Shown here: in pieces, positions 1 through 64,000 of the stretch
Numbering within the stretch: the first letter of the stretch is position 1
Layout: every line of letters starts with the position of its first letter
DNA from: Pirellulales bacterium
GTDB taxonomy: Bacteria; Planctomycetota; Planctomycetia; Pirellulales; JALHPA01
Direction of reading: 5' to 3'
DNA length: 64,000 nucleotides
NCBI GenBank assembly: GCA_049840575.1
Contig: JASGKV010000020.1
Location: 121,705-185,704, forward strand
Position numbers and translations under genes: made by a program
The notes under the pieces: model-generated
Told to the model about the DNA's origin: nothing
Databases searched by the model: none
What the model saw: the letters and a program-made list of their open reading frames with translations, nothing else

Positions 1-496
1 CGCCCCGGGTTGCGGTCCGCACAGCGGACCCTACGCTCGGAGCAAGTTCGAGGGAGAGAGAAAACAAAATACGTCGCGTGGCGGGGGGCGAAGCGTACTC
101 GCGCAGCCCCCCAGACAAGTTCGGCCTGGAAATACGAACATCAACAAGAAGCCATCGGTCGCGCCGAAGCGATCGACGGAACAAAGCTCGCAACGACGAG
201 TTCCTAAGCGTCCCGGACGTTTTGTCTCGTGCGACGTACGCGCAAAATGACGTGCCGGCGACGTAACCGGCGATGAGTGGGCGAGTTCGGTCGACGGCGG
301 AAAAACCGGCGTCGTCGCTGAATTCGGCACAAGAGTTTCACTCTGGAATTGTCTCGCCTCGCGTCTTGCGCGGCACTTATAATTGGGGTGACTCGCGGAT
401 CGATCGAGGGGAAATCGCGAGTCGCTTGCACGTCCGTTCGGTCCGCCGCACGTGTCGCGGCGTTTTCCGCTCAGTTCGCAACTCGAGGGAGAAGTC

Positions 497-886
497 ATGC
501 AAGTGCGTTTGACGACGGACAACCATATCTCCGGCAGCGAAAAGTTAACTCGGTATATCGAACAAGCGGCCGCGGCCGCGATTCGCGCTTCAACGATCGC
601 GTGACGCGCGTCGAAGTGCATTTAGCCGACGAGAACGGTCACAAATCCGGCGACGCCGATATCCGTTGCAAGGTCGAAGCACGACCGGCCGGACATCAGC
701 CGTTGGTCGTCACGCATCATGTCGCCGAATATGGATTATGCGATCGACGGTGCGCTCGAAAAATTGGAACGCCTGCTCGAACACACGTTCGCCAAGATCG
801 AACATACGAAAGGGCGCATGTCCCTGGCCGGCACGTCGGCCGACGCGCTCTGCGCGGCGATGGCCGTCGAGAGCGACGACGAATAA
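497..886 (+). CDS. HPF/RaiA family ribosome-associated protein (frameshifted in this assembly)
   Basis: ATG at 497 after GGGAGAAG gives MQVRLTTDNHISGSEKL; another frame continues RFNDRVTRVEVHLADENGHKSGDADIRCKVEARPAGHQPLVVTHH, typical of this family. Confidence 0.75.
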
Positions 887-1023
887 AACCGCAGGCGTTG
901 CGCAATGCGCGACGTTTTCCGATCATCCTGAATTTCCTAGAGGATGAAGGCGAACGGCTGAGGGATGAAAGAGGGAGATCTCCTTTTCATCCTTCATCCC
1001 CCACCCTTCATCTTTTTATTTTT

Positions 1024-1623
1024 ATGTCCGAACTCGAAAAAATGCTGGCCGGGTCGATGTACGATCCGCTCGATCCCGAGTTGGCCGCGATGCGCGATCG
1101 CGCGCGCGACCTGTGCCAAGCGCCGAACGCCACGCACGAAGCCGATCGCGACGAGCGGCGGCGCATCCTGCTGACGCTGATCGGCGTAGGCGGCGACGAC
1201 GTGTGGTTGCAGCCGCCGTTCTTTTGCGACTACGGCTCGAACATCGTGCTGGGCAAGAAGTGCTTTTTCAACTTTAACTGCGTGATCCTCGACGTCTGCC
1301 GCGTGACGTTGGGCGACCACGTGTTTTGCGGGCCGGCCGTGCAAATTTATACGGCCACGCACCCGATGGATCATATGCGGCGACGCGTCGAAGAGTTCGG
1401 CAAGCCCGTGACGATCGGGTCCGACGTCTGGATCGGCGGCGGCGCGATCGTCTGCCCCGGCGTGACGATCGGCAGCCGAACGGTCATCGGCGCAGGCAGC
1501 GTGGTGACGTGCGACGTGCCGGACGACGTCTTCGCGGCCGGCAACCCGTGCCGCGTGATAAAAAAGATCGAACAATTTAAGGAAGGTCCTCCCCCGGATC
1601 GTCGTGACGATCCGAGGGCTTGA
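1024..1623 (+). CDS. maa: Sugar (maltose/galactoside) O-acetyltransferase, hexapeptide repeat
   Basis: MSELEKMLAGSMYDPLDPEL...PPFFCDYGSNI...KPVTIGSDVWIGGGAIVCPGVTIG...AAGNPCRVIKKI. Confidence 0.9.
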   Translation: MSELEKMLAGSMYDPLDPELAAMRDRARDLCQAPNATHEADRDERRRILLTLIGVGGDDVWLQPPFFCDYGSNIVLGKKCFFNFNCVILDVCRVTLGDHVFCGPAVQIYTATHPMDHMRRRVEEFGKPVTIGSDVWIGGGAIVCPGVTIGSRTVIGAGSVVTCDVPDDVFAAGNPCRVIKKIEQFKEGPPPDRRDDPRA

Positions 1624-1751
1624 TTCTGGGCGCTGAACGATGTTTGATGGAATTCAGCGCCGTCGCAAGCCCCTCGATGATGATCGGGGGAAACCGGACT
1701 GCGCATTGTATACAACTTATCAACTCATCCTACGAACATTCTCGATCCGCC

Positions 1752-2189
1752 ATGCAAGCTCCTCCGTCGTTTCCGTCGTCGCTCATTCCCTGTCTGTGGT
1801 ATCGCAACGCGCAGCACATGATCGAATGGTTGTCGCGCGTCTTCGGGCTGAGCGTAAAGATGGTCGTGCCCGACGGCCAAGGGGGCGTGGCGCACGCCGA
1901 GCTGACGCACGCCGGCGGGATGATCATGCTGGGAAGCGTGAAAGCCGCCGACGCGAACCCGTACGCGGCCGTGATGGTCATGCCCGACGAGGTCGCCGGC
2001 CGGCAGACGCAAACGATCTACCTGGTGGTCCCCGACGCCGACGCGGTCCACGATCGGGCGGTGGCCAGCGGCGCGGCGATCGTGATTCCGATCAAAGACG
2101 AAGACTACGGCGGCCGCGGCTTCACCTGCCGCGACATCGAAGGCCACGTCTGGAGCGTCGGGACATATGATCCGTGGAAGAGTGTGTGA
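1752..2189 (+). CDS. VOC/glyoxalase/bleomycin-resistance family protein
   Basis: LIPCLWYRNAQHMIEWL...AHAEL...DEDYGGRGFTCRDIEGHVWSVGTYDPW. Confidence 0.88.
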   Translation: MQAPPSFPSSLIPCLWYRNAQHMIEWLSRVFGLSVKMVVPDGQGGVAHAELTHAGGMIMLGSVKAADANPYAAVMVMPDEVAGRQTQTIYLVVPDADAVHDRAVASGAAIVIPIKDEDYGGRGFTCRDIEGHVWSVGTYDPWKSV

Positions 2190-2231
2190 ATTTGTCGCGG
2201 ATAATCAAAGATAAAAACATAGGGCGTTGCT

Positions 2232-2573
2232 TTGAACTTCATTCATCATTTCGGATCGATGGCGATTCTCGATTGCTTGATCGAGGATGCGTCAGGCGTC
2301 ATGCCGCTCTATCGGGAAATCATAGCTCGAACCGCCTTTTATCCGGAAATCGATCCGTTATTCGTTCTCCTGAAAATGATGTGCGACGAAGGATTGTTGA
2401 TCGCTCACTACCCGCCTGATATCACCATTGACGAAGCGATCGGTCGTTACAAGCTTATCTTGCCGAACGCGACGCTTGCGGAGATGTCTGCTGACGCTTT
2501 AGGAGTTGTATTTCTTCCTACGAATTTGGGTTGCGCAGAACACGATAAATGGCGGAATCGGTTCATTGGCTGA
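2232..2573 (+). CDS. Hypothetical protein (lower GC)
   Basis: 113-aa ORF filling the gap between the VOC and dus genes; no recognisable motif; start may be ATG at 2259. Confidence 0.45.
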   Translation: MNFIHHFGSMAILDCLIEDASGVMPLYREIIARTAFYPEIDPLFVLLKMMCDEGLLIAHYPPDITIDEAIGRYKLILPNATLAEMSADALGVVFLPTNLGCAEHDKWRNRFIG

Positions 2574-2654
2574 TTTCACATCGTAAGAGTTCAGTCGGCA
2601 TCGTGCGACTGCTTGAGTCATCTAACGGTTACGCTTCGTTTGAGTTAGAATCCA

Positions 2655-3724
2655 ATGATGCTCGCCGCTCCCGCCTACACGCCGCTGCGCATCGCCGACA
2701 TCGAAATCGGTCTGCCCGTCGTGCAGGCCGCGCTCTCGGGCTATTCGGATTGGGCGATGCGGATCCTGGCGCGGCGGATGGGGGCGCCGTACACGTTGTG
2801 CGAGGTGATGCTCGATCAGTTTTTGATCGGACACTCGCACTTCAAGAAAAACGCCTCGCGCGTGAAGGTCACGCCCGACGAATTTCCCGTCGGCGGGCAA
2901 CTGATGGGGGCCGATCCCGAGGACTTCGGGCCGGCCGCGCAACGCCTGATCGCGCTCGGCTTCACGATCATCGACATCAACTTCGGTTGCCCGGTCCGCA
3001 AGGTCGTGGGGCGTTGCCGGGGCGGGTACCACTTGAGCCAGCCCGACGTGGTGCTCGAGATCGTCGACCGCGTCCGCGCGGCCTGCCCGCCCGAGGTCCC
3101 CGTCACGTTGAAGATGCGGCGCGGGATCGACGACACGGCCGAGGCGCGCGACAAGTTTTACACGATCCTCGACGGCGCGTTCGCCCGCGGCGCGGCCGCG
3201 ATCACCGTTCATGGGCGGACCGTCAAGCAGGGCTACATCGGCCCGAGTCGTTGGGAGTTTTTGACCGAAGTGAAACGCCACGTCGCGCGAAGACTATCCT
3301 TGGCAGCGGCGACCTGTTTACGCCCGAGGCGTGCGTGGCGATGCTCCGCGAGACCGGCATCGACGGTCTGACCGCCGTGCGCGGCGCGATCGGCAACCCG
3401 TGGATTTTCAAGAACACGCAGGCGTTGCTGGAAGGCCGCCCGTTGCCCGACCCGCCGTCGTTGTTCGAACAGGCGCGGTCATCGAAGAGCATTATGCGTT
3501 GTCGAACGAACTGTACGGCGAAGAGTTGAGCACGCGGATGATGCGCGAAATTCGGCATCAAGTATTCGCGACTGCATCCCGATCCGGTCACCGTCCGCGA
3601 CGCGTTCATCAACACCCGCGGCGGCGACAACGTGCGTCAGGTGCTGGACCGCTGGTACGCCGAAGACCTCCCGGGCCGCCACCCGACCAGCGACGAAGCG
3701 GACGAAGTGACGGAGTGCGGGTGA
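2655..3724 (+). CDS. dusB: tRNA-dihydrouridine synthase (DusB-like), frameshifted
   Basis: QAALSGYSDWAMR, GGQLMGADP, IDINFGCPVRKV, VTLKMRRG, ITVHGRT, then GSGDLFT...RGAIGNPWIF in the next frame. Confidence 0.88.
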
Positions 3725-3787
3725 GAGCTGATGGGTGCGAAGAAGCAAGCGTGAAGCGAAAGCACCAAGCCCGACGATGCCGCAATG

Positions 3788-4008
3788 TCTTCACCCTGAA
3801 AGGGTGACATACCATAGCCCAGGGTGAAGGTGCAGCCGCAACCCTGGGTATCTCCATCAAGAGAAATCGGTTGCCCCGGAGGGGCTACACAACTGTTCGC
3901 CGAATGTAGCCCCTCCGGGGCAACCGAATCATCCGCCGACGGAGGACCCAGGGTGCGCCGCTGCGCGACGACCCCGGGCTATGGAATGTCATCCTTACAG
4001 GATGAAGA
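3788..4008. repeat. Nested palindromic REP/MITE-like element between convergent genes
   Basis: Imperfect terminal inverted arms TCTTCACCCTGAAAGGGTGACATACCATAGCCCAGGGT / ACCCCGGGCTATGGAATGTCATCCTTACAGGATGAAGA, with inner pair GCCCCGGAGGGGCTACA / TGTAGCCCCTCCGGGGC. Confidence 0.75.
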
Positions 4009-4064
4009 ATACGAACTCCGAACAACAGCGCGGTGATTCGTCGGATCCGGTTTTCTTAATTTCC

Positions 4065-5779
4065 TCACGCCGTTTCCGCTTCCTTCAACCCCAACTCCTC
4101 GCGCATCAGCTCGCGGATTTTGTACTTTTGAATTTTTCCGGTCACCGTTTGTGGGAACGCGTCGACGAATTTGACGTACCGCGGGACTTTATAGCGAGCC
4201 AACTTCGCGCGGCAGTAGTCTTGGATCGCTTCGCAGGTCGGCGCGTCGCATGACGCCGTGCCGGCTTTTAGGCGGATCCAGGCGCACAGCTCTTCGCCGT
4301 ATTTGTGATCCGGCACGCCGACGACGGCCGCTTGTTCGATCGCGGGATGCGTGAAGAGGAACTCTTCGATCTCGCGCGGGTAGATGTTTTCGCCGCCGCG
4401 GATGACCATGTCCTTGATCCGCCCGGTGATTTTGAAATAGCCGTCCGGCGTGCGAACCGCCAGGTCGCCGGTGTGCAGCCACCCGTCGGCGTCGATCGCT
4501 TCGGCGGTCGCCTCGGGCTGATGGTAGTAGCCCAGCATCACGCAGTGGCCGCGGGCGCACAGCTCGCCCTGCTCGCCGTCGGGCAGTTCGCGTTTGGTTT
4601 CGGGATCGACGATTTTCACTTCGACGCCCGGCAACGCGCAGACCGACCGTTTCGACGCGCAGCTCCAATGGGTCGTCGAACCGCGTCTGCGTGATCAGCG
4701 GGCTGGCTTCGGTTTGGCCGTAGCCGATCGTCAGTTCGGGGCAATGCATTTCGCCGGTCACCGCGCACATCGTTTCGATCGGGCACGGGCTGCCGGCCAT
4801 GATGCCGGTGCGGAGGGAACTGAGATCGCGGAACGGTCGGTTCTCGTCGTGCAGTTGCGCGATGAACATCGTCGGCACGCCGTACAGCGACGTGCAGCGT
4901 TCGCTTTCGATCGCGGCCAACGTCGCGGCGGCGTCGAACGATTCGGCCGGGATGACCATCGCCGCGCCGTGCACGATCGCGCTCAGCGTCCCCAGCACGC
5001 AACCGAAGCAATGGTAAAACGGCACCGGAATGCAAATCCGATCGCGTTCCGTGTACCGCAGGCATTGCCCGCTTAAGAAGACGTTGTACAGCAAGTTACG
5101 ATGGCTCAGCACGGCGGCCTTCGGAAAGCCGGTGGTGCCGCTGGTGTATTGGATGTTGATCGCATGCGTCGGATCGAGAGTGCGGCCGGCTTCATCCAGC
5201 TTCTCCTGCGAGACCGCGCGGCCGGCGTCCAAGAACTTCCGCCACGTCGCGATGCCGCGCGGGCCGGCACCGCGCATGGCGACGACCGAACGCAACTGCG
5301 GAAACTTTTCGCTCATCCACTCGCCCGGCGGTTGCTCGCGCAGCTCGGGGCAAACCTCTTGCAACATCTCGAAGTAGTTCGATTTTTTATAGCCGTCGAT
5401 CAAGAACAACGCGCAGGGCGTCGGACTGACGCAGCACGTATTCCAACTCGAAAGGACGATACGCCGGATTGATGGTCACCAGCACGACGCCGATCTTGGC
5501 CGACGCGAATTGCAGCAACGCCCATTGCGGGACGTTGGTCGCCCAGACGGCCATGTGTTCCCCGGGCGCAGACCGATGGCCCACAACCCGCGGGCGGTCT
5601 CGTCGACGCGCGGCGAATTCGGCCCAGGTCCATTTGAGGCCCAGTTGCGGAAAGACCAACGCGTCGTGCGACGCGACGCGCACGACCGTGGCGTCGAACG
5701 CTTGGCCGATGGTCAGACCTTCGATCCAGGGGACCGTCTCGAGTCGCGTATCGAACGAGGCCATGTTGTCGCGCGGCAT
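4065..5779 (-). CDS. AMP-binding acyl-CoA synthetase (fatty-acid-CoA ligase), frameshifted
   Basis: INIQYTSGTTGFPK, YGQTEASP, GWLHTGDL, GRIKDMVIRGGENIYPREIEE, TVTGKIQK spread over three frames. Confidence 0.9.
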
Positions 5780-6226
5780 GTCGCTTCCCCGGTGTGTGAC
5801 GATCGCGTTCGCCGGCAATCGGGCGAACGTCGCGCAAAGACCCTCGAACCTGACCTGATCGCAAGCCGCGATCCGTCCGTCGTCCGCTAGCAAGCTCCCC
5901 AGCCGCTAGGAAACGTCCTCGATCCCTTGCCGAAAATTATTCGTCAAACCGTAAGCCCGGACAACACGCGAAGTCGTCGCGATACGAAAAGTCGCGCACA
6001 TCGAGCGAATTCGCTCGTGAAAAGCGTCACGAAGACGAAAAAACTGCCGGCATTTCGAGATGAGCGTGCCGGCAATATGCATGCAGAGCGTGTGAGAACG
6101 CGAAGAAGTTCCCCGCGATGAACATCGCGGGGCTTGAGTCGGTGCTGAACTACGCGAAGCGATCTTCACCGCAGACCGAAGCCTGCGGATCGTCCGATCC
6201 GCTGGAACGTCGCGCTCGTGAAAGAC

Positions 6227-7236
6227 CTACTTCGCCGCCAACTGGCCGTTCAACCGTCCGCTGCGGAACGCTTCGGCCATCGCTTGCGGGACTTGCGCTT
6301 CGGCCAGGATCAGCTTCGCGCGGTTCTCGGACGACCGAGCTTTCATCTCTTGCTCGAACGCGATCGCCATCGCGCGGCGGCTTTCGGCGTCGGCGCGGCC
6401 GACGCGGGTGTCGGCCTCGGCTTGGTCGACTTGCAGGCGGGCGCCGATGTTTTCGCCCAGTTGCAGTTCGGCGATGTTGATCGAGACGATCTCGAACGCC
6501 GTCTGCGCGTCGAGGCCGCGCGCCAACACCGCGCGAGATCAAGTCCGGATTTTCGAGCACCACCTTATGCGTCGCGGCCGAGCCGATGGCCGTGATGATC
6601 CCTTCGCCGACCCGGGCGATGATCGTGTCTTCGGTCGCGCCGCCGATCAACTGTTGAATATTGGTCCGCACGGTCACCAACGATTTGACCGTCAGTTCGA
6701 CGCCGTCCTTGGCCACGGCCGACAACATCGAGCGGCGGCTGGTCGCCGGATCGGGACACGTGATGACCTTCGGATTGACGCTGGTCTGTACCGCGTCCAA
6801 CACGTCGCGGCCGGCCAAGTCGATCGCCGCGGCGCGGTCGAAATCGAGATCGATCCCCGCGGTGCGCGGCGATGATCGCCTTGACCACGCGCAGCACGTC
6901 GCCGCCGGCCAAGTAATGCGCTTCCAACCGCCGCGTGGTGATCGGCGAATTCGGGTCGTTGCCGATACCGGCCTGCATGGCCATGATCTTCGATTGCACG
7001 ATCGTCCGCGCGTTGACTTGCCGCAAGCTCATCGCGATCAGGTCGAACATGCCGACCTTCGCGCTCGACATGTAGGCCTGAAACCACAGGTTCCCGTAGA
7101 AGAGAATCACCATGAACAGGACCAAGCCCAGCACGACGACGACGATCCCGCCCACCGTCCACCAGACGGCTTCCGAACTCAATTGCGCGAACAGATGCAT
7201 GTCGGCGAGGAGCGGCGCTGCGAACGGTACGGACAT
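6227..7236 (-). CDS. floA: Flotillin-like protein FloA (YqfA/UPF0365), frameshifted
   Basis: N-terminal TM helix, [70 protein letters not shown]. Confidence 0.88.
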
Positions 7237-7458
7237 AGACGCGATCGATGACGAAAATACGTGGGAAACCGGCCGTCGCGCGCGGGGCGTGCGATCGGCT
7301 TCTCTATAGTAACGAGCGGCGCAGAGCGTCCGCAAGTTGCGGGGACCGCGGTCCCCTTGCGGGCGAAAACCGTGCGACCTAGACTGAACGCCGTCCCGCC
7401 CCGCCGTTTTCGGCCGTGAAATCCCGACGTTTTCGTCGTACGACACGGCCTCTCCGCG

Positions 7459-8316
7459 ATGTTCCGTTGGCCCGATCCGTCGTCTCGCCGCCTCCGTGGG
7501 CTGGCGGCGAGCGCGGTCTTGCTGGCCTATGTGTTGCTGGCGACCGGCGTCGCGCTCCCCCTGCCGGTCTCGGCGCGCATCGCGAACGGCAAGGACCGCT
7601 CGACCCCGTTTCCCTGTATGGACAAAGCGTGCGGCTGCATGAACGCGGCTCAATGCTTTCAGGGCTGCTGCTGTTCAACGCGCGAAGAACGCGTCGCCTG
7701 GTTCGCCGAACACGCGATCGACACGACCGCCTGGGCGACCGCGACGGACGCGAACTCGACGACGATCTGCGAAGACGCCCCGGACGTGGCGTGCGCCGCG
7801 CACGGATCGTGTTGCGAGCGGCCGGCAACCAAGTCGTGCTGCGAAACATCCGGCGTCGCACGGGCTAAGGTCGAGTCGTGCTGTGCGAAAGAGCAGGTCA
7901 CGGTCGGGACGTCTTGCTGTGGGCAACCATCGACACCAGCGAAATCGCCCGCCGCGCAGTGGGATTCCGCCGGCGTGTGCGGCGTCGAACCTCATGTGAT
8001 GAAGACCGTTCGTCCACCGGCGAACGCGGCATGCTGCGCCGCGCGAGAGACAACGAAGAAAAGTTGCTGCGACCCGTCCGCGAAAACGGCGGAGAACGAC
8101 CATGAGCCGGCCGTCAAATGGACCGGCGTCTCGTTGTCGGCGTTGATGCGGTGTCGCGGCGCTGCGAAGACCTTTCTCGACGTGCCGGTCTCGATCCCCT
8201 GTTCGCTGGACTTGCCGCAACTCGCGCCGATCGCGGTCGTCGGCACGGTCGCGCAGCTTGATCCTCTCTACGACGCTCCGGCCTTCTTGCCGGACGGCCC
8301 GCCGCCGCGCGGTTAG
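7459..8316 (+). CDS. Cysteine-rich exported protein, C-terminal PPPR
   Basis: Hydrophobic N-terminus; PFPCMDKACGCMNAAQCFQGCCC followed by repeated (S)CC motifs; ends PDGPPPRG. Confidence 0.7.
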   Translation: MFRWPDPSSRRLRGLAASAVLLAYVLLATGVALPLPVSARIANGKDRSTPFPCMDKACGCMNAAQCFQGCCCSTREERVAWFAEHAIDTTAWATATDANSTTICEDAPDVACAAHGSCCERPATKSCCETSGVARAKVESCCAKEQVTVGTSCCGQPSTPAKSPAAQWDSAGVCGVEPHVMKTVRPPANAACCAARETTKKSCCDPSAKTAENDHEPAVKWTGVSLSALMRCRGAAKTFLDVPVSIPCSLDLPQLAPIAVVGTVAQLDPLYDAPAFLPDGPPPRG

Positions 8317-8555
8317 CGTTCTCGTTCGCTCGTGCGCTGCGTGACGCGAGGCGGCTGCATGCCTTCCGCGTACGCTCGTGTGGCGCTCTCTGGTCAACCT
8401 TCGCGCAGGTCGCCACTTGCGCGCTCCGTCGTCGTCCGTCACCCGCTCGAGTCGCGTTCCGCGCGGCTGCGCACGCGGTTCGTCGACGGCGTTTCGTTCG
8501 CGCGTCTTAAACGACTCGCGGCTTTCCTATCGAGAACCATTTTCGGACAACTTCC

Positions 8556-9325
8556 ATGCGTTACGCATATGCGTTTTTCGTGCTCGCCCTCGCCACGTCG
8601 GCGTCGGCTCATGACACTTGGGTGCAGCCCAACACCGCCGTCGCGCGGACCGGCGACGCGGTCTACGTCGACCTCAACTTGGGCAATCACGGCAATGGTC
8701 ACCGCGATTTCAAGCTCTCGGGCAAGATCGATCTGACCAAGTGCACGCTCGGCGTGCGCGACCCGGCGGGCAAACTGATCGACCTGTTGCCGGCGACCAT
8801 CGACCGCGGCTACGCGGTGCGCGAGGGTTATTGGCAGGCCAAATTCGTCCCCGCCGCGGCGGGCTTGTATCGCGTCGAACACACCGTCGACACGTTGCAC
8901 GCCACGACGCACGCGATCAAAAGCGGCAAGACGTTCGTCCGCGTCGCCGACAAGCTCGACGCGCCGGCCGGCAAGTCGCCCGGCGATTCGGCGATCGGGC
9001 ATCCGTTGGAATTCGTGTTGGAGAGCGATCCGTACGCGCTCGCGCGGGACGTCCGTTCGGCGCGCGGTTGCTGTTCAAAGGCAAGCCGCACGCCGGGGCC
9101 GTGGTGTCGTGCGTTCCGCGCGGCGGCCAGTTGACCGAAGACTTCGATCCCCAACACGAGGCCAAGACCGACGCCGACGGTCGCGTGACGTTCACGCCCA
9201 AAGACGGCAACCCGCTGTTGTTGGTCACGCACGTGAAGACCGACGAGAAGGGGACGAACTTCGACGACACGTCCTACGCGGCGACGCTGACGCTGATCGT
9301 ACCTGAGAAGGGAGCGGCCGAATGA
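8556..9325 (+). CDS. DUF4198 domain protein (Ni/Co uptake-associated periplasmic protein), frameshifted
   Basis: Signal peptide ending [48 protein letters not shown]. Confidence 0.8.
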
Positions 9326-10311
9326 CTCGCATCCCCATCGCTTCGCGCGCACGCCGCGCGTTCACGTTGGTCGAGTTGCTGGTGGTGATCGCCATCATCG
9401 GCATCTTGGTCGCGTTGTTGTTGCCGGCGATTCAAGCCGCCCGGGGCGCGGCCCTGCGCAATCAATGCCTGAACAACATTCGCCAAGTCGGGTTGGCCGC
9501 GCAGAATCACGTCGATGCGCGAAAGTGTCTGCCCGGGATCGGCATTCCGACGACGAACGCCGGAACCGGCAGCAGTTGGGCGTTTTCCGCGCACGCGCAC
9601 TTGTTGCCGTACATGGAAGACGCCGCGCTGCACAAGCTGATCGACATGACCAAGACGTTGACCGTGGGCAGCGGCGGATCGCAGACGTTCAATCCCGAGC
9701 AAGCGATTCCGGTCAAAACGGTCGTCTCGATGTTTCTCTGTCCGTCCGATAGCCAGGAGGTCGTGCAAACGATCTCCAACGGCGTCGCCGCCGGCGGGAA
9801 CGTGATGTTGAACATGGGAACCGGCACGCCGACCTACGCGTTCACCGCCAAGCTCGACGGCGTGATTTGGTACGGTTCGAATCTGCCGCTGAAGAAGATT
9901 CTCGACGGCACGTCGAAAACGCTGTTCGCGTCCGAGGCGATCCGCGGCGACGCGCAAACGATCGACGCGGCGACGCCGACGGATCCCGTCCGTCAGCACG
10001 TCAGTTTCGGCGGAACCGGCACGGTCACCGACACGATGTGCGCCGTGCCGACCCGCTGGATGGGGACCCGGGCGACGTCGTGGATTTGGGGCCGCGAGTT
10101 CAACATCGGCTTCAACACGTACTACGGGCCGAACGGCGCGAAACCGGATTGCGGCCTCAGCGGCGCGGGCTTTTACGGCGCGCGCAGCTTGCACGCCGCG
10201 GGCGTGAACGCCGGCATGATCGACGGAAGCGCGACGTTCGTCACGGACGACGTCGACTTGACGGTCTGGCGAGCGATGTCGACTCGGGCGGGAGGAGAAA
10301 CCGCACAGTAG
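9322..10311 (+). CDS. DUF1559 family prepilin-type N-methylation protein
   Basis: [31 protein letters not shown]...[11 protein letters not shown]...FLCPSD...[21 protein letters not shown]; ATGA overlap with upstream gene. Confidence 0.93.
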
Positions 10312-10341
10312 AATGATGGTCAAGACGGTCGGTCAGTGAGA

Positions 10342-10394
10342 CCCGGCGTCGTCGCGTGCGATCCCCATCCGCGCGGCGTCGCCGGGATTTTTTT
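10342..10394 (+). terminator. Intrinsic terminator after DUF1559 gene
   Basis: CCCGGCG...CGCCGGG stem followed by a T7 run. Confidence 0.6.
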
Positions 10395-10488
10395 GGTTTT
10401 TCTCGGAACCGAACCGTTGACCGGCACGTTTCGTAATGGTATACATAATATCAGTTAATTTCCGGCTTTGCGGAGCATTCACATCACC

Positions 10489-10875
10489 GAGCGGGGGACG
10501 TGAGTCCCCTAGTTACTTCCGACCGACGTCGGCGAGCTCCAGCTCAGGGGACTGACGTCCCCCGCTCGGAAAAAACGAAAATCCCACGCTTCGAAACGAT
10601 CGTTTCGCTCGTAACGCTCGTTTCTTCACACTGGGGCGTTTGGCGACGATTCGCTCGGTTCGGACCGGACATACTCACCGCACGCAGCGTTACGGAACAA
10701 GAAAAACACAGCGATCACTCACTCGTAACGCTCGTAACGCTCGTTTCGCTCGCGCAGTGAAGATAGGAAAGATGTGCGTCGTTCGGCTCGCTGCGCTCGT
10801 CCGCGAGTAACACTCGCGGCTTTGCTGAAATGCGAATCCGCGATCGTTTCGCTCGTAACGCTGCGCAGGGAAGCT
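10489..10875. repeat. Composite intergenic repeat, copy 1 (REP-like hairpin plus CGCTCGTAA/CGCTCGTTT 9-mer arrays)
   Basis: GAGCGGGGGACGTGAGTCCCCT...AGGGGACTGACGTCCCCCGCTCGGAAAAAA, then CGAAACGATCGTTTCGCTCGTAACGCTCG and CGCTCGCGCAGTGAAGATAGG; related copy at 61794-62123. Confidence 0.75.
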
Positions 10876-10981
10876 GGGAAAGCCCCGTCGACGGAGACGC
10901 GATCGGCACAGAGAATACAGAGCCGGGAACCCTCCCGTTGTCGAAAGAGATAGAATAACTCGGCGATCGCTCGGGACGATT

Positions 10982-10997
10982 TGTTTCACGTGAAACA
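10982..10997. promoter_or_regulatory. parS: parS chromosome partitioning site
   Basis: Perfect palindrome TGTTTCACGTGAAACA matching the ParB/Spo0J consensus, intergenic. Confidence 0.88.
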
Positions 10998-11060
10998 CTC
11001 GCCTGCCCGAGTCGTCGAATACCGTTCACTTTTCTTCACGATTCCTCCATTTCGAAACCC

Positions 11061-11624
11061 ATGCTCGATTACGCCGCCAAGTTCGCCGCCGGCCTTTCGT
11101 ACGCCGATTTCCTCACAGCTCACGGCACCGACGAGCATGCGCGGAAATGGCACGATTGGCACGGCCGGGTGACGCTGACCGACGCGCAGCGCGAGACGTT
11201 GACCGGCTTCCGGCGCAAGATGCCGGTCGTCTGTTTCGCCGGCGCGTGGTGCGGCGACTGCGTGCAGCAATGCCCGATCTTCGACCGATTCGCCGCCGTG
11301 TCGCCGCTGCTCGACGTTCGCTACTTCGATCGCGACGCGCATCCCGACTTGGGGGCCGAACTGAAACTCTGCGGCGCGCGCGGGTGCCGGTCGTGGTGTT
11401 TCTGACCGAAGACTTTCAGCCGGTCGGCTACTACGGCGATCGGACGTTGGCCAAGTATCGCGACATGGCCCGCAAGCAACTCGGCGGCGCGACCTGCCCG
11501 ACGGGCTTGGTCGCCGATCAGGATTCTGCTGGCCGCGACGGTCGCCGAATGGTTGGAGCAGTTCGAACGTTGCCAATGGATGCTGCGGTTGTCCCCGCGC
11601 TTACGCCAACTGCATGGGGATTGA
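11061..11624 (+). CDS. Thioredoxin family protein, frameshifted
   Basis: FAGAWCGDCVQQCPIF...RVPVVVFLTEDFQPVGYYGDRTLAKYR. Confidence 0.85.
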
Positions 11625-11654
11625 GAGAGACCACGCCTAGAGCAAGGACGAGAC

Positions 11655-12011
11655 GTGATGGGATCCAAAAGCACGAATGATCGTCGCGACATCGATCCGC
11701 CGCCTGCGCCGCGGTTCGTGGAGTCGGGCGAAACGCATCCGGCCGATCGCGCGTTGCGTTATATCCTGTGCGTGCTGACGTCGATCGTCACGATCGCGTT
11801 CGCGTATGTGCTGACGGTCTACGTGATGGAAGGGCGTTGGTTGCCGCTGCTGGCGTTGCCGGTCTTCGCGAGTTTCAACGTGCTCTGTTATTTTTTCTCG
11901 GACGCGGTTTCGGAAGTCGTCACCGAATATTTGCCCCTCTCGATGATGCCGGCGGACGCGGTCTTGTATCGTGATCTGGACGCGGTCAAACTGCTGGTGC
12001 GCTGGGACTGA
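11655..12011 (+). CDS. Hypothetical membrane protein
   Basis: 118-aa ORF with two hydrophobic helices, co-oriented with the thioredoxin gene. Confidence 0.5.
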   Translation: MMGSKSTNDRRDIDPPPAPRFVESGETHPADRALRYILCVLTSIVTIAFAYVLTVYVMEGRWLPLLALPVFASFNVLCYFFSDAVSEVVTEYLPLSMMPADAVLYRDLDAVKLLVRWD

Positions 12012-12056
12012 TGGCGTGCGCGCTGGCGGCGTGGCGCGTTTAACGAAGTCGTTCGT

Positions 12057-15000
12057 TTAGGCTTTCACACGTCGCCGACGTAGGGCGTGCGCGGTAAGTC
12101 CCAAAAGGGTGAGACCCCCGAAGACCAGAGTGCCGGGTTCGGGGATAACGGCGAAGTCGCTGTTATGGTTGAGAACGGCCCAAACGGTGTTGTTGGTTTG
12201 ATCGACGCCCCAACTGCCGAGAAACGTGCCGAGGTTGTCGATCGTGACGCCGTTTTGCGCGACGAAGCTGGCCCAGCTGCCGGCCGGATTGCCGCCCGAG
12301 TGCGCTTTGATAATTCGTCAAGACGGTCGTCCCCACGCCGATGTTTCCGTCGACGGCGTTGATCCAATCGCCTGTGACGGTGTCCTTCCAGACAAGATGC
12401 AACCCGCCCAGCGAAGCGGTCAGACCTTCGTTGGTGCCGAACCGCGATTGGTCGTAGGTCATCTGCAACGCGAAGACATCGGTTTGGCCATGCGTGGCGG
12501 GACCGGTGTTGATCATGCCGGTGATCGAGACGACGTCGCTGATCAGTTGTCCGCCGGGCAGCACGCCGGATCCGTCGCCGACGGCGGCTTCGGTCGAGAA
12601 CCGCGTCCGCCACGCCATGCCGACGCCGGTGTCCGTGCCCGCGACGTTACGATACATCATGATCGACGCCGTCGAATGTAGAGCTTCCGGCAAGCCGGCC
12701 GACGCGGTCGCGGTGACGGGGATTAACGAAACCAACGGCTGACCGATGGTCGTGCCTGTGGCCACGGCGGCCGTGAGCGGCGTGCCGAAGGTGGTGGTCG
12801 TCGCGCCGAAGCCGGCCGTCCCGACCACGGCCGAGACGGCGATCGCCGGCGTACTCGCTACGGAACCGGGTTGCGCGGTGTAGAGGACGCTGCCCGAATA
12901 GCTGCCGGGCGCGGCGGTATTGACGGTAATCGTCGAGGTGGTGGTCGCTCCGTTGGCGATCGCGCCGCCGGCGACGGGACCGATCGTGAAGCCGGCGACC
13001 GAGTTGGGCGTGATCGCGGTGGTCGCTCCGCCGGTGTTGTTGGTCAGCGTGACGGTCGTCGTAGCGACGGCTCCTTGTAACAAGTTGCCGAACGTCGCGT
13101 TGCCTGTGGTGACCACGGCGTCGAGCGTGGGCGTGATCGCGACGCCGACGTACTTGAGATAGAGATCGTTGGCGCTGCCGCCGACGTCGGTTCCGAGAAC
13201 GATCGAGAAGTTGGCCGGATTCGGAGTCGATGCGGCGGTGAAGCCGGCGGCGTTGATCGTGAACTTATCGGCGGCGAAGTTGGTGATCCCGCCGGTCGTA
13301 CCCGCGATCTTCCAGCTATAGGTCGATGCGTTCGAAAAGCCCGCCAGATTCCCCGCGACGCCGCCCATATCGAGCGTGGCGAGATTGACGCTGAACTTCG
13401 AGGCCGACGAAGCCGAGACGTCCAGCACGCCCACGATGTTGAGTAAATCCCAACCGCCGCCTGCCGTTCCGGCTAAGTCGTTGATTTCCCAAGCGTAGTT
13501 CCCGAGCGCGGCGAACACGGTCGTACCCGCGTTTAGGATGCCCGGGCTGTTTCCGGGGCGACCGTGCCGCCGGCGGAGATGGTCAACGCGCCGACGGTCC
13601 CGGTGCCGGCCAACGTGCTGTTTGCCCCGCTCACGGTGGTCAGCGAACTGGCCGCGATGGAGCCGGTGACCTTTAACGTTCCGGCGGTGACGGTCGTTGC
13701 GCCGGTGTAGGTATTGGTGTTGGCGAGCGTCAGTACGCCCGCTCCGGTCTTGGTCAGCGCGCCTCCGGTCGAGGCGTTCGAGACGACGCCCGAGAGCGTC
13801 ACGGCGTTGCCGTTGGTGTTGAGGTACTGCGTGCCGGTACCCAGTTTGATCGAACGTGCGCTGGTCAGCGCGGCGTCGAAACGTAGGCCCACGGCGGTCG
13901 TCGTGCCGATGTCGAGGACGACCGAGTTCGCGGCGTTGCCGAGCGCTCCGTCGGAGGTGATCGCCAGTCCGCCGCGATTGACTTGGACGTCGCCGAGGAA
14001 CGTGTTGCCGGCGTTGGTCAGTTTGACGACGCCCAGACTTCCGCCCGAGACATCGGTGTTGACGAAGAGCCGCGTCGCGCCGGAGGCTCCTCCGGAGATC
14101 AGGCCCGAGAGGGTCGCGTCGCGACCGATCGCGGCCGAGCCGTTGGCGACGGTGAGTTCGGTACGGAAGCTCGTTCCCAAGATCAGAGCGTTGGCAAGAG
14201 TCGCGTTAACGCCTTCGTTGCCGCCGAGGCTCAGAATCGTGTCGACCGTTTGGCCGACCATGCTGATCGCGCCGGTTCCGGCGGAGGCGTAGGTTCCGGC
14301 GGTGGCGGCGATGTCGCGGAGCGCGAGCGTGCCGGCCTGGAACGCGATGCCTCCGGTGAACGTGTTGGTGCCCGAGAGGGCCATCAGCCCGGGACCTGTT
14401 TTCAGAATGCCGATCGCGCCGTTTTGGCCGATATTGGCGCTGACGATCAAATCGTCGGCGGCCGCGCCGTCGGCCACGGTGAAGCGGGTCACATTGCCGT
14501 TTTCGTTACGCAACGTCACCTTGCCCGCGATCGTCGACGACGTCGCCGCGGCCAACGTCGTGACGGTGGTCGGCGCGTTGGCGGCGCCGCCGAATGAGAA
14601 TTGCCCGGCGCCGGTCGTTTGCATCGTGCCGGCGGTCAACGTGTAGGCCACGCCCCAACCGTTGTCGGACGCTCCGGAGTGCGTCATGGTCCCGCCGTTC
14701 AGATTGACGGCGTCGACCTTGGTGCCGGCGGTGTAGCCGAAGGCGTTGGTGGAGATCAGGCTAAGCGTCGCGCCGGAATTCACGTCGACCACGCCGCGGA
14801 TGGCCCCGGCGCCGCCGTAATCGGGGGTCGTCGCGGATCCCAGCACCAGCGTCCCGGCGTTGACGGTCGTGCCGCCGGTGTAGGTGTTATAGGCGGTGAG
14901 TTGCATCGTTCCCGCGCCGAACTTGGTCAGGGCCGCCGCGGCCGAGCTTTGATCGGCGCTTTGATTCAGCAACGGAACGGAAACGGTCAAATCGGTCGCG

Positions 15001-18000
15001 GCGCTGCCGGTCACGTCGTTCACGCGAAACGCGACGTTCGGGCCGAGTTGGATACCGTTGTTCGACGTGCCGGTCGTCGTAATGAACGACGGTGCGGTTC
15101 CCTCGACGAAGATGCTGGCGTTCGATCCTTGCGTGGCGGCTTGCAGCGTGCCGAGGTAGAAAGCGGTATACGATCCGCTGGAACCGTTCTGCGTGTTCAG
15201 CGTGCCGCCGTTCAACCAGATGTTGCCCAACCGATTGGAAGTCACGGCGACGTTTTGCAGCGTTCCGCCGTTGATGTAAAGACTGCGAGTTTCCGCGGTG
15301 CCGTGGCTGTGTCCGCCGGTCAATTCCAACACCGCGCCCGCATTGACGATGATGGACTGAGCGCCGGTTCCCAGCGTTCCGTTGAGGGTCGCCGCCGTAC
15401 CGAGCGAGCCGACGAGTTTTCCGGCGTTAACGACGACCGTGCCTGTGAAATTCGTATTCGAAGCGGTGAGAGTCAACGTGCCGAGGCCGGTTTTGGTGAG
15501 CGTGCCCGAGGAGCCGCTTGCGAATGCGGTCGCCAGCGTGACGTTGTTTCCGTTGGTGTCGAGCGTGGCTCCGCCGACGCCGATCGTCGTGACTCGTCCG
15601 GTGGTGAAATCGACCGTACTTCCGGCGGCCCACTGCAATCCGCCGCCGCCGAACGTGATCGCGCCGGTCGAGTTGCCGATGTTGGATTGCGTGGTGAATT
15701 GAGTAAGGCCGCCGTTCAGGAACGTCGTGCCGGAATACGTGTTCGCGCCGGAAAGGATCAGCGCGCCGGGCCGGCTTTGACCAGCGCGGTCGCCGTGCCG
15801 TTGTTGACGATCCCGGCGGAGATCGTCAAAGCTCCGGCCGGGTCGGTGTTGTATTGCTGAACGATCAATTCGCCTCCGACCGTTCCCTGAAGCGTGTCGC
15901 CGGAGGTCGCTCCGGCGATCAGCGTGGCGTTCGCCCCGACGTTCGAACCGACCAAGATCGCGCCGGTCGTGTTCGCTCCGGTCAACGCGAACGACGAAGC
16001 TTGCGCGGTACGGAACGCCAGAGAATTGACTCCGAACGTCGCGGGAGCCGGGGCGGCGACGGTGACGTTCACGTTATTCGCGGACGACGCGTAATCATCG
16101 GCGGCATAGCTTGCGTAACCGCCCACCACGCCTGTGTTATGCGTGGCGAAATCGACGCCGTTCCAAACCGCATAAGGCAGGATGCCGTTGGTTAAGACGG
16201 TCGTCGAGCCGATGGTCAACGTCGCGCCGGCCGCGGGAACGGTCAGTCCCAGCGCCGCGCCGACGTTGCGCGTAACCGTGCCGAGCGTCAGATTGGCGGT
16301 GGCCGTACCGGTCCCCGGCGCGAGTGTGATGGTCGAACCGCCGGCATTGAGCGTGGCCGCTCCCAGGGTTTGCGCATTCAGCGTGCTCGCCTTGCCCGTG
16401 ATGGTCAGATTGCCGCCGGCGAACGTCGGAGCACTGCGCTGGGGAGCATGTTCGTCAGCAGCGTCGACGAATTCGTAAAATCGACGATGAAAACGCCAGC
16501 GTTGAAAATCGTCGTTCCGGTATATGCGGATGCCGTACCGTTGGTCGCGGAAAATCGCAACGTGCCGAGGCCGTTTTTGACCACGCTCGTCGCCAATGAA
16601 ATGTTACGACTCATCGTGAGATCGTCGGCGGCCGGACCGTTGTTGACCAGGAAGTTGACGGTGTTCGTGCCCGAGCCGTTGGCGTTCAATCGCAACGCGA
16701 TCGTCGACGTGTTGACCGACGGGATGATGTTGAGGGTCCGCGTCGTCGACCCGCTGAAGCGAAACTCGTTGGCGCCGGAAAGCGTTCCGCCCGCGAAATC
16801 CACGTTGCCTGTGTAAAACTCGGAATTTCCGGCCGTAAACGAACCACCGAGCAATTGAACGTTCGTGCTGCTGCCGATCCCGAAGACGTGCGTCGTGGTA
16901 TTCGTCGCCACGCCGCCCGGGTAAATCAGCAAGCGACTCGACCCGATGTTTTGCTGGTTGTTCGCCGACAGCGTCAACGTGCCGCCGTTGACGATGGTGT
17001 CGCCGGAATAGGTATTGGCGCTTCCGCCGCTCAGCGTCAGCGTCCCGCCGTTGACGATGACGCTTCCCGCCCCGGTGATGGGATTGACGTTGGAAATCGT
17101 CAACGTATTGCTGCGCGAGTAAATCAAATTGTTGCCGGCTCCGCCGAAGGCGACGGCGCCGGTTCCCAGCGCTCCGGTGGTGCCGCCGTATCCGATTCGC
17201 AAGCCGGTGAAGACGTTGTTCGCGCCGGTTCCGATCGACGTGCCGCCGGTGTAGGTGTTGGTATTGGTCAAAGTGGTGACGCCGCCGCTCGCGACCAAAG
17301 TGCCCGTTCCGGAAATCACGCCGTTGAGAAACAGCGGCGTGGTCGCCGAGTTGACGTTCAACGACGATCCGCCGGAAATCGAGATGGCGTTCGGCAGAAA
17401 CACATGCGCCGTCGATGCTGCGAGCGTCGGAGAGACCGCGACCGTCAGCGCGCCGGTACCCAGCGACGCGGCGTTCGTGACGCGGAGGGTTCCGCCGGCC
17501 AGCGACGTTCCGCCCGTAAATGTATTCGTGCCGGCTAACAAGAGTTCGCCCGCACCAGCTTGTACAGACTCGCTGCGCCGGTGCCGTTCTCCGCGATCGT
17601 CGCGTTGACGACCGCGTTGGCGATCGTATTGAGTTCCAACGTTCCGGCGACGTTCGGCGCGATGCCGGCGGTCAAGGTTCCGGCGTTCAACGTCGAACCG
17701 ATCGTCAACGTACCCTTCCCGCTCGGCACGAGTAAGGCGGACAGTCGCAAGGTCGCGGAGGTCGTGGCGATCGTCACGGCGGTCGCTTGGTTTTGCAACA
17801 AGGTGTAAATCGTGGTGTCGGGCGTCGTTAGCGTGACGTTCCCCGAAGTTCCACCCGTCAGCCGCACGTTCGACGTCGCGCCGTCGGCGATCGTGCCGGC
17901 GAACGGGACGTCGGTGTAAGTGGCCGCGATGATGTTTCCCGACCCGTCGTTGGTCGCGTAGTCGGCGTTGTTGAACAATGCCCACGGTCCGAGAATGCCG

Positions 18001-19449
18001 TTGACGTTCGTATTGGTCGTCGTCGCCAACCCGATCGCGCCGATATTTAAATGTGCACCGTTGCCGACGGTGATCGCCCCCAAGGCGATCGTGCCGGCGC
18101 TTGACGAGCGCGTGATCGAAGCGACGGCGTTCGTTCCCAACGTGGTCGAAGCGGCGGTCTCGGCGGAGGAACCGCCAGGAGAGCACGAGACTTGCGGTGC
18201 CGAGCAGCGAGAAGCGTTCCGTTCCCCAGTTTTTTGTTGTTTTGCGCCTGCGTAATCCAACGTCAACGTGCTGCCCGCACCAAGGATGTTGCCGGTGAGC
18301 TGATTGACGCCGTTGAGGATCGTTCCGCCGGTGTAGGTGTTGTTGCCCGACAGCGTGAGCGCGGTCGTGGAGGAGGATCCGCCGATTTCCAGCGTACGAA
18401 CGCCGCCGGTTTCCCCGATCGGGCCGCTGATGACGCCGGTCGAGGCATGGGTGGTGATGCGCGTGTCGCCGGCCAGCGTGATCGTGCCCGATGCGATGGC
18501 GGCGTTACCCAATCGCAGCGCGCCTAAATTGCCGGCGGTTTCGCCCCAACCGACGCCTTGCAACGTCATCGAGTTGGTCAGGGTCAGTCCCGTCGCTGAT
18601 GCGAAAATTTGTCCGCCCGGTCCGGTGGTGACCAAGCTCGCCGAGCCGACGTCGTTTTGGGCGTCGATGTTGAGACGCGAGTTGTTGGCGATCAACGTAC
18701 CGGAAAACGCGCTTCCCGTCGCGCCGTTGTTGGCCGACAGCGCGTAGCTGGAGACGGAGGTCAGCGTGCCGGTATTCGTGCCGGTGAAGATGATCGTTCC
18801 GCTCCCGCCGAGTTGTCGGGCCGCTCCCACGGCGGCCGCGGTGTCGCCGGAGAATTCGAGCGTGGACGACGAATTGACGTTGAACGTCGCGGAGCCCGAG
18901 CCGGTGGTGATCGCCGTCTCCGTGAAGTTGGCCAAACCGTCCGTGAGGATCAGCTTGCCGGGGCCGGCGACCGTGAGTCCGCCGCTGCCGGTCAAACCGC
19001 CCGCGGTCCCGGTCGTGTAGCCCGTGATCGTGGCGACGCTATTGGACGGCGTGAACGTGATCGTCGCCGCCGCCGCACCGGTGTTCAGCGCGTTGATGCC
19101 CGTAGCGAGCGTGTAACCGGTGGTCTCGAAGCGTAATCCGCCGATCGTGATAGCGCTCCCCAACGTGACCGTTCCCGCCGCGCCGCCGAAGACGGCCGTA
19201 TCCGCGGCGTTCAACGTGTTGTCCCAGGCGAAGTTGTTCGCTCCGTTATCGGTGGTCCAAGTACCTAGGATGGTGTTCCAAGTCCCCAAGCCGCCGGTGA
19301 CGGCGGAATCGCCTTGCGCCGACGGTCCCGGGCGCGATGTCCCACACGATATCGGCGGCATGCGAGGTGGTTCCGCCGAATCCGGCGGCGATGATTCCGA
19401 CCAAAAACCATCGGCGAATCGATGAACGACGAGCGGCTGCGCGAACCAT
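12057..19449 (-). CDS. Large autotransporter-associated beta-strand repeat protein with PEP-CTERM sorting signal (about 2400 aa, multiple frameshifts)
   Basis: Signal peptide MVRAAARR...SHAADIVWD; many LTKxGxGTLTLxxxNTYTGxTTVxAGTL repeats; C-terminus FAVIPEPGTLVFGGLTLLGLTAHALRRRRVKA*. Confidence 0.85.
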
Positions 19450-19894
19450 GCGATGTGCTGCGATAGGGGTGCGTATAGAAACGAAACTCCGGCGTAATCC
19501 GGGAGTTCGTCGTTAGTCGGAAGGCGAGCCCGTTGGGGTGGGGACGGCTTCCACGCGCATGAGAGACTAATTACCCAGTAATTAAGTCATGTAGGAAATA
19601 TAGTCGCAGTGAATTGCCATTACAAGTATTGGCTATGCGGAATGCCGCTGATATTGACTGAAAATCCAGCGTTTCTATTCATTCCCGATATAGAAATGCA
19701 TCGATCATTGGTTACGTGTTCTCTTTGGTAACCTAAAAATCGATTGATCGATGGACAAATCGCACAATGTGTTTGCGATGCGCGTATGGTCGGTCGCTGA
19801 ACGGTCTACGTGGCCGTTTTCATAAAGTTTTTCGTCCCAGGCTGATAAGATTGAATGCCTTATGTTTGATCCGAGTACCACGTCCCATTTCCTT

Positions 19895-21997
19895 ATGCGT
19901 CGAAATTTTGGCTTGTTCGGTGACGTTCGATACGGAACGATGCTGACGATCGTGTGTCTCGCTGCGTGCCTTTCCATTTCGTCGGCATCCGCCAAGGAAC
20001 GCCGCGGCGACCCGATCGTGCGGCACGAACCGCTCCAACCCAAGTCGGGCGTGCCGGTGTTGGTGACCGCGCAACTGGCGAAGGACGCGAAGAACGTCGT
20101 CCTGCGTTTACAAGCGGTCGAGCCGGGGCAATACGTGCGCAAGTCCGATTCGGCGTACGAGAAGACGTGGACCGACTTGCCGCTGGCGACGACGGGACAG
20201 AGGGCGACGCCAAGGGCGGCGACGGCGTCTTCAGCGCGCGCGTGCCGGCCGAATACCAACGCCATCGCCGATTACTGCGCTATCGCGTGACGGCCGTCGC
20301 GGCGGACGGCAAGGAGATCCGTCTGCCGAAGGCCGACGACCCGTGCCCCAACTTCGCGTGGTGGTGCGACGACGGGCCGGCCGCCTGGAGCGGCGCGCGA
20401 GCCGGGCAAAACGCCGGCGGCGACGTACTCGCCCGAGTTCCTCGGCACGTTGCAAGTGTTGCGGTTGATCGCTCGCAACGAAGACGTGTCGCGCAGCCAG
20501 TGGGACGGCGGTTTTCATAAGCAGAAACAACTCGGCACGCTCGTCTATCGCGGCGTCGTGTACGACCACATTCAATTCAGCAATCGCGGCCAAGGGAGCG
20601 CGCACATCTCGGGCAAGAACAAGTGGAGCCTGAAATTCAACAAGGGGCAGGATTTGCCGCTGGTCGATCACGACGGCGTGCCGTTCCCCGACGCATGCGA
20701 CAGTTTGAACCTCAACCCCGGCGGATCGACGCCGTACCTGCCTGTGCTGCGCGGCGTTACGGGGCTGGACGAAGTGTTGTCGATGCGGGCGTATCGATTG
20801 GCCGGCGTGCCGACGCCGCCGGCGACGTGGATTCAACTGCGCGTCGTCGACGCCGCGGACGAAGCGTCGGCCAAAAGCCAATACGACGGCGATCTGTGGG
20901 GCGTCTACGTCGCGCTCGGCGACATGGAACCGAAACTATTGGCCGATCGACGCCTGCCCGACGGGTTGGTCGTCAGCATCCAAAGCGGCGTCAAGCACGT
21001 GCCCAACGGTTTCGCCGATGCGCCGAAAACGTGGGAGTCGTTTCTCAACGGGATGCGTTCCAACCCGAACGAAGACTGGTGGCGGAAAAATTTGGACCTC
21101 AACGCCTACTTCGGCTTTCATGCGATGAATCGACTGCTGGGCAACGTCGATCTGCGGCCGGACGGCAATCATGGCTACTATCGCAACCCGGACGGACATT
21201 GGTCGCCGATCCCTTGGGATAACGACATGATGTTTGTCCCGCGCCATCATCAGCCCGGGTACATCGAAGCGGCCGGTTGCTTAAACCAACCGAAGATCGC
21301 GCTCGAATATCGCAATCGGGCGCGCGAGATTCTGGATCTGTTTTGTGCGGACTCTTCCGAACGCGGCGGACAAATCGGGCAGCTGATCGCCGATTTGGGC
21401 TCGGCGATCACGCCGGCGAAGTACGACGTCGATTGGTCGCGTCTCGACGAAGCGATGTGGAACCAACATCCGCGGATGAATCAGCGCGGATCGTATTTCG
21501 TCAACCCGATGAACGGCGATCACTTCGGCGGGCAATGGAAGCGAACGCTGGCCACCAACGATTTCGCGGGCTTCAAAAAGTATCTGCTCGAATTTTGCAC
21601 CGACTCGCGACCGACGAAAAACTATGCTCCCAACGACGGCGATCAGCGCGGCTACGGCTGGGGCTATCTCGCACATGAAGCGAAGGACGCCGAAATTCCC
21701 GCCATGCCGACCGTGACGCGCGCCCCGGGGAATGCGTTCCGCTTCGCGGCGTCGGCGTTCGATTCGCCCAAGGGCCGCAAGCCGGCCGCGCTCGAATGGC
21801 GCGTCGGTCGCATCGGAGAGAAGGGTCGCTACGAGCTGACGGAATACTGGCACGAATCACGGACCGACGGAACCACGATCGAGATCGCCGCGAGCGTCTT
21901 TCGCGAGCCGGGCGCGTACCGCGTCCGCGCCCGGTGGCGGGACGACTCGGGCCGCTGCGGCCACTGGAGTCCGGCGATCGACGTGCCGGTGAAATGA
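19895..21997 (+). CDS. CotH kinase family protein with N-terminal Ig-like/choice-of-anchor-like domain, frameshifted
   Basis: Signal peptide; DDGTEGDAKGGDGVFSA; NRGQGS...GKNKWSLKFNKG; GNVDLRPDGNHGYY...WSPIPWDNDMMF. Confidence 0.75.
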
Positions 21998-22443
21998 TAC
22001 GTCGTCGATCGTTCGGCATCTTGACAAGATGTGTAATTATGTATATTATACTAGAATGGTGGCGCGAGGCGAGTTGAGTGACGACCCCGCGTTAATCGAA
22101 GCGATCGGCGGCTTCAAGAATCCGGCGATCCGCCAGCAAATATGCTCGTTGTCGTCCGTGGTATTTCGCAGTCCTGGGCTTCAACGCCGTAGCCGAGTGA
22201 TGCCGGCAAGAAATCGGCATGCTCTTTGAAAATTCGATGATTTTTGGTTTCGTCCGATTTTCCAGTCGTTTGCATCGTTTTAGAGTGCCGGCGTCCGGAA
22301 AGTCCGCGTAATCGCGCGGGTCGCGGCACGGGGTTCGCGTAAACGCTCGATTCCGATCGCAATGAACGCGACGGATGGAAACTTTCCTCGCGCGTAGAAG
22401 ACTGGACATCCAGAAGCTATCGCGGACTCACTTAGGGTCTCGC

Positions 22444-25400
22444 ATGTCGGCCGATCGTTCGAATTCTCACTCCCCGTCCCCTGCGGTTCCCGCTCGTTTC
22501 ACGTTCACTGCGCGAATTCGTCGTATGCGACGTCTGCGCCGCCTCGCGCGGTTCGCACTGGCGATCGGATTGCTGTGCGGAGGGGCCGGTTCGCTCGCGG
22601 CGAAACGTTCACCTGGAATAATCCGGCCGGGGGTAATTTCAACACGGCGGCCAACTGGCTCGGGAACGCGGTTCCGAATTCGAATAACGGCAACTCGTTC
22701 TTGTTCGCCGGCTCGACGTCCTACACGGCGACCTATGACCTGACGACCAACCCGTTCATCGTCAATTCGCTGCAGTTCAACAACTCCAGCGTCGGCGGCG
22801 TCACCATGGCGACCTCGACCAATGCGATCAGTGCGCGGCACCACGCCGAGTTTGTTGCAAAACGGCTCGGGCGCGGTCGCGATCACCGTTCCGCTGGAAA
22901 TCAACGTGGACTCCGCCACGATCGGCGGCACAGGAACCGGCGCGTTGACGCTGACGCGTCTGGCGGTAGACTGGCGCGGGTGCCGGGCACACGTTGACCC
23001 TAGCCAACGCATCGAACGTATCGATCGGCACGTACGCCAACACCTCGGGCACGAACAAGACGATCACCAACAACATCGCGGGCCCGAACGGGTTGACGAT
23101 CGGCGCGATTGAACTCGGCACGGCGGCGTACACGTTGTCGCTGGGAGGAACCGGCATCACGACCGTCACGGGCCTTATCGGCGGCGCGGCCAATCTGACC
23201 AAAGCCGACGCCGGGACGTTGATCCTTTCCGGTACCGCCAACACGTACACCGGCGTTTTGCAGATCAACAACGGCACGGTCCAAGTCGCAAGTTTGGCCG
23301 ATAGCGGCGCCGGCTCGAACGGAACCGGCGCGATCAAAATTTTGAACTCGAACCAAGCCGCCGCGACGCTGCGCTACGTCGGACCCGCCGTGACGGTCAC
23401 GCGCGCGATCGACATTTTCGCTGCCGGGACCGGTTTGGGAACCGCGACGATCGAAAGCTCGGGGACGGGCGCACTCACGCTGAGCGGCAACGTCGTGCGT
23501 TCGGCCAGCGCCGCCGCCACGACCAAGGCGTTCGCGCTCGCGGGAACCAACACCGACGCCAACACCGTGTCCGGCGTGATCTCGGACGGCGCGGGTCCGT
23601 TGAACGTCGTGAAAAACGGCGTCGGTAATTGGTCGCTCTCCAACGCGAACACGTACACCGGTTCGACGACGATTAACGCCGGGAAATTGACCCAGGCCAA
23701 CGCCGCGGCGTTCGGAACCAGTAACGTGTTTTCCGTCATCAACGGCGGCGTTCTGGACGCTTCGTTGGCCGGCGTGACGATCGGCTCCGGCGGGTCGTTG
23801 ACCGCGGGCCGCACGTCCGGCTTCGCGACCGATGTGTTCGGCAACGTGGCGATCACCGGCGGCTGCGCTGAACGTCTCACCGCTGACGACCAATGCCGGG
23901 ACGTTTACGCAGGAAGGGAATCTGTCGCTGACCAACTCGACCGTCCGCTTCAGCCTGAGCAACGTCAACACCGTCGGCGCAGGCGTGAACGACTTGGTCG
24001 CCGTCGGCGGCGCGGGAGCCGGCAACCTGACGCTGGCCGGCACGATCAACGTCGAACTGACCGCGTTGAACGGCCCCTTGTCCGCGGGCAACTACACGCT
24101 ATTTCAATACTCCGGCCTGTTGACCGGCGGCGCGGCCAATTTCGCCCAGCCGACCGGACTGACGCCCGGCCGCTCGACCTATTCGTACGACACCACCACC
24201 ACGCCGGGCAGCGTGTTGCTGGTCGTCACCGGCAACGCGGGCAACTTGACCTGGACCGGCAACGGCACGACGAACGTCTGGAACAAGTCGACCGCCGGCG
24301 TCTTCACCGGCGCGACGCCGGGATCTGTTCTTCGACGGCGACATCGTGAATTTCACCGACGCCGGCGCGGCGAATTCGACCGTCACGCTGACCGAAGTCT
24401 TGCAACCGTTCTCGGTCTCCGTGAACAGCGCGTCCAACTATACGTTGACCGGCGCAGGCTCGATCACGGGTACGACGGGACTGACGAAAAGCGGCGCAGG
24501 CGCGTTGATCCTGCAAAGCGCGAACACGTACGCGGGCGTCACCACGATTTCCGGCGGCGTCGTCGAACTGCAAAACGTCGCGGCACTCGGCACGACGGCC
24601 GGCAACACCGTCGTCGCGGCGGGCGGACAACTTTCGCTGCAAAACATCGGCGATCTGGCCGAACCGATCGCCCTGAACGGGACCGGCGTCGCCGGGGCCG
24701 GCGCGATTCGTAACATTGCCGGCGCCAAGACGCTGACCGCGCCCATCACGTTGCAATCCGCGTCGTCGATCGTCAACGCCGATGCCGCGAACGCGTTGAC
24801 GTTCGGCGGGACGCTCGGCGGATCGTTCGGGCTGACGCTGTCCGGCCCGGGAACGTTCGTCCTCTCGGGTTCGACGGCCAACACCAACTCTTCGACGACG
24901 ATTCAAAACACCACGGTGGTGTTAAGCAAAACCGTCGCCAACGGCACGGTGGGGGGTACGGTCAACATCGGCGACGGCGTCTCGCCCGCGACGTTACGTT
25001 TGGGCGTCGCCGAACAGATCGGCAACGGCGCGTTGGTCAACGTGGCCGCGAACGCGACCTTCGACTTGGCCGGCTTCGCCGAAACCATCGGCTCGCTCGC
25101 CGGAGCGGGCACGGTCACGTTGGGCGCAGGGAATCTGATTTTAAACGGGACCACGACCGAGACGTTCTCGGGCGTCATCTCCGGCGGCGGCTCGTTCACT
25201 CGCCAAAACGGCGGGACGACGATTCTCATCGGGCAAAACACCTACGCCGGCCAAACCATCATCGCGAACGCGAACTCGAAGATCGTGCTGGGCGTCAACG
25301 ACGCGTTGCCGGTCGGAACCACGGTGAATTTCTCGGGCACGACCAACGTCAACGTCGCGCTGGATTTGAACGGAAAGAATCAAACGATCGCCGCGCTGAT

Positions 25401-26922
25401 CTCGGCCGCCAACGGGGCGGGAACCAGCTACGTGCAAAACGATAGCGGCGCGGGACGTCGGTCCTGACCATCACCGCGGGGACGGGTTCGTTTTCCAGCG
25501 GAACCGGCGATGCGATCATTCGCGATAACGGCGGCGTCGCCGGCGGCAAGGTCGCGTTGACGATCGCGGGCGGAACGACCACTCTGCGCAGCGCGAACAC
25601 CTACACCGGCCCCACCACCATCACCGGCGGCACGCTGAAGATCGGCGTCGGCCAAGCCGTGCCGAACAACTCGGCCACGACGATCGATACGGCCGGCACG
25701 TTGGAGATCACCGGCTTCAACCAAACGTTGTCGTCGTTGTCGGGCGGCGGCACGGTCCGCGGTACGACGGTCTCGAACCTGACGCTCTCCAGCGGAACGT
25801 TTTCCGGCCTCTTGGACGGTGCGTTTAATCTCATCAAACAAAACGCCGGCACGTTCACGCTCTCGGGCACGACGAACACGTTCACCGGCACGCTGGAACC
25901 GCGGAACGGGACGCTGGTCGTTTCGTCGTTGGGCGATTCCGGAGCCGGGGCGAACGGCGCGGGAGCGATTCGCATCCTCAACGGCACGAACACCACGACG
26001 ACGTTGCGCTACGTCGCGCAGGGAGCGTGACGACGCGCAATCTGGACATCATCGGCACCGGTTCGACGGCCGGCGACGCCGTGCTCGACGCCTCGGGCAC
26101 CGGTGCGTTGACCATCGGCGGCGTGTCGCAATCCGGGACCGGCACGCCGACCAAAACGCTAGCCCTGCAAGGCGCGTTCGGCGGCGCGAACACGATCGCC
26201 GGTCCGATCACCGACGGAACCGGCGTCTTGAGCGTGAGCAAGAGCGGGCCGGCGCCTGGACGTTGGCCGCCGCGAACATCTATACCGGTCCGACGACCAT
26301 CACCGCCGGGAAGTTGATCATCGACGGCGATCAAACGCTGTCCACCGGCGCGGTCGGCGTCGCGACCGGCGCGATCCTGGCCGGAGCAGGCATCATCGGC
26401 GGCACGACCACGATCAACGCCGGCGGAACGGTCGCCCCGGGCAACAGCCCCGGCACGCTGAGCTTCGTCAACGGCGTATCGTTCGCAAGCGGTTCGACGT
26501 ATGCCTGGGAACTCTTCGCCGCAACCGACGGAAACGCACCGTCCGGAGTTTGGGATCGGATATCGGTCAACGGCGGCGTGCTGAACATCGCCGGCGGCGC
26601 GATCCTGGTTCCGACGTTCGGCGGCACGGCGACCGCACCGACGGCCGGCACATTCTGGGCCGGGGATCATGTGTGGAACGACGTCATCGACGTCACCGGC
26701 ACCGCGACGATCGACGCCGGCAGCACGTCGGCGTTCGCCATCGACAATTCGGCCTGGTCCGCGCTCGGTGCGTTCTCGACCGTTCCGGCCGCCAACGGTC
26801 AAGGCGTGGATCTGGTCTGGACCGCGGTGACCACGGCCGTGCCCGAACCCGGAACCTGGGCCGGCGCGTTCGCCGCAGTGGCCGGCCTGGCATGGCTGCG
26901 AACGCGTCGCCGCGCGGCGTAA
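22444..26922 (+). CDS. Autotransporter-associated beta-strand repeat protein with PEP-CTERM signal (multiple frameshifts)
   Basis: ETFTWNNPAGGNFNTAANW; repeated NTYTGxTTIxxGxL units; APGNSPGTL; ends VPEPGTWAGAFAAVAGLAWLRTRRRAA. Confidence 0.85.
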
Positions 26923-26960
26923 ACGGTGGCGGTCCGTTTCGGTAACACGCGAGCGACGTC

Positions 26961-27302
26961 TCACGCAACGGCGCGGAACGCTGACTTCGCGAGGAACCAC
27001 GTTCCCGCGAGAATCAGAACCGCCGCGAAGCCAAGCAGCGCATAGCGCAACGCTGCGCCTTGGGCGAACGTCAGCGTAATGCCCGAGCCGACGGCCACAT
27101 ACGCCGCCAAGCACAACGGACACTTCGGCACACACACCCAGCCGAGCAGGCCGCACACCGTCAACGCGCCGCCGGTTAAGGAACGTCGAACGCGATGATC
27201 GGCCGTCGGTCGCGCGCAGGAGCAGCGTGCGACACTCATGCAGTGTGGATCGTTCGGCTCTTGCGTTACGAGAATCGGCGTGGGTGAAACATCGCGGCTC
27301 AT
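26961..27302 (-). CDS. Small Cys-motif membrane protein (PKCPLCLAAY)
   Basis: ATGA overlap with DUF899 stop; CVPKCPLCLAAYVAVGSGI plus hydrophobic helices. Confidence 0.7.
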   Translation of the reverse strand: MSRDVSPTPILVTQEPNDPHCMSVARCSCARPTADHRVRRSLTGGALTVCGLLGWVCVPKCPLCLAAYVAVGSGITLTFAQGAALRYALLGFAAVLILAGTWFLAKSAFRAVA

Positions 27303-28083
27303 CGTCGATCCTCCGAATTCGCTTGAGCGGAGTTCGCTTTCCCCGCGTCGGCTTCGGCCCAGGGATCGACGAACCCCGGTACGCCGTAGCGGTCGTGATG
27401 ACGCACCCAAGACATGCCCGGGAAGTCGGCTTCGTCGCGCCCTTTCGGGCAGACGTCCAGCAGGTTGTAAACGTTCAAAAAAATGTCTAAGCCGCGCGCA
27501 GTACGTCGAATAGGTGTGATAGATTTTGCCCGCGTCGTCGCGGATGAACGCGCTCAAGCCGGGCAGATCGGTGATCGGGTACGGCGGCGATTCGTAGTTG
27601 TAGATCGTGAGTGGGTTTTGCAGTTCCTGTTCGGTGAAATAGACGCCGAAGTCGCGATTGAACGTGTTGTCGCCCGACGAGACCCAGGGGAAATTCCAGC
27701 CCATCCGCGTGCGAAAGGCCAGCAGTTTGTCGATCGGCGCGCGAGACGGCCGCCAGCGAGACGTCGCGATGTCGGAGATGGACCACCGACGGGTCGAAAT
27801 GGTCCGCCACCAACGAGCAGGACTTGCAGCCCTGCGTCCACTCGGGCGCGAACATAAAGTGGTAGATCAGCAGTTGCCCGCGGCCGTCGAAGAGGTCGGC
27901 CAGCGTCGTTGGTCCATTCGGCCCCTCGAAGACATAGTTCTCTTGGACTTCGACCCACGGCAAGTCGCGGCGACGTTGCGCGAGTTCGTCCTTTTTGCGC
28001 GTGAACGCTTTTTCTTCATGCAGCAGACGCGTCCGTTCGACCAGCCAGTCCTTACGCGAGACGATTTTGTGATCCGACGACAT
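27299..28083 (-). CDS. DUF899 thioredoxin-like protein, frameshifted
   Basis: IVSRKDWLVER...RRRDLPWV...DLFDGRGQLLIYHFMF...GCKSCS...MGWNFPWVSS...YHTYSTY...WVRHHDRY. Confidence 0.9.
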
Positions 28084-28138
28084 GGAACGGTCTCCGAGTT
28101 GAAAGTCGGCTAAGTTGAAGGAAACGCCGAGTCGCGTG

Positions 28139-28597
28139 TTATTTCGAACGCGCGCGTGTCGCGGCGAGTTGTTGCATGCGTGCGAGCGAGTTACCCCAGC
28201 CTTCGTTGACGCCGGAACGATGCTCGGGCTCAATCTCGCCGAAAGCGCGGTGCAGCAGCGTCAGCTTCGTGCCGACCCCTTCGGCGACGAGTTTGTATCG
28301 CAGATGGTTGATCGCCGGATAGGACATGAACAGCGGACCGGTGATTTCGATCAAGGCTTGCGGTTTGATGACCTGCACGTGGCCCCACAGATGACCGCTT
28401 TGATCGCCGAGATCGCGGAACCATCGTCCGCCGGGCCAAGCTTCGAAGACCATCGGCATCGGTTTGCCGGGCAACTCGCAAGCGGGGCCGAGTTCTTCCA
28501 ACAGGCATTCGTACGCGATGTCGAGCGGCGCGTGGATGACGATTTCTTTCTCCACTCGCAAGCTTTGCAGACCATCCTTCGCGGTCGAGGCGACCAT
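28139..28597 (-). CDS. SRPBCC/AHA1-like domain protein
   Basis: VEKEIVIHAP...EAWPGGRWFRDLG...GHLWGHVQVIKP...LIEITGPLFMSYP...GVNEGW. Confidence 0.88.
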   Translation of the reverse strand: MVASTAKDGLQSLRVEKEIVIHAPLDIAYECLLEELGPACELPGKPMPMVFEAWPGGRWFRDLGDQSGHLWGHVQVIKPQALIEITGPLFMSYPAINHLRYKLVAEGVGTKLTLLHRAFGEIEPEHRSGVNEGWGNSLARMQQLAATRARSK

Positions 28598-28607
28598 CGT
28601 GACGCTC

Positions 28608-28970
28608 CTAAGAAACGAGGATTAATTTTTCGCGGCCCGCTCGGCCGCTTTGCGTTCGGCGCGGTGCTTGACGCGATCGAGTTGGTGCGACCAGAATCGC
28701 TCGAAGCTGCGCAGCCCAATCGAACACGGGCTTCAACTCCGCGGGGTTCAACGAATAGAGTCGGTTCTTGCCGCACTGCTCGACCGTGACCAGTCCGACC
28801 TGCGCAATACGCCGAGGTGCTTGGAGACCGCCGGTTGGGCCAAATCCAGGGCTGCGACGAGTTCGCCGACGGAGCGAGTCTTGCCGTCGGCCAGCAAGTG
28901 AATGATTCTCGCGGCGGCGCGGTTCGGCGACCGCATTGAAAACATCGGACGTGGTCGAAGCCCTGGACAT
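28608..28970 (-). CDS. ArsR/SmtB family transcriptional regulator, frameshifted
   Basis: MSRASTTSDVFNAVAEPRRR; SVGELVAALDLAQPAVSKHLGVLR; RLYSLNPAELKPVFDW. Confidence 0.88.
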   Translation of the reverse strand: MSRASTTSDVFNAVAEPRRRENHSLAGRRQDSLRRRTRRSPGFGPTGGLQAPRRIAQVGLVTVEQCGKNRLYSLNPAELKPVFDWAAQLRAILVAPTRSRQAPRRTQSGRAGREKLILVS

Positions 28971-28976
28971 GCCTGA

Positions 28977-29004
28977 ATCATATTCCGATAAAGGAATATG
29001 TCAA
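28977..29004 (-). promoter_or_regulatory. Sigma70 promoter overlapped by palindromic operator (probable ArsR autorepression, leaderless mRNA)
   Basis: Minus strand TTGACA-N16-TATGAT ending 6 nt before the ATG; inverted repeat CATATTCC-N6-GGAATATG at 28979-29000. Confidence 0.75.
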
Positions 29005-29084
29005 GTCGCGGTCGGAATTCGTACGTCGGATCGTTTTCCGCACGTGCGGCGACACGAGGGTCGTTGTTTCAAGAACGTTGCGGC

Positions 29085-29759
29085 TTACTTCGCTCGTTCG
29101 AGAGCGGTCTTCAACGGGCAATCGGACGCAGCCGGGTCGCCGCGTCGATAGCGTTCCAACAACGCTTTCGAGCGTTGAGCCAGCATCCGGCGTACTTCGC
29201 GGCGTTTGCCTTTGACGCGCGGGATCGTCATGCCGTCGTAGCCGGTCGTTTGATGACGCAGCCACGCGATCACGGCCGACTCGGCGCGGCGTTCGATCGG
29301 AATCCGCTCCGTCCGGGCGACCGTACCGCTGCCGACCGGCGTCGCATGCGCGGCGACGGCCGCGGCCAAGCGACGGCCCAACTCGTGAAAACGCGCGTGA
29401 AACGCCAGGTACGCGACGACCGCGTCGGTGAAATCCTCGACATACGCTTCTTGCTTCAACGCTCGGGTGCGCACGGCCGACGCTTGGCGTTTGGCGAACG
29501 TTTCCGTCGCGCGTTCGGCGGCCAAGTCGGTTTGAATGCGCTCGATCGTCGCGGCCGGCGCATAGACTCCGCGCGAAAACATCTTTCGGCCTTTCTTCTC
29601 TTGCACGATCCAGTGCGGACCGGCCGCTTTCACGCGACGCGTCAACGCGGCGTCGCCGGGGGCGAGCAATCGCCAATCGGCGGGAACGGGCAGCACACGG
29701 CCGTCGGCCGCGCGCACGGTGGTCGCCGAGGGACCCGGCGCAAACGTGTTCTCGCTCAT
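29085..29759 (-). CDS. DUF2293 domain protein
   Basis: PADWRLLAPGDAALTRRVK...KKGRKMFSRGVYAP...HATPVGSGTVARTERIP...AVIAWLRHQTTGYD. Confidence 0.85.
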   Translation of the reverse strand: MSENTFAPGPSATTVRAADGRVLPVPADWRLLAPGDAALTRRVKAAGPHWIVQEKKGRKMFSRGVYAPAATIERIQTDLAAERATETFAKRQASAVRTRALKQEAYVEDFTDAVVAYLAFHARFHELGRRLAAAVAAHATPVGSGTVARTERIPIERRAESAVIAWLRHQTTGYDGMTIPRVKGKRREVRRMLAQRSKALLERYRRGDPAASDCPLKTALERAK

Positions 29760-29868
29760 TCTGAATGACGGAAATAGGCCGCGCGTTTCGGCGGCGTCGT
29801 CGACGGAAACGGTCGGCTCGATCGCGAGCCGCGTAGGAGCGACCATTTGAGCGAACGGTACGTGCGAG

Positions 29869-29955
29869 CGGAAGGCAAGGGAGTCGAACCCTCACGACGG
29901 TAAAGTCGACCTGTGTAGCAAACAGGCCCGGCGAACCGTTATCCGGCTACCTTCC
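29869..29955 (-). tRNA. tRNA-Ser(GCT)
   Basis: GGAAGGT/GCCTTCC acceptor; CCTGT-TTGCTAC-ACAGG anticodon arm; long variable arm; GGTTCGACTCC T loop. Confidence 0.9.
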
Positions 29956-29976
29956 AAATATCATTCGGCGACCGAA

Positions 29977-30058
29977 TGGGTCGAGTCGGAATCGAACCGA
30001 CCTAGCTCAAGGAGCGACCGCTTTACAGGCGGCCCGGACTTCCAAGTCCAATCGACCC
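29977..30058 (-). tRNA. tRNA-Tyr(GTA)
   Basis: GGGTCGA/TCGACCC; CCGC-CTGTAAA-GCGG; long variable arm; GGTTCGATTCC. Confidence 0.9.
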
Positions 30059-30072
30059 AACATTGTGATTCA

Positions 30073-30146
30073 TAACGCGGGCGGGATTCGAACCCGCAAT
30101 CACGAAGGTTTAAGCTTCGTCGCCGTACCGGTTCGCGTACCACGTC
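30073..30146 (-). tRNA. tRNA-Leu(TAA), short variable loop
   Basis: GACGTGG/CCGCGTT; CGAAG-CTTAAAC-CTTCG; GGTTCGAATCC. Confidence 0.85.
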
Positions 30147-30157
30147 GGCGTCGTCAT

Positions 30158-30230
30158 CGGCTTGCCGAGGAATCGAACCTCGTCTGACCGTTTCGAAGAC
30201 GGTCGTGCGCATCCGGCACACTCGCAAGCC
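30158..30230 (-). tRNA. tRNA-Arg(TCG)
   Basis: GGCTTGC/GCAAGCC; ACCGT-CTTCGAA-ACGGT; GGTTCGATTCC. Confidence 0.9.
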
Positions 30231-30272
30231 GAAGTTCGCGAGGAACATTCATGACTGAGAAAAAACGAAAAA

Positions 30273-30345
30273 TGTCCCGGCGAGGAGTCGAACCTCGTCT
30301 GCGACCTTCGCAAAGTCGCGTGCGAATCCCTTACACTTCCAGGAC
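30273..30345 (-). tRNA. tRNA-Arg(GCG)
   Basis: GTCCTGG/CCGGGAC; CGACT-TTGCGAA-GGTCG; GGTTCGACTCC. Confidence 0.85.
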
Positions 30346-30377
30346 GATACGGAATCTTCCAGCGTTTCTCTCTTCAC

Positions 30378-30449
30378 TAGTGCGGGTGGGAGTCGAACCC
30401 ACAAACACTTGCTCCTAAGGCAAGTCGCTCGCCGTTGGCGTACCGCACC
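30378..30449 (-). tRNA. tRNA-Leu(TAG), short variable loop
   Basis: GGTGCGG/CCGCACT; CTTGC-CTTAGGA-GCAAG; GGTTCGACTCC. Confidence 0.85.
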
Positions 30450-30547
30450 CCATCGAAAACTCCGGCGTGATCCGAATTCAAACATTACCGGGAGCTACGC
30501 GGGTACGCTCCGACCCCGGTCACCCACAACCAACGCTGCATCCGCGA

Positions 30548-30622
30548 CGACCCATACCGGATTCGAACCGGTGCTCTCCGCTCCGACAAAGCGGCGTCCA
30601 CTCCAGGCTGGACCGATGGGCC
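30548..30622 (-). tRNA. tRNA-Asp(GTC)
   Basis: GGCCCAT/ATGGGTC; CCGCT-TTGTCGG-AGCGG; GGTTCGAATCC. Confidence 0.88.
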
Positions 30623-30658
30623 ATGATCGTCGTTCGCGTCCGTCATCAAACCTCTCAG

Positions 30659-30742
30659 CGGAAGGCCAGGGACTCGAACCCTGAAGCGGTTTCAGCGCCA
30701 ACCGTTTTCAAGACGGTCTCCTCATCCGGCCGGATGCCTTCC
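30659..30742 (-). tRNA. tRNA-Ser(TGA)
   Basis: GGAAGGC/GCCTTCC; ACCGT-CTTGAAA-ACGGT; long variable arm; GGTTCGAGTCC. Confidence 0.9.
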
Positions 30743-30769
30743 AATTCGTTTCGGATTACCTCTTCAAAC

Positions 30770-30837
30770 TGGACCTGCTGGGAGTCGAACCCAGTAACCT
30801 TGATTGCAAATCGAAGCGCCGACCCGTCGGCAGGCCC
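30770..30837 (-). tRNA. tRNA-Ala(TGC), atypical/shortened D arm
   Basis: GGGCCTG/CAGGTCC-A with G3:U70 identity pair; loop TTTGCAA; GGTTCGACTCC; only 68 nt. Confidence 0.7.
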
Positions 30838-30849
30838 ATGTCGTGACAG

Positions 30850-30922
30850 TGACTCGTGTGGGATTCGAACCCGACCTATCCGGTGTGAAAGACCGGCGAC
30901 CTCACCAGAAGTCGAACGAGCC
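30850..30922 (-). tRNA. tRNA-Glu(TTC)
   Basis: GGCTCGT/ACGAGTC; CCGGT-CTTTCAC-ACCGG; GGTTCGAATCC. Confidence 0.88.
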
Positions 30923-30996
30923 GTATTGCGCGACCGTCCGCGCGCACCGCGAGCGCGACGATCCAGCACATCGTTTTTCCTTGTAGCGAAACCGTG

Positions 30997-31068
30997 TGGA
31001 CCGGGAGGTGCTCGAACCCTCGTCCGCGGCTTTTCAGACCGCCGCTAAACCGTCTCAGCTACCGGTCC
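30997..31068 (-). tRNA. tRNA-Phe(GAA)
   Basis: GGACCGG/CCGGTCC-A; GCGGT-CTGAAAA-GCCGC; GGTTCGAGC T loop. Confidence 0.88.
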
Positions 31069-31097
31069 GTGTGTGATGAACGTCCGAAAACGGCACG

Positions 31098-31130
31098 AAA
31101 AAACCCGGTGTCCTATCAGGCACACCGGGT
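31098..31130 (-). terminator. Intrinsic terminator (putative attenuator) upstream of the first tRNA
   Basis: Minus strand ACCCGGTGT(G)CCT-GAT-AGGACACCGGGT-TTTTT, ending about 30 nt before tRNA-Phe. Confidence 0.85.
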
Positions 31131-31162
31131 CGCCAACGTGGTTACGTCGAGACGGTCGAGTG

Positions 31163-31264
31163 TCACCTGAGCGGTGCGCGAGCGGCGGAAGACTCCGCAT
31201 CCCGGGCGGCGAGTTCGCGTTCGAGTCGATACGAACGTGCGGAACTGAAGCGTAAGGAGAACAT
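31163..31264 (-). CDS. Putative attenuator leader peptide of the tRNA array (33 aa)
   Basis: MFSLRFSSARSYRLERELAARDAESSAARAPLR*; weak SD-like GGCGG 7 nt upstream; composition mirrors the array; stop-codon region is complementary to the terminator 5' arm. Confidence 0.75.
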   Translation of the reverse strand: MFSLRFSSARSYRLERELAARDAESSAARAPLR

Positions 31265-31331
31265 GAGAACGCCGCCGTGAGTTGAAAGAATGTCACCCGC
31301 ATGGCCGAATCGGCATGGCGGGGTCAAAGAA

Positions 31332-31358
31332 TAGACGCGACTCGACCGCCAAGGTTCG
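31332..31358 (-). promoter_or_regulatory. Putative ECF-sigma promoter for the leader/tRNA array
   Basis: Minus strand CGAAC-N16-CGTCTA, matching the generic ECF AAC-N16-CGTC pattern, about 68 nt upstream of the leader ATG. Confidence 0.55.
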
Positions 31359-31872
31359 TAGAAAAATCGGAATCCAGAAGAAGATTTTTGCTTGACCCTC
31401 ATAACTTGCGCGGAGGTGATGGCCAACCGACGCAAATGACTTGCTCCGATTTTGTCTCCGGGGCGAAATCGAAACAGTAACTCCATAGCGTCACCAAAAA
31501 CTCGCAGAGAAACACCGCTTCGCAACTTGACGGGCGAGGATCGCAACGGCTTTCGAATTTTCGGGCATCACGACTCCGGGGCAATCCAAATCGCGTCCTG
31601 GAAACGGTTTGCGGCAAGTGTAGGAAATTGTCGTCGACACAAGCGGAACACTTGACTTTCTTGCGATTGGTGTGTATACATAAATACACGTCATGCGGGA
31701 TGGTTCTGTTCCGCGATGGACAGGGTGGAACGGTCATGGGGGCGTCCGTCATCCACCGGCTCATCCTTCGAGCCAAGAAGCGGGCCTCGCGTAAGTTTAT
31801 TCACGTGTGTTACAGTAATTCGCTGTCCGTTGCTTCGCGCATTTGCCGTTCGCAACCGTATTTAGGTGTTTC

Positions 31873-33318
31873 ATGCAGACGTTTTTCAAAATCGCCGTCC
31901 TTGCGCTCTTAGCTTTCCAAGCGCCCATCATCGCGGCGGCGGAATCGGCGAAACCGAACATCATCGTGATCTTGGCCGACGACCTGGGCTACGGCGAGTT
32001 GGGCTGTTATGGGCAAAAGGTGATTCGCACACCGAATCTCGATCGCATGGCGGTCGAAGGCCTGCGGTTTACGCATTTTTATGCCGGGGCGACCGTCTGC
32101 GCGCCGTCGCGCAGCGTGTTGATGACCGGCCGGCATCATGGACACACGACCGTCCGGGGCAACGCTGGACAAACCAACCCCGCGGCGCAAGCGTTGAAGC
32201 CCGACGACGTCACCGTGGCGAAGGTGCTGCACGACGCCGGCTATCGAACCGCGCTCGTCGGCAAGTGGGGGTTGGGCGACGTCGGCGCGGCCGAACAGGG
32301 TCTGCCGCGCAAACAAGGCTTCGACGAGTTCTACGGCTTCCTCAACCAATCGCACGCGCATAACCATTATCCCGATTTTTTGTGGCGAAACGAGACCAAA
32401 GAAACGCTGCCGAACGATTTGGTCGCGAAGGGGAACGTTGGAGCCGGCTACGCGACGAAGCCCAAAGCCTATGCCGACGATCTGTTCGCCGACGAGGCGA
32501 TCAAGTTCGTCACGGCGAACAAGCAACGACCGTTCTTCTTGTTCTGGAGCATGGTCGTTCCGCACGCCAATAACGAACGCGCGGTCGCGTTGAAGAACGG
32601 CGCCGAAGTCCCCGACCTCGGGCCGTACGCCGACAACGATTGGCCGGAGACCGACAAGGGTCATGCCGCGATGATCACGCGCATGGACGGTTACGTCGGA
32701 CGGATGCTGGCCACGTTAAAGGAACAGGGGCTGGACGACAACACGTTGGTGATTTTCACCAGTGACAACGGTCCACACGACGAAAGCCGGCACGACCTGA
32801 CGCGGTTCACGCCGTCGGGGCCGTATCGCGGGATCAAACGGGCGTTGACCGACGGCGGCATCCGAGTGCCGTTCATCGCTCGCATGCCGGGCCGCGTGCC
32901 GGCCGGAAAAACGTCGGACCACGTCGGCTACTTCGGCGATCTGATGGCGACGTTCGCCGAGTTAGCCGGTGCGAGGCCGCCGCGCGAAGGCGATTCCGTC
33001 AGCCTGGTCCCGACATTGTTAGGCAAACCGGACGAGCAACAGCGGCACGAGTTTCTGTATTGGGAGTTTCACGAAGGGGGCTTCCGCCAAGCCGCGCTTT
33101 ATCAGGGTCGCTGGAAGGGGATTCGACGCGGTGCGCCGGACGCGACGATCGAGTTGTATGACACCGATCGCGACCCGAGCGAGAAAACCGATGTGGCCGC
33201 GGCGAACTCTGAAATCGCGACCAGGATCGGCACTTACTTAAACACCGCCCGGAGCGAATCGCTCGATTGGACGCCGCGTTGGAATCCACCCGGCAAAGCC
33301 AAAGCGGTCAATCCCTAA
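31873..33318 (+). CDS. Arylsulfatase
   Basis: Signal peptide; KPNIIVILADDLGYGELGCYG; formylglycine motif CAPSRSVLMTG; GKWGLG; FTSDNG. Confidence 0.95.
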   Translation: MQTFFKIAVLALLAFQAPIIAAAESAKPNIIVILADDLGYGELGCYGQKVIRTPNLDRMAVEGLRFTHFYAGATVCAPSRSVLMTGRHHGHTTVRGNAGQTNPAAQALKPDDVTVAKVLHDAGYRTALVGKWGLGDVGAAEQGLPRKQGFDEFYGFLNQSHAHNHYPDFLWRNETKETLPNDLVAKGNVGAGYATKPKAYADDLFADEAIKFVTANKQRPFFLFWSMVVPHANNERAVALKNGAEVPDLGPYADNDWPETDKGHAAMITRMDGYVGRMLATLKEQGLDDNTLVIFTSDNGPHDESRHDLTRFTPSGPYRGIKRALTDGGIRVPFIARMPGRVPAGKTSDHVGYFGDLMATFAELAGARPPREGDSVSLVPTLLGKPDEQQRHEFLYWEFHEGGFRQAALYQGRWKGIRRGAPDATIELYDTDRDPSEKTDVAAANSEIATRIGTYLNTARSESLDWTPRWNPPGKAKAVNP

Positions 33319-33371
33319 CGATCACAAAGTCGATCCGACTCACACCTTCCAAGTTCATTCCAGGTCGCATC

Positions 33372-34853
33372 ATGTCTCGCTTCGCGAAAATGCTTCGTTC
33401 GACGATCGTCGTGCTTTGCGCGGGCTGGTCGCTGCTTGCCGCCGCGCACGCCGCGCCGCCGAACATCGTGCTAATCATGGCCGACGACCTGGGCGTGGCT
33501 GAACTCGGCTGTTACGGACAGAAACTCATCAAAACGCCAGAGTTGGATCGCATGGCGAAAGAGGGCCTGCGCTTCACGAACTTTTACACCGGCAGTCCGG
33601 TTTGTGCGCCAAGCCGCTGCGTGCTGATGACCGGTCTGCACGGCGGGCACGCGTTCGTGCGCGACAATCGCGAGATCGGCAGCGGCCAGGGCCAACAACC
33701 GATTCCGGCCGACGCCGTGACGATGGCGAGCGTATTGAAAAAGACAGGCTACGCCACGGCCGCGTTCGGCAAGTGGGGACTCGGCAACCCGGGCGGGACG
33801 GGTGAGATCACCAAGCATGGGTTCGATCTGTTCGTGGGGTATCACGATCAGTACCACGCTCACTCGCACTATCCCACGCATCTTTTCCGTAACGGCGAGA
33901 AATTCGAGTTGCCCGGCAATACCGGCGGCAAGGGAACGCAACACACGCAGGACATTTTCGACGACGAAGCGGCCAAGTTCCTCGACGCGCAAGCCGCGGC
34001 GAAGACACCGTTTTTTCTGTACTTTCCCACGACCCTGACGCACGTTTCGTTGCACATTCCCCAGAAGTACGTCGACGAATACCGCGGCAAGTTGGGCGAC
34101 GACCCGGCGTTCGGCAAAGAGACCGATCATTACACGGGTCATGCGACGCCGCATGCCGCGTACGCCGCGATGGTGACGCGGTTGGATACGAGCGTGGGGA
34201 AGCTGCGGAAGAAGCTGGCCGATCTCAAACTGGCCGACAACACGTTGGTCGTGTTTCTGAGCGATAACGGTCCGACGCATGGTCGCGTCGGCGGCGCGGA
34301 CTCGAAATTCTTCAACTCGACCGGCGGCTTGCGCGGCTTGAAGGGGGACGTCTACGAAGGAGGCATTCGTTCGCCGTTGCTCGCCGTATGGCCCGCAACG
34401 ATCGCGGCAGGCGGCGAAAGCGAGCTGTTGTGCGCATCGTACGATCTGTTTCCGACGTTTTGCGATGTGGCCAAGATCGACGCGCCGAACCATCTGGATG
34501 GACTGTCGATCATGCCGACGTTGCTCGGCAAGTCGTCCGAGCAGAAGCCGCACGACTATCTATTCTGGGAGTTCGGCGGCTACGGCGGGCAGCAGGCGAT
34601 CCGCTACGAACACTGGAAAGCCGTCCGTCGACAGTTAAACAAAGGAACGATCAAGACAGAGATTTACGACTTGCGTAGCGACCCAAACGAAACGACCGAC
34701 GTGGCCGCGGACGTCCCGGCCGTGGCCGCCAAGATGGAAACGATCTTCAAGGAAGCCCGTACGCCGAACCCGATCTTCAAGATCCAAGCGATCGACGGCG
34801 CAACCACCGCACCGCCGCCCGGCAAAGCCGCCGCCGCGAAGAAGGCGAAATGA
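33372..34853 (+). CDS. Arylsulfatase
   Basis: PPNIVLIMADDLG; CAPSRCVLMTG; GKWGLG; FLSDNG; GLKGDVYEGGIRSP. Confidence 0.95.
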   Translation: MSRFAKMLRSTIVVLCAGWSLLAAAHAAPPNIVLIMADDLGVAELGCYGQKLIKTPELDRMAKEGLRFTNFYTGSPVCAPSRCVLMTGLHGGHAFVRDNREIGSGQGQQPIPADAVTMASVLKKTGYATAAFGKWGLGNPGGTGEITKHGFDLFVGYHDQYHAHSHYPTHLFRNGEKFELPGNTGGKGTQHTQDIFDDEAAKFLDAQAAAKTPFFLYFPTTLTHVSLHIPQKYVDEYRGKLGDDPAFGKETDHYTGHATPHAAYAAMVTRLDTSVGKLRKKLADLKLADNTLVVFLSDNGPTHGRVGGADSKFFNSTGGLRGLKGDVYEGGIRSPLLAVWPATIAAGGESELLCASYDLFPTFCDVAKIDAPNHLDGLSIMPTLLGKSSEQKPHDYLFWEFGGYGGQQAIRYEHWKAVRRQLNKGTIKTEIYDLRSDPNETTDVAADVPAVAAKMETIFKEARTPNPIFKIQAIDGATTAPPPGKAAAAKKAK

Positions 34854-34860
34854 ATTCGGG

Positions 34861-35501
34861 ATGGCCTCAAGAAAAACAAGAAGGACAAAAAGCGAGCGGT
34901 TCAAAGTCGTGCGGACGTTGTTACCCTGAACGTGGGAAAACGAATAGATAGAAAGGACATGCTTACCTTGTCATCCGCCTTAAATCTCGTTGTGAGATAT
35001 GAATCATGGAGAAAGATCCGATCTTCGATTTGTGCGACGTCATTCGCGAGACGGCGTTCGCCGCGCATCGATTTCTTGGACCCGGGCATTTGGAAAAAGT
35101 TTATGAAACCTCACTGTTCAATCGTTTGAAGAAACAAGGTATTCACGTCGAACGTCAGACGCCGCTGTTCGTATATGACGAGGACGGGTCGATCTGGGAG
35201 AATATTTCGCGGATTTACTCGTGGCCGGCGAGTTGATCGTGGAAATCAAAGCGGCCAACGCGTTGTGCGACGAGCATTACGCGCAGATACTCGGATATTC
35301 GAGATCCGCACGTCGTCGACACGGACTTCTGATTAATTTCGGCGGCAAGAAACTGGTCGTGAGAAAATTCTTTTTCGACCTCGATGATCCTTTGCGTAAA
35401 GAACTCGATGCATCACACGAAACATGACGACGGTCGTGGAGTACCCGAGCGATTACGAACCTAAGTCCTTTTTTGTCCTTTTTGTTTTTCTTGCGGCCAT
35501 T
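34861..35501. mobile_element. Inverted-repeat-bounded GxxExxY cassette
   Basis: ATGGCCTCAAGAAAAACAAGAAGGACAAAAAG (34861-34892) and near reverse complement TTTTTGTCCTTTTTGTTTTTCTTGCGGCCAT (about 35470-35500) flank a single gene. Confidence 0.55.
35006..35427 (+). CDS. GxxExxY protein (PD-(D/E)XK-like), frameshifted
   Basis: AHRFLGPGHLEKVYE...ERQTPLFVYD; LIVEIKAANALCDEHYAQILGY...GLLINFG. Confidence 0.88.
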
Positions 35502-35537
35502 CCGCATCTTTAGCCTCTTTGAGGCCGATCGCATTTT

Positions 35538-36724
35538 ATGTCTACGCAATTCCTCGATCACGTTTCCAAACAACTCGACGAACTTCGCGCCGCGGGGTTG
35601 GAGAAGCCCGAGCGGGTCATCGCTTCGCCGCAGGCGGGGCGGATCGCGGCCGGCGGCAAGACCGACGTGCTGAATCTGTGCGCCAACAATTACCTGGGGC
35701 TGGCCGATCATCCCGAGGTGATCGCCGCGGCCAAGGCCGCGCTCGATCAGTGGGGCTTCGGCATGGCCAGCGTCCGCTTCATCTGCGGCACGCAGAAACC
35801 GCACAAGGTGCTCGAACGCCGACTCTCCGAATTCCTGGGGACCGACGACACGATCCTGTACGGCAGTTGCTTCGACGCCAACGGCGGGCTGTTCGAGACG
35901 TTGTTCGGACCCGAAGACGCGATCATCAGCGACGAACTGAACCACGCCAGCATCATCGACGGCATCCGCCTCTGCAAAGCGCAACGCTTCCGCTACAAGA
36001 ACAACAACCTCGACGATCTCCGCGCGAAACTCGAAGAGGCGAAAAACGCCCGCTTCCGCGTGATCGCCACCGACGGCGTCTTTTCGATGGACGGCATCAT
36101 CGCGAACCTGCCGGGCATCTGCGACTTGGCCGACGAGTACGACGCGCGCTCGTGATGATGGACGATTGTCACGCCACCGGCTTCCTGGGCAAGACCGGCC
36201 GCGGCACGCACGAGCATCACGGCTGCGTCGGCCGTATCGACTTGCTGACCGGCACTCTGGGCAAAGCGGTCAGCGGCGGCAGCGGCGGGTATATCGCCGG
36301 GCACAAGCCATTGGTGGAGTATCTGCGCCAACGCTCGCGACCGTATCTGTTCAGCAACTCGCTCGCGCCGCCGTTGGTGGCCGGCGCGTTGGCCGCGCTC
36401 GACGTTTTGCAACGCTCGACCGAGCTGCGCGATCGGATCATGGAGAACACCAAGTTCTTCCGCGCGGAGATCGTCAAAGCCGGCTTCACGATCATCCCGG
36501 GAGAGCACCCGATCACGCCGATCATGCTGGGCGACGCCGCGCTGGCCGCGCGGATGGCCGAAGAGATGATGAAAGAAGGCGTGTACGTGATCGGCTTCAG
36601 CTTCCCGGTCGTGCCGCACGGCAAGGCGCGGATTCGCACGCAAATCTCGGCCGCGCACACACGTGCGGACTTGGAATTCGCCCTAGCGGCGTTTCAGCGG
36701 GTGAAAGCGCGGTTGGGGATCTAA
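35538..36724 (+). CDS. kbl: Glycine C-acetyltransferase (2-amino-3-ketobutyrate CoA ligase), frameshifted
   Basis: [76 protein letters not shown]. Confidence 0.93.
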
Positions 36725-36958
36725 GGAGAGCGAATCGCTGATAAACAATTCACGAAATACGACGTGCTTTTCGTCGTTTCTCGTCATTTGCAAACGATTC
36801 TGGCTTTTCCGATCGGACAAGGTTACAACGGACGCGTTTCCGGCTTCGACGCACTCTCTGCGATCGAAGCGGGTGAAACGGTGGGTGCAGAGACGTGGAA
36901 TCGCCCGGCGCGGTCGGGCGTGATTCGAATCGTTTACCGTCTTCCCGGAGGGATCGCC

Positions 36959-38617
36959 ATGAAACGTTGGATACTGTTGTGTATCGTCCCCGTAGTCATC
37001 GTCGGGATGCTGCTGGCGACGCCGAGCGCGAGCGTCGCGCAATTCGGTTCGAAGGGGTTTGCGCCGAACAACAACAATTTCAATAAAAACAATAACAACA
37101 ACTTCAAAGGCCCCAGCGACAGCGCGATCATCACCAAGGGCATCCTGGATCTGGGAACCGCGCTCATCAAGAGTTCGAACAACGGGAATAACGGCGGAAA
37201 CAATAACAAAAACAACTACCCGCCCGTCCCGGGTTGGATTCCGAACAACAATCAGAACAAACAACCTACGATCATTTACCAACCACAACCTCAACCGCAA
37301 ACGGTCTACATCCAAGCCCCGCCCGCCCCGGTCGCGGCTCCGCCTGCGGCGCCACCTGCTCCGGTCGCCGTGCCGAAGGAGAACGCCAAGCCCGCGCCGA
37401 CGTTGGTGAAGTCGAACCCGAACTCGATCGCGGCGAAGGTGAAGTCGGCGACCGCCGCCGACTTGGCCACGCTCAAAAAAGCGATCGGCGTCGCGCAAGA
37501 AAACCTGGTCGGCAAGATCGAAGAGGAACTCAAAGAGTTCCGTCTCGAACGCTCGTCGCTGATCGTCGAAATGGCGAAATTGAACGTCGACGTCGTCGAT
37601 CAGACCGCCATGCTGCAAGCCTTGAAGAAAGGAGACGCCGAACGGGCGCAAATCCTATGGACCAAAATCACCAAGGATCCCTTGAAGGGCGAGGAACTGG
37701 CGCATAAAGTCGAATTACATAAGTGGTTCGACGACCTCGTCGCCCTCTCCGAAGACGGCGGCATCGGCAGTGCGGAACTGCGGGCGGGTAAGCGACTCTT
37801 CGCCGATCTCGATCTGTCGGCCAAGACCAAAAAGACGTTGAACGCCCATCTGGCGGCGCTGGAAGAAAACTCCGCATTGGCCGACGTCATCGGCAAACTG
37901 AAAGCGGTCGCCGGCGCACCGACCAAAGCCCTGCCGGCCTCGGGCTTTACCATCATCCGTAATCCCAAGTGCGACGCCGTCTGCTGGCTCGGCGACGGCT
38001 ACGTGATGGTCCCGGGCGGCGAAACGTTGGCGATCGAAAGCAACGGCACCGTCTGCGGTGCGATGGGCTGGCCGCTGGGTTCGGATTCGCCCTGTCCGAC
38101 GACCGACTCGAAGTGGACCTACGAAGGCGTGTTGTTGAACGGCCCCGAGGGCGAAGGCCAAGTCAACTACATCATTTCCAACAATAACTACACGATCAAC
38201 GCGGGCCAAACGCAACGCCTGGACGCGGGAACGTCGTACACGATTACGTTCTTTCCCGGCGGCAAGGCCGCGAAAAAGACTTACGCGTTGACCGACGGCA
38301 GTTACAAATTCGCGCCGGTCGACGGAGCATGGGAGTTGCAATCGCACAAGTATGCGATCGACCTGAACAACCGCGCCAACACCAACGTCTTCCACGCCGT
38401 GATCGATAACGTGCGTGTGGAAATTCCGGCGGGTGAAGTTAAAACGTTCGAGAGCAAGTACCCGATCGACGTGAAGTTCGACCGCGGCAACGGCACGTCG
38501 GAACGGAATGTCCGATTGGAGAAAGGCTCGTACAAGATCGCCGTCCACCCGACGGACAATCTGTGGGACCTCTACTCGGCCGACCAATTCGCCGGCGACC
38601 CGGTGGCGTCGAAGTAA
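36959..38617 (+). CDS. Exported hypothetical protein with Asn-rich and Pro-rich low-complexity N-terminus
   Basis: GGAGGG SD then MKRWILLCIVPVVIVGMLLATPSASVAQ; intact ORF with normal codon pattern. Confidence 0.8.
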   Translation: MKRWILLCIVPVVIVGMLLATPSASVAQFGSKGFAPNNNNFNKNNNNNFKGPSDSAIITKGILDLGTALIKSSNNGNNGGNNNKNNYPPVPGWIPNNNQNKQPTIIYQPQPQPQTVYIQAPPAPVAAPPAAPPAPVAVPKENAKPAPTLVKSNPNSIAAKVKSATAADLATLKKAIGVAQENLVGKIEEELKEFRLERSSLIVEMAKLNVDVVDQTAMLQALKKGDAERAQILWTKITKDPLKGEELAHKVELHKWFDDLVALSEDGGIGSAELRAGKRLFADLDLSAKTKKTLNAHLAALEENSALADVIGKLKAVAGAPTKALPASGFTIIRNPKCDAVCWLGDGYVMVPGGETLAIESNGTVCGAMGWPLGSDSPCPTTDSKWTYEGVLLNGPEGEGQVNYIISNNNYTINAGQTQRLDAGTSYTITFFPGGKAAKKTYALTDGSYKFAPVDGAWELQSHKYAIDLNNRANTNVFHAVIDNVRVEIPAGEVKTFESKYPIDVKFDRGNGTSERNVRLEKGSYKIAVHPTDNLWDLYSADQFAGDPVASK

Positions 38618-38633
38618 AGGCGCACCGTCTACG

Positions 38634-38667
38634 AAAAACCGCGTGGAGACGGTTCGTCTCCACGCGG
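38634..38667 (-). terminator. Terminator hairpin between convergent genes
   Basis: CCGCGTGGAGACG-GTT-CGTCTCCACGCGG with an A5 run on the left (U tract on minus strand). Confidence 0.7.
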
Positions 38668-38680
38668 GATAAGAAGCAAC

Positions 38681-39827
38681 TCACTTCGCGAAGTGTTCGA
38701 ACGCCCACTGCTTGAATTCCCCCTGGGCTTTCGCTCCGTCGCCGGGGAACCCGGCGTGTTGGACCATCCAGATCACGGCGATGCCCTTTTTCGGGTAGAT
38801 CTCCATGTTGGTCGCGTGCGCGCCGCCGTGGCCGAACGTTTCGCTTCCCACGGAGAACCCCAGACCGTAGCTTTCCTTCACCGTGTCGGGCGTCTGACGC
38901 TTGCTCAGCTCCTTCAGCGCCGCTTCGCTGAGATATCGCTTACCGTCCAACTCGCCGCCGTTCAGCAACATGCGACAGAACTTCGCCGTGTCGGCGGCCG
39001 TCGAGAACAATCCGCCCGCCGGCATCGGAAAGCGTTTGGTTTTGTCGCTTAACGGATAGATCAGTTGCGAAATCTTGAACTCGTCCAGGTTCGTTTTGTC
39101 TTTGTTCGGGCGATACGACTTGGCGACCCGCGCGGCTTGGGCTTCGGTCGGCCGGAACGTGGTCTCGGTCATGCCCAACGGATCGAACAGACGTTTTTGC
39201 ATGAACTCTTCGTAGGGCTGTTTGGTCACGACTTCGATCACCCGCGCGGCCGAGTTGATGCCCGCGTTCGAGTATTGGTACTTCGAGCCCGGCTCCCATT
39301 GCAGCGGCGTCATCGCGTAGGTTCGCACGGCCGCGGCCAACGGCAGCCCGTCGAGCGTCGGGACTTCGGCGTCCGATTTGAACGGCATGCCGCTCAGATG
39401 GCTCAGCGCGTTGCGGATCGTGGGCGAACGCGCGGGCTTTTTCAGCAGCGTATGCTCGCCGTCCTTTTCGACGACCATGAGTTGCCCCTTGAACTCGGGC
39501 AAGTATTTTTCGAGCGGATCGTCGAGCGCGATCTTCCCTTCGTCGACCAGCATCAGCACCGCCACGGCGGTCATCGGCTTGGTTTGCGAGGCGATCCAGA
39601 ACACGCGCGTCGTCGGTCATTTTCTTGTCGTTCGCGATGTCCGCGTATCCGACCGTTTGCACGGCCAGCACGCGATCCTTGTCGACGACCATCCCGACCG
39701 CGCCGGCCAGTTCGTGCTTGTCGACGTGCGCGGTCAGCGACGGCGGCGCAGGAAGCGGATCGCGCGCATGCGACGGCGCAAGCAGACACAGACCGAGGAC
39801 GAACGACGCGAGCGAAACAAACTTCAT
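38681..39827 (-). CDS. Serine hydrolase (beta-lactamase family), frameshifted
   Basis: FWIASQTKP (SxxK), PGSKYQYSN, AGGLFSTAAD, FGHGGA. Confidence 0.9.
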
Positions 39828-39900
39828 GGCGAGAACTCCGGAAGGTCGGGCGGATGCGGTGGGAACCGGCAATGCGGGGCGGGGTTTAGGGCGTCGGACG

Positions 39901-40657
39901 TTATTCGACGCCCCACAGTTTGGTCAGCAGATCGAACGTCTCCGGATCGTGCAGCCGCAGTTCGGCCGCCACGAACGGATAAAAGTTGTTCACACCGAAG
40001 TAGGCTTCGCTCGCTTCGGCGAAAAATTCCAACGCGTCGGTCGTGGCATACGCCGGCCCGATGCGTCCCTTGGCCGATAACACGTGGTCGTACGAACCGA
40101 CTTCCTTCGCGCGTGCGAACGCGGTCAGGATCTCGGCGTTCGCGCGGCCGTCGGTCACGACCCGATCATGATACGCGTGCGCCAACTCGTGCAACAGCAG
40201 CGACGGATGTTCGCGCGTCCAAGCGACGTAAGTGTCGGCGTTCGAGATTTCCACGCCCCGGGCTTTATCCGGATTCATGCCCAGCAGTTTTAAGTTCTCG
40301 ACGTCGAGATGATAGACGGCGCACGGATGATGCGGTTCGTTCCGTTCCAACCAAATCGGCGTCTCGCGGAGCTTGGCGACCGCCTTGGACGGCAACCGTC
40401 GCGCGACGTCGAACAGTTGAAACTCCAACACGCGTCGCGCCGCGCGATACGTCGCCGGATCGTCGACGATCAAACGTTTGTTGATCCGCATGCGCCACCC
40501 CTCGATCACGTGCGTTTCATACTGCGCTCGACGGATCATACGCGACCGCGACCGGTTTCGCCCGCACATCGGCCTTCGGAGGAACGGGCGCCTGCGCGAA
40601 CGCGACGACCACCACCAGCCACGGCATCACCCCCAGCCAACGAACGCCCGGCGACAT
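39901..40657 (-). CDS. Exported zinc metallopeptidase-like protein, frameshifted
   Basis: IEGWRMRI...CAVYH...LLHELAHAYHD...EFFAEASEAYFGVNNFYPF; hydrophobic N-terminus in another frame. Confidence 0.8.
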
Positions 40658-41081
40658 GCGCGACTCCGTAAAAAAACGCATCGACAAACGCCGTTATTCT
40701 CCGGAGATGAACGCGGACATGCAAACTCGTTCTCGTTCATCCGATACGACGGACACTTCCATATACCCGACGTGAAGAGTGCCGGATTCGACTCTCATAA
40801 GAGTTGTAAAATACGAAACTATCGTCTCGTCGAATGGTTCCGACCGGTACACGACCGCATCTTGGCTAGGGAACGTTGGGGACTGTGACACGCGATCCTT
40901 CACCCAGCGTCATCAGACGGTTTTCAAAACACCCTGAATCGGCGTTTTTCCTGAGCGGAGTTCTCGAATAATTGGACAAAGATAACCTCGAATTCAAAAA
41001 ATAAGTGAATTTGGCAGGTAAATTGCTGAAACGATCGCAATGTGTCCGTAAATACTCGCCACTCGACTGGAAAACCGCTCG

Positions 41082-43350
41082 ATGCCCGATCAACCTTTGA
41101 AAGTTTGGCCCGGTCGCTCCTATCCTCTTGTGCGCAGTTGGTCGGGGGCGGGGACGAATTTCGCGTTATTCTCCGAAAATGCGACCAAAGTCGAGCTTTG
41201 TTTGTTTGATTCCGTCGATGCGGAAAAGGAGTCGCACCGTATCCCACTGCCGCTCCATACCGATCAGGTGTGGCATGGCTTTTTTCCGGATGTTTTGCCG
41301 GGCCAACTTTACGGTTTTCGCGTCCACGGACCGTGGGAGCCGAAGATCGGTCACCGCTTCAACGCGGCCAAAGTGCTGTTGGACCCCTATGCGAAGTCGA
41401 TTCGCCGCGAACTGCGTTGGGACGATTCGCTGTTCGGTTACGAAGTGGGCAATAAGGACCTGGATTTGAAGAAAGACGAACGCGACAGCGCGGCGTTTTG
41501 CCCGTTGGCCGAAGTCGTTGATCCCGCCTTCACGTGGGGAAACGATCGCGCGCGCTGCACCCCCTGGCACAAAACCTTCATCTACGAGTGTCACGTCAAA
41601 GGCCTGACCAAACTCCATCCGCTGATCCCGGAAAAACTGCAAGGGACCTACGCCGGGCTAGGGACCGAACCGGTCATCAACCATTTGCTGGACCTGGGCG
41701 TGACGGCCGTCGAGTTATTGCCGATCCATTACTTCTTAAAAGATCGGCATCTGGTCGAAAAAGGGCTGACAAATTACTGGGGTTACAACACCCTCAACTA
41801 CTTTGCGCCCGAGCCCACGTACAACTCGACCGGCAATTCGCTGGGCTCGGTGCAAGAGTTCAAGTTAATGGTCGCCGCCATGCATGCGGCCGGAATCGAG
41901 GTAATCTTGGATGTGGTTTATAACCACACGGCCGAAGGGAACCAGATGGGGCCGACGTTGTCGTTCCGCGGCATCGACAACGCCAGTTATTACCGATTGT
42001 CCCCGGAAGATCCGCTATCACATGGATTTCACCGGTTGCGGCAACACGCTCAATATGATTCATCCACGCGTGTTGCAGCTCATCATGGATAGCTTGCGCT
42101 ATTGGGTGTTGGAGATGCATGTCGACGGGTTCCGCTTCGACTTGGCCAGCACGCTCGCCCGCGAACTGTACGAAGTGAATCGTCTGGGGGCGTTCTTCGA
42201 CATCATCCATCAAGATCCCGTCTTGTCGCAGGTCAAGTTGATCGCGGAACCGTGGGACGTCGGCCCGGGCGGATACCAGGTCGGCAATTTTCCGATCGGT
42301 TGGACCGAATGGAACGGTCGCTACCGCGATCAGGTGTGCGCATTCTGGAAAGGGGACGGCGGCTTGGCGTCGGATATTGCTACGCGTTTGACCGGCAGCA
42401 GCGATCTGTATCAACAGAGCGGCGCTGCGCCGTACGCCAGCGTGAACTTCATCACCTGTCACGACGGGTTCTCGTTGCAGGATTTGGTCAGCTACAACGA
42501 CAAACATAACGACGCGAACGGCGAGGAAAATCGCGACGGCGCGAACGACAACGCCAGTTGGAACTGCGGCGCCGAAGGTCCGACCGACGACGCGAACATT
42601 CTCCGGCTTCGCTCGCAGCAAAAGCGGAATTTGCTGACGACCATGATGTTGTCGACCGGCGTACCGATGCTGTTGGCCGGCGACGAATTCTGTCACACCC
42701 AGAACGGCAACAACAATACGTACTGCCAAGACAACGAATTGACCTGGTTGAATTGGAATCTTGATCCCGAACAAACAAAGTTCTTCGAGTTCGTCAAAGA
42801 CGTTGCGCGGATTCGTCGCGAGCAGCCCGTGTTTCAGCGCAGCACGTTTTTTCAGGTCTGCGCGATCCGCGGGTCCGACGTCAAAGACGTTTCGTGGTTC
42901 AATCCCTCGGGCAATGAAATGTCCGACGCCGATTGGAGCGCGGGCTATGTCCAGTGCCTGGGCATGCGGCTGGCGGGCGACTTGATCGGCGAAGTCACCG
43001 ATCGCGGCGAGCCGATCACAGGCGACACGGTGCTGTTGCTGTTAAACGCCTATCACGAACCATTGGATTTCGTCCTACCCGAGACGAATCCCGAGCATGC
43101 GTGGGTCCGCACGTTCGATACGGCGATCGTGGAGCGCGAGAAATACGATTGCGCGGAGTCAGCCCGTATCAGGTCCAGGGCCGCTCGATGGTGATGTTCG
43201 TCACGCGACTGAAGTCGGAGACGGATCAAGCGGCGTCTTCGGCGCAGTTGGAAAATCTGCGTCGTCAGTCGCGTCGACAACCCACCGATCTTCCTGCGCG
43301 GCGAACTCCCGAATTCCGGCCCGTTGAACGCGGGTCCGGCGATTGCATGA
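41082..43350 (+). CDS. glgX: Glycogen debranching enzyme GlgX, frameshifted; 3' end uncertain
   Basis: [71 protein letters not shown]. Confidence 0.93.
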
Positions 43351-43431
43351 GCGATGAGTCACGAAACGAAAACGACGCACGGTCGAATTTCGATCGTGCG
43401 TCGCCAGTACGTCGAGATGACGCCGTGAGGA

Positions 43432-43944
43432 TTACTTCTTCTTCGCGGCTTTCTTGGGGGCCGGTTTTTTGCGCGCGGCGGCTTTGGTCGCGGGCTTCTT
43501 TGAAGCGGCTTTTTTCACGACCGGTTTCGGAGCGACTTTAGCGGCGGGCTTTTTGGCCGGAGCGACCGGTTTCTTAATCTCGGGCTTTTTCGCGGTGGTC
43601 GCTTTGACCGGGGCCGGGGAATTCCCCATGATCGTTTTCCCCGTCGGTGATTTCAACCCGGGAGCCGTGCCGGAGCGTACCCCACCGGTCACCGGCGAGC
43701 CGGCCGCGCTCTCCCGGCGTAGGGAACGGGATCGCTTGGCCGGGCAGTTGAATTTTGGTGTTCGGCGCGTGGAACTGGCGAGCCGCTTCTTCTTTCAGCT
43801 CGGCCGCGCTTTTGTGCTTAATATCGCGTTCGTGGGCTGTTCGAACGTCTGAATATCTTTGAACGTGCCGTCGGCTTTGCGAACCGCGTAAAGTTTTTTG
43901 CCGGCCGTCGAACGGTGCGTGGTGCGGTGGGCTTTTTTCGCCAT
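43432..43944 (-). CDS. Basic Lys/Ala/Pro-rich histone H1-like protein, frameshifted
   Basis: MAKKAHRTTHRSTAGKKLYAVRKADGTFKDIQTF; C-terminal KKPVAPAKKPAAKVAPKPVVKKAASKKPATKAAARKKPAPKKAAKKK. Confidence 0.7.
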
Positions 43945-44182
43945 GGAAGCGGATCCGAAATGGGCTGAAAATCGAGACGAAACGGCCCGCGAACGGCCCG
44001 ATCTTCCTGATTTTCAGCATCCATTCTGCGGCACGTTCGCGGAATGGATAGGTTGTACAATCCGCCCAACATGCCGGCAACGGATTTTGGAATTTTCGGC
44101 GAAGAATGGCCGCAGCAGGTGATTCGACCTGAGTTTCGGTAAGCGAAGCCCCCGTCACCCAGCCTGGACGATATGGCGACGC

Positions 44183-44996
44183 CTAAGCCGCTTTTTTAGA
44201 CCATGAGATGACATCCGGGCTCCCAGTCGTCGGTTCGACCGCGTAACGCGTGCCGTAAGGGAGCAAATAATGTCGATAAATTCTACCCAACTCCAGGGCC
44301 GCTTTTACGAAATGCTTCGCTTTCAGCTTGCTGCCCGGGACATCCTCCCACGTATCCAAAGGTTGCTCGAAAATCCGGCCGGCCGCTTCATAACGGCAGC
44401 CGAGAAGATTCGAGTAGCGAGCCAATATCTCGGCATCGAATATCCAACCGGTACGAAACGGTTCGGCGAACAACGCGGTAGTGACGGGATTGACTCGGAA
44501 TAACTTTGCACCGCATTGCGTGTCGTAGATCGGAATGCCCAGCATGCGCGAAACCACGGTCGCGAAACTGCGACCTAGTACATGCCGTATGGCGTGACGC
44601 TGAATCCGCCGACCCAACAACGGCATCCGGCTACCGACCACGATTTCGGTGCGACGACCTGCGGCCAGGACGTATTGGAATTCGGCGATCGCATCTAAGG
44701 GCGTCGCCAAGTCGGCATCCCAGTAACCGACGTATTCGGCGTTTTGTTCCAGCGCCCGCAATACTCCTGCGCCGCACGGCTTCGGCCTTCCCGGAGTTAC
44801 GTTCCAAATGCAAGACGTCGATGGCGTGCGGACGGGCGGCGGCCAGTCGATCGAGCAACGGGGCCGTTTGGTCGTGACTGCCGTCATTGACCAACAACAA
44901 TTTCGGTGCGTCGGGACGCTGAGCGAAACGCAAAAATTCGGCCGTGTTCAGCCGTTCTTCTTCGTTATAGCAAGGAACTACGATCGTGGTCGTCAT
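44183..44996 (-). CDS. Glycosyltransferase family 2 (dolichyl-phosphate glucosyltransferase-like), frameshifted
   Basis: IVVPCYNEEERL, VNDGSHD, GKAEAVR, YWDADLATP, DTQCGAKLFR, WIFDAEIL. Confidence 0.9.
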
Positions 44997-45003
44997 GATT
45001 GCC

Positions 45004-48000
45004 CTATCCTTGGGAACGGCGTGCGAAGGCCGTACGCTCGACATCTTGTCGAACGGGTCGAATTCTCAATCTCTGGCGACATTTCGTCAATGCCGATCGG
45101 GCCCTCGTCTCGGTCGAACCGTCTACTGCGGCGCGACCTGCGCGGCGACTGCTGAGGTTCTGCCGCGGCGGTTGACCCAAGTAGGCGAATAACTCGGCGA
45201 TTCCTTCCAGACTCAACTTGTTGAGCAGCCCGGTCGGCATGACCGAGACCTTGCTCGGGCGAATCGCTTCGATCGCGTCTTGCGGAAAGGCCGCTTTTTG
45301 GCCGTCGGAGGTCAACACCAGCACGCCGCCGTCGGTTTGCGGAGAGACCAAGCCGTTCAATGTCCGACCGTCCTTCAATTCGATCGCCTTCGAGGCATAT
45401 TGGTCGGAAATCACCTGCGAGGGGTGCAGCACGGATTCCAGGATTTCCTTCTTTTGGAAGCGGCGGCTGACGGTCCCTAGATCGGGGCCCAGGCCTTCGC
45501 CCAAATCGCCGAAGCGATGGCATTGCGCGCATTGCTGCTTCGACGAAGTGCGCCGTGCCGCGGCTGGGATCGGCCGCCAAGGCTTCTTTCCCATTCAGAT
45601 ACGTCGCCAGTTCGTCCAGCGTCCATTTCGCGCCGGCGTCGTCGACCGGCAAGGTCGCCGGCGGCTCGTTCGGATATTCGGCCGCGAACCACGCTTGCCA
45701 CTTGGTCAGTTGGACCGTCGCGGTTTCGCGCTGACCTCCTTGCGAGCGACCGGTCCATTTTTCCAACAACACGAGCGCAGGCTTTGCGCCGTTCTCGCCC
45801 AAACGCAGCCCGCGCAGAATCGTTTGGCGGTACGCCTCGGGCTTGTCCGGCGTTTTGTCGACCGAGGCCAACTTGGCCAAAACCTCTTGCGCGAACATTC
45901 CCTCGACGGTCGAGATCGAACGGACCAAGACCGGCCAGTTGTCGCCGGCGGGACGTTGCGCCAACGACATGGCGATGTAGCCGCGTCGCGCGGGATCGCG
46001 TTCGTACAGCTCGCGTAAGTACGTCTCGCTCTCCACGTCGCCCGAGCGACCCAAGACCGCGACAATCCCGATTCCTAGCTTGCGGGCGGCTTCGCCGTTA
46101 GGGCCGTCAAACTGCGCCGGGTAAGCGACGATCGAGCGCGATGATCTGTTCGCGGGTCTCGTCCGTCAGCTTCGGCGGCAATTTAGCCAACACCGACAAC
46201 GCGCTGGAGGGCCATTTCGTCCCTTCGCTCAGAACGTAGGTCCGCTCTTGATCGGTCAGACCGGCGAAGAAGTCGCGCGAGACGTTTTCGATGTAGCCCT
46301 GAAAGCTGTGGCCACCTTCCAACGTGCGGGCATATTCGAAGAACGTCAGCAGCTCGAGTTTCTGCGCGCTGGTCATGTCGGTGAGGAATCGCGCGTGCAG
46401 CGCGATATGCAGCTTATCGTCGTCGGCCCCTTTGCCGCGCAATTGTTCCAAGAACAGATCGGCCGCGCGAGGTTCTTTGAGATAGGCCAACAGCCGGACC
46501 AATTCGCGATTCATCCGTTCGTCTTTGGTCGGATATTCGTCGGCCAGTTTGATCCGCAAGCCCGGGGCGTCGTCGTTGGTCAATTCGCCTTGGGCGAGCG
46601 CGAGTTCGCTCAGTCGCAGCAACGCCAGGAAATCGGCGTCGTCGAGATAACCGTTCAGCAGGACCAAGTTTCGTTTGAGAATCGCTTTGCAAACGTCCTT
46701 TTGCGGCGCGACGCGGACCAACGCCAACCCGCCTTGCAAAAAGACATGCGCGTTCTCGTGCGTCAACACGGCCTCTTGCCATTGCTCGCGTGGCAACGTT
46801 TCCAACAACCGCGTCGCCGCCCAGGCGACTTGCGGCGAGGCCGACGCCAACAGCGGGAGAACTTCCTTCGCCTCGGGCTGCAGATTCGCGCGGACCAGCG
46901 CCTCGCACGCGATCCGTTGCACGTGCGGGTTGAGATCCTTCATCAAGCGGACCAACCGTCCGGCCAACGCCTGATCGGCGTGAATGCCCATAAAATACGC
47001 CGCTTTCGCTCGCATCTGTTCGTGCGGATCGGCGGCCAGCTTGGTCAACAACGTAGGTGTGGGGAACGGCCCCATCAGTTGCATCAGGTCCAGCGCGCGG
47101 ATGCGATGCTCCAACTTGGCGGCCGGATCGGCCACGACGGCCGGCAACTGCGCGTCCCACTTCTCGCCCATCTGCTGACGGATCACCGCGCACTTTTGCC
47201 GAGCGTACGCGCTGTCGAATTGCGGTTGTTTGAGCGCGGCTTGAATGCCCGTGCCGACGTTCGTCATGTCGGGCGGAACTTTCCCCTTCCACACGACGCG
47301 GTAGACGCCGCCGTCGGTCGCGCGACCGCCGGTGCAGAAGTACAGCCAGCCGTCGGGACCAACGCACAGATCCGTGACGTTCAGCGGCTTGCCTTCGACG
47401 AACGTTTCGCCTTCGATCACGTAACCGCCGTTATCGGGCTTCATTTTCAACGCCACGATTCGACCGCGACCCCAATCGCCCATGAACAGCGCGTCGTGAT
47501 AGCGGCGCGGGTACATCACGTGATCGTAGGCGGCCATGCCGGTCGGCGAACCGCGACCGGTGTCGGCCGTACCCGGGACGGCGTCGTAATAATACTCGGG
47601 CCAAACCGACCAGCCGCTGCGCCAGCCGAAGTCGGCGCCGCTGAGAACCTGAAACACGCGCGTCGGGCGATACCAGGGCGTGCCGATATCCCACTCCATA
47701 TCGCTGTCGTAGGTAAACAGTTCGCCGACGCGCGAGAAGCACATGTCGTACGCGTTACGCAAACCGCCGGCATAGCATTCGAGAAAGCTCCCTTCGGTGT
47801 CCGTCCGCAAGATGCGTCCGCCGGGGGCTTTGATGCCCGCCGCGTGACCGCGCGGATCTTCGTACTTCGGCTTGAACAAGTCGGCTTCGTAGTAGTTGCG
47901 GTACGGGCTGCTTGCGTCGGCCGCGCGGTCGGGCTCGGTCTTGTTGCCCAGCATGATGTAGACCAGACCGTCCGGGCCCAGCGTGATGGCGTGCGGACCG

Positions 48001-48911
48001 TGTTCGCCCATTTCGCCCTTGAATTTCAGGACGTTTTCGACCTTCTCGGCTTTGCCGTCGTTGTCTTCGTCGCTCAGGCGATACATGCCGGGGCCTTGCG
48101 GACCTGCGGCGATGACCAGCACCTTGCCGTTCAGCGGCAGAATGCCTTGGACCGCGCGGACTTTGTCGCAGAACACGCCCGGCGTTTCTGGCGAGCCGTC
48201 GCCGTCGGCGTCGCGAACCAAGATCAAGCCGCCGTCTTCGCGGCTAGCCAGCAGTTCGCCGAATTCGTTGAACGCCAAGCAAATGATCGAGCCGACTTGC
48301 TCGCCGGCGAGGATCTGTTCGACTTCGAAATCTTTTTGAGTACGAAAGCGACTCGCCATGCCGCCGCCGGCCAGCACGACCTCGTCGAACCAGGGCTTGG
48401 TCGTGCCGAACGGACCGATTTGCCGCGCGGCCAGCCATTGGCGATCGTCGAACGCGGGCTTCGTCCATTGCGGCGCTTCCTTAAGCGACGTCTTCCACGT
48501 GCCGTCGGTCACATGTGCGACGAACGTTCCGCCCTGCCCTTTGACGATCACGCGGCCGACGAGTCCGGCGTCGGGCGAGGCGGTGTTCGAGACCTTCACG
48601 GCCACGGTGTTCTTGCCGTTGACCAGATATTTGCCGACGTCGATCGTATCGAGTTGCTGCCACTTGGCGCCGTTGCCGACCGCGCGACCGTTGACGAACA
48701 CCTCGTACGCGTCGTCCGCGGTGATTTGAATTTCGCCGCTCTCGGGCAACGCCACATCGAAGCTCTTCCGGAACCAGCAGTCGCCCACCGGAACGTCGCG
48801 TTCCTGAGCCGGCGACCAAATCCATTGCGGCGTGTCGGCGGCCGAGACGTGCGCGACCACCAACGACAAAGCGACGAACGCGAGCGAGCGAAGGAGGCGT
48901 ACGCAGGGCAT
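45004..48911 (-). CDS. PVC-type membrane-bound dehydrogenase/HEAT-repeat/heme-binding CxxCH protein, frameshifted
   Basis: Signal peptide; sugar-binding-like WIW...FRKSF domain; beta-propeller GEHGPH...GLRNAYD...DSDMEWD; HEAT repeats; CAQCHRF...GPDL...SVMPTGL; 3' end approximate. Confidence 0.85.
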
Positions 48912-49191
48912 GGCAAATGCGGAAACGGTGGCGAACGGAAGAAGGGCGTCGGGCCGCGTTTCGACGAAGACGAGCCGACCCGCGCGGGCGATGCCCGAGC
49001 GCGAACGAACACGTTCCGCCGAAAATGCCGTGGGAGAGTACGCAACCCCGTCGAATCGAACAAGATCAACCCGCCGGATGCCGGCACGATGCGCCGCCAC
49101 CGCCGCCGATGTCGGTCCGCCGGCATGCTTGCGCGTCGATTCACGACAGACGCGTGTTCACGCGTAAAGAGAAAGTCACTCCGAGAAACTC

Positions 49192-50202
49192 TTAAAAATC
49201 GGTGTCCAAGACGATCCGATACCTCGCTTTGCCCGATTCCAGACGTTCGAACGCGTCGTTGATTCTGCTCATCGGGTAGTGCTCGGTCGTCGGGGCGACG
49301 TCGTGACGCGCGGCGAAATCCAGCATCTCCTCGATCGCCACCGGCGAGCCCGTCGGCGACGACGACACGCAGGCCTGCTTGGTCAGCAGCGAGAAAATCG
49401 TGATCGGAATCGGCTCCGGAACCGCGCCGACCACGTGCATTCTTCCGTTGGGGGCCAACGTGCCGATCAACGCGTTCCAATCCAATTTCACGTTGGCCGT
49501 GACCAGCAAAAGGTCGAGTTGGCCGGCCAGTTTCTTGACCGCGCTCGAATCCTTGGTGGCGGTCACGCGGTGCGCGCCGAACGAGCGGGCTTCGTCGAAT
49601 TTGCTCTCGCTGGAGGTGAACGCGGTCACTTCGCAGCCATAGGCGGCGGCGAACTTGACGCCCATGTGACCCAACCCGCCGATGCCGACGATCCCGACGC
49701 GATCGGTCGGTTTGGCGTACATCGCGATCGGATTGAAGACCGTGATCCCGCCGCACAACAGCGGACCGGCGTCCGCCGTGGGCAATTTTTCCGGCAACGG
49801 AATCGTCCACATCCAGTGCGCCCGTACGCGTTCGGCGAAACCGCCGTAATGCGTGCCGATGGTCGGTTGCGCGTTGGCGCAGAGATGCTGATCGCCTGAG
49901 CGGCACGGTCGGCAATGGAGACAACTGCCCGAAAACCAACCGATGCCGACGCGATCGCCGACCTTTGCGCCGTGCGCGGACGATCCGACTTCGACGACGG
50001 TCCCGACGACCTCATGCCCCATGACGGCCGGGAACTTGGTCATCCCCCAGTCGTTGTTCAGCATCGACAGATCGGAGTGGCACAGCCCGCAATGCTCGAC
50101 CTTCACTTCGACCTCTTCGGCGCCGAGTGGCCCGAGATCGATTGCTTGGCGTTCGAACTTCGCTTTGGCGCTCTTCACCACCCAGGCGTCGAATTTGGAC
50201 AT
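49192..50202 (-). CDS. Zn-dependent NAD(P) alcohol dehydrogenase (Ahr/YjgB-like)
   Basis: CGLCHSD, GHEVVG, CLHCRPC...C, PLLCGGITVF, GIGGLGH, GKARYRIVL. Confidence 0.93.
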   Translation of the reverse strand: MSKFDAWVVKSAKAKFERQAIDLGPLGAEEVEVKVEHCGLCHSDLSMLNNDWGMTKFPAVMGHEVVGTVVEVGSSAHGAKVGDRVGIGWFSGSCLHCRPCRSGDQHLCANAQPTIGTHYGGFAERVRAHWMWTIPLPEKLPTADAGPLLCGGITVFNPIAMYAKPTDRVGIVGIGGLGHMGVKFAAAYGCEVTAFTSSESKFDEARSFGAHRVTATKDSSAVKKLAGQLDLLLVTANVKLDWNALIGTLAPNGRMHVVGAVPEPIPITIFSLLTKQACVSSSPTGSPVAIEEMLDFAARHDVAPTTEHYPMSRINDAFERLESGKARYRIVLDTDF

Positions 50203-50317
50203 CGCGGGAACTCCACGGAGTGAGGGCGACGCTCGACCTCAGGGCGAGCGTGAAACTGCCGGCGTTTCCGTGGATTTTGGCGGACGCGTGCTCCTGCGGC
50301 AAGCCCCGCGGGGAACG

Positions 50318-51603
50318 TCAGTTGATCCAAATGCGAAGCCCAGGAAGTCGCCTTGGAACGTGCGTTCCAAACGCATGAGCAACGCCTTGTCGACCATGCG
50401 ACCTTTTTCGAGATACGGCGCGGCGGCGGTGCCTTGCACCCAGAGGACGATGTCGAGCTTGGTCGGTTCGGTGAAGACGCGGCGGAAGTTCACGCCCTGT
50501 TCGACGTCGCCGCGCCAGAACGGCAGCAGCGCTTTGCCGGCGAGGACTTGCTCCATTTCGGTCACGAAGTCGAGCCAGCCGTCGAGTTGTTGCGCGGCGA
50601 TTCTTGCGCCTTGCCAGCCGGTTTGCGACGGGTTGGGAATCCATTCCTTCTCGTCGTCTTTTTCCGCTTTCAACGACGCGACCATTTCGCGGCTGAGTTT
50701 GAACATCGTTTCCCAATGCTCGAGCGCGGATTTCATCCGCGCGGCGTCTTGGACCGGCAAGCGAACCATGTGGATCGTCGCGACCAAGTCGGCGATCTCT
50801 TCAAAATCGAACCACGCCCCTTGCGCTTTCGCCTCGTGACGCTTTTGCAGGAAGGGGTATTTGGTCTTGGGGTTTTTGAAGAACAGATGCGCGCTCGTTT
50901 CGAACAACTCTTCGCCGTCGTGAGCGAGCACGATGTCGCCCAGGCCTGCGCATCAAGTGCGTATAGCCGCGCAACCAGAGCGCGTCGGTGTGATCGAAAT
51001 CGATTCGCGTTTCTTTCGGAAAATCGCGAAACAGGAACGACGCGATCGTCCCCAGCCGCTCGGGCGTTTTCTTCGGCGGCGGTTGTCGTGCGCCGAGCGG
51101 GTCGTTCGGATCGTTGGCCGGTTGTTCGAAAACGGTGATCGCGCCGTCGCCGTCGATGTCCAATCCGGCGTCCATCAAGCGGAGCGGCAGTTTGACGTTT
51201 TTGTTTTTGATGCCGGCCAGCAGATCGTCCGTTTCCTGGAGCGCGGTTTGGAAATTCTCGACGATCTTCCGCGACTCGGGGTAGGTCAGCGGCGTGGGAT
51301 CGGGATTCTGCGGAACCGGGATGCGCAAGAACGGAATCTGCCGCGCATGCTCGACGTGCAGACCGTGTTTGTGCAGCGCCTGGCCAAGCTGCTCGACGCC
51401 GCGCAGAAACCGCAGTACGCCCAAGCCGAAACGCAACGTGTCGTCGTCGGGATGCTCCTTCAACTGCGGGCGCAATACGTCCAGGCCGGTTTGCAGTTTG
51501 CCGTCGAGCAGATACGCTCGACGATGCCCGGATCGATGTCTGCGCGCAACGATCCAACGCAGCAGACCAGCACGCACGAGGTGAACAGAGTACGCAACAG
51601 CAT
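50318..51603 (-). CDS. Conserved exported hypothetical protein, frameshifted
   Basis: MLLRTLFTSCVLVCCVGSLRA; FGLGVLRFL...FDHTDALWLRGYTHL; EWIPNPSQT...VLWVQGTAAAPYLEKG...IWIN*. Confidence 0.7.
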
Positions 51604-51796
51604 AAGAATCTCCCCGGGAATAGACGAATCGCGAACCGTGCCGACCCTCACGAAACCATACCGCGCGAGCCGGGCCGGAGTTTCACGCGGCGGCGAGTTC
51701 AGTGCAAGTAAAAGCCCTCGGAATCGTCGATTCCGAGGGACGTTTTCATGAAGTTCGGCCTGTCGTGACGTTCCGCGAATTGCGAAACGGAGCGAA

Positions 51797-52908
51797 CTAT
51801 TTCTCCAGCGTGAACGCCGGCAGTTTGACGATCTCGCCCCCCGAGCGCCGATTGATGCGCAAATCCCGACGCAGGTCCAGTTGGCCGCGGTGACCGCGTT
51901 GGGGCGCGGGTCGCGGCCTTCGACCAATGCGCTGACCATCTCGTGCACCATGTGCGGATGCGACCCGCCGTGGCCGCCACCCTGCAGGAACGACAAGTGG
52001 TCCGCGTCTTGGATGTGCGCCGGCAACGTAAACCGGCGAATCGGTTCGGGCAGCAGGTGCGCGAAATCCGGGATCGTGATCTTCTCGGCGATTTCCGGCT
52101 CGGGCTTCTTCGCGGTGTGGATCACGTGCGGTTCGTGTTCGACCAGCGTCCACTCGAAGCTCTTCTTCGTGCCGTAAACGTCGAAGCTCTCGCGGTATTG
52201 CCGCGCGACGTCGTACAGGAACCGCCAAATGTGCGCGGTCAGGTCGGTGTCCTTGATCTTGATGTGACACGTTTCGACCGCGAAGCGGTTGCCGGACTTT
52301 TCGCGAATGTCGTCGCGCACGGTGCCGCTGCCGAAGCAACTGACGTATTCGGCCAACCCGTTCACCAAGCCCAAGCAGGGGCTGACCACGTGCGTGGCGT
52401 AGTGCATCGGGATCATTCGTTCCCAATAGTCGGGCCAGCCGTCCATATCCTGCGGATGCGACGCGGCCAGATGCTGAATCTTGCCGAGTTCGCCCGACTC
52501 GTACATTTGCTTGATGAACAAAAACTCGCGGCTGTAGACGACCGTTTCGGCCATCATGTAGCGCAGCCCGGTCTTCTTGACGGTCTCGACGATCTCTTGG
52601 CAATCTTCGATCGTGGTGGCCATCGGGACGGTGCACATCACGTGCTTGCCGGCGCGGAGCGCGGCCAGCGACATCGCCGCGTGATCCGGGATCGGCGAGT
52701 TGATGTGTACGAAGTCGACGTTCTTATCCTTCAGCACGTCTTCGTACTTCGTGTACCGCGTGCCGATCTTATACCGATCGCCGACCGCGTTCATCTTCTC
52801 GACGTTGCGCTGGCAGACGGCCGTCACTTCGGCGTCCGGGTGAGCTTGATAGATGGGAATGAACTCGGCTCCGAAGCCGAGACCGACCATGGCGACGCGA
52901 AAGGGCAT
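51797..52908 (-). CDS. Gfo/Idh/MocA family oxidoreductase
   Basis: RVAMVGLGFGAEFIPIY...HINSPIPDH...GKHVMCTVP...GGGHGGSHPH; last codons frameshifted. Confidence 0.9.
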
Positions 52909-52984
52909 ATGAATAGGGGTTGGGGACTAGGGGTGTGGGGGAAATGCGGAGAGAACACGCTCCGACAAGCTGGAACGAAAGTAT

Positions 52985-53293
52985 TCAACTCACGTAGTAG
53001 TCTTGAAGGACGACGTTACCCTCTTTCATAAACGGGAGCTGAGATGAACGTGTTTTTGGATTGAAACCGTCCCAGTCTTTTTCATTGATCCACATGTCCA
53101 TGAGCGGATGAAGCTCGCGCATGCAGGTATGACATACGAATGCAATGCGTGGAGAGACATCGATAGACCACAATGGATCAAGCGGCTCGGTGATGAAAGT
53201 CTTATCTTCGGGAAATGGGTAAACCAGAGGGATATTGATATCACGCTCGGCATCGCAACGGTGGCAGCGCATGATTCTTGCCATTGTTTTCAT
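52985..53293 (-). CDS. Hypothetical protein with two CxxC motifs (low GC)
   Basis: 102-aa ORF with RCHRC and VCHTC, lying between co-oriented genes. Confidence 0.5.
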   Translation of the reverse strand: MKTMARIMRCHRCDAERDINIPLVYPFPEDKTFITEPLDPLWSIDVSPRIAFVCHTCMRELHPLMDMWINEKDWDGFNPKTRSSQLPFMKEGNVVLQDYYVS

Positions 53294-53357
53294 CCGCGAG
53301 ACCGTGAAAGCGCATTCTCGGCTTGCTCTGCAAACCTCGCAATTAAACGAACGTTCT

Positions 53358-56300
53358 TTACGGGCTCTCCGCCGTCACGGCGACCACGATCGGGGCGGTG
53401 TCGTCGCGGCCTTTGACCAGTTCGATCTCTTTGATCGACTCCGCCCGTTTCGGTTCGACCTTCACGTAACGGACCTGCCGGCCGCCGACGTCGAAGGCGA
53501 ACGTCGAGTTCGGCACGTCCACGCGGCGGATGTAGTCGGCTATCTCTTCGCCGTTTTTCCACTCGTGATCTTCGGTCTTGCCGTCGGCGTAATGCAAGCG
53601 GACGATCATGCTGACCGAACCCTTGCGTCCGCCGGGACTCGCCCAGCCCGCGACGCCCCCCAGGATGTGCAACGCCTTGGCCGGACCGGCGCACGGAACC
53701 GTCACGCTCTTGGGCATCGTCGGCGGAATCGCTCCTTGCGGTCCGTTCAGCAGCACCACGTTGTTCTGCTTGCCGTCGCGCGGATCGACCAGCAGGAACG
53801 GCACGCCTTGGAACGTGCGCGGCGACCAATCCCGGAAGTTCAACGACTCGGTCTTGTTCGCCTTATCGTAAAACATCCCGTCGGTGCTGACCACGGTCGC
53901 GGCCTTGGCCAGCGGCAACGGCACGTACTTGCCGCGCTGCGCCAGGAATTCGAGCAAGTCCGTCATCTGTTCGACGCTCAGCGTCTTCTCGAACCCCTCG
54001 GGCATCAGCGATTTCTTGCCGGCGGTCAGCGTGTCGATTTCGTCGCGCGGCAGCGCGATCTTCTTCGCTTCGGCGTCGATCAGTTCGATCGCCGTGCGCG
54101 ACTCGGCCGCCAGCAGACCGGTCAACACGCGGCCGTCGGTCGTTTCGACCGTGTACTGACGGAAGTTCGATTCGACGCTGCGCGACGGATCGAGAATCTG
54201 CGTCAGCAGTTCGTGCTTCGGATGGACGTTCATCCCGGTCAGATCGGGGCCGATCGTGTTCCCTTCGCCCGAGTGGCGGTGGCACTTGGCGCAGTTGGCC
54301 GTGAACAGCAGCTTGCCCTTGGCCGCGTCGCCTTTGTGGTCGCTCGCGGCGTGATACGAGACGATCACCTTCTCGCGATCGGCGTCGGGGATGCCGCCGC
54401 TCTTGGCCAGGATTTTCTGCGCCCGGGCGGCGATACGGCGATCGGGATGTGCGCGGAGCGCGGTCTGCTGATCGAGCTTCAGGTCGCTCGCTTGCAGCTC
54501 GCCCTTATCGAGCGCGTCGAGCAATTCGCCGGTTGTGGCGGGCCGCTTGAGCAGCAGACGCATCACGCCGTCTTTGCCGGCGGGCGAGAGTTGCGGCAGC
54601 TTGACCAACAGCTCTTTGCCGAGATTCGGCGCGGTGCTTTTGGCGAGCGCGTCGAGCAGCCCGGCGACGAGATCGGGCGGCGCGAGATTCGTCAACGGCG
54701 CGAGCAACGCTTCGACGGTCTTCGCGTCGTCGGGCGATTGCGTCGCCAAATCGTTGGCCGCGCGAATGCGATCCTCGGACTTGGCTTTGGCGTCGGCCAG
54801 GGTTTTGCGCCAACCTTCGGCTAACGCGGCGATGCGTTTATCCATTTCGCGGCTGCCGATCGCGCGGGCCAAGGCGATGAAGTTCGCTTGTGCTTGACCG
54901 TTTAATGCATCGGCATAGGTGTTCAAAACCCCTTCGTCATCCTCGCTCAAGCTTAATTGATAACCCTTGGGCCAACCGCGAGCGAAGCCTGCGATCATTG
55001 CATCTAGGAACGCTCCTTTCGACAATGCGACCGTCTCAAACATGGAAAATGTCGCATGATGATTCGGTTTTTCCCGAGCGAAGTGTTCCGCGACGATACT
55101 TGCGATTTGTACTATTGCCGGGTTGAGTTTGTCATCATGCGAATTCCCCATCTGTGCGAAGTCAATCGGAGAGCGGGTCGCCAGGCATGTAAGAGCGTCT
55201 CGTAGTTGCCGATCTTGCATAACTACCGGGTCACGCAACTCGCGTCTTAAGATACCCGATATAGGGGCATTACCGTAGCCGAACAATCCCAGGTATTTGG
55301 CCAATTTGACTTGTGGTTCGGCATCCTCCATCGTCTCGAGTGTGTCAGCGAACTCCGCATAGCGCGGATGCATTCGTGCCACGGCGACGCGCACCGCCGG
55401 CGAAGGATTTTTGGCGGCGGCATCGATGACCTCTCGTTGATCCTTCCATGCGACGCGCGTCCCCGCGGCTCCGTCCAAGCCTTCCAACGTCTGCAATGCA
55501 TGCACCACGGCGTACTCGTTCGCCGTTCTGTCCATCGCCAGCTTCGAGAGGGGTTCGATGCTCGCCGGATCGGCCTTTTCCACCAACAACCGCTGCGCCT
55601 GCAACCGCCAGAAGCGGTTGTCGCTCTTCAATCCTTCGACCAACTGGGCGGTCGTCGCCTTGCTCAGATCGTGCGTCGTCAAGGCGGTCGTTTCGCGCGG
55701 TTTGCCGTTCACCGCTTTTTCGTCGCCGGTGTACAGCAAGCGGTATATCCGCCCGTGGCGTTTGTCGCGGAGGTCGCTTTCGTAGGCGTTCCCTTTCCCG
55801 GTCTTAAACCCCGCCGGCGTCGGGTTGTGTTGCACGATGAAGTTGTACCAGTCCAGGATCCACAGATTGCCGTCGGGCCCGACTTCGGCCATGATCGGCG
55901 CGGCCCATTCGTCGTCGCTTTGCACGATGTTGAACGGCGTGTGCGACTTGAAGCCCGCGCCGTCGGCGTCGATCACGAACGCGCCCACGATATGCGCCGT
56001 CGGTTCGCAGACGAACGCCAGGCGATTCCAATACTGCTGCGGGTAGTTCCGCGCCGTGTAGACCGCATGCCCCGCCCCGGCGGTGTAGCCGTCGAACTGG
56101 TCGACTTGGCGAATCTTGTCCGTCCCCGGCTTGGCGAAGTAATGGTTCGGCGCCATCCGCGGCGCCAGCAATTCCGGCGTCCACCCGCGCACCGCTTCAT
56201 AGTAGCGGTTGGGGATCGGCAGATAGACGCTGGGGTTGCGATTGGCCGTGCTGCCGAAGACGTAGCCCTCTTCGCTGAAGCCCAGCCCCCACGTGTTGTT

Positions 56301-57821
56301 GTCGGTCGAGCGAAGGAATTCGATTTTTTCGATCTCAGGCGGGTTTGCATGATTGAGCTTCATCCGGAAAAAGCCCTGGCGGAACGCGCCTTGGGCTTCG
56401 CCGTTGGCCAGCACCGGCTTGCTGCTGTTGTAGCCCTGCATCGCCCAGACCCAGTTGTCGGGCCCGTATTGAAAATTGCTGACGCCGCCGTGCGTGTCGC
56501 CGGCCGCCCAGCCGGTGACCAGCACTTTCTTGAGATCGGCCTTGCCGTCGCCGTCGGTATCTTTCAGGAACAACGTCTCGGTCGCGTTCTGCACCAAGCA
56601 GCCGCCGCGAATCGGCAAGATGGCGGTCGGAATCGAGAGGCCTTCGGCGAAGACGGTGAACGCGTCGGCCACGCCGTCGCCGTTGGTGTCCTCGCACACG
56701 CGGATGCGGTCGCGACCTTGACCCGGCTGTTGGAGTTCGTTGGGATAATCCAACGTCTCGCACAGCCAGAGTCGGCCGCGCTCGTCCCAATTCATCGCGA
56801 TCGGTTTGTTCAAGAAATCCTTTTCGCTGGCGAACAACCGCAGCTCGAAGCCTTCGGGCGTTTGGTAGTGCTTCAGCGATTCTTCGGGCGACAACGGGCG
56901 TTGCATCTTCGTGGCCGGTTCGCCTTTGACGCCCCACTTGTCGCTCTTTTCGTAGATCGGAATTTTCGGTCCGACGTCGTCGTATTCGAACGGTTTCACA
57001 TCGGTCCGATGCGCGGTCATCTTGGGAACGTCGAACGGTTTTTTCTCGGCGTACGCCGGCACGACGCTCACGTCGCGTCCGCACGCCCAGCGAATGCCGC
57101 GTTCGACCAAATTCGCATAACCCGGGTTGCCGAAGGTCCGTTCGTCGTGCCCCCAGGCGGTATAGAAGACGCGGCCTTTCCCCTGCGTGCGAACCCACGT
57201 CCACGGCTCGGACTTTTGGCCCTTGGCTTGGCCCCCTTGTTCGCGGACTTCCAGCACGGTGCGGTCCTTCTCGTTGTGCTTCGTATGGACGTACGTTTCG
57301 TCCCAGCTCGAGAACCCGCCGTAACCCTGCATGATCGGGTGCGTCGGCGCGACGGTCTTCACATCGAAGATTTCGCCGCCGTGCGACTTGAATTGGCCGC
57401 CGACCAACGCGATGAACTTTTCGGAATTTTGAAAACAGAACGACGCGCAATGCAGCGGGATGAACCCCTTGCCGTTCTCGACATAGTTCAACAGCGCGGC
57501 TTCTTGGGCCGGTTCGATCTTGTCGGTGTTGGCGTACAGAATCAGCCCGTCGTAACCGGCCAGCGTCGTGTCGTTCAGATCGTTCGCGTTCTCGCTGTAG
57601 ACAATCGTCACGCCGCGCGGCGCAAGGGCGGTTTGTAGTTGCTTCCACCGCGCCTCGGGCTTGTGATGCCCCTTGTCGCCGAGAAACAGAATTTGCAGCG
57701 GCTTCTCTTTGTCCGCTTTACCTGTTGAGGTATCGGCGGCCATCAGACAGGGCGAACTCAACAACGCGACGCACGCGAGCGCGAGCAACGCGGCGGCGAA
57801 CGGACGCAGAGCGGACGGCAT
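53358..57821 (-). CDS. PVC-type heme-binding CxxCH protein with N-terminal ThuA-like domain
   Basis: ILFLGDKGHH...GRVFYTAWGHD; PIAMNWDERGRLW...DTHGGVSN...NNTWG; CAKCHRH...IGPDL...SLMPEGFE; intact ORF. Confidence 0.9.
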   Translation of the reverse strand: MPSALRPFAAALLALACVALLSSPCLMAADTSTGKADKEKPLQILFLGDKGHHKPEARWKQLQTALAPRGVTIVYSENANDLNDTTLAGYDGLILYANTDKIEPAQEAALLNYVENGKGFIPLHCASFCFQNSEKFIALVGGQFKSHGGEIFDVKTVAPTHPIMQGYGGFSSWDETYVHTKHNEKDRTVLEVREQGGQAKGQKSEPWTWVRTQGKGRVFYTAWGHDERTFGNPGYANLVERGIRWACGRDVSVVPAYAEKKPFDVPKMTAHRTDVKPFEYDDVGPKIPIYEKSDKWGVKGEPATKMQRPLSPEESLKHYQTPEGFELRLFASEKDFLNKPIAMNWDERGRLWLCETLDYPNELQQPGQGRDRIRVCEDTNGDGVADAFTVFAEGLSIPTAILPIRGGCLVQNATETLFLKDTDGDGKADLKKVLVTGWAAGDTHGGVSNFQYGPDNWVWAMQGYNSSKPVLANGEAQGAFRQGFFRMKLNHANPPEIEKIEFLRSTDNNTWGLGFSEEGYVFGSTANRNPSVYLPIPNRYYEAVRGWTPELLAPRMAPNHYFAKPGTDKIRQVDQFDGYTAGAGHAVYTARNYPQQYWNRLAFVCEPTAHIVGAFVIDADGAGFKSHTPFNIVQSDDEWAAPIMAEVGPDGNLWILDWYNFIVQHNPTPAGFKTGKGNAYESDLRDKRHGRIYRLLYTGDEKAVNGKPRETTALTTHDLSKATTAQLVEGLKSDNRFWRLQAQRLLVEKADPASIEPLSKLAMDRTANEYAVVHALQTLEGLDGAAGTRVAWKDQREVIDAAAKNPSPAVRVAVARMHPRYAEFADTLETMEDAEPQVKLAKYLGLFGYGNAPISGILRRELRDPVVMQDRQLRDALTCLATRSPIDFAQMGNSHDDKLNPAIVQIASIVAEHFAREKPNHHATFSMFETVALSKGAFLDAMIAGFARGWPKGYQLSLSEDDEGVLNTYADALNGQAQANFIALARAIGSREMDKRIAALAEGWRKTLADAKAKSEDRIRAANDLATQSPDDAKTVEALLAPLTNLAPPDLVAGLLDALAKSTAPNLGKELLVKLPQLSPAGKDGVMRLLLKRPATTGELLDALDKGELQASDLKLDQQTALRAHPDRRIAARAQKILAKSGGIPDADREKVIVSYHAASDHKGDAAKGKLLFTANCAKCHRHSGEGNTIGPDLTGMNVHPKHELLTQILDPSRSVESNFRQYTVETTDGRVLTGLLAAESRTAIELIDAEAKKIALPRDEIDTLTAGKKSLMPEGFEKTLSVEQMTDLLEFLAQRGKYVPLPLAKAATVVSTDGMFYDKANKTESLNFRDWSPRTFQGVPFLLVDPRDGKQNNVVLLNGPQGAIPPTMPKSVTVPCAGPAKALHILGGVAGWASPGGRKGSVSMIVRLHYADGKTEDHEWKNGEEIADYIRRVDVPNSTFAFDVGGRQVRYVKVEPKRAESIKEIELVKGRDDTAPIVVAVTAESP

Positions 57822-58082
57822 ACTGGACTCGAATGTTCGAGGTTCGATCAAAACCGCACGCGTCGCCCAGGCGGGAAAGAGGCGACCGTCACGGCGTTCC
57901 CAAGAGACTCCCACCTCTCAGACTAGCATCGCCGATTTCCGGCTCAAGGAGAATTCACGCGAGGACGTTAAGTTTTTTAACGGAACGCTTTTCTTCGTAA
58001 TCGCCCCCTGCTTAAGATGAAATTCAGGAAAATGTCCGCGGCGACGTCAGCCCAATCCGGAATCCGCTTTAAGATTTTCCGC

Positions 58083-59239
58083 ATGACCGCTCGCAAGTCC
58101 GTCGCGCTGTTGATCGAAACGTCGAACGGCTATGCCCGGGGGCTGGCCGCCGGCGTGATCGATTACGTGCGCACGCACGATTCGTGGTCGATCTATCTGC
58201 CCGAGCAACAACGGGGGGCGGCGCCGCCGGCGTGGTTGGCGCATTGGCGCGGCGACGGCGTGATCCGCGGATCGAAACGCCGGCCATCGCGACGATGGTC
58301 GAGAAGCTGGGCTTGCCCACCGTCGATCTGAGCGCGGCCCGCTTGCTGCCCGCGTTGCCTTGGGTCGAGACCGACGACGCGGCCATCGCGCGGACCGCGG
58401 TGCAACACCTGCGCGAGCGCGGCTTTCGTCGCTTGGCCTTCTGCGGCGAACCGCGATTCAATTGGTCGCGGTTGCGCGGCGAACACTTCGTCCGCTGCGC
58501 CGCCGAACACGATTGCACGGTCGACGTGTTCGAGATGCGCGGGCCCGGCGAACCGCGCTACTCGTGGACGCGCGAACGCGAACGCCTGCTGGCGTGGATC
58601 ACCGGACTGGAAAAGCCGGTCGGCATCTTCGCCTGTTACGACATCCTGGGCCAACGCATTTTGGACGTCTGCCGCGACGCCGACACCGCCGTGCCCGAGC
58701 AGGTCGCCGTGTTGGGCGTCGACAACGACGATCTGATTTGCTCGTCGTGCGGTCCGCCGTTGTCCAGCGTGATCACCGACGCGCGCCGCACCGGCTACGA
58801 AGCGGCCCGGCTGTTGGACGAACGCCTGCACGGCGTCGCCGACGGTCAGAACGCGTGCCTGCTGATTCCGCCGATCGGCGTCGCCGCGCGGCAATCGACC
58901 GATCTCGTGGCGATCGACGATCCGCACGTGGCGTTGGCGTTGCGGTTGATTCGCGAACAAGCCGCCGGCGGCGCCAAGGTGGCCGACATCGTGCGCGGCG
59001 TGCCTCTCTCGCGCCGCGCGTTGGAGGCCCGCTTCCGCACGGCGACCGGCCGCACGCCGCACGATTATCTGTTGGGCTATCGCCTGGAACGGGCGCGGCA
59101 ATTGTTGCGCGAGACGGAATTCACGCTGGACCTGATCGCCCGCCGCTCGGGTTTCGGCTGCGCCGAATACCTGGCCGCCGTCTTCCGCCGAGAAACCGGC
59201 GCAACCCCGGGCGAGTATCGGAGGAAGAGCCAGGGGTGA
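58083..59239 (+). CDS. XylR-type (periplasmic-binding-like sensor + AraC HTH) transcriptional regulator, frameshifted
   Basis: VALLIETSNGYARG; VPEQVAVLGVDND...PPLSSV; LSRRALEARF...SGFGCAEYLAAVFRRETGATPGEYR. Confidence 0.9.
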
Positions 59240-59317
59240 GGAGACTCCGCTCCCACTCCCCGGTGACGTCGATCCGGGGAGAGCGGCGTCTGCGTAAAGA
59301 ACAGGGACCATGTGGGC

Positions 59318-61045
<1,728 letters not shown>

Positions 61046-61126
61046 GGATCGGGCCTCGTCGCGGGGATGTCGTTATGAACGACGCCGAGAGCGAGGGAAG
61101 GAGGAAGTTTTCAGGAGAAAATGGGA

Positions 61127-61244
61127 CACGGATCGGACGGATTTGGACGGATCGACACGGAGCTTTATGAGACGGATAGATCACACAAATAGCCGATAAT
61201 GATTTCCGGATCGGTGATAATCCGTTTCATCCGTCGAATCCGTG
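61127..61244. repeat. ACGGAT/ATCCGT short-period inverted repeat cluster
   Basis: CACGGATCGGACGGATTTGGACGGATCGACACGG and ATCCGTTTCATCCGTCGAATCCGTG. Confidence 0.55.
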
Positions 61245-61263
61245 ATCCATCTCTCCGCAACGG

Positions 61264-61422
61264 CTACGACGGCTTCGTTTTGGCTTGCTCTTTGGCGATG
61301 TCGGCTTCGAGTTGGGCCAACAGCGTGGCGCGACGCGCGGCGAACAGTTTCAAAAACGCCATCACGGCCACGTAGGCGGCCACGGCGTAAATCACGTAAT
61401 CGGCGGTCGTCCAATCCGGCAT
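61264..61422 (-). CDS. Small single-TM hypothetical protein upstream of miaB
   Basis: AAAGGG SD; MPDWTTADYVIYAVAAYVAVMAFLKLFAARRATLLAQLEADIAKEQAKTKPS. Confidence 0.65.
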   Translation of the reverse strand: MPDWTTADYVIYAVAAYVAVMAFLKLFAARRATLLAQLEADIAKEQAKTKPS

Positions 61423-61793
61423 CGGTCGCCCTTTCGTCCATGAGCGGGAATCGGCGTCGGCGGTTCGTCGGTCCCCGGGCGGACCAGCCCGGCACGGTTC
61501 CGGCGACGGCGAATCCCGCAATTCTAGCCGAAACGCCTGCGCGACGGAATGTCGGCCGGAGCAAAGAAAAACGACCGCTCCGGGGCGATTTCGCGAAAAT
61601 TCGGGCTATCCCGGGAACCCCCCTTGACTTAAACGGTACATATGTATACTATTAGTAGTGTCGCGAAGATGGGCCGACTCGCACGTTTCATCACGAATCA
61701 TCGGCAGCATGGGCGTGGCGATTCCCGGCATCAAACGCTCCGTCTTGCGGATCGCAACCGGGGCGCTCGGCTTCCGTCGAACTTTTCGACACT

Positions 61794-62123
61794 GAGCGGA
61801 GGGCGCGAGCCCCCTGAGTATTCGGGACGCGTCGCTCGCAGAAAATGCTCAGGGGGCTTGCGCCCCCCCGCTCGGAAAAAGAAAAAATACTCGCGGACGA
61901 AGTGAGCGTAACGCTCGTAACGCTCGCACAGTGAATCTGGGGCGAATGGCGGGACGGCGCAAACCGAAGGCTGACGCCATCGGCTCGATCCAGAAAGAAA
62001 AAAACCGTGCTCGAAACGATCGTTTCGCTCGTAACGCTCGCGCAGTGAAGATAGGTAAAATGTCGATCGAGGCTTGTTGGACTTCCTTTGCTCGGCTCGT
62101 TCGCGAGTACCACTCGCGGCTTT
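61794..62123. repeat. Composite intergenic repeat, copy 2
   Basis: GAGCGGAGGGCGCGAGCCCCCTGAG...CTCAGGGGGCTTGCGCCCCCCCGCTCGGAAAAAG; CGAAACGATCGTTTCGCTCGTAACGCTCGCGCAGTGAAGATAGG; CGCGAGTACCACTCGCGGCTTT. Confidence 0.75.
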
Positions 62124-62131
62124 CCTCTGTA

Positions 62132-62168
62132 CTGAAAACTGAATCCTGAAAACTGAAAACTGAAAACT
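62132..62168. repeat. Heptamer tandem repeat (CTGAAAA)x5
   Basis: CTGAAAA CTGAATC CTGAAAA CTGAAAA CTGAAAA CT. Confidence 0.8.
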
Positions 62169-62188
62169 CCTCAAGGAGATAGCACATC

Positions 62189-62606
62189 ATGGCCGCGATC
62201 GTCAGTTTGTACTTGGGCGAACTCCGCTCCGAGATCCTGCACGGCCCCAGCGACGTTCGCGTGCCGATCGACTTGCCCAAGTCGCTCGGCGGCGGAGAAA
62301 GCTGCGCCCTCGCCGACGGATTTGCTGGCCGGCGCACTGGGAACCTGCCTGCTGTCGACGCTGGGGCTGATCGCCCGGCGACGGTCGTGGGATCTTGCCG
62401 GCGCCCGAGCGGAGGTCGTCAAAGAGACCGACGACGCCGCCAATCGAATTTCGGCTCTGCGGACGACGATCCGCATCCCCGGCGGCGGACGCTTTTCGCC
62501 GGACGATCGAGCGAAACTCGAACGGGCGACCGGAGCTTGCACCGTGCACCGCAGCTTGCATCCCGACATCGACGCGCCGGTGACGTTCGTGTGGGAGGAA
62601 GTGTGA
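62189..62606 (+). CDS. OsmC family protein, frameshifted
   Basis: AAGGAG SD; YLGELRSEILHGPS...DLPKSLGGG; DLLAGALGTCLLST...LERATGACTVHRSLHPDI. Confidence 0.85.
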
Positions 62607-62881
62607 ACGGTCGCGGGTGAATCTCGATGTTCGACGGTTCATGCTGTTTTGAGAAGCGTTGTTCTCCGCTTTGGACGTTTGATAGCGGATCCGTACGTAC
62701 GGTTGGATCAGAACGGCGATAAGCTCGGCAAGATCGGGGGTTCTTAGCGGATTTACTTGAAATGGCGAATCTTCGCGTGGTATCGATCCGAAGGATTGTT
62801 AGGAGCGAGGTGCGTGACGCCCTCGGTGGTTTTTGAGGCGTGCGAACGCCTCGTCGGGCGGAGTTCGTTCGGAGAGATTCC

Positions 62882-64000
62882 ATGCGGAAGCGTTTCATCG
62901 GACTATGTGCGTTCGTGTTGCCGGCGTTGTGCCTGGGCGGCTCGCTCGTGGCGCAGACGTTGCCGAAACCCTATGTGGAATACGGCAACGGACCGAACGG
63001 CGACGGCCCCGCCGGGCCGGACGGCGGCGCGGCGTGCGCGTGCAACAACCCCGGCGGCGTGACGTTCACCGCGGTGGCGCCGCAATTCGCGCCGAACAAC
63101 CTAAGCGCGCCGAACGGGCCGGCGACGGGCGTCGGATTCGGCGCGACCAATCCGGCCTTCGCCGGCGCGAACGCGACGCAAGCCGGCGGCGCGGCCGCCG
63201 CGCCGTCGGTCGCCAACGGCACGGTCACGCGAGCCGGTATGGTCGAAAACAAATGGCTGGGCGACGGGCAGTTGATGTCGCAGTGCGCTCCGCCCCGCGT
63301 GGATACGGTCTTCTTATCCGAAGACTGCCGCTGCGTGGATCCGGACTTTTGCCCGAAGCCGCCGCCGGCGTTCCCGCCGATCTCGGTCGAACTCGACGTG
63401 TTGGCGATGCGCCGCACGCAGCCCGACTATGCGATCCTGAACGACACGTTGGGCTTTACGCAAACCGGCGTGAACGACATCGACTTCGCCGCCGGACCGC
63501 GCGTCCGCGTCGACCTGCGGGGGATCGATCAGTACGACGTCGAAGGGGTCTTCTATCGCATCGATAGTTGGGACGGCTCCGAAACGTATACGACCGGCGT
63601 CGGCGCGGGAACGGGCCGCGCGGATTTCGACTCGAAGTTGTTCAGCGGCGAGTTGAACCTGCGGCGCACTTGGCCCGAACGCCAATGGCTGACCGGGATG
63701 GTCGGCATGCGTTACTTGGAAGAGACGGATCGGATCTTTTACAATTCGCCCATTCCGGTCGGCAACACGTTCAGCAGCCTGACGGGTCGGAACAAGTTGT
63801 ACGGCGGACACGTGGGGCTGGACGTCTTGTTGTGGCAACCGACCGAGACGTTCGCCATCAGCGCGTTCGGCAAAGGGGGCGTGTTCTTCAACACCGCCGC
63901 GCACGTCCGCACCACGCGGTTGGCGAACGGCACGTTGGTGAACGCCGTGGACAATTTCGATCCGACGTCGTTCCTCGGCGAAACGGCGTTGGCGGCCACG
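62882..64000 (+). CDS. Planctomycete outer-membrane beta-barrel protein (BBP7-like), runs off the window
   Basis: GGAGAG SD; MRKRFIGLCAFVLPALCLGGSLVAQ; Pro/Gly/Cys-rich linker; then FDSKLFSGELNLRR...MVGMRY...NKLYGGHVG...AFGKGGVFFN. Confidence 0.7.
   Translation, partial: MRKRFIGLCAFVLPALCLGGSLVAQTLPKPYVEYGNGPNGDGPAGPDGGAACACNNPGGVTFTAVAPQFAPNNLSAPNGPATGVGFGATNPAFAGANATQAGGAAAAPSVANGTVTRAGMVENKWLGDGQLMSQCAPPRVDTVFLSEDCRCVDPDFCPKPPPAFPPISVELDVLAMRRTQPDYAILNDTLGFTQTGVNDIDFAAGPRVRVDLRGIDQYDVEGVFYRIDSWDGSETYTTGVGAGTGRADFDSKLFSGELNLRRTWPERQWLTGMVGMRYLEETDRIFYNSPIPVGNTFSSLTGRNKLYGGHVGLDVLLWQPTETFAISAFGKGGVFFNTAAHVRTTRLANGTLVNAVDNFDPTSFLGETALAAT

What the first reader, a model, noticed from the sequence alone, without database searches (positions are those of the whole stretch)
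31098..31264. Leader-peptide attenuator whose codons mirror the downstream tRNA array: a multi-tRNA sensor switching on backup tRNAs
Seen: minus-strand ORF 31264-31163 = ATG TTC TCC TTA CGC TTC AGT TCC GCA CGT TCG TAT CGA CTC GAA CGC GAA CTC GCC GCC CGG GAT GCG GAG TCT TCC GCC GCT CGC GCA CCG CTC AGG TGA. 30 of 32 post-start codons fall in boxes served by the array (TTY, GAR, GCN, TCN, GAY, CTN, CGN, TTR, TAY, AGY = 28 of 61 sense codons). All 11 tRNAs have at least one codon, including TTA, AGT, TAT and CGA, which are disfavoured in a GC-rich genome. A hand binomial at p about 0.5 gives about 1e-7. The two exceptions (CCG, AGG) are among the last three codons, at or next to the pairing segment. 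TCAGGTGACAC (31170-31160, containing the stop) can pair with GTGTGCCTGA (31125-31116), the 5' arm of a strong intrinsic terminator lying just before tRNA-Phe. Known: trp/his/thr/ilv/pheST attenuators use this logic but sense 1-3 amino acids and control enzymes. Inference: a ribosome reaching the stop masks the antiterminator, so transcription terminates. Stalling at any of these codons (tRNA cleaved by toxins or anticodon nucleases, uncharged, or antibiotic stress) frees it, and the matching replacement tRNAs are made. I am not aware of a described attenuator controlling a tRNA operon through a codon inventory of its own products.
Basis: partly seen in the sequence, partly recalled or inferred. 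Interest (0 to 1): 0.96.

Follow-up and report, generated by a model that had tools for sequence, protein, structure and literature searches.

The report
Leader-peptide attenuator guarding a tRNA array
A short translated leader with a built-in terminator switch sits in front of a cluster of spare tRNA genes, here and in more than a hundred related bacteria, and its codons tend to match the tRNAs it controls, which suggests that these bacteria switch on backup tRNAs when translation slows.

Summary
The chance estimate was too low: 1.8e-5 genome-wide, not 1e-7.

I collected 129 leader/array pairs from Planctomycetota. Nearly all share one cassette:
- an ECF-like promoter (GAACC-N15/16-CGTCTA);
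- a leader ORF of about 35 codons, with frame-preserving indels, more variable third codon positions and Shine-Dalgarno-like motifs upstream;
- a TGA stop inside the antiterminator strand;
- a covarying protector helix between codons 4-7 and the stop region;
- an intrinsic terminator about 30 nt before the first tRNA.

This is a full four-region, trp-style attenuator, but it controls tRNA genes.

Leader composition co-varies with array content. Of 35 disjoint nearest-neighbour pairs, 27 go the predicted way and 6 the other (p=1.6e-4). Reduced arrays in separate lineages have re-tuned leaders: the window, Ser/Leu, Phe/Asn and Pro/His/Thr/Arg arrays. Many recently shortened arrays keep the ancestral leader.

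Caveats: "every tRNA has a codon" is not distinctive, strict wobble covers only 19/32 codons, and no expression data exist. I found no published description.

The parts
31353..31357 (-). -35-like element GAACC of the conserved ECF-type promoter
   Evidence: GAAC[CTA]-N15/16-[CA][GA]TCT[AG] lies within 200 nt upstream of the leader ATG in 62 of 83 distinct upstream regions. It is found in 0 of 83 on the reverse complement. The window copy is listed. Coordinates were read.
31331..31337 (-). -10-like element CGTCTAT. The spacer is 15 nt and the hexamer ends 67 nt before the ATG
   Evidence: window row L001; aligned upstream regions. The AAC/CGT signature with a spacer of 16+/-1 is described for ECF sigma promoters in a passage of PMC3426412.
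31163..31264 (-). Leader ORF of 33 sense codons plus TGA: MFSLRFSSARSYRLERELAARDAESSAARAPLR*
   Evidence: It aligns with the family leader at the N-terminus and at the P-L-R-stop end. 31 of 32 residues after the Met are amino acids served by the array.
31244..31252 (-). Region 1 (codons 5-7, CGC TTC AGT), the 5' strand of the protector 1:2 helix
   Evidence: Family helix, columns 18-26 with 172-180 of alignment A1: 80% of cells paired against 26-38% when slid. 37 cells change on both sides against 12.1+/-2.7 in shuffles (0 of 500 reach it). In the window 7 of 9 pairs can form (read by hand). This helix is not in the window's MFE fold.
31153..31170 (-). Region 2: the segment holding the stop codon (TGA 31165-31163). 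It can pair with region 1 or with region 3
   Evidence: 31170-31157 pairs with 31127-31116 when the terminator's 3' arm is absent. Family: the 13-bp helix is 85% paired against 26-50% when slid. In 122 of 129 leaders at least 5 nt of the terminator's 5' arm pair with the stop segment.
31133..31150 (-). Spacer hairpin between regions 2 and 3
   Evidence: Present in all three folds. Its sequence varies across the family.
31104..31129 (-). Terminator hairpin: region 3 is 31129-31116, the loop is TGATA, region 4 is 31113-31104
   Evidence: it forms in the full-length MFE fold. Family terminator: 10 pairs with compensatory changes, median stem 10 bp, median -21.3 kcal/mol.
31098..31103 (-). T-tract of the terminator (six T), ending 29 nt before tRNA-Phe
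   Evidence: In the family the median distance from the T-run to the first tRNA is 31 nt.
29868..31068 (-). Array of 11 supernumerary tRNA genes: Phe-gaa, Glu-ttc, Ala-tgc, Ser-tga, Asp-gtc, Leu-tag, Arg-gcg, Arg-tcg, Leu-taa, Tyr-gta, Ser-gct
   Evidence: ARAGORN. Rfam recovers 9 of the 11 as tRNA or tRNA-Sec-like; Arg-tcg is not listed and Ala-tgc appears only as weak sub-threshold matches to two non-tRNA families (tRNA-like). Housekeeping copies for most of these anticodons lie elsewhere in the genome. The genes match array tRNAs of other genomes at 75-90% identity, and none of the own genome's dispersed tRNAs was matched.

Best explanation
The element is a ribosome-dependent transcription attenuator that gates a horizontally spread array of spare tRNA genes.

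Proposed layout:
- Transcription starts at an ECF-type promoter (GAACC-N15-CGTCTAT, 31357-31331), about 60 nt before the leader ATG.
- The leader ORF (31264-31163) is translated.
- Four RNA segments compete:
  - region 1: codons 5-7;
  - region 2: holds the TGA stop;
  - region 3: the terminator's 5' arm and loop;
  - region 4: the terminator's 3' arm, followed by the T-tract.

Proposed states:
- No ribosome: regions 1 and 2 pair, so 3 and 4 form the terminator. The array is off.
- A ribosome reaches the stop: it covers region 2, so 3:4 again terminates. Off.
- Ribosomes are delayed inside the leader: region 1 is covered or unwound while region 2 stays free. Region 2 pairs with region 3, RNA polymerase reads on, and the tRNAs are made.

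The leader samples many different codons, and over evolutionary time its codon set follows the tRNA set of its own array. The loop therefore reports shortage of the very tRNAs, or their charging, that the array can supply, and it shuts itself off once they are restored.

Shown here by sequence and comparison: the anatomy, its conservation, the coding signature, helix covariation, the promoter motif, and leader/array co-variation.

Inferred, not shown: that termination and read-through happen as described, the transcription start, the sigma factor, the physiological triggers, and that the co-variation is adaptive. I put the tuning sub-claim at about 0.6 and the attenuator itself at about 0.85.
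For: Anatomy in the window.

Family size and spread:
- A leader plus tRNA-Phe query matched 133 of 401 genomes of the order. This is an upper bound, because housekeeping tRNA-Phe can also match.
- 129 unique leader/array pairs were collected.

Evidence that the leader is translated:
- The TGA frame is open in the 83 first-set leaders (selected for having such an ORF). About 11 further motif rows next to tRNAs had no ATG-started ORF.
- The other two frames carry stops in 67/83 and 50/83 leaders.
- Third codon positions are more variable: 1.23 against 0.92 and 0.94 bits.
- The distance from a conserved GAA codon to the TGA is a multiple of 3 in 70 of 88 distinct leaders, although it ranges from 28 to 192 nt.
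- Shine-Dalgarno-like 4-mers occur at -18..-4 in 62/127 leaders, against 19, 17 and 11 of 127 in control windows.

Evidence for the RNA switch:
- Terminator: covariation.
- Antiterminator (2:3): 85% paired against 26-50% when slid; it forms in 122/129 truncated folds.
- Protector (1:2): 37 doubly changed cells against 12.1+/-2.7 in shuffles, 0 of 500 shuffles reach it. In nascent-RNA folds region 2 pairs 70-110 nt upstream.

Promoter: present in 62/83 upstream regions, 0/83 on the opposite strand, spacer always 15 or 16 nt.

Position: the T-run ends a median of 31 nt before the first tRNA, which leaves little room for a separate promoter.

Leader/array co-variation:
- Permutation z = 5.3-6.3.
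- Of 37 reduced complete arrays, 11 have p<0.05, 7 have p<0.01 and 3 have p<0.001. Examples: window 31/32, p=5e-7; Phe/Glu/Ser/Leu array 22/32; Ser/Leu array 19/34; Phe/Asn array 8/27.
- Disjoint nearest-neighbour pairs go 27+/6-/2 zero, sign p=1.6e-4, Wilcoxon p=3e-6.
- Leaders use more distinct codons than coding windows of equal length: 26.1 against 21.4.

Precedent: the Anabaena long array is induced by translational stress (PMC8421152, abstract and sections 22 and 27).
Against: - There are no expression data. No sequencing run was listed.
- The window's leader has no Shine-Dalgarno-like 4-mer at -18..-4 (read).
- The window's 1:2 helix has 2 mismatches in 9 pairs and is absent from its MFE fold.
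- Fold energies are not better than shuffles (z = -1.7, -1.2 and -1.3).
- Strict wobble covers only 19/32 of the window's codons.
- 26 of 37 reduced arrays show no enrichment at p<0.05. Arrays reduced to one to seven tRNAs often keep the canonical leader.
- In the first, smaller pair test the 12 most similar pairs split 6 predicted, 5 opposite, 1 zero. In the enlarged test the 19 pairs at 0.80 identity or more split 13+/4- with a small mean effect of 0.05.
- The Ser/Leu-type leaders still carry 5-7 Arg codons with no Arg tRNA in the array.
- The first, smaller pair test was weak overall: 18+/8-, p=0.038.
- Conservation of the peptide sequence (..LRPSSIQER..G.GYSA..AGN.P.HPLRL) could reflect RNA-structure constraints or a function of the peptide, rather than codon sensing.
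- Two of the 11 window tRNAs score poorly with Rfam, so their function is uncertain.
- An ECF-type promoter means that control of initiation could dominate.
Confidence: 0.72

Rival explanations
1. This is the same attenuator, but only as a generic sensor of translation speed (antibiotics, global starvation, ribosome damage). Which codons the leader holds does not matter. The leader/array co-variation is a by-product of shared ancestry, of composition drift after loss of constraint, or of both leader and array following the host's amino-acid usage.
For: - Most leaders keep one conserved peptide whatever the array content.
- 26 of 37 reduced arrays show no enrichment at p<0.05.
- In the first, smaller pair test the 12 most similar pairs split 6 predicted, 5 opposite, 1 zero; in the enlarged test the mean effect among pairs at 0.80 identity or more is only 0.05.
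- Any family leader already covers 70-90% of any array's tRNAs.
- The Anabaena array responds to ribosome-targeting antibiotics of every class (PMC8421152 section 27).
Against: - Swapping sister leaders should give symmetric differences, yet 27 of 33 non-zero pairs go the predicted way.
- The re-tuned leaders point in different compositional directions: ADEFLRSY, EFLS, LS, FN and HPRT. One host-composition trend cannot explain them all.
- The window's leader avoids Gly and nearly avoids Pro, which have GC-rich codons, in a 60% GC genome. It lies in the top 1.8e-5 of the genome's own open windows.
Confidence: 0.18
2. The ORF and terminator form an independent small gene for a conserved 30-40 aa peptide with its own function, ending at its own terminator. 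The array is transcribed separately or by leaky read-through, with no switching.
For: - The peptide sequence is conserved, ending ..PLRL in 86 of 129 leaders.
- The terminator is strong, median -21.3 kcal/mol.
Against: - The stop codon always lies inside a segment complementary to the terminator's 5' arm.
- A covarying helix links the start of the ORF to the stop region.
- The cassette sits directly before the first tRNA, median 31 nt, in 129 pairs and in unrelated genomic contexts. Among 31 loci with at least 2 kb of upstream sequence, no upstream gene family was shared by more than 3.
- Only one copy exists in this genome, and it is at the array.
Confidence: 0.04
3. The element is an RNA-only switch. 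It binds a ligand, a protein or a tRNA, like a riboswitch or a T-box, and the open frame is incidental.
For: - Conserved alternative helices are present.
- T-box elements show that RNA leaders can read tRNA status directly (recalled, not from a call).
Against: - No Rfam family, T-box included, matches the leader at E<=1.
- Indels preserve the frame in 70/88 leaders.
- Only one frame stays open, and third positions vary more.
- Shine-Dalgarno-like motifs are enriched upstream.
- The start codon is conserved in the alignment.
Confidence: 0.04
4. The match between the window's leader and its array is a chance product of GC-rich composition and of picking the ORF after the fact.
For: - The box set covers 53% of sense codons in all six frames of this genome, and the eight amino acids make up 53% of residues in its long ORFs.
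Against: - The ORF is now fixed independently, by homology to the family leader.
- Empirical P = 1.8e-5.
- Further arrays show the same effect with other amino-acid sets.
Confidence: 0.02

Closest known systems
Leader-peptide transcription attenuators of amino-acid operons (trp, his, leu, thr, ilv, pheA, pheST of enterobacteria)
   Same: - A short translated leader.
- Four competing RNA segments: protector 1:2, antiterminator 2:3 and terminator 3:4 with a U-tract.
- The leader's stop lies at region 2.
- The ribosome's position decides the outcome.
All were found here by comparison.
   Different: - There is no run of codons for a single amino acid. The leader samples about 15 amino acids and 26 distinct codons in about 33 positions.
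- The regulated genes are tRNAs, not enzymes or synthetases.
- Region 1 lies at codons 4-7, about 80 nt from region 2.
- The cassette travels with a mobile array.
- It sits behind an ECF-like promoter.
uORF sensors of translation stress: the mycobacterial whiB7 uORF (bioRxiv 10.1101/2023.06.02.543512) and E. coli toiL (PMC12121999); erm/cat-type leaders (recalled)
   Same: A short upstream ORF turns ribosome slowing from many causes into expression of downstream genes. This is the most likely physiological logic here.
   Different: - Those control regulators, toxin-antitoxin or resistance genes, not tRNA genes.
- None is reported to match its codon set to its own products.
- I saw only the search listing and the start of each abstract, so details of their mechanisms are recalled, not read.
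The long tRNA array (trn operon) of Anabaena sp. PCC 7120 and other cyanobacterial L-arrays
   Same: - Supernumerary, horizontally spread long tRNA arrays with an associated HNH endonuclease gene.
- Silent until translation is impaired (PMC8421152).
- The planctomycete arrays also carry an HNH gene, between tRNA-His and tRNA-Trp.
   Different: - The Anabaena operon is controlled at initiation, by tandem 9-nt repeats over the -10 box bound by the repressor TrcR (PMC8421152 section 22; PMC10272220 abstract).
- A text search of PMC8421152 found no occurrence of terminator, leader, uORF or attenuat-.
T-box riboswitches
   Same: A terminator/antiterminator leader that reports tRNA status.
   Different: - T-boxes bind one uncharged tRNA directly, need no translation, and control synthetase or amino-acid genes (recalled).
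- No T-box match was found here, and the leader carries a coding signature.

Membership tests
Ribosome-mediated (leader-peptide) transcription attenuator, trp/his type | Short translated ORF in the 5' leader | tested here: met
   The evidence is evolutionary only: one open frame, frame-preserving indels in 70/88 leaders, more variable third positions and Shine-Dalgarno-like enrichment, 62/127 against 11-19/127. The window copy itself lacks a Shine-Dalgarno-like 4-mer.
Ribosome-mediated (leader-peptide) transcription attenuator, trp/his type | Intrinsic terminator between the leader ORF and the regulated genes | tested here: met
   Window 31129-31098. In the family the stem is 10 pairs with compensatory changes, followed by a T-run.
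Ribosome-mediated (leader-peptide) transcription attenuator, trp/his type | An antiterminator that excludes the terminator and would be masked by a ribosome at the end of the leader | tested here: met
   The stop codon lies inside the antiterminator's 5' strand. Masking by the ribosome is inferred from footprint size.
Ribosome-mediated (leader-peptide) transcription attenuator, trp/his type | A protector (1:2) helix that sequesters the antiterminator strand when the leader is not translated | tested here: met
   In the family, columns 18-26 pair with 172-180 and covary, and nascent-RNA folds agree. In the window 7 of 9 pairs can form, but the helix is not in the MFE fold.
Ribosome-mediated (leader-peptide) transcription attenuator, trp/his type | A run of codons for the one amino acid whose pathway is regulated | tested here: not met
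   Leaders hold about 15 different amino acids and no homopolymeric run. The window's leader uses 9 amino acids.
Ribosome-mediated (leader-peptide) transcription attenuator, trp/his type | Downstream genes encode biosynthetic enzymes or an aminoacyl-tRNA synthetase | tested here: not met
   tRNA genes follow in all 129 pairs.
Ribosome-mediated (leader-peptide) transcription attenuator, trp/his type | Read-through depends on ribosome stalling in the leader (experimental) | not testable with these tools
   No sequencing run was listed for the locus.
[quoted passage not shown] | Many tRNA genes head to tail on one strand, in addition to the housekeeping set | tested here: met
   11 genes in 1.2 kb here and up to 42 in relatives. 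The housekeeping tRNAs are dispersed elsewhere in the genome.
[quoted passage not shown] | Patchy distribution, mobile, not tied to one genomic context | tested here: met
   133/401 genomes of the order. No upstream gene family is shared by more than 3 of 31 loci. Copies occur in records titled Ca. Entotheonella.
[quoted passage not shown] | Associated HNH endonuclease gene | tested here: met
   Met in relatives: an ORF of about 200 aa between tRNA-His and tRNA-Trp matches Pfam HNH at E=3e-14 to 6e-14. The window's reduced array has none.
[quoted passage not shown] | Induced by translational stress | not testable with these tools
   Known for Anabaena only.
T-box riboswitch | Match to the T-box covariance model (stem I, specifier loop, T-box sequence) | tested here: not met
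   An Rfam scan of 28000-33000 at E<=1 returned only tRNA-like matches and none in 31098-31360.
ECF sigma-factor dependent promoter | AAC in the -35 element and CGT in the -10 element, with a spacer of about 16 nt | tested here: met
   GAACC-N15/16-CGTCTA in 62/83 upstream regions, 0/83 on the opposite strand. The signature is taken from a passage of PMC3426412.
ECF sigma-factor dependent promoter | A cognate sigma factor, or a regulon sharing the motif | tested here: inconclusive
   The own genome has 5 motif hits against about 7 expected from base composition. No sigma gene lies next to the arrays.

The most novel reading that the evidence does not exclude
A self-contained, horizontally mobile feedback module: a tRNA operon measures the supply of its own products by translating a leader whose codon set evolves together with the array.
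- Full arrays carry a leader that samples nearly the whole code.
- Arrays pared down to a few tRNAs (Ser/Leu; Phe/Asn; Pro/His/Thr/Arg; the window's Phe/Glu/Ala/Ser/Asp/Leu/Arg/Tyr) have leaders rewritten toward just those amino acids.
- Each array is therefore switched on only by shortages it can repair, and it switches itself off once they are repaired.
Probability: 0.55. Interest if true: 0.95.

Novelty: new variant of a known kind. Interest (0 to 1): 0.88.

Why it matters
How bacteria regulate individual tRNA genes is largely unknown. The Anabaena work calls its promoter repeats the first indication of how tRNA genes are regulated (PMC8421152 section 27).

This finding offers a second, mechanistically different answer. 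A classical four-region attenuator is reused so that the translation apparatus regulates the synthesis of its own adaptors, with no dedicated trans-acting factor apart from a sigma factor.

It would explain how large spare tRNA arrays can be carried silently and still be useful after horizontal transfer. It also supplies a natural set of multi-codon sensors whose specificity has been rewritten several times.

The idea can be tested directly with reporter fusions and amino-acid-specific starvation. The cassette, about 250 nt long, could serve as a portable sensor of elongation stress or of particular tRNA pools.

Tried and rejected
- **Simple promoter/terminator scan.** It found no sigma-70-like promoter and missed the real terminator because the stem is bulged. 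I did not rely on it.
- **Long open frames in the intergenic region.** The 127-aa and 125-aa frames translate to Arg/Ser-rich sequence that does not look like protein. I did not search them further.
- **Close relatives of the window's own leader type.** An exact 24-nt terminator string in genome contigs and a two-part pattern in metagenome contigs both returned nothing. No intermediate forms are available.
- **Expression data.** The look-up of sequencing runs listed no run.
- **Earlier findings.** I did not try it again.
- **Regulon search in the own genome.** The promoter motif gave 5 hits against about 7 expected from base composition, so nothing can be concluded.
- **Conserved neighbouring genes upstream of the cassette.** None was shared by more than 3 of 31 loci.
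- **The statistic "every array tRNA has a cognate codon in the leader".** It barely separates own leaders from foreign ones. The window scores 0.91 against 0.87 and ranks 75/129. I dropped it as an argument for the window, although over all arrays of 2-16 anticodons own leaders do better (0.88 against 0.75, permutation p=0.0002).
- **Fold z-scores.** They were not significant, so energies alone show nothing.
- **First sister-pair test.** On 57 complete arrays, using leader-to-tRNA sequence as the marker, it was only weakly positive: 18+/8-, p=0.038. The stronger result uses 70 complete arrays and the stop-to-terminator segment as the marker. Both are reported.
- **My loose regular expression for the 3' part.** It hits 92 places in the window's genome and is not specific by itself. 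I accepted a leader only if it was next to a tRNA on the same strand and, in the first set, had been found by homology.
- **My rule for choosing the start ATG** (shortest ORF of at least 31 codons). It is wrong for at least one locus. In L216 the -35 box lies 8 nt before the ATG I chose. The likely leader there is 19 codons long, with 11 of 18 residues in the array's set (counted by hand).
- **Rows dropped:**
  - truncated arrays (59 of 129) from all tests that need array content;
  - new leaders shorter than 23 residues;
  - tRNAs separated by gaps over 1300 nt, for example a second block in L139 and L140.
- **Supplementary files.** I could not see those of the cited papers. Supplementary figures S8 and S9 of PMC8421152 (array comparisons, 5'-RACE) might bear on whether leaders exist in cyanobacterial arrays.
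Full report
**What is in the window.**
On the minus strand, ARAGORN finds 11 tRNA genes between 31068 and 29868: Phe-gaa, Glu-ttc, Ala-tgc, Ser-tga, Asp-gtc, Leu-tag, Arg-gcg, Arg-tcg, Leu-taa, Tyr-gta, Ser-gct. Rfam recovers 9 of them as tRNA or tRNA-Sec-like. Arg-tcg is not listed, and Ala-tgc appears only as weak sub-threshold matches to two non-tRNA families (tRNA-like).

The genome is 5.79 Mb in 30 contigs, 60% GC and 78.6% complete. It carries dispersed housekeeping tRNAs for most of these anticodons, so the array is supernumerary.

Upstream lies a non-coding stretch of about 770 nt, up to a divergent sulfatase gene at 31843. A bulged 10-bp hairpin with six T follows at 31129-31098, ending 29 nt before tRNA-Phe. 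When the terminator's 3' arm is left out, the minimum-energy fold pairs the stop-codon segment 31170-31157 with 31127-31116. With the whole sequence the terminator forms instead.

**Is it more than chance?**
That set covers 53% of sense codons in all six frames of this genome. Among all stop-free 32-codon windows of the genome, 1.8e-5 reach 30.

Some supporting arguments are weaker than stated.
- Under strict wobble only 19/32 codons are read by array tRNAs.
- CGA is not a rare codon here.
- "Every tRNA has a codon" is also nearly true of unrelated family leaders.

**Related sequences.**
A search of 61 related genomes with the whole locus matched only the tRNA part, but it revealed long arrays whose first gene is a homologous tRNA-Phe. 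Reading the DNA upstream of those tRNA-Phe genes showed the same arrangement in all 14 loci examined: an ATG-started ORF, a TGA inside ..CTTGTGAC[GA]C.., then GCCCGGTGTCAC..GACA[CT]CGGGC and a T-run.

I enlarged the set in two steps.
- An order-wide search matched 133 of 401 genomes. This is an upper bound, because the query includes tRNA-Phe.
The 80 listed titles are nearly all Planctomycetota: Pirellulales, Planctomycetaceae, Gemmataceae, Thermoguttaceae and Ca. Kuenenia. There are also two Ca. Entotheonella records with arrays, and one Ruegeria and one Opitutaceae record without nearby tRNAs.

In all I obtained 129 unique leader/array pairs, 70 of them with arrays not cut by a contig or locus end.

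Arrays hold from 1 to 42 tRNAs. 105 of 129 start with tRNA-Phe. Full arrays carry an HNH endonuclease gene between tRNA-His and tRNA-Trp, as cyanobacterial L-arrays do (PMC8421152 section 22). The cassette is not tied to any neighbouring gene, and this genome has only the one copy.

**Is the leader translated?**
- Among the 83 leaders of the first set, the frame of the TGA is open by construction, while the other two frames hold stops in 67 and 50 of them. About 11 further motif rows next to tRNAs had no ATG-started ORF in that frame.
- Independently of any ORF call, the distance from a conserved GAA codon to the TGA varies from 28 to 192 nt, yet it is a multiple of three in 70 of 88 distinct leaders.
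- Third codon positions are the most variable: 1.23 bits against 0.92 and 0.94 in the N-terminal block.
- Shine-Dalgarno-like 4-mers occur at -18..-4 in 62 of 127 leaders, against 19, 17 and 11 of 127 in three control windows.

These are the marks of a coding sequence. The window's own copy lacks such a 4-mer.

**The RNA switch.**
- The terminator is the consensus RNAalifold structure and has compensatory changes, for example 21 GC-to-AU exchanges at its base pair.
- The antiterminator is a 13-bp helix between the stop-codon segment and the terminator's 5' arm and loop. It is paired in 85% of cells, against 26-50% when the partner is slid. Its sequence is so conserved that few double changes exist.
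- In folds that lack the 3' arm, at least 5 nt of the terminator's 5' arm pair with the stop segment in 122 of 129 leaders. A composition-preserving shuffle of that segment still gives a mean of 4.1 paired nt, so this control is not a strong one.
- Folding the nascent RNA up to 12 nt past the stop showed region 2 pairing with sequence 70-110 nt upstream. This led to a third helix, between codons 4-7 and the 9 nt after the stop. It is 80% paired, against 26-38% when slid. It has 37 doubly changed cells against 12.1+/-2.7 in shuffles (0 of 500 reach it). At one position GC, AU and CG alternate 18:12:2.

The family therefore has the complete four-segment layout of trp-type attenuators. In the window the 1:2 helix keeps 7 of 9 pairs, and the antiterminator has changed on both strands together: TCAGG..ACAC with GTGT..CCTGA in place of CTTGTGAC with GTCACAAG.

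**Promoter.**
GAAC[CTA]-N15/16-[CA][GA]TCT[AG] lies upstream of the ATG in 62 of 83 distinct regions and in 0 of 83 on the other strand. The spacer is always 15 or 16 nt, and the median distance to the ATG is 79 nt. The window has GAACC (31357-31353) and CGTCTAT (31337-31331).

AAC at -35 and CGT at -10 with a spacer of 16+/-1 is the stated signature of ECF sigma promoters (PMC3426412, passages). No sigma factor was identified.

**Do leader codons track array content?**
Leaders of full arrays are unusually diverse: 26.1 distinct codons and 15.1 amino acids in 31-36 codons. Coding windows of this genome of 33 codons give 21.4 and 13.4. The 18 full arrays all have more of their anticodons represented than random coding windows do. 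The comparison genome is the window's own, so differences in codon bias between hosts may contribute.

For arrays that lack some amino acids:
- Permuting leaders among arrays gives z = 5.3 to 6.3, also without the window and L023.
- Against the family's amino-acid background, 11 of 37 reduced complete arrays are enriched at p<0.05, 7 at p<0.01 and 3 at p<0.001. The expected numbers are about 1.9, 0.4 and 0.04.

| Array | Amino acids served | Leader residues matching | p |
|---|---|---|---|
| Window (L001) | ADEFLRSY | 31/32 | 5e-7 |
| L023 | Phe, Glu, Ser, Leu | 22/32 | 4e-5 |
| L186 | Ser, Leu | 19/34 | 1e-4 |
| L194 | Phe, Asn | 8/27 | 0.002 |
| L216 | Pro, His, Thr, Arg | 11/18 | not computed |

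Arrays L174, L050 and L140 are also enriched at p<0.01. For L216 I used the start codon corrected for the promoter position and counted by hand.

Permutation ignores relatedness, so I also paired each complete array with its most similar unused neighbour, judged on the non-coding stop-to-terminator segment. I then asked whether each leader fits its own array better than its partner's leader does.
- Of 35 pairs, 27 were positive, 6 negative and 2 zero (sign p=1.6e-4, Wilcoxon p=3e-6). The effect grows with divergence: mean 0.05, 0.15 and 0.29 in three identity bands.
- Without the window's pair this is 26+/6- (about 2.7e-4, by hand).
- An earlier version on fewer arrays gave 18+/8-, p=0.038.

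**What speaks against tuning.**
- 26 of 37 reduced arrays show no enrichment at p<0.05. These mostly keep the canonical peptide and look like recent truncations.
- Leaders of the Ser/Leu type still hold 5-7 Arg codons.
- The greedy pairs are only approximately independent.
- The conserved peptide (ending ..LRL in 86 of 129 leaders) may be constrained by the helices, or may have a role of its own.

**Most likely mechanism.**
The array is transcribed from a stress-type promoter, and by default transcription stops at the terminator.
- Without a ribosome, 1:2 pairing leaves regions 3 and 4 free to form the terminator.
- With a fast ribosome, the stop codon inside region 2 places the ribosome on the antiterminator strand.
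- When ribosomes are held up in the leader, region 1 is occupied and region 2 is free as region 3 emerges. Regions 2 and 3 pair and RNA polymerase continues into the array.

The tRNAs produced relieve the delay, which closes a negative feedback loop. The anatomy and its conservation are shown here. Every dynamic step is inferred.

One detail deserves a check. No tRNA-Leu with anticodon taa or caa was found outside the array in this incomplete assembly. If that holds, the leader's fourth codon, TTA, is read only by an array product.

**Comparison with what is known.**
In mechanism this is a trp/his-type attenuator. It fails two of that family's defining features, the run of one regulatory codon and enzyme genes downstream, so I file it as a new variant rather than a member.

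In purpose it resembles uORF sensors of translation stress (whiB7 uORF, toiL; listing and abstract starts only). It also resembles the stress-induced Anabaena array. That array, however, is controlled by a repressor at the promoter, and the paper's text contains none of the words terminator, leader, uORF or attenuat-.

Planctomycete tRNA clusters have been noted as degenerate and horizontally acquired, without any mention of regulation in the passages that search returned (PMC4807772, passages). Five full-text searches aimed at this question found no paper describing an attenuator or leader peptide in front of tRNA genes. That holds only for the library searched. No Rfam family covers the leader.

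**Limits.**
- There is no transcript or ribosome data.
- The organisms are mostly uncultured.
- Array content rests on ARAGORN calls and on a gap rule of 1300 nt.
- Start codons were chosen by rule.

Noticed in passing
L031:4936-5547(-), L039:4427-5041(-), and the tRNA-His to tRNA-Trp gaps of many arrays: A conserved ORF of about 200 aa sits inside full arrays between tRNA-His and tRNA-Trp and matches Pfam HNH endonuclease (E=3e-14 to 6e-14). This parallels the HNH gene linked to cyanobacterial L-arrays. The window's short array lacks it.
   Followed up: partly
window 30073-30146 and 30378-30449 (tRNA-Leu taa and tag); also L003, L004 and L010: Array tRNA-Leu genes are only 72-78 nt long, so they lack the long variable arm. 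The genome's dispersed tRNA-Leu genes are 83-85 nt. Array tRNA-Ser and tRNA-Tyr keep long arms. Whether such Leu tRNAs can be charged is open.
   Followed up: no
whole genome G000 and window 31255-31253 (codon TTA): No tRNA-Leu with anticodon taa or caa was found outside the array in this 78.6%-complete assembly. If that is true, the leader's TTA codon can be read only by a product of the array it controls.
   Followed up: no
window 30157-30231 and 30769-30838: Two of the 11 ARAGORN tRNAs are not recovered by the Rfam tRNA model at E<=1. Arg-tcg is not listed, and Ala-tgc appears only as weak sub-threshold matches to two non-tRNA families (tRNA-like). Some array members may be degenerate.
   Followed up: no
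window about 30488-30537 (spacer between tRNA-Asp and tRNA-Leu): A segment of about 50 nt in the longest spacer of the array matches two other places in the same genome, G000:C8:44669-44717 and C22:911775-911819, at 86-87% identity. It may be a small repeat element.
   Followed up: no
window 31302-31045 (-): An 85-codon ATG-started ORF in another frame overlaps the leader, runs through the terminator and ends inside tRNA-Phe. It is probably spurious. Ribosomes starting there would melt the switch.
   Followed up: no
window 29085-29846 (-); 31843-33318 (+) and 33267-34853 (+): A DUF2293 gene starts about 20 nt after the last tRNA on the same strand and could be co-transcribed. Two sulfatase genes diverge from the promoter side.
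   Followed up: partly
L188, L220 (records titled Ca. Entotheonella); L147 (Ruegeria sediminis); L204 (Opitutaceae MAG): The attenuator with an array also occurs in two Ca. Entotheonella records, outside Planctomycetota. The Ruegeria and Opitutaceae pattern matches have no tRNA within 300 nt and may be chance or a different use.
   Followed up: partly
L154, L165, L171, L180: A 16-residue leader variant (MECISQTNSHPY[PR]LR[MQ]) precedes arrays that begin Pro-Pro-Asn, in records titled Ca. Kuenenia and Planctomyces. It may be a shortened or internal attenuator.
   Followed up: no
L139 and L140: A second block of six tRNAs (Ile, Lys, Ile, Pro, Tyr, Glu) lies about 2.3 kb beyond the 13-tRNA array. 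My 1300-nt gap rule counted it as separate. The leader has Pro codons but no Ile, Lys or Tyr codons.
   Followed up: partly
many arrays, e.g. L021, L024, L025: Arrays carry tRNA-Ile with anticodon tat, and canonical leaders contain ATA codons (for example ..CGC ATA GG..). ATA makes up 6% of Ile codons in the window's genome. The window's array and leader have lost both.
   Followed up: no
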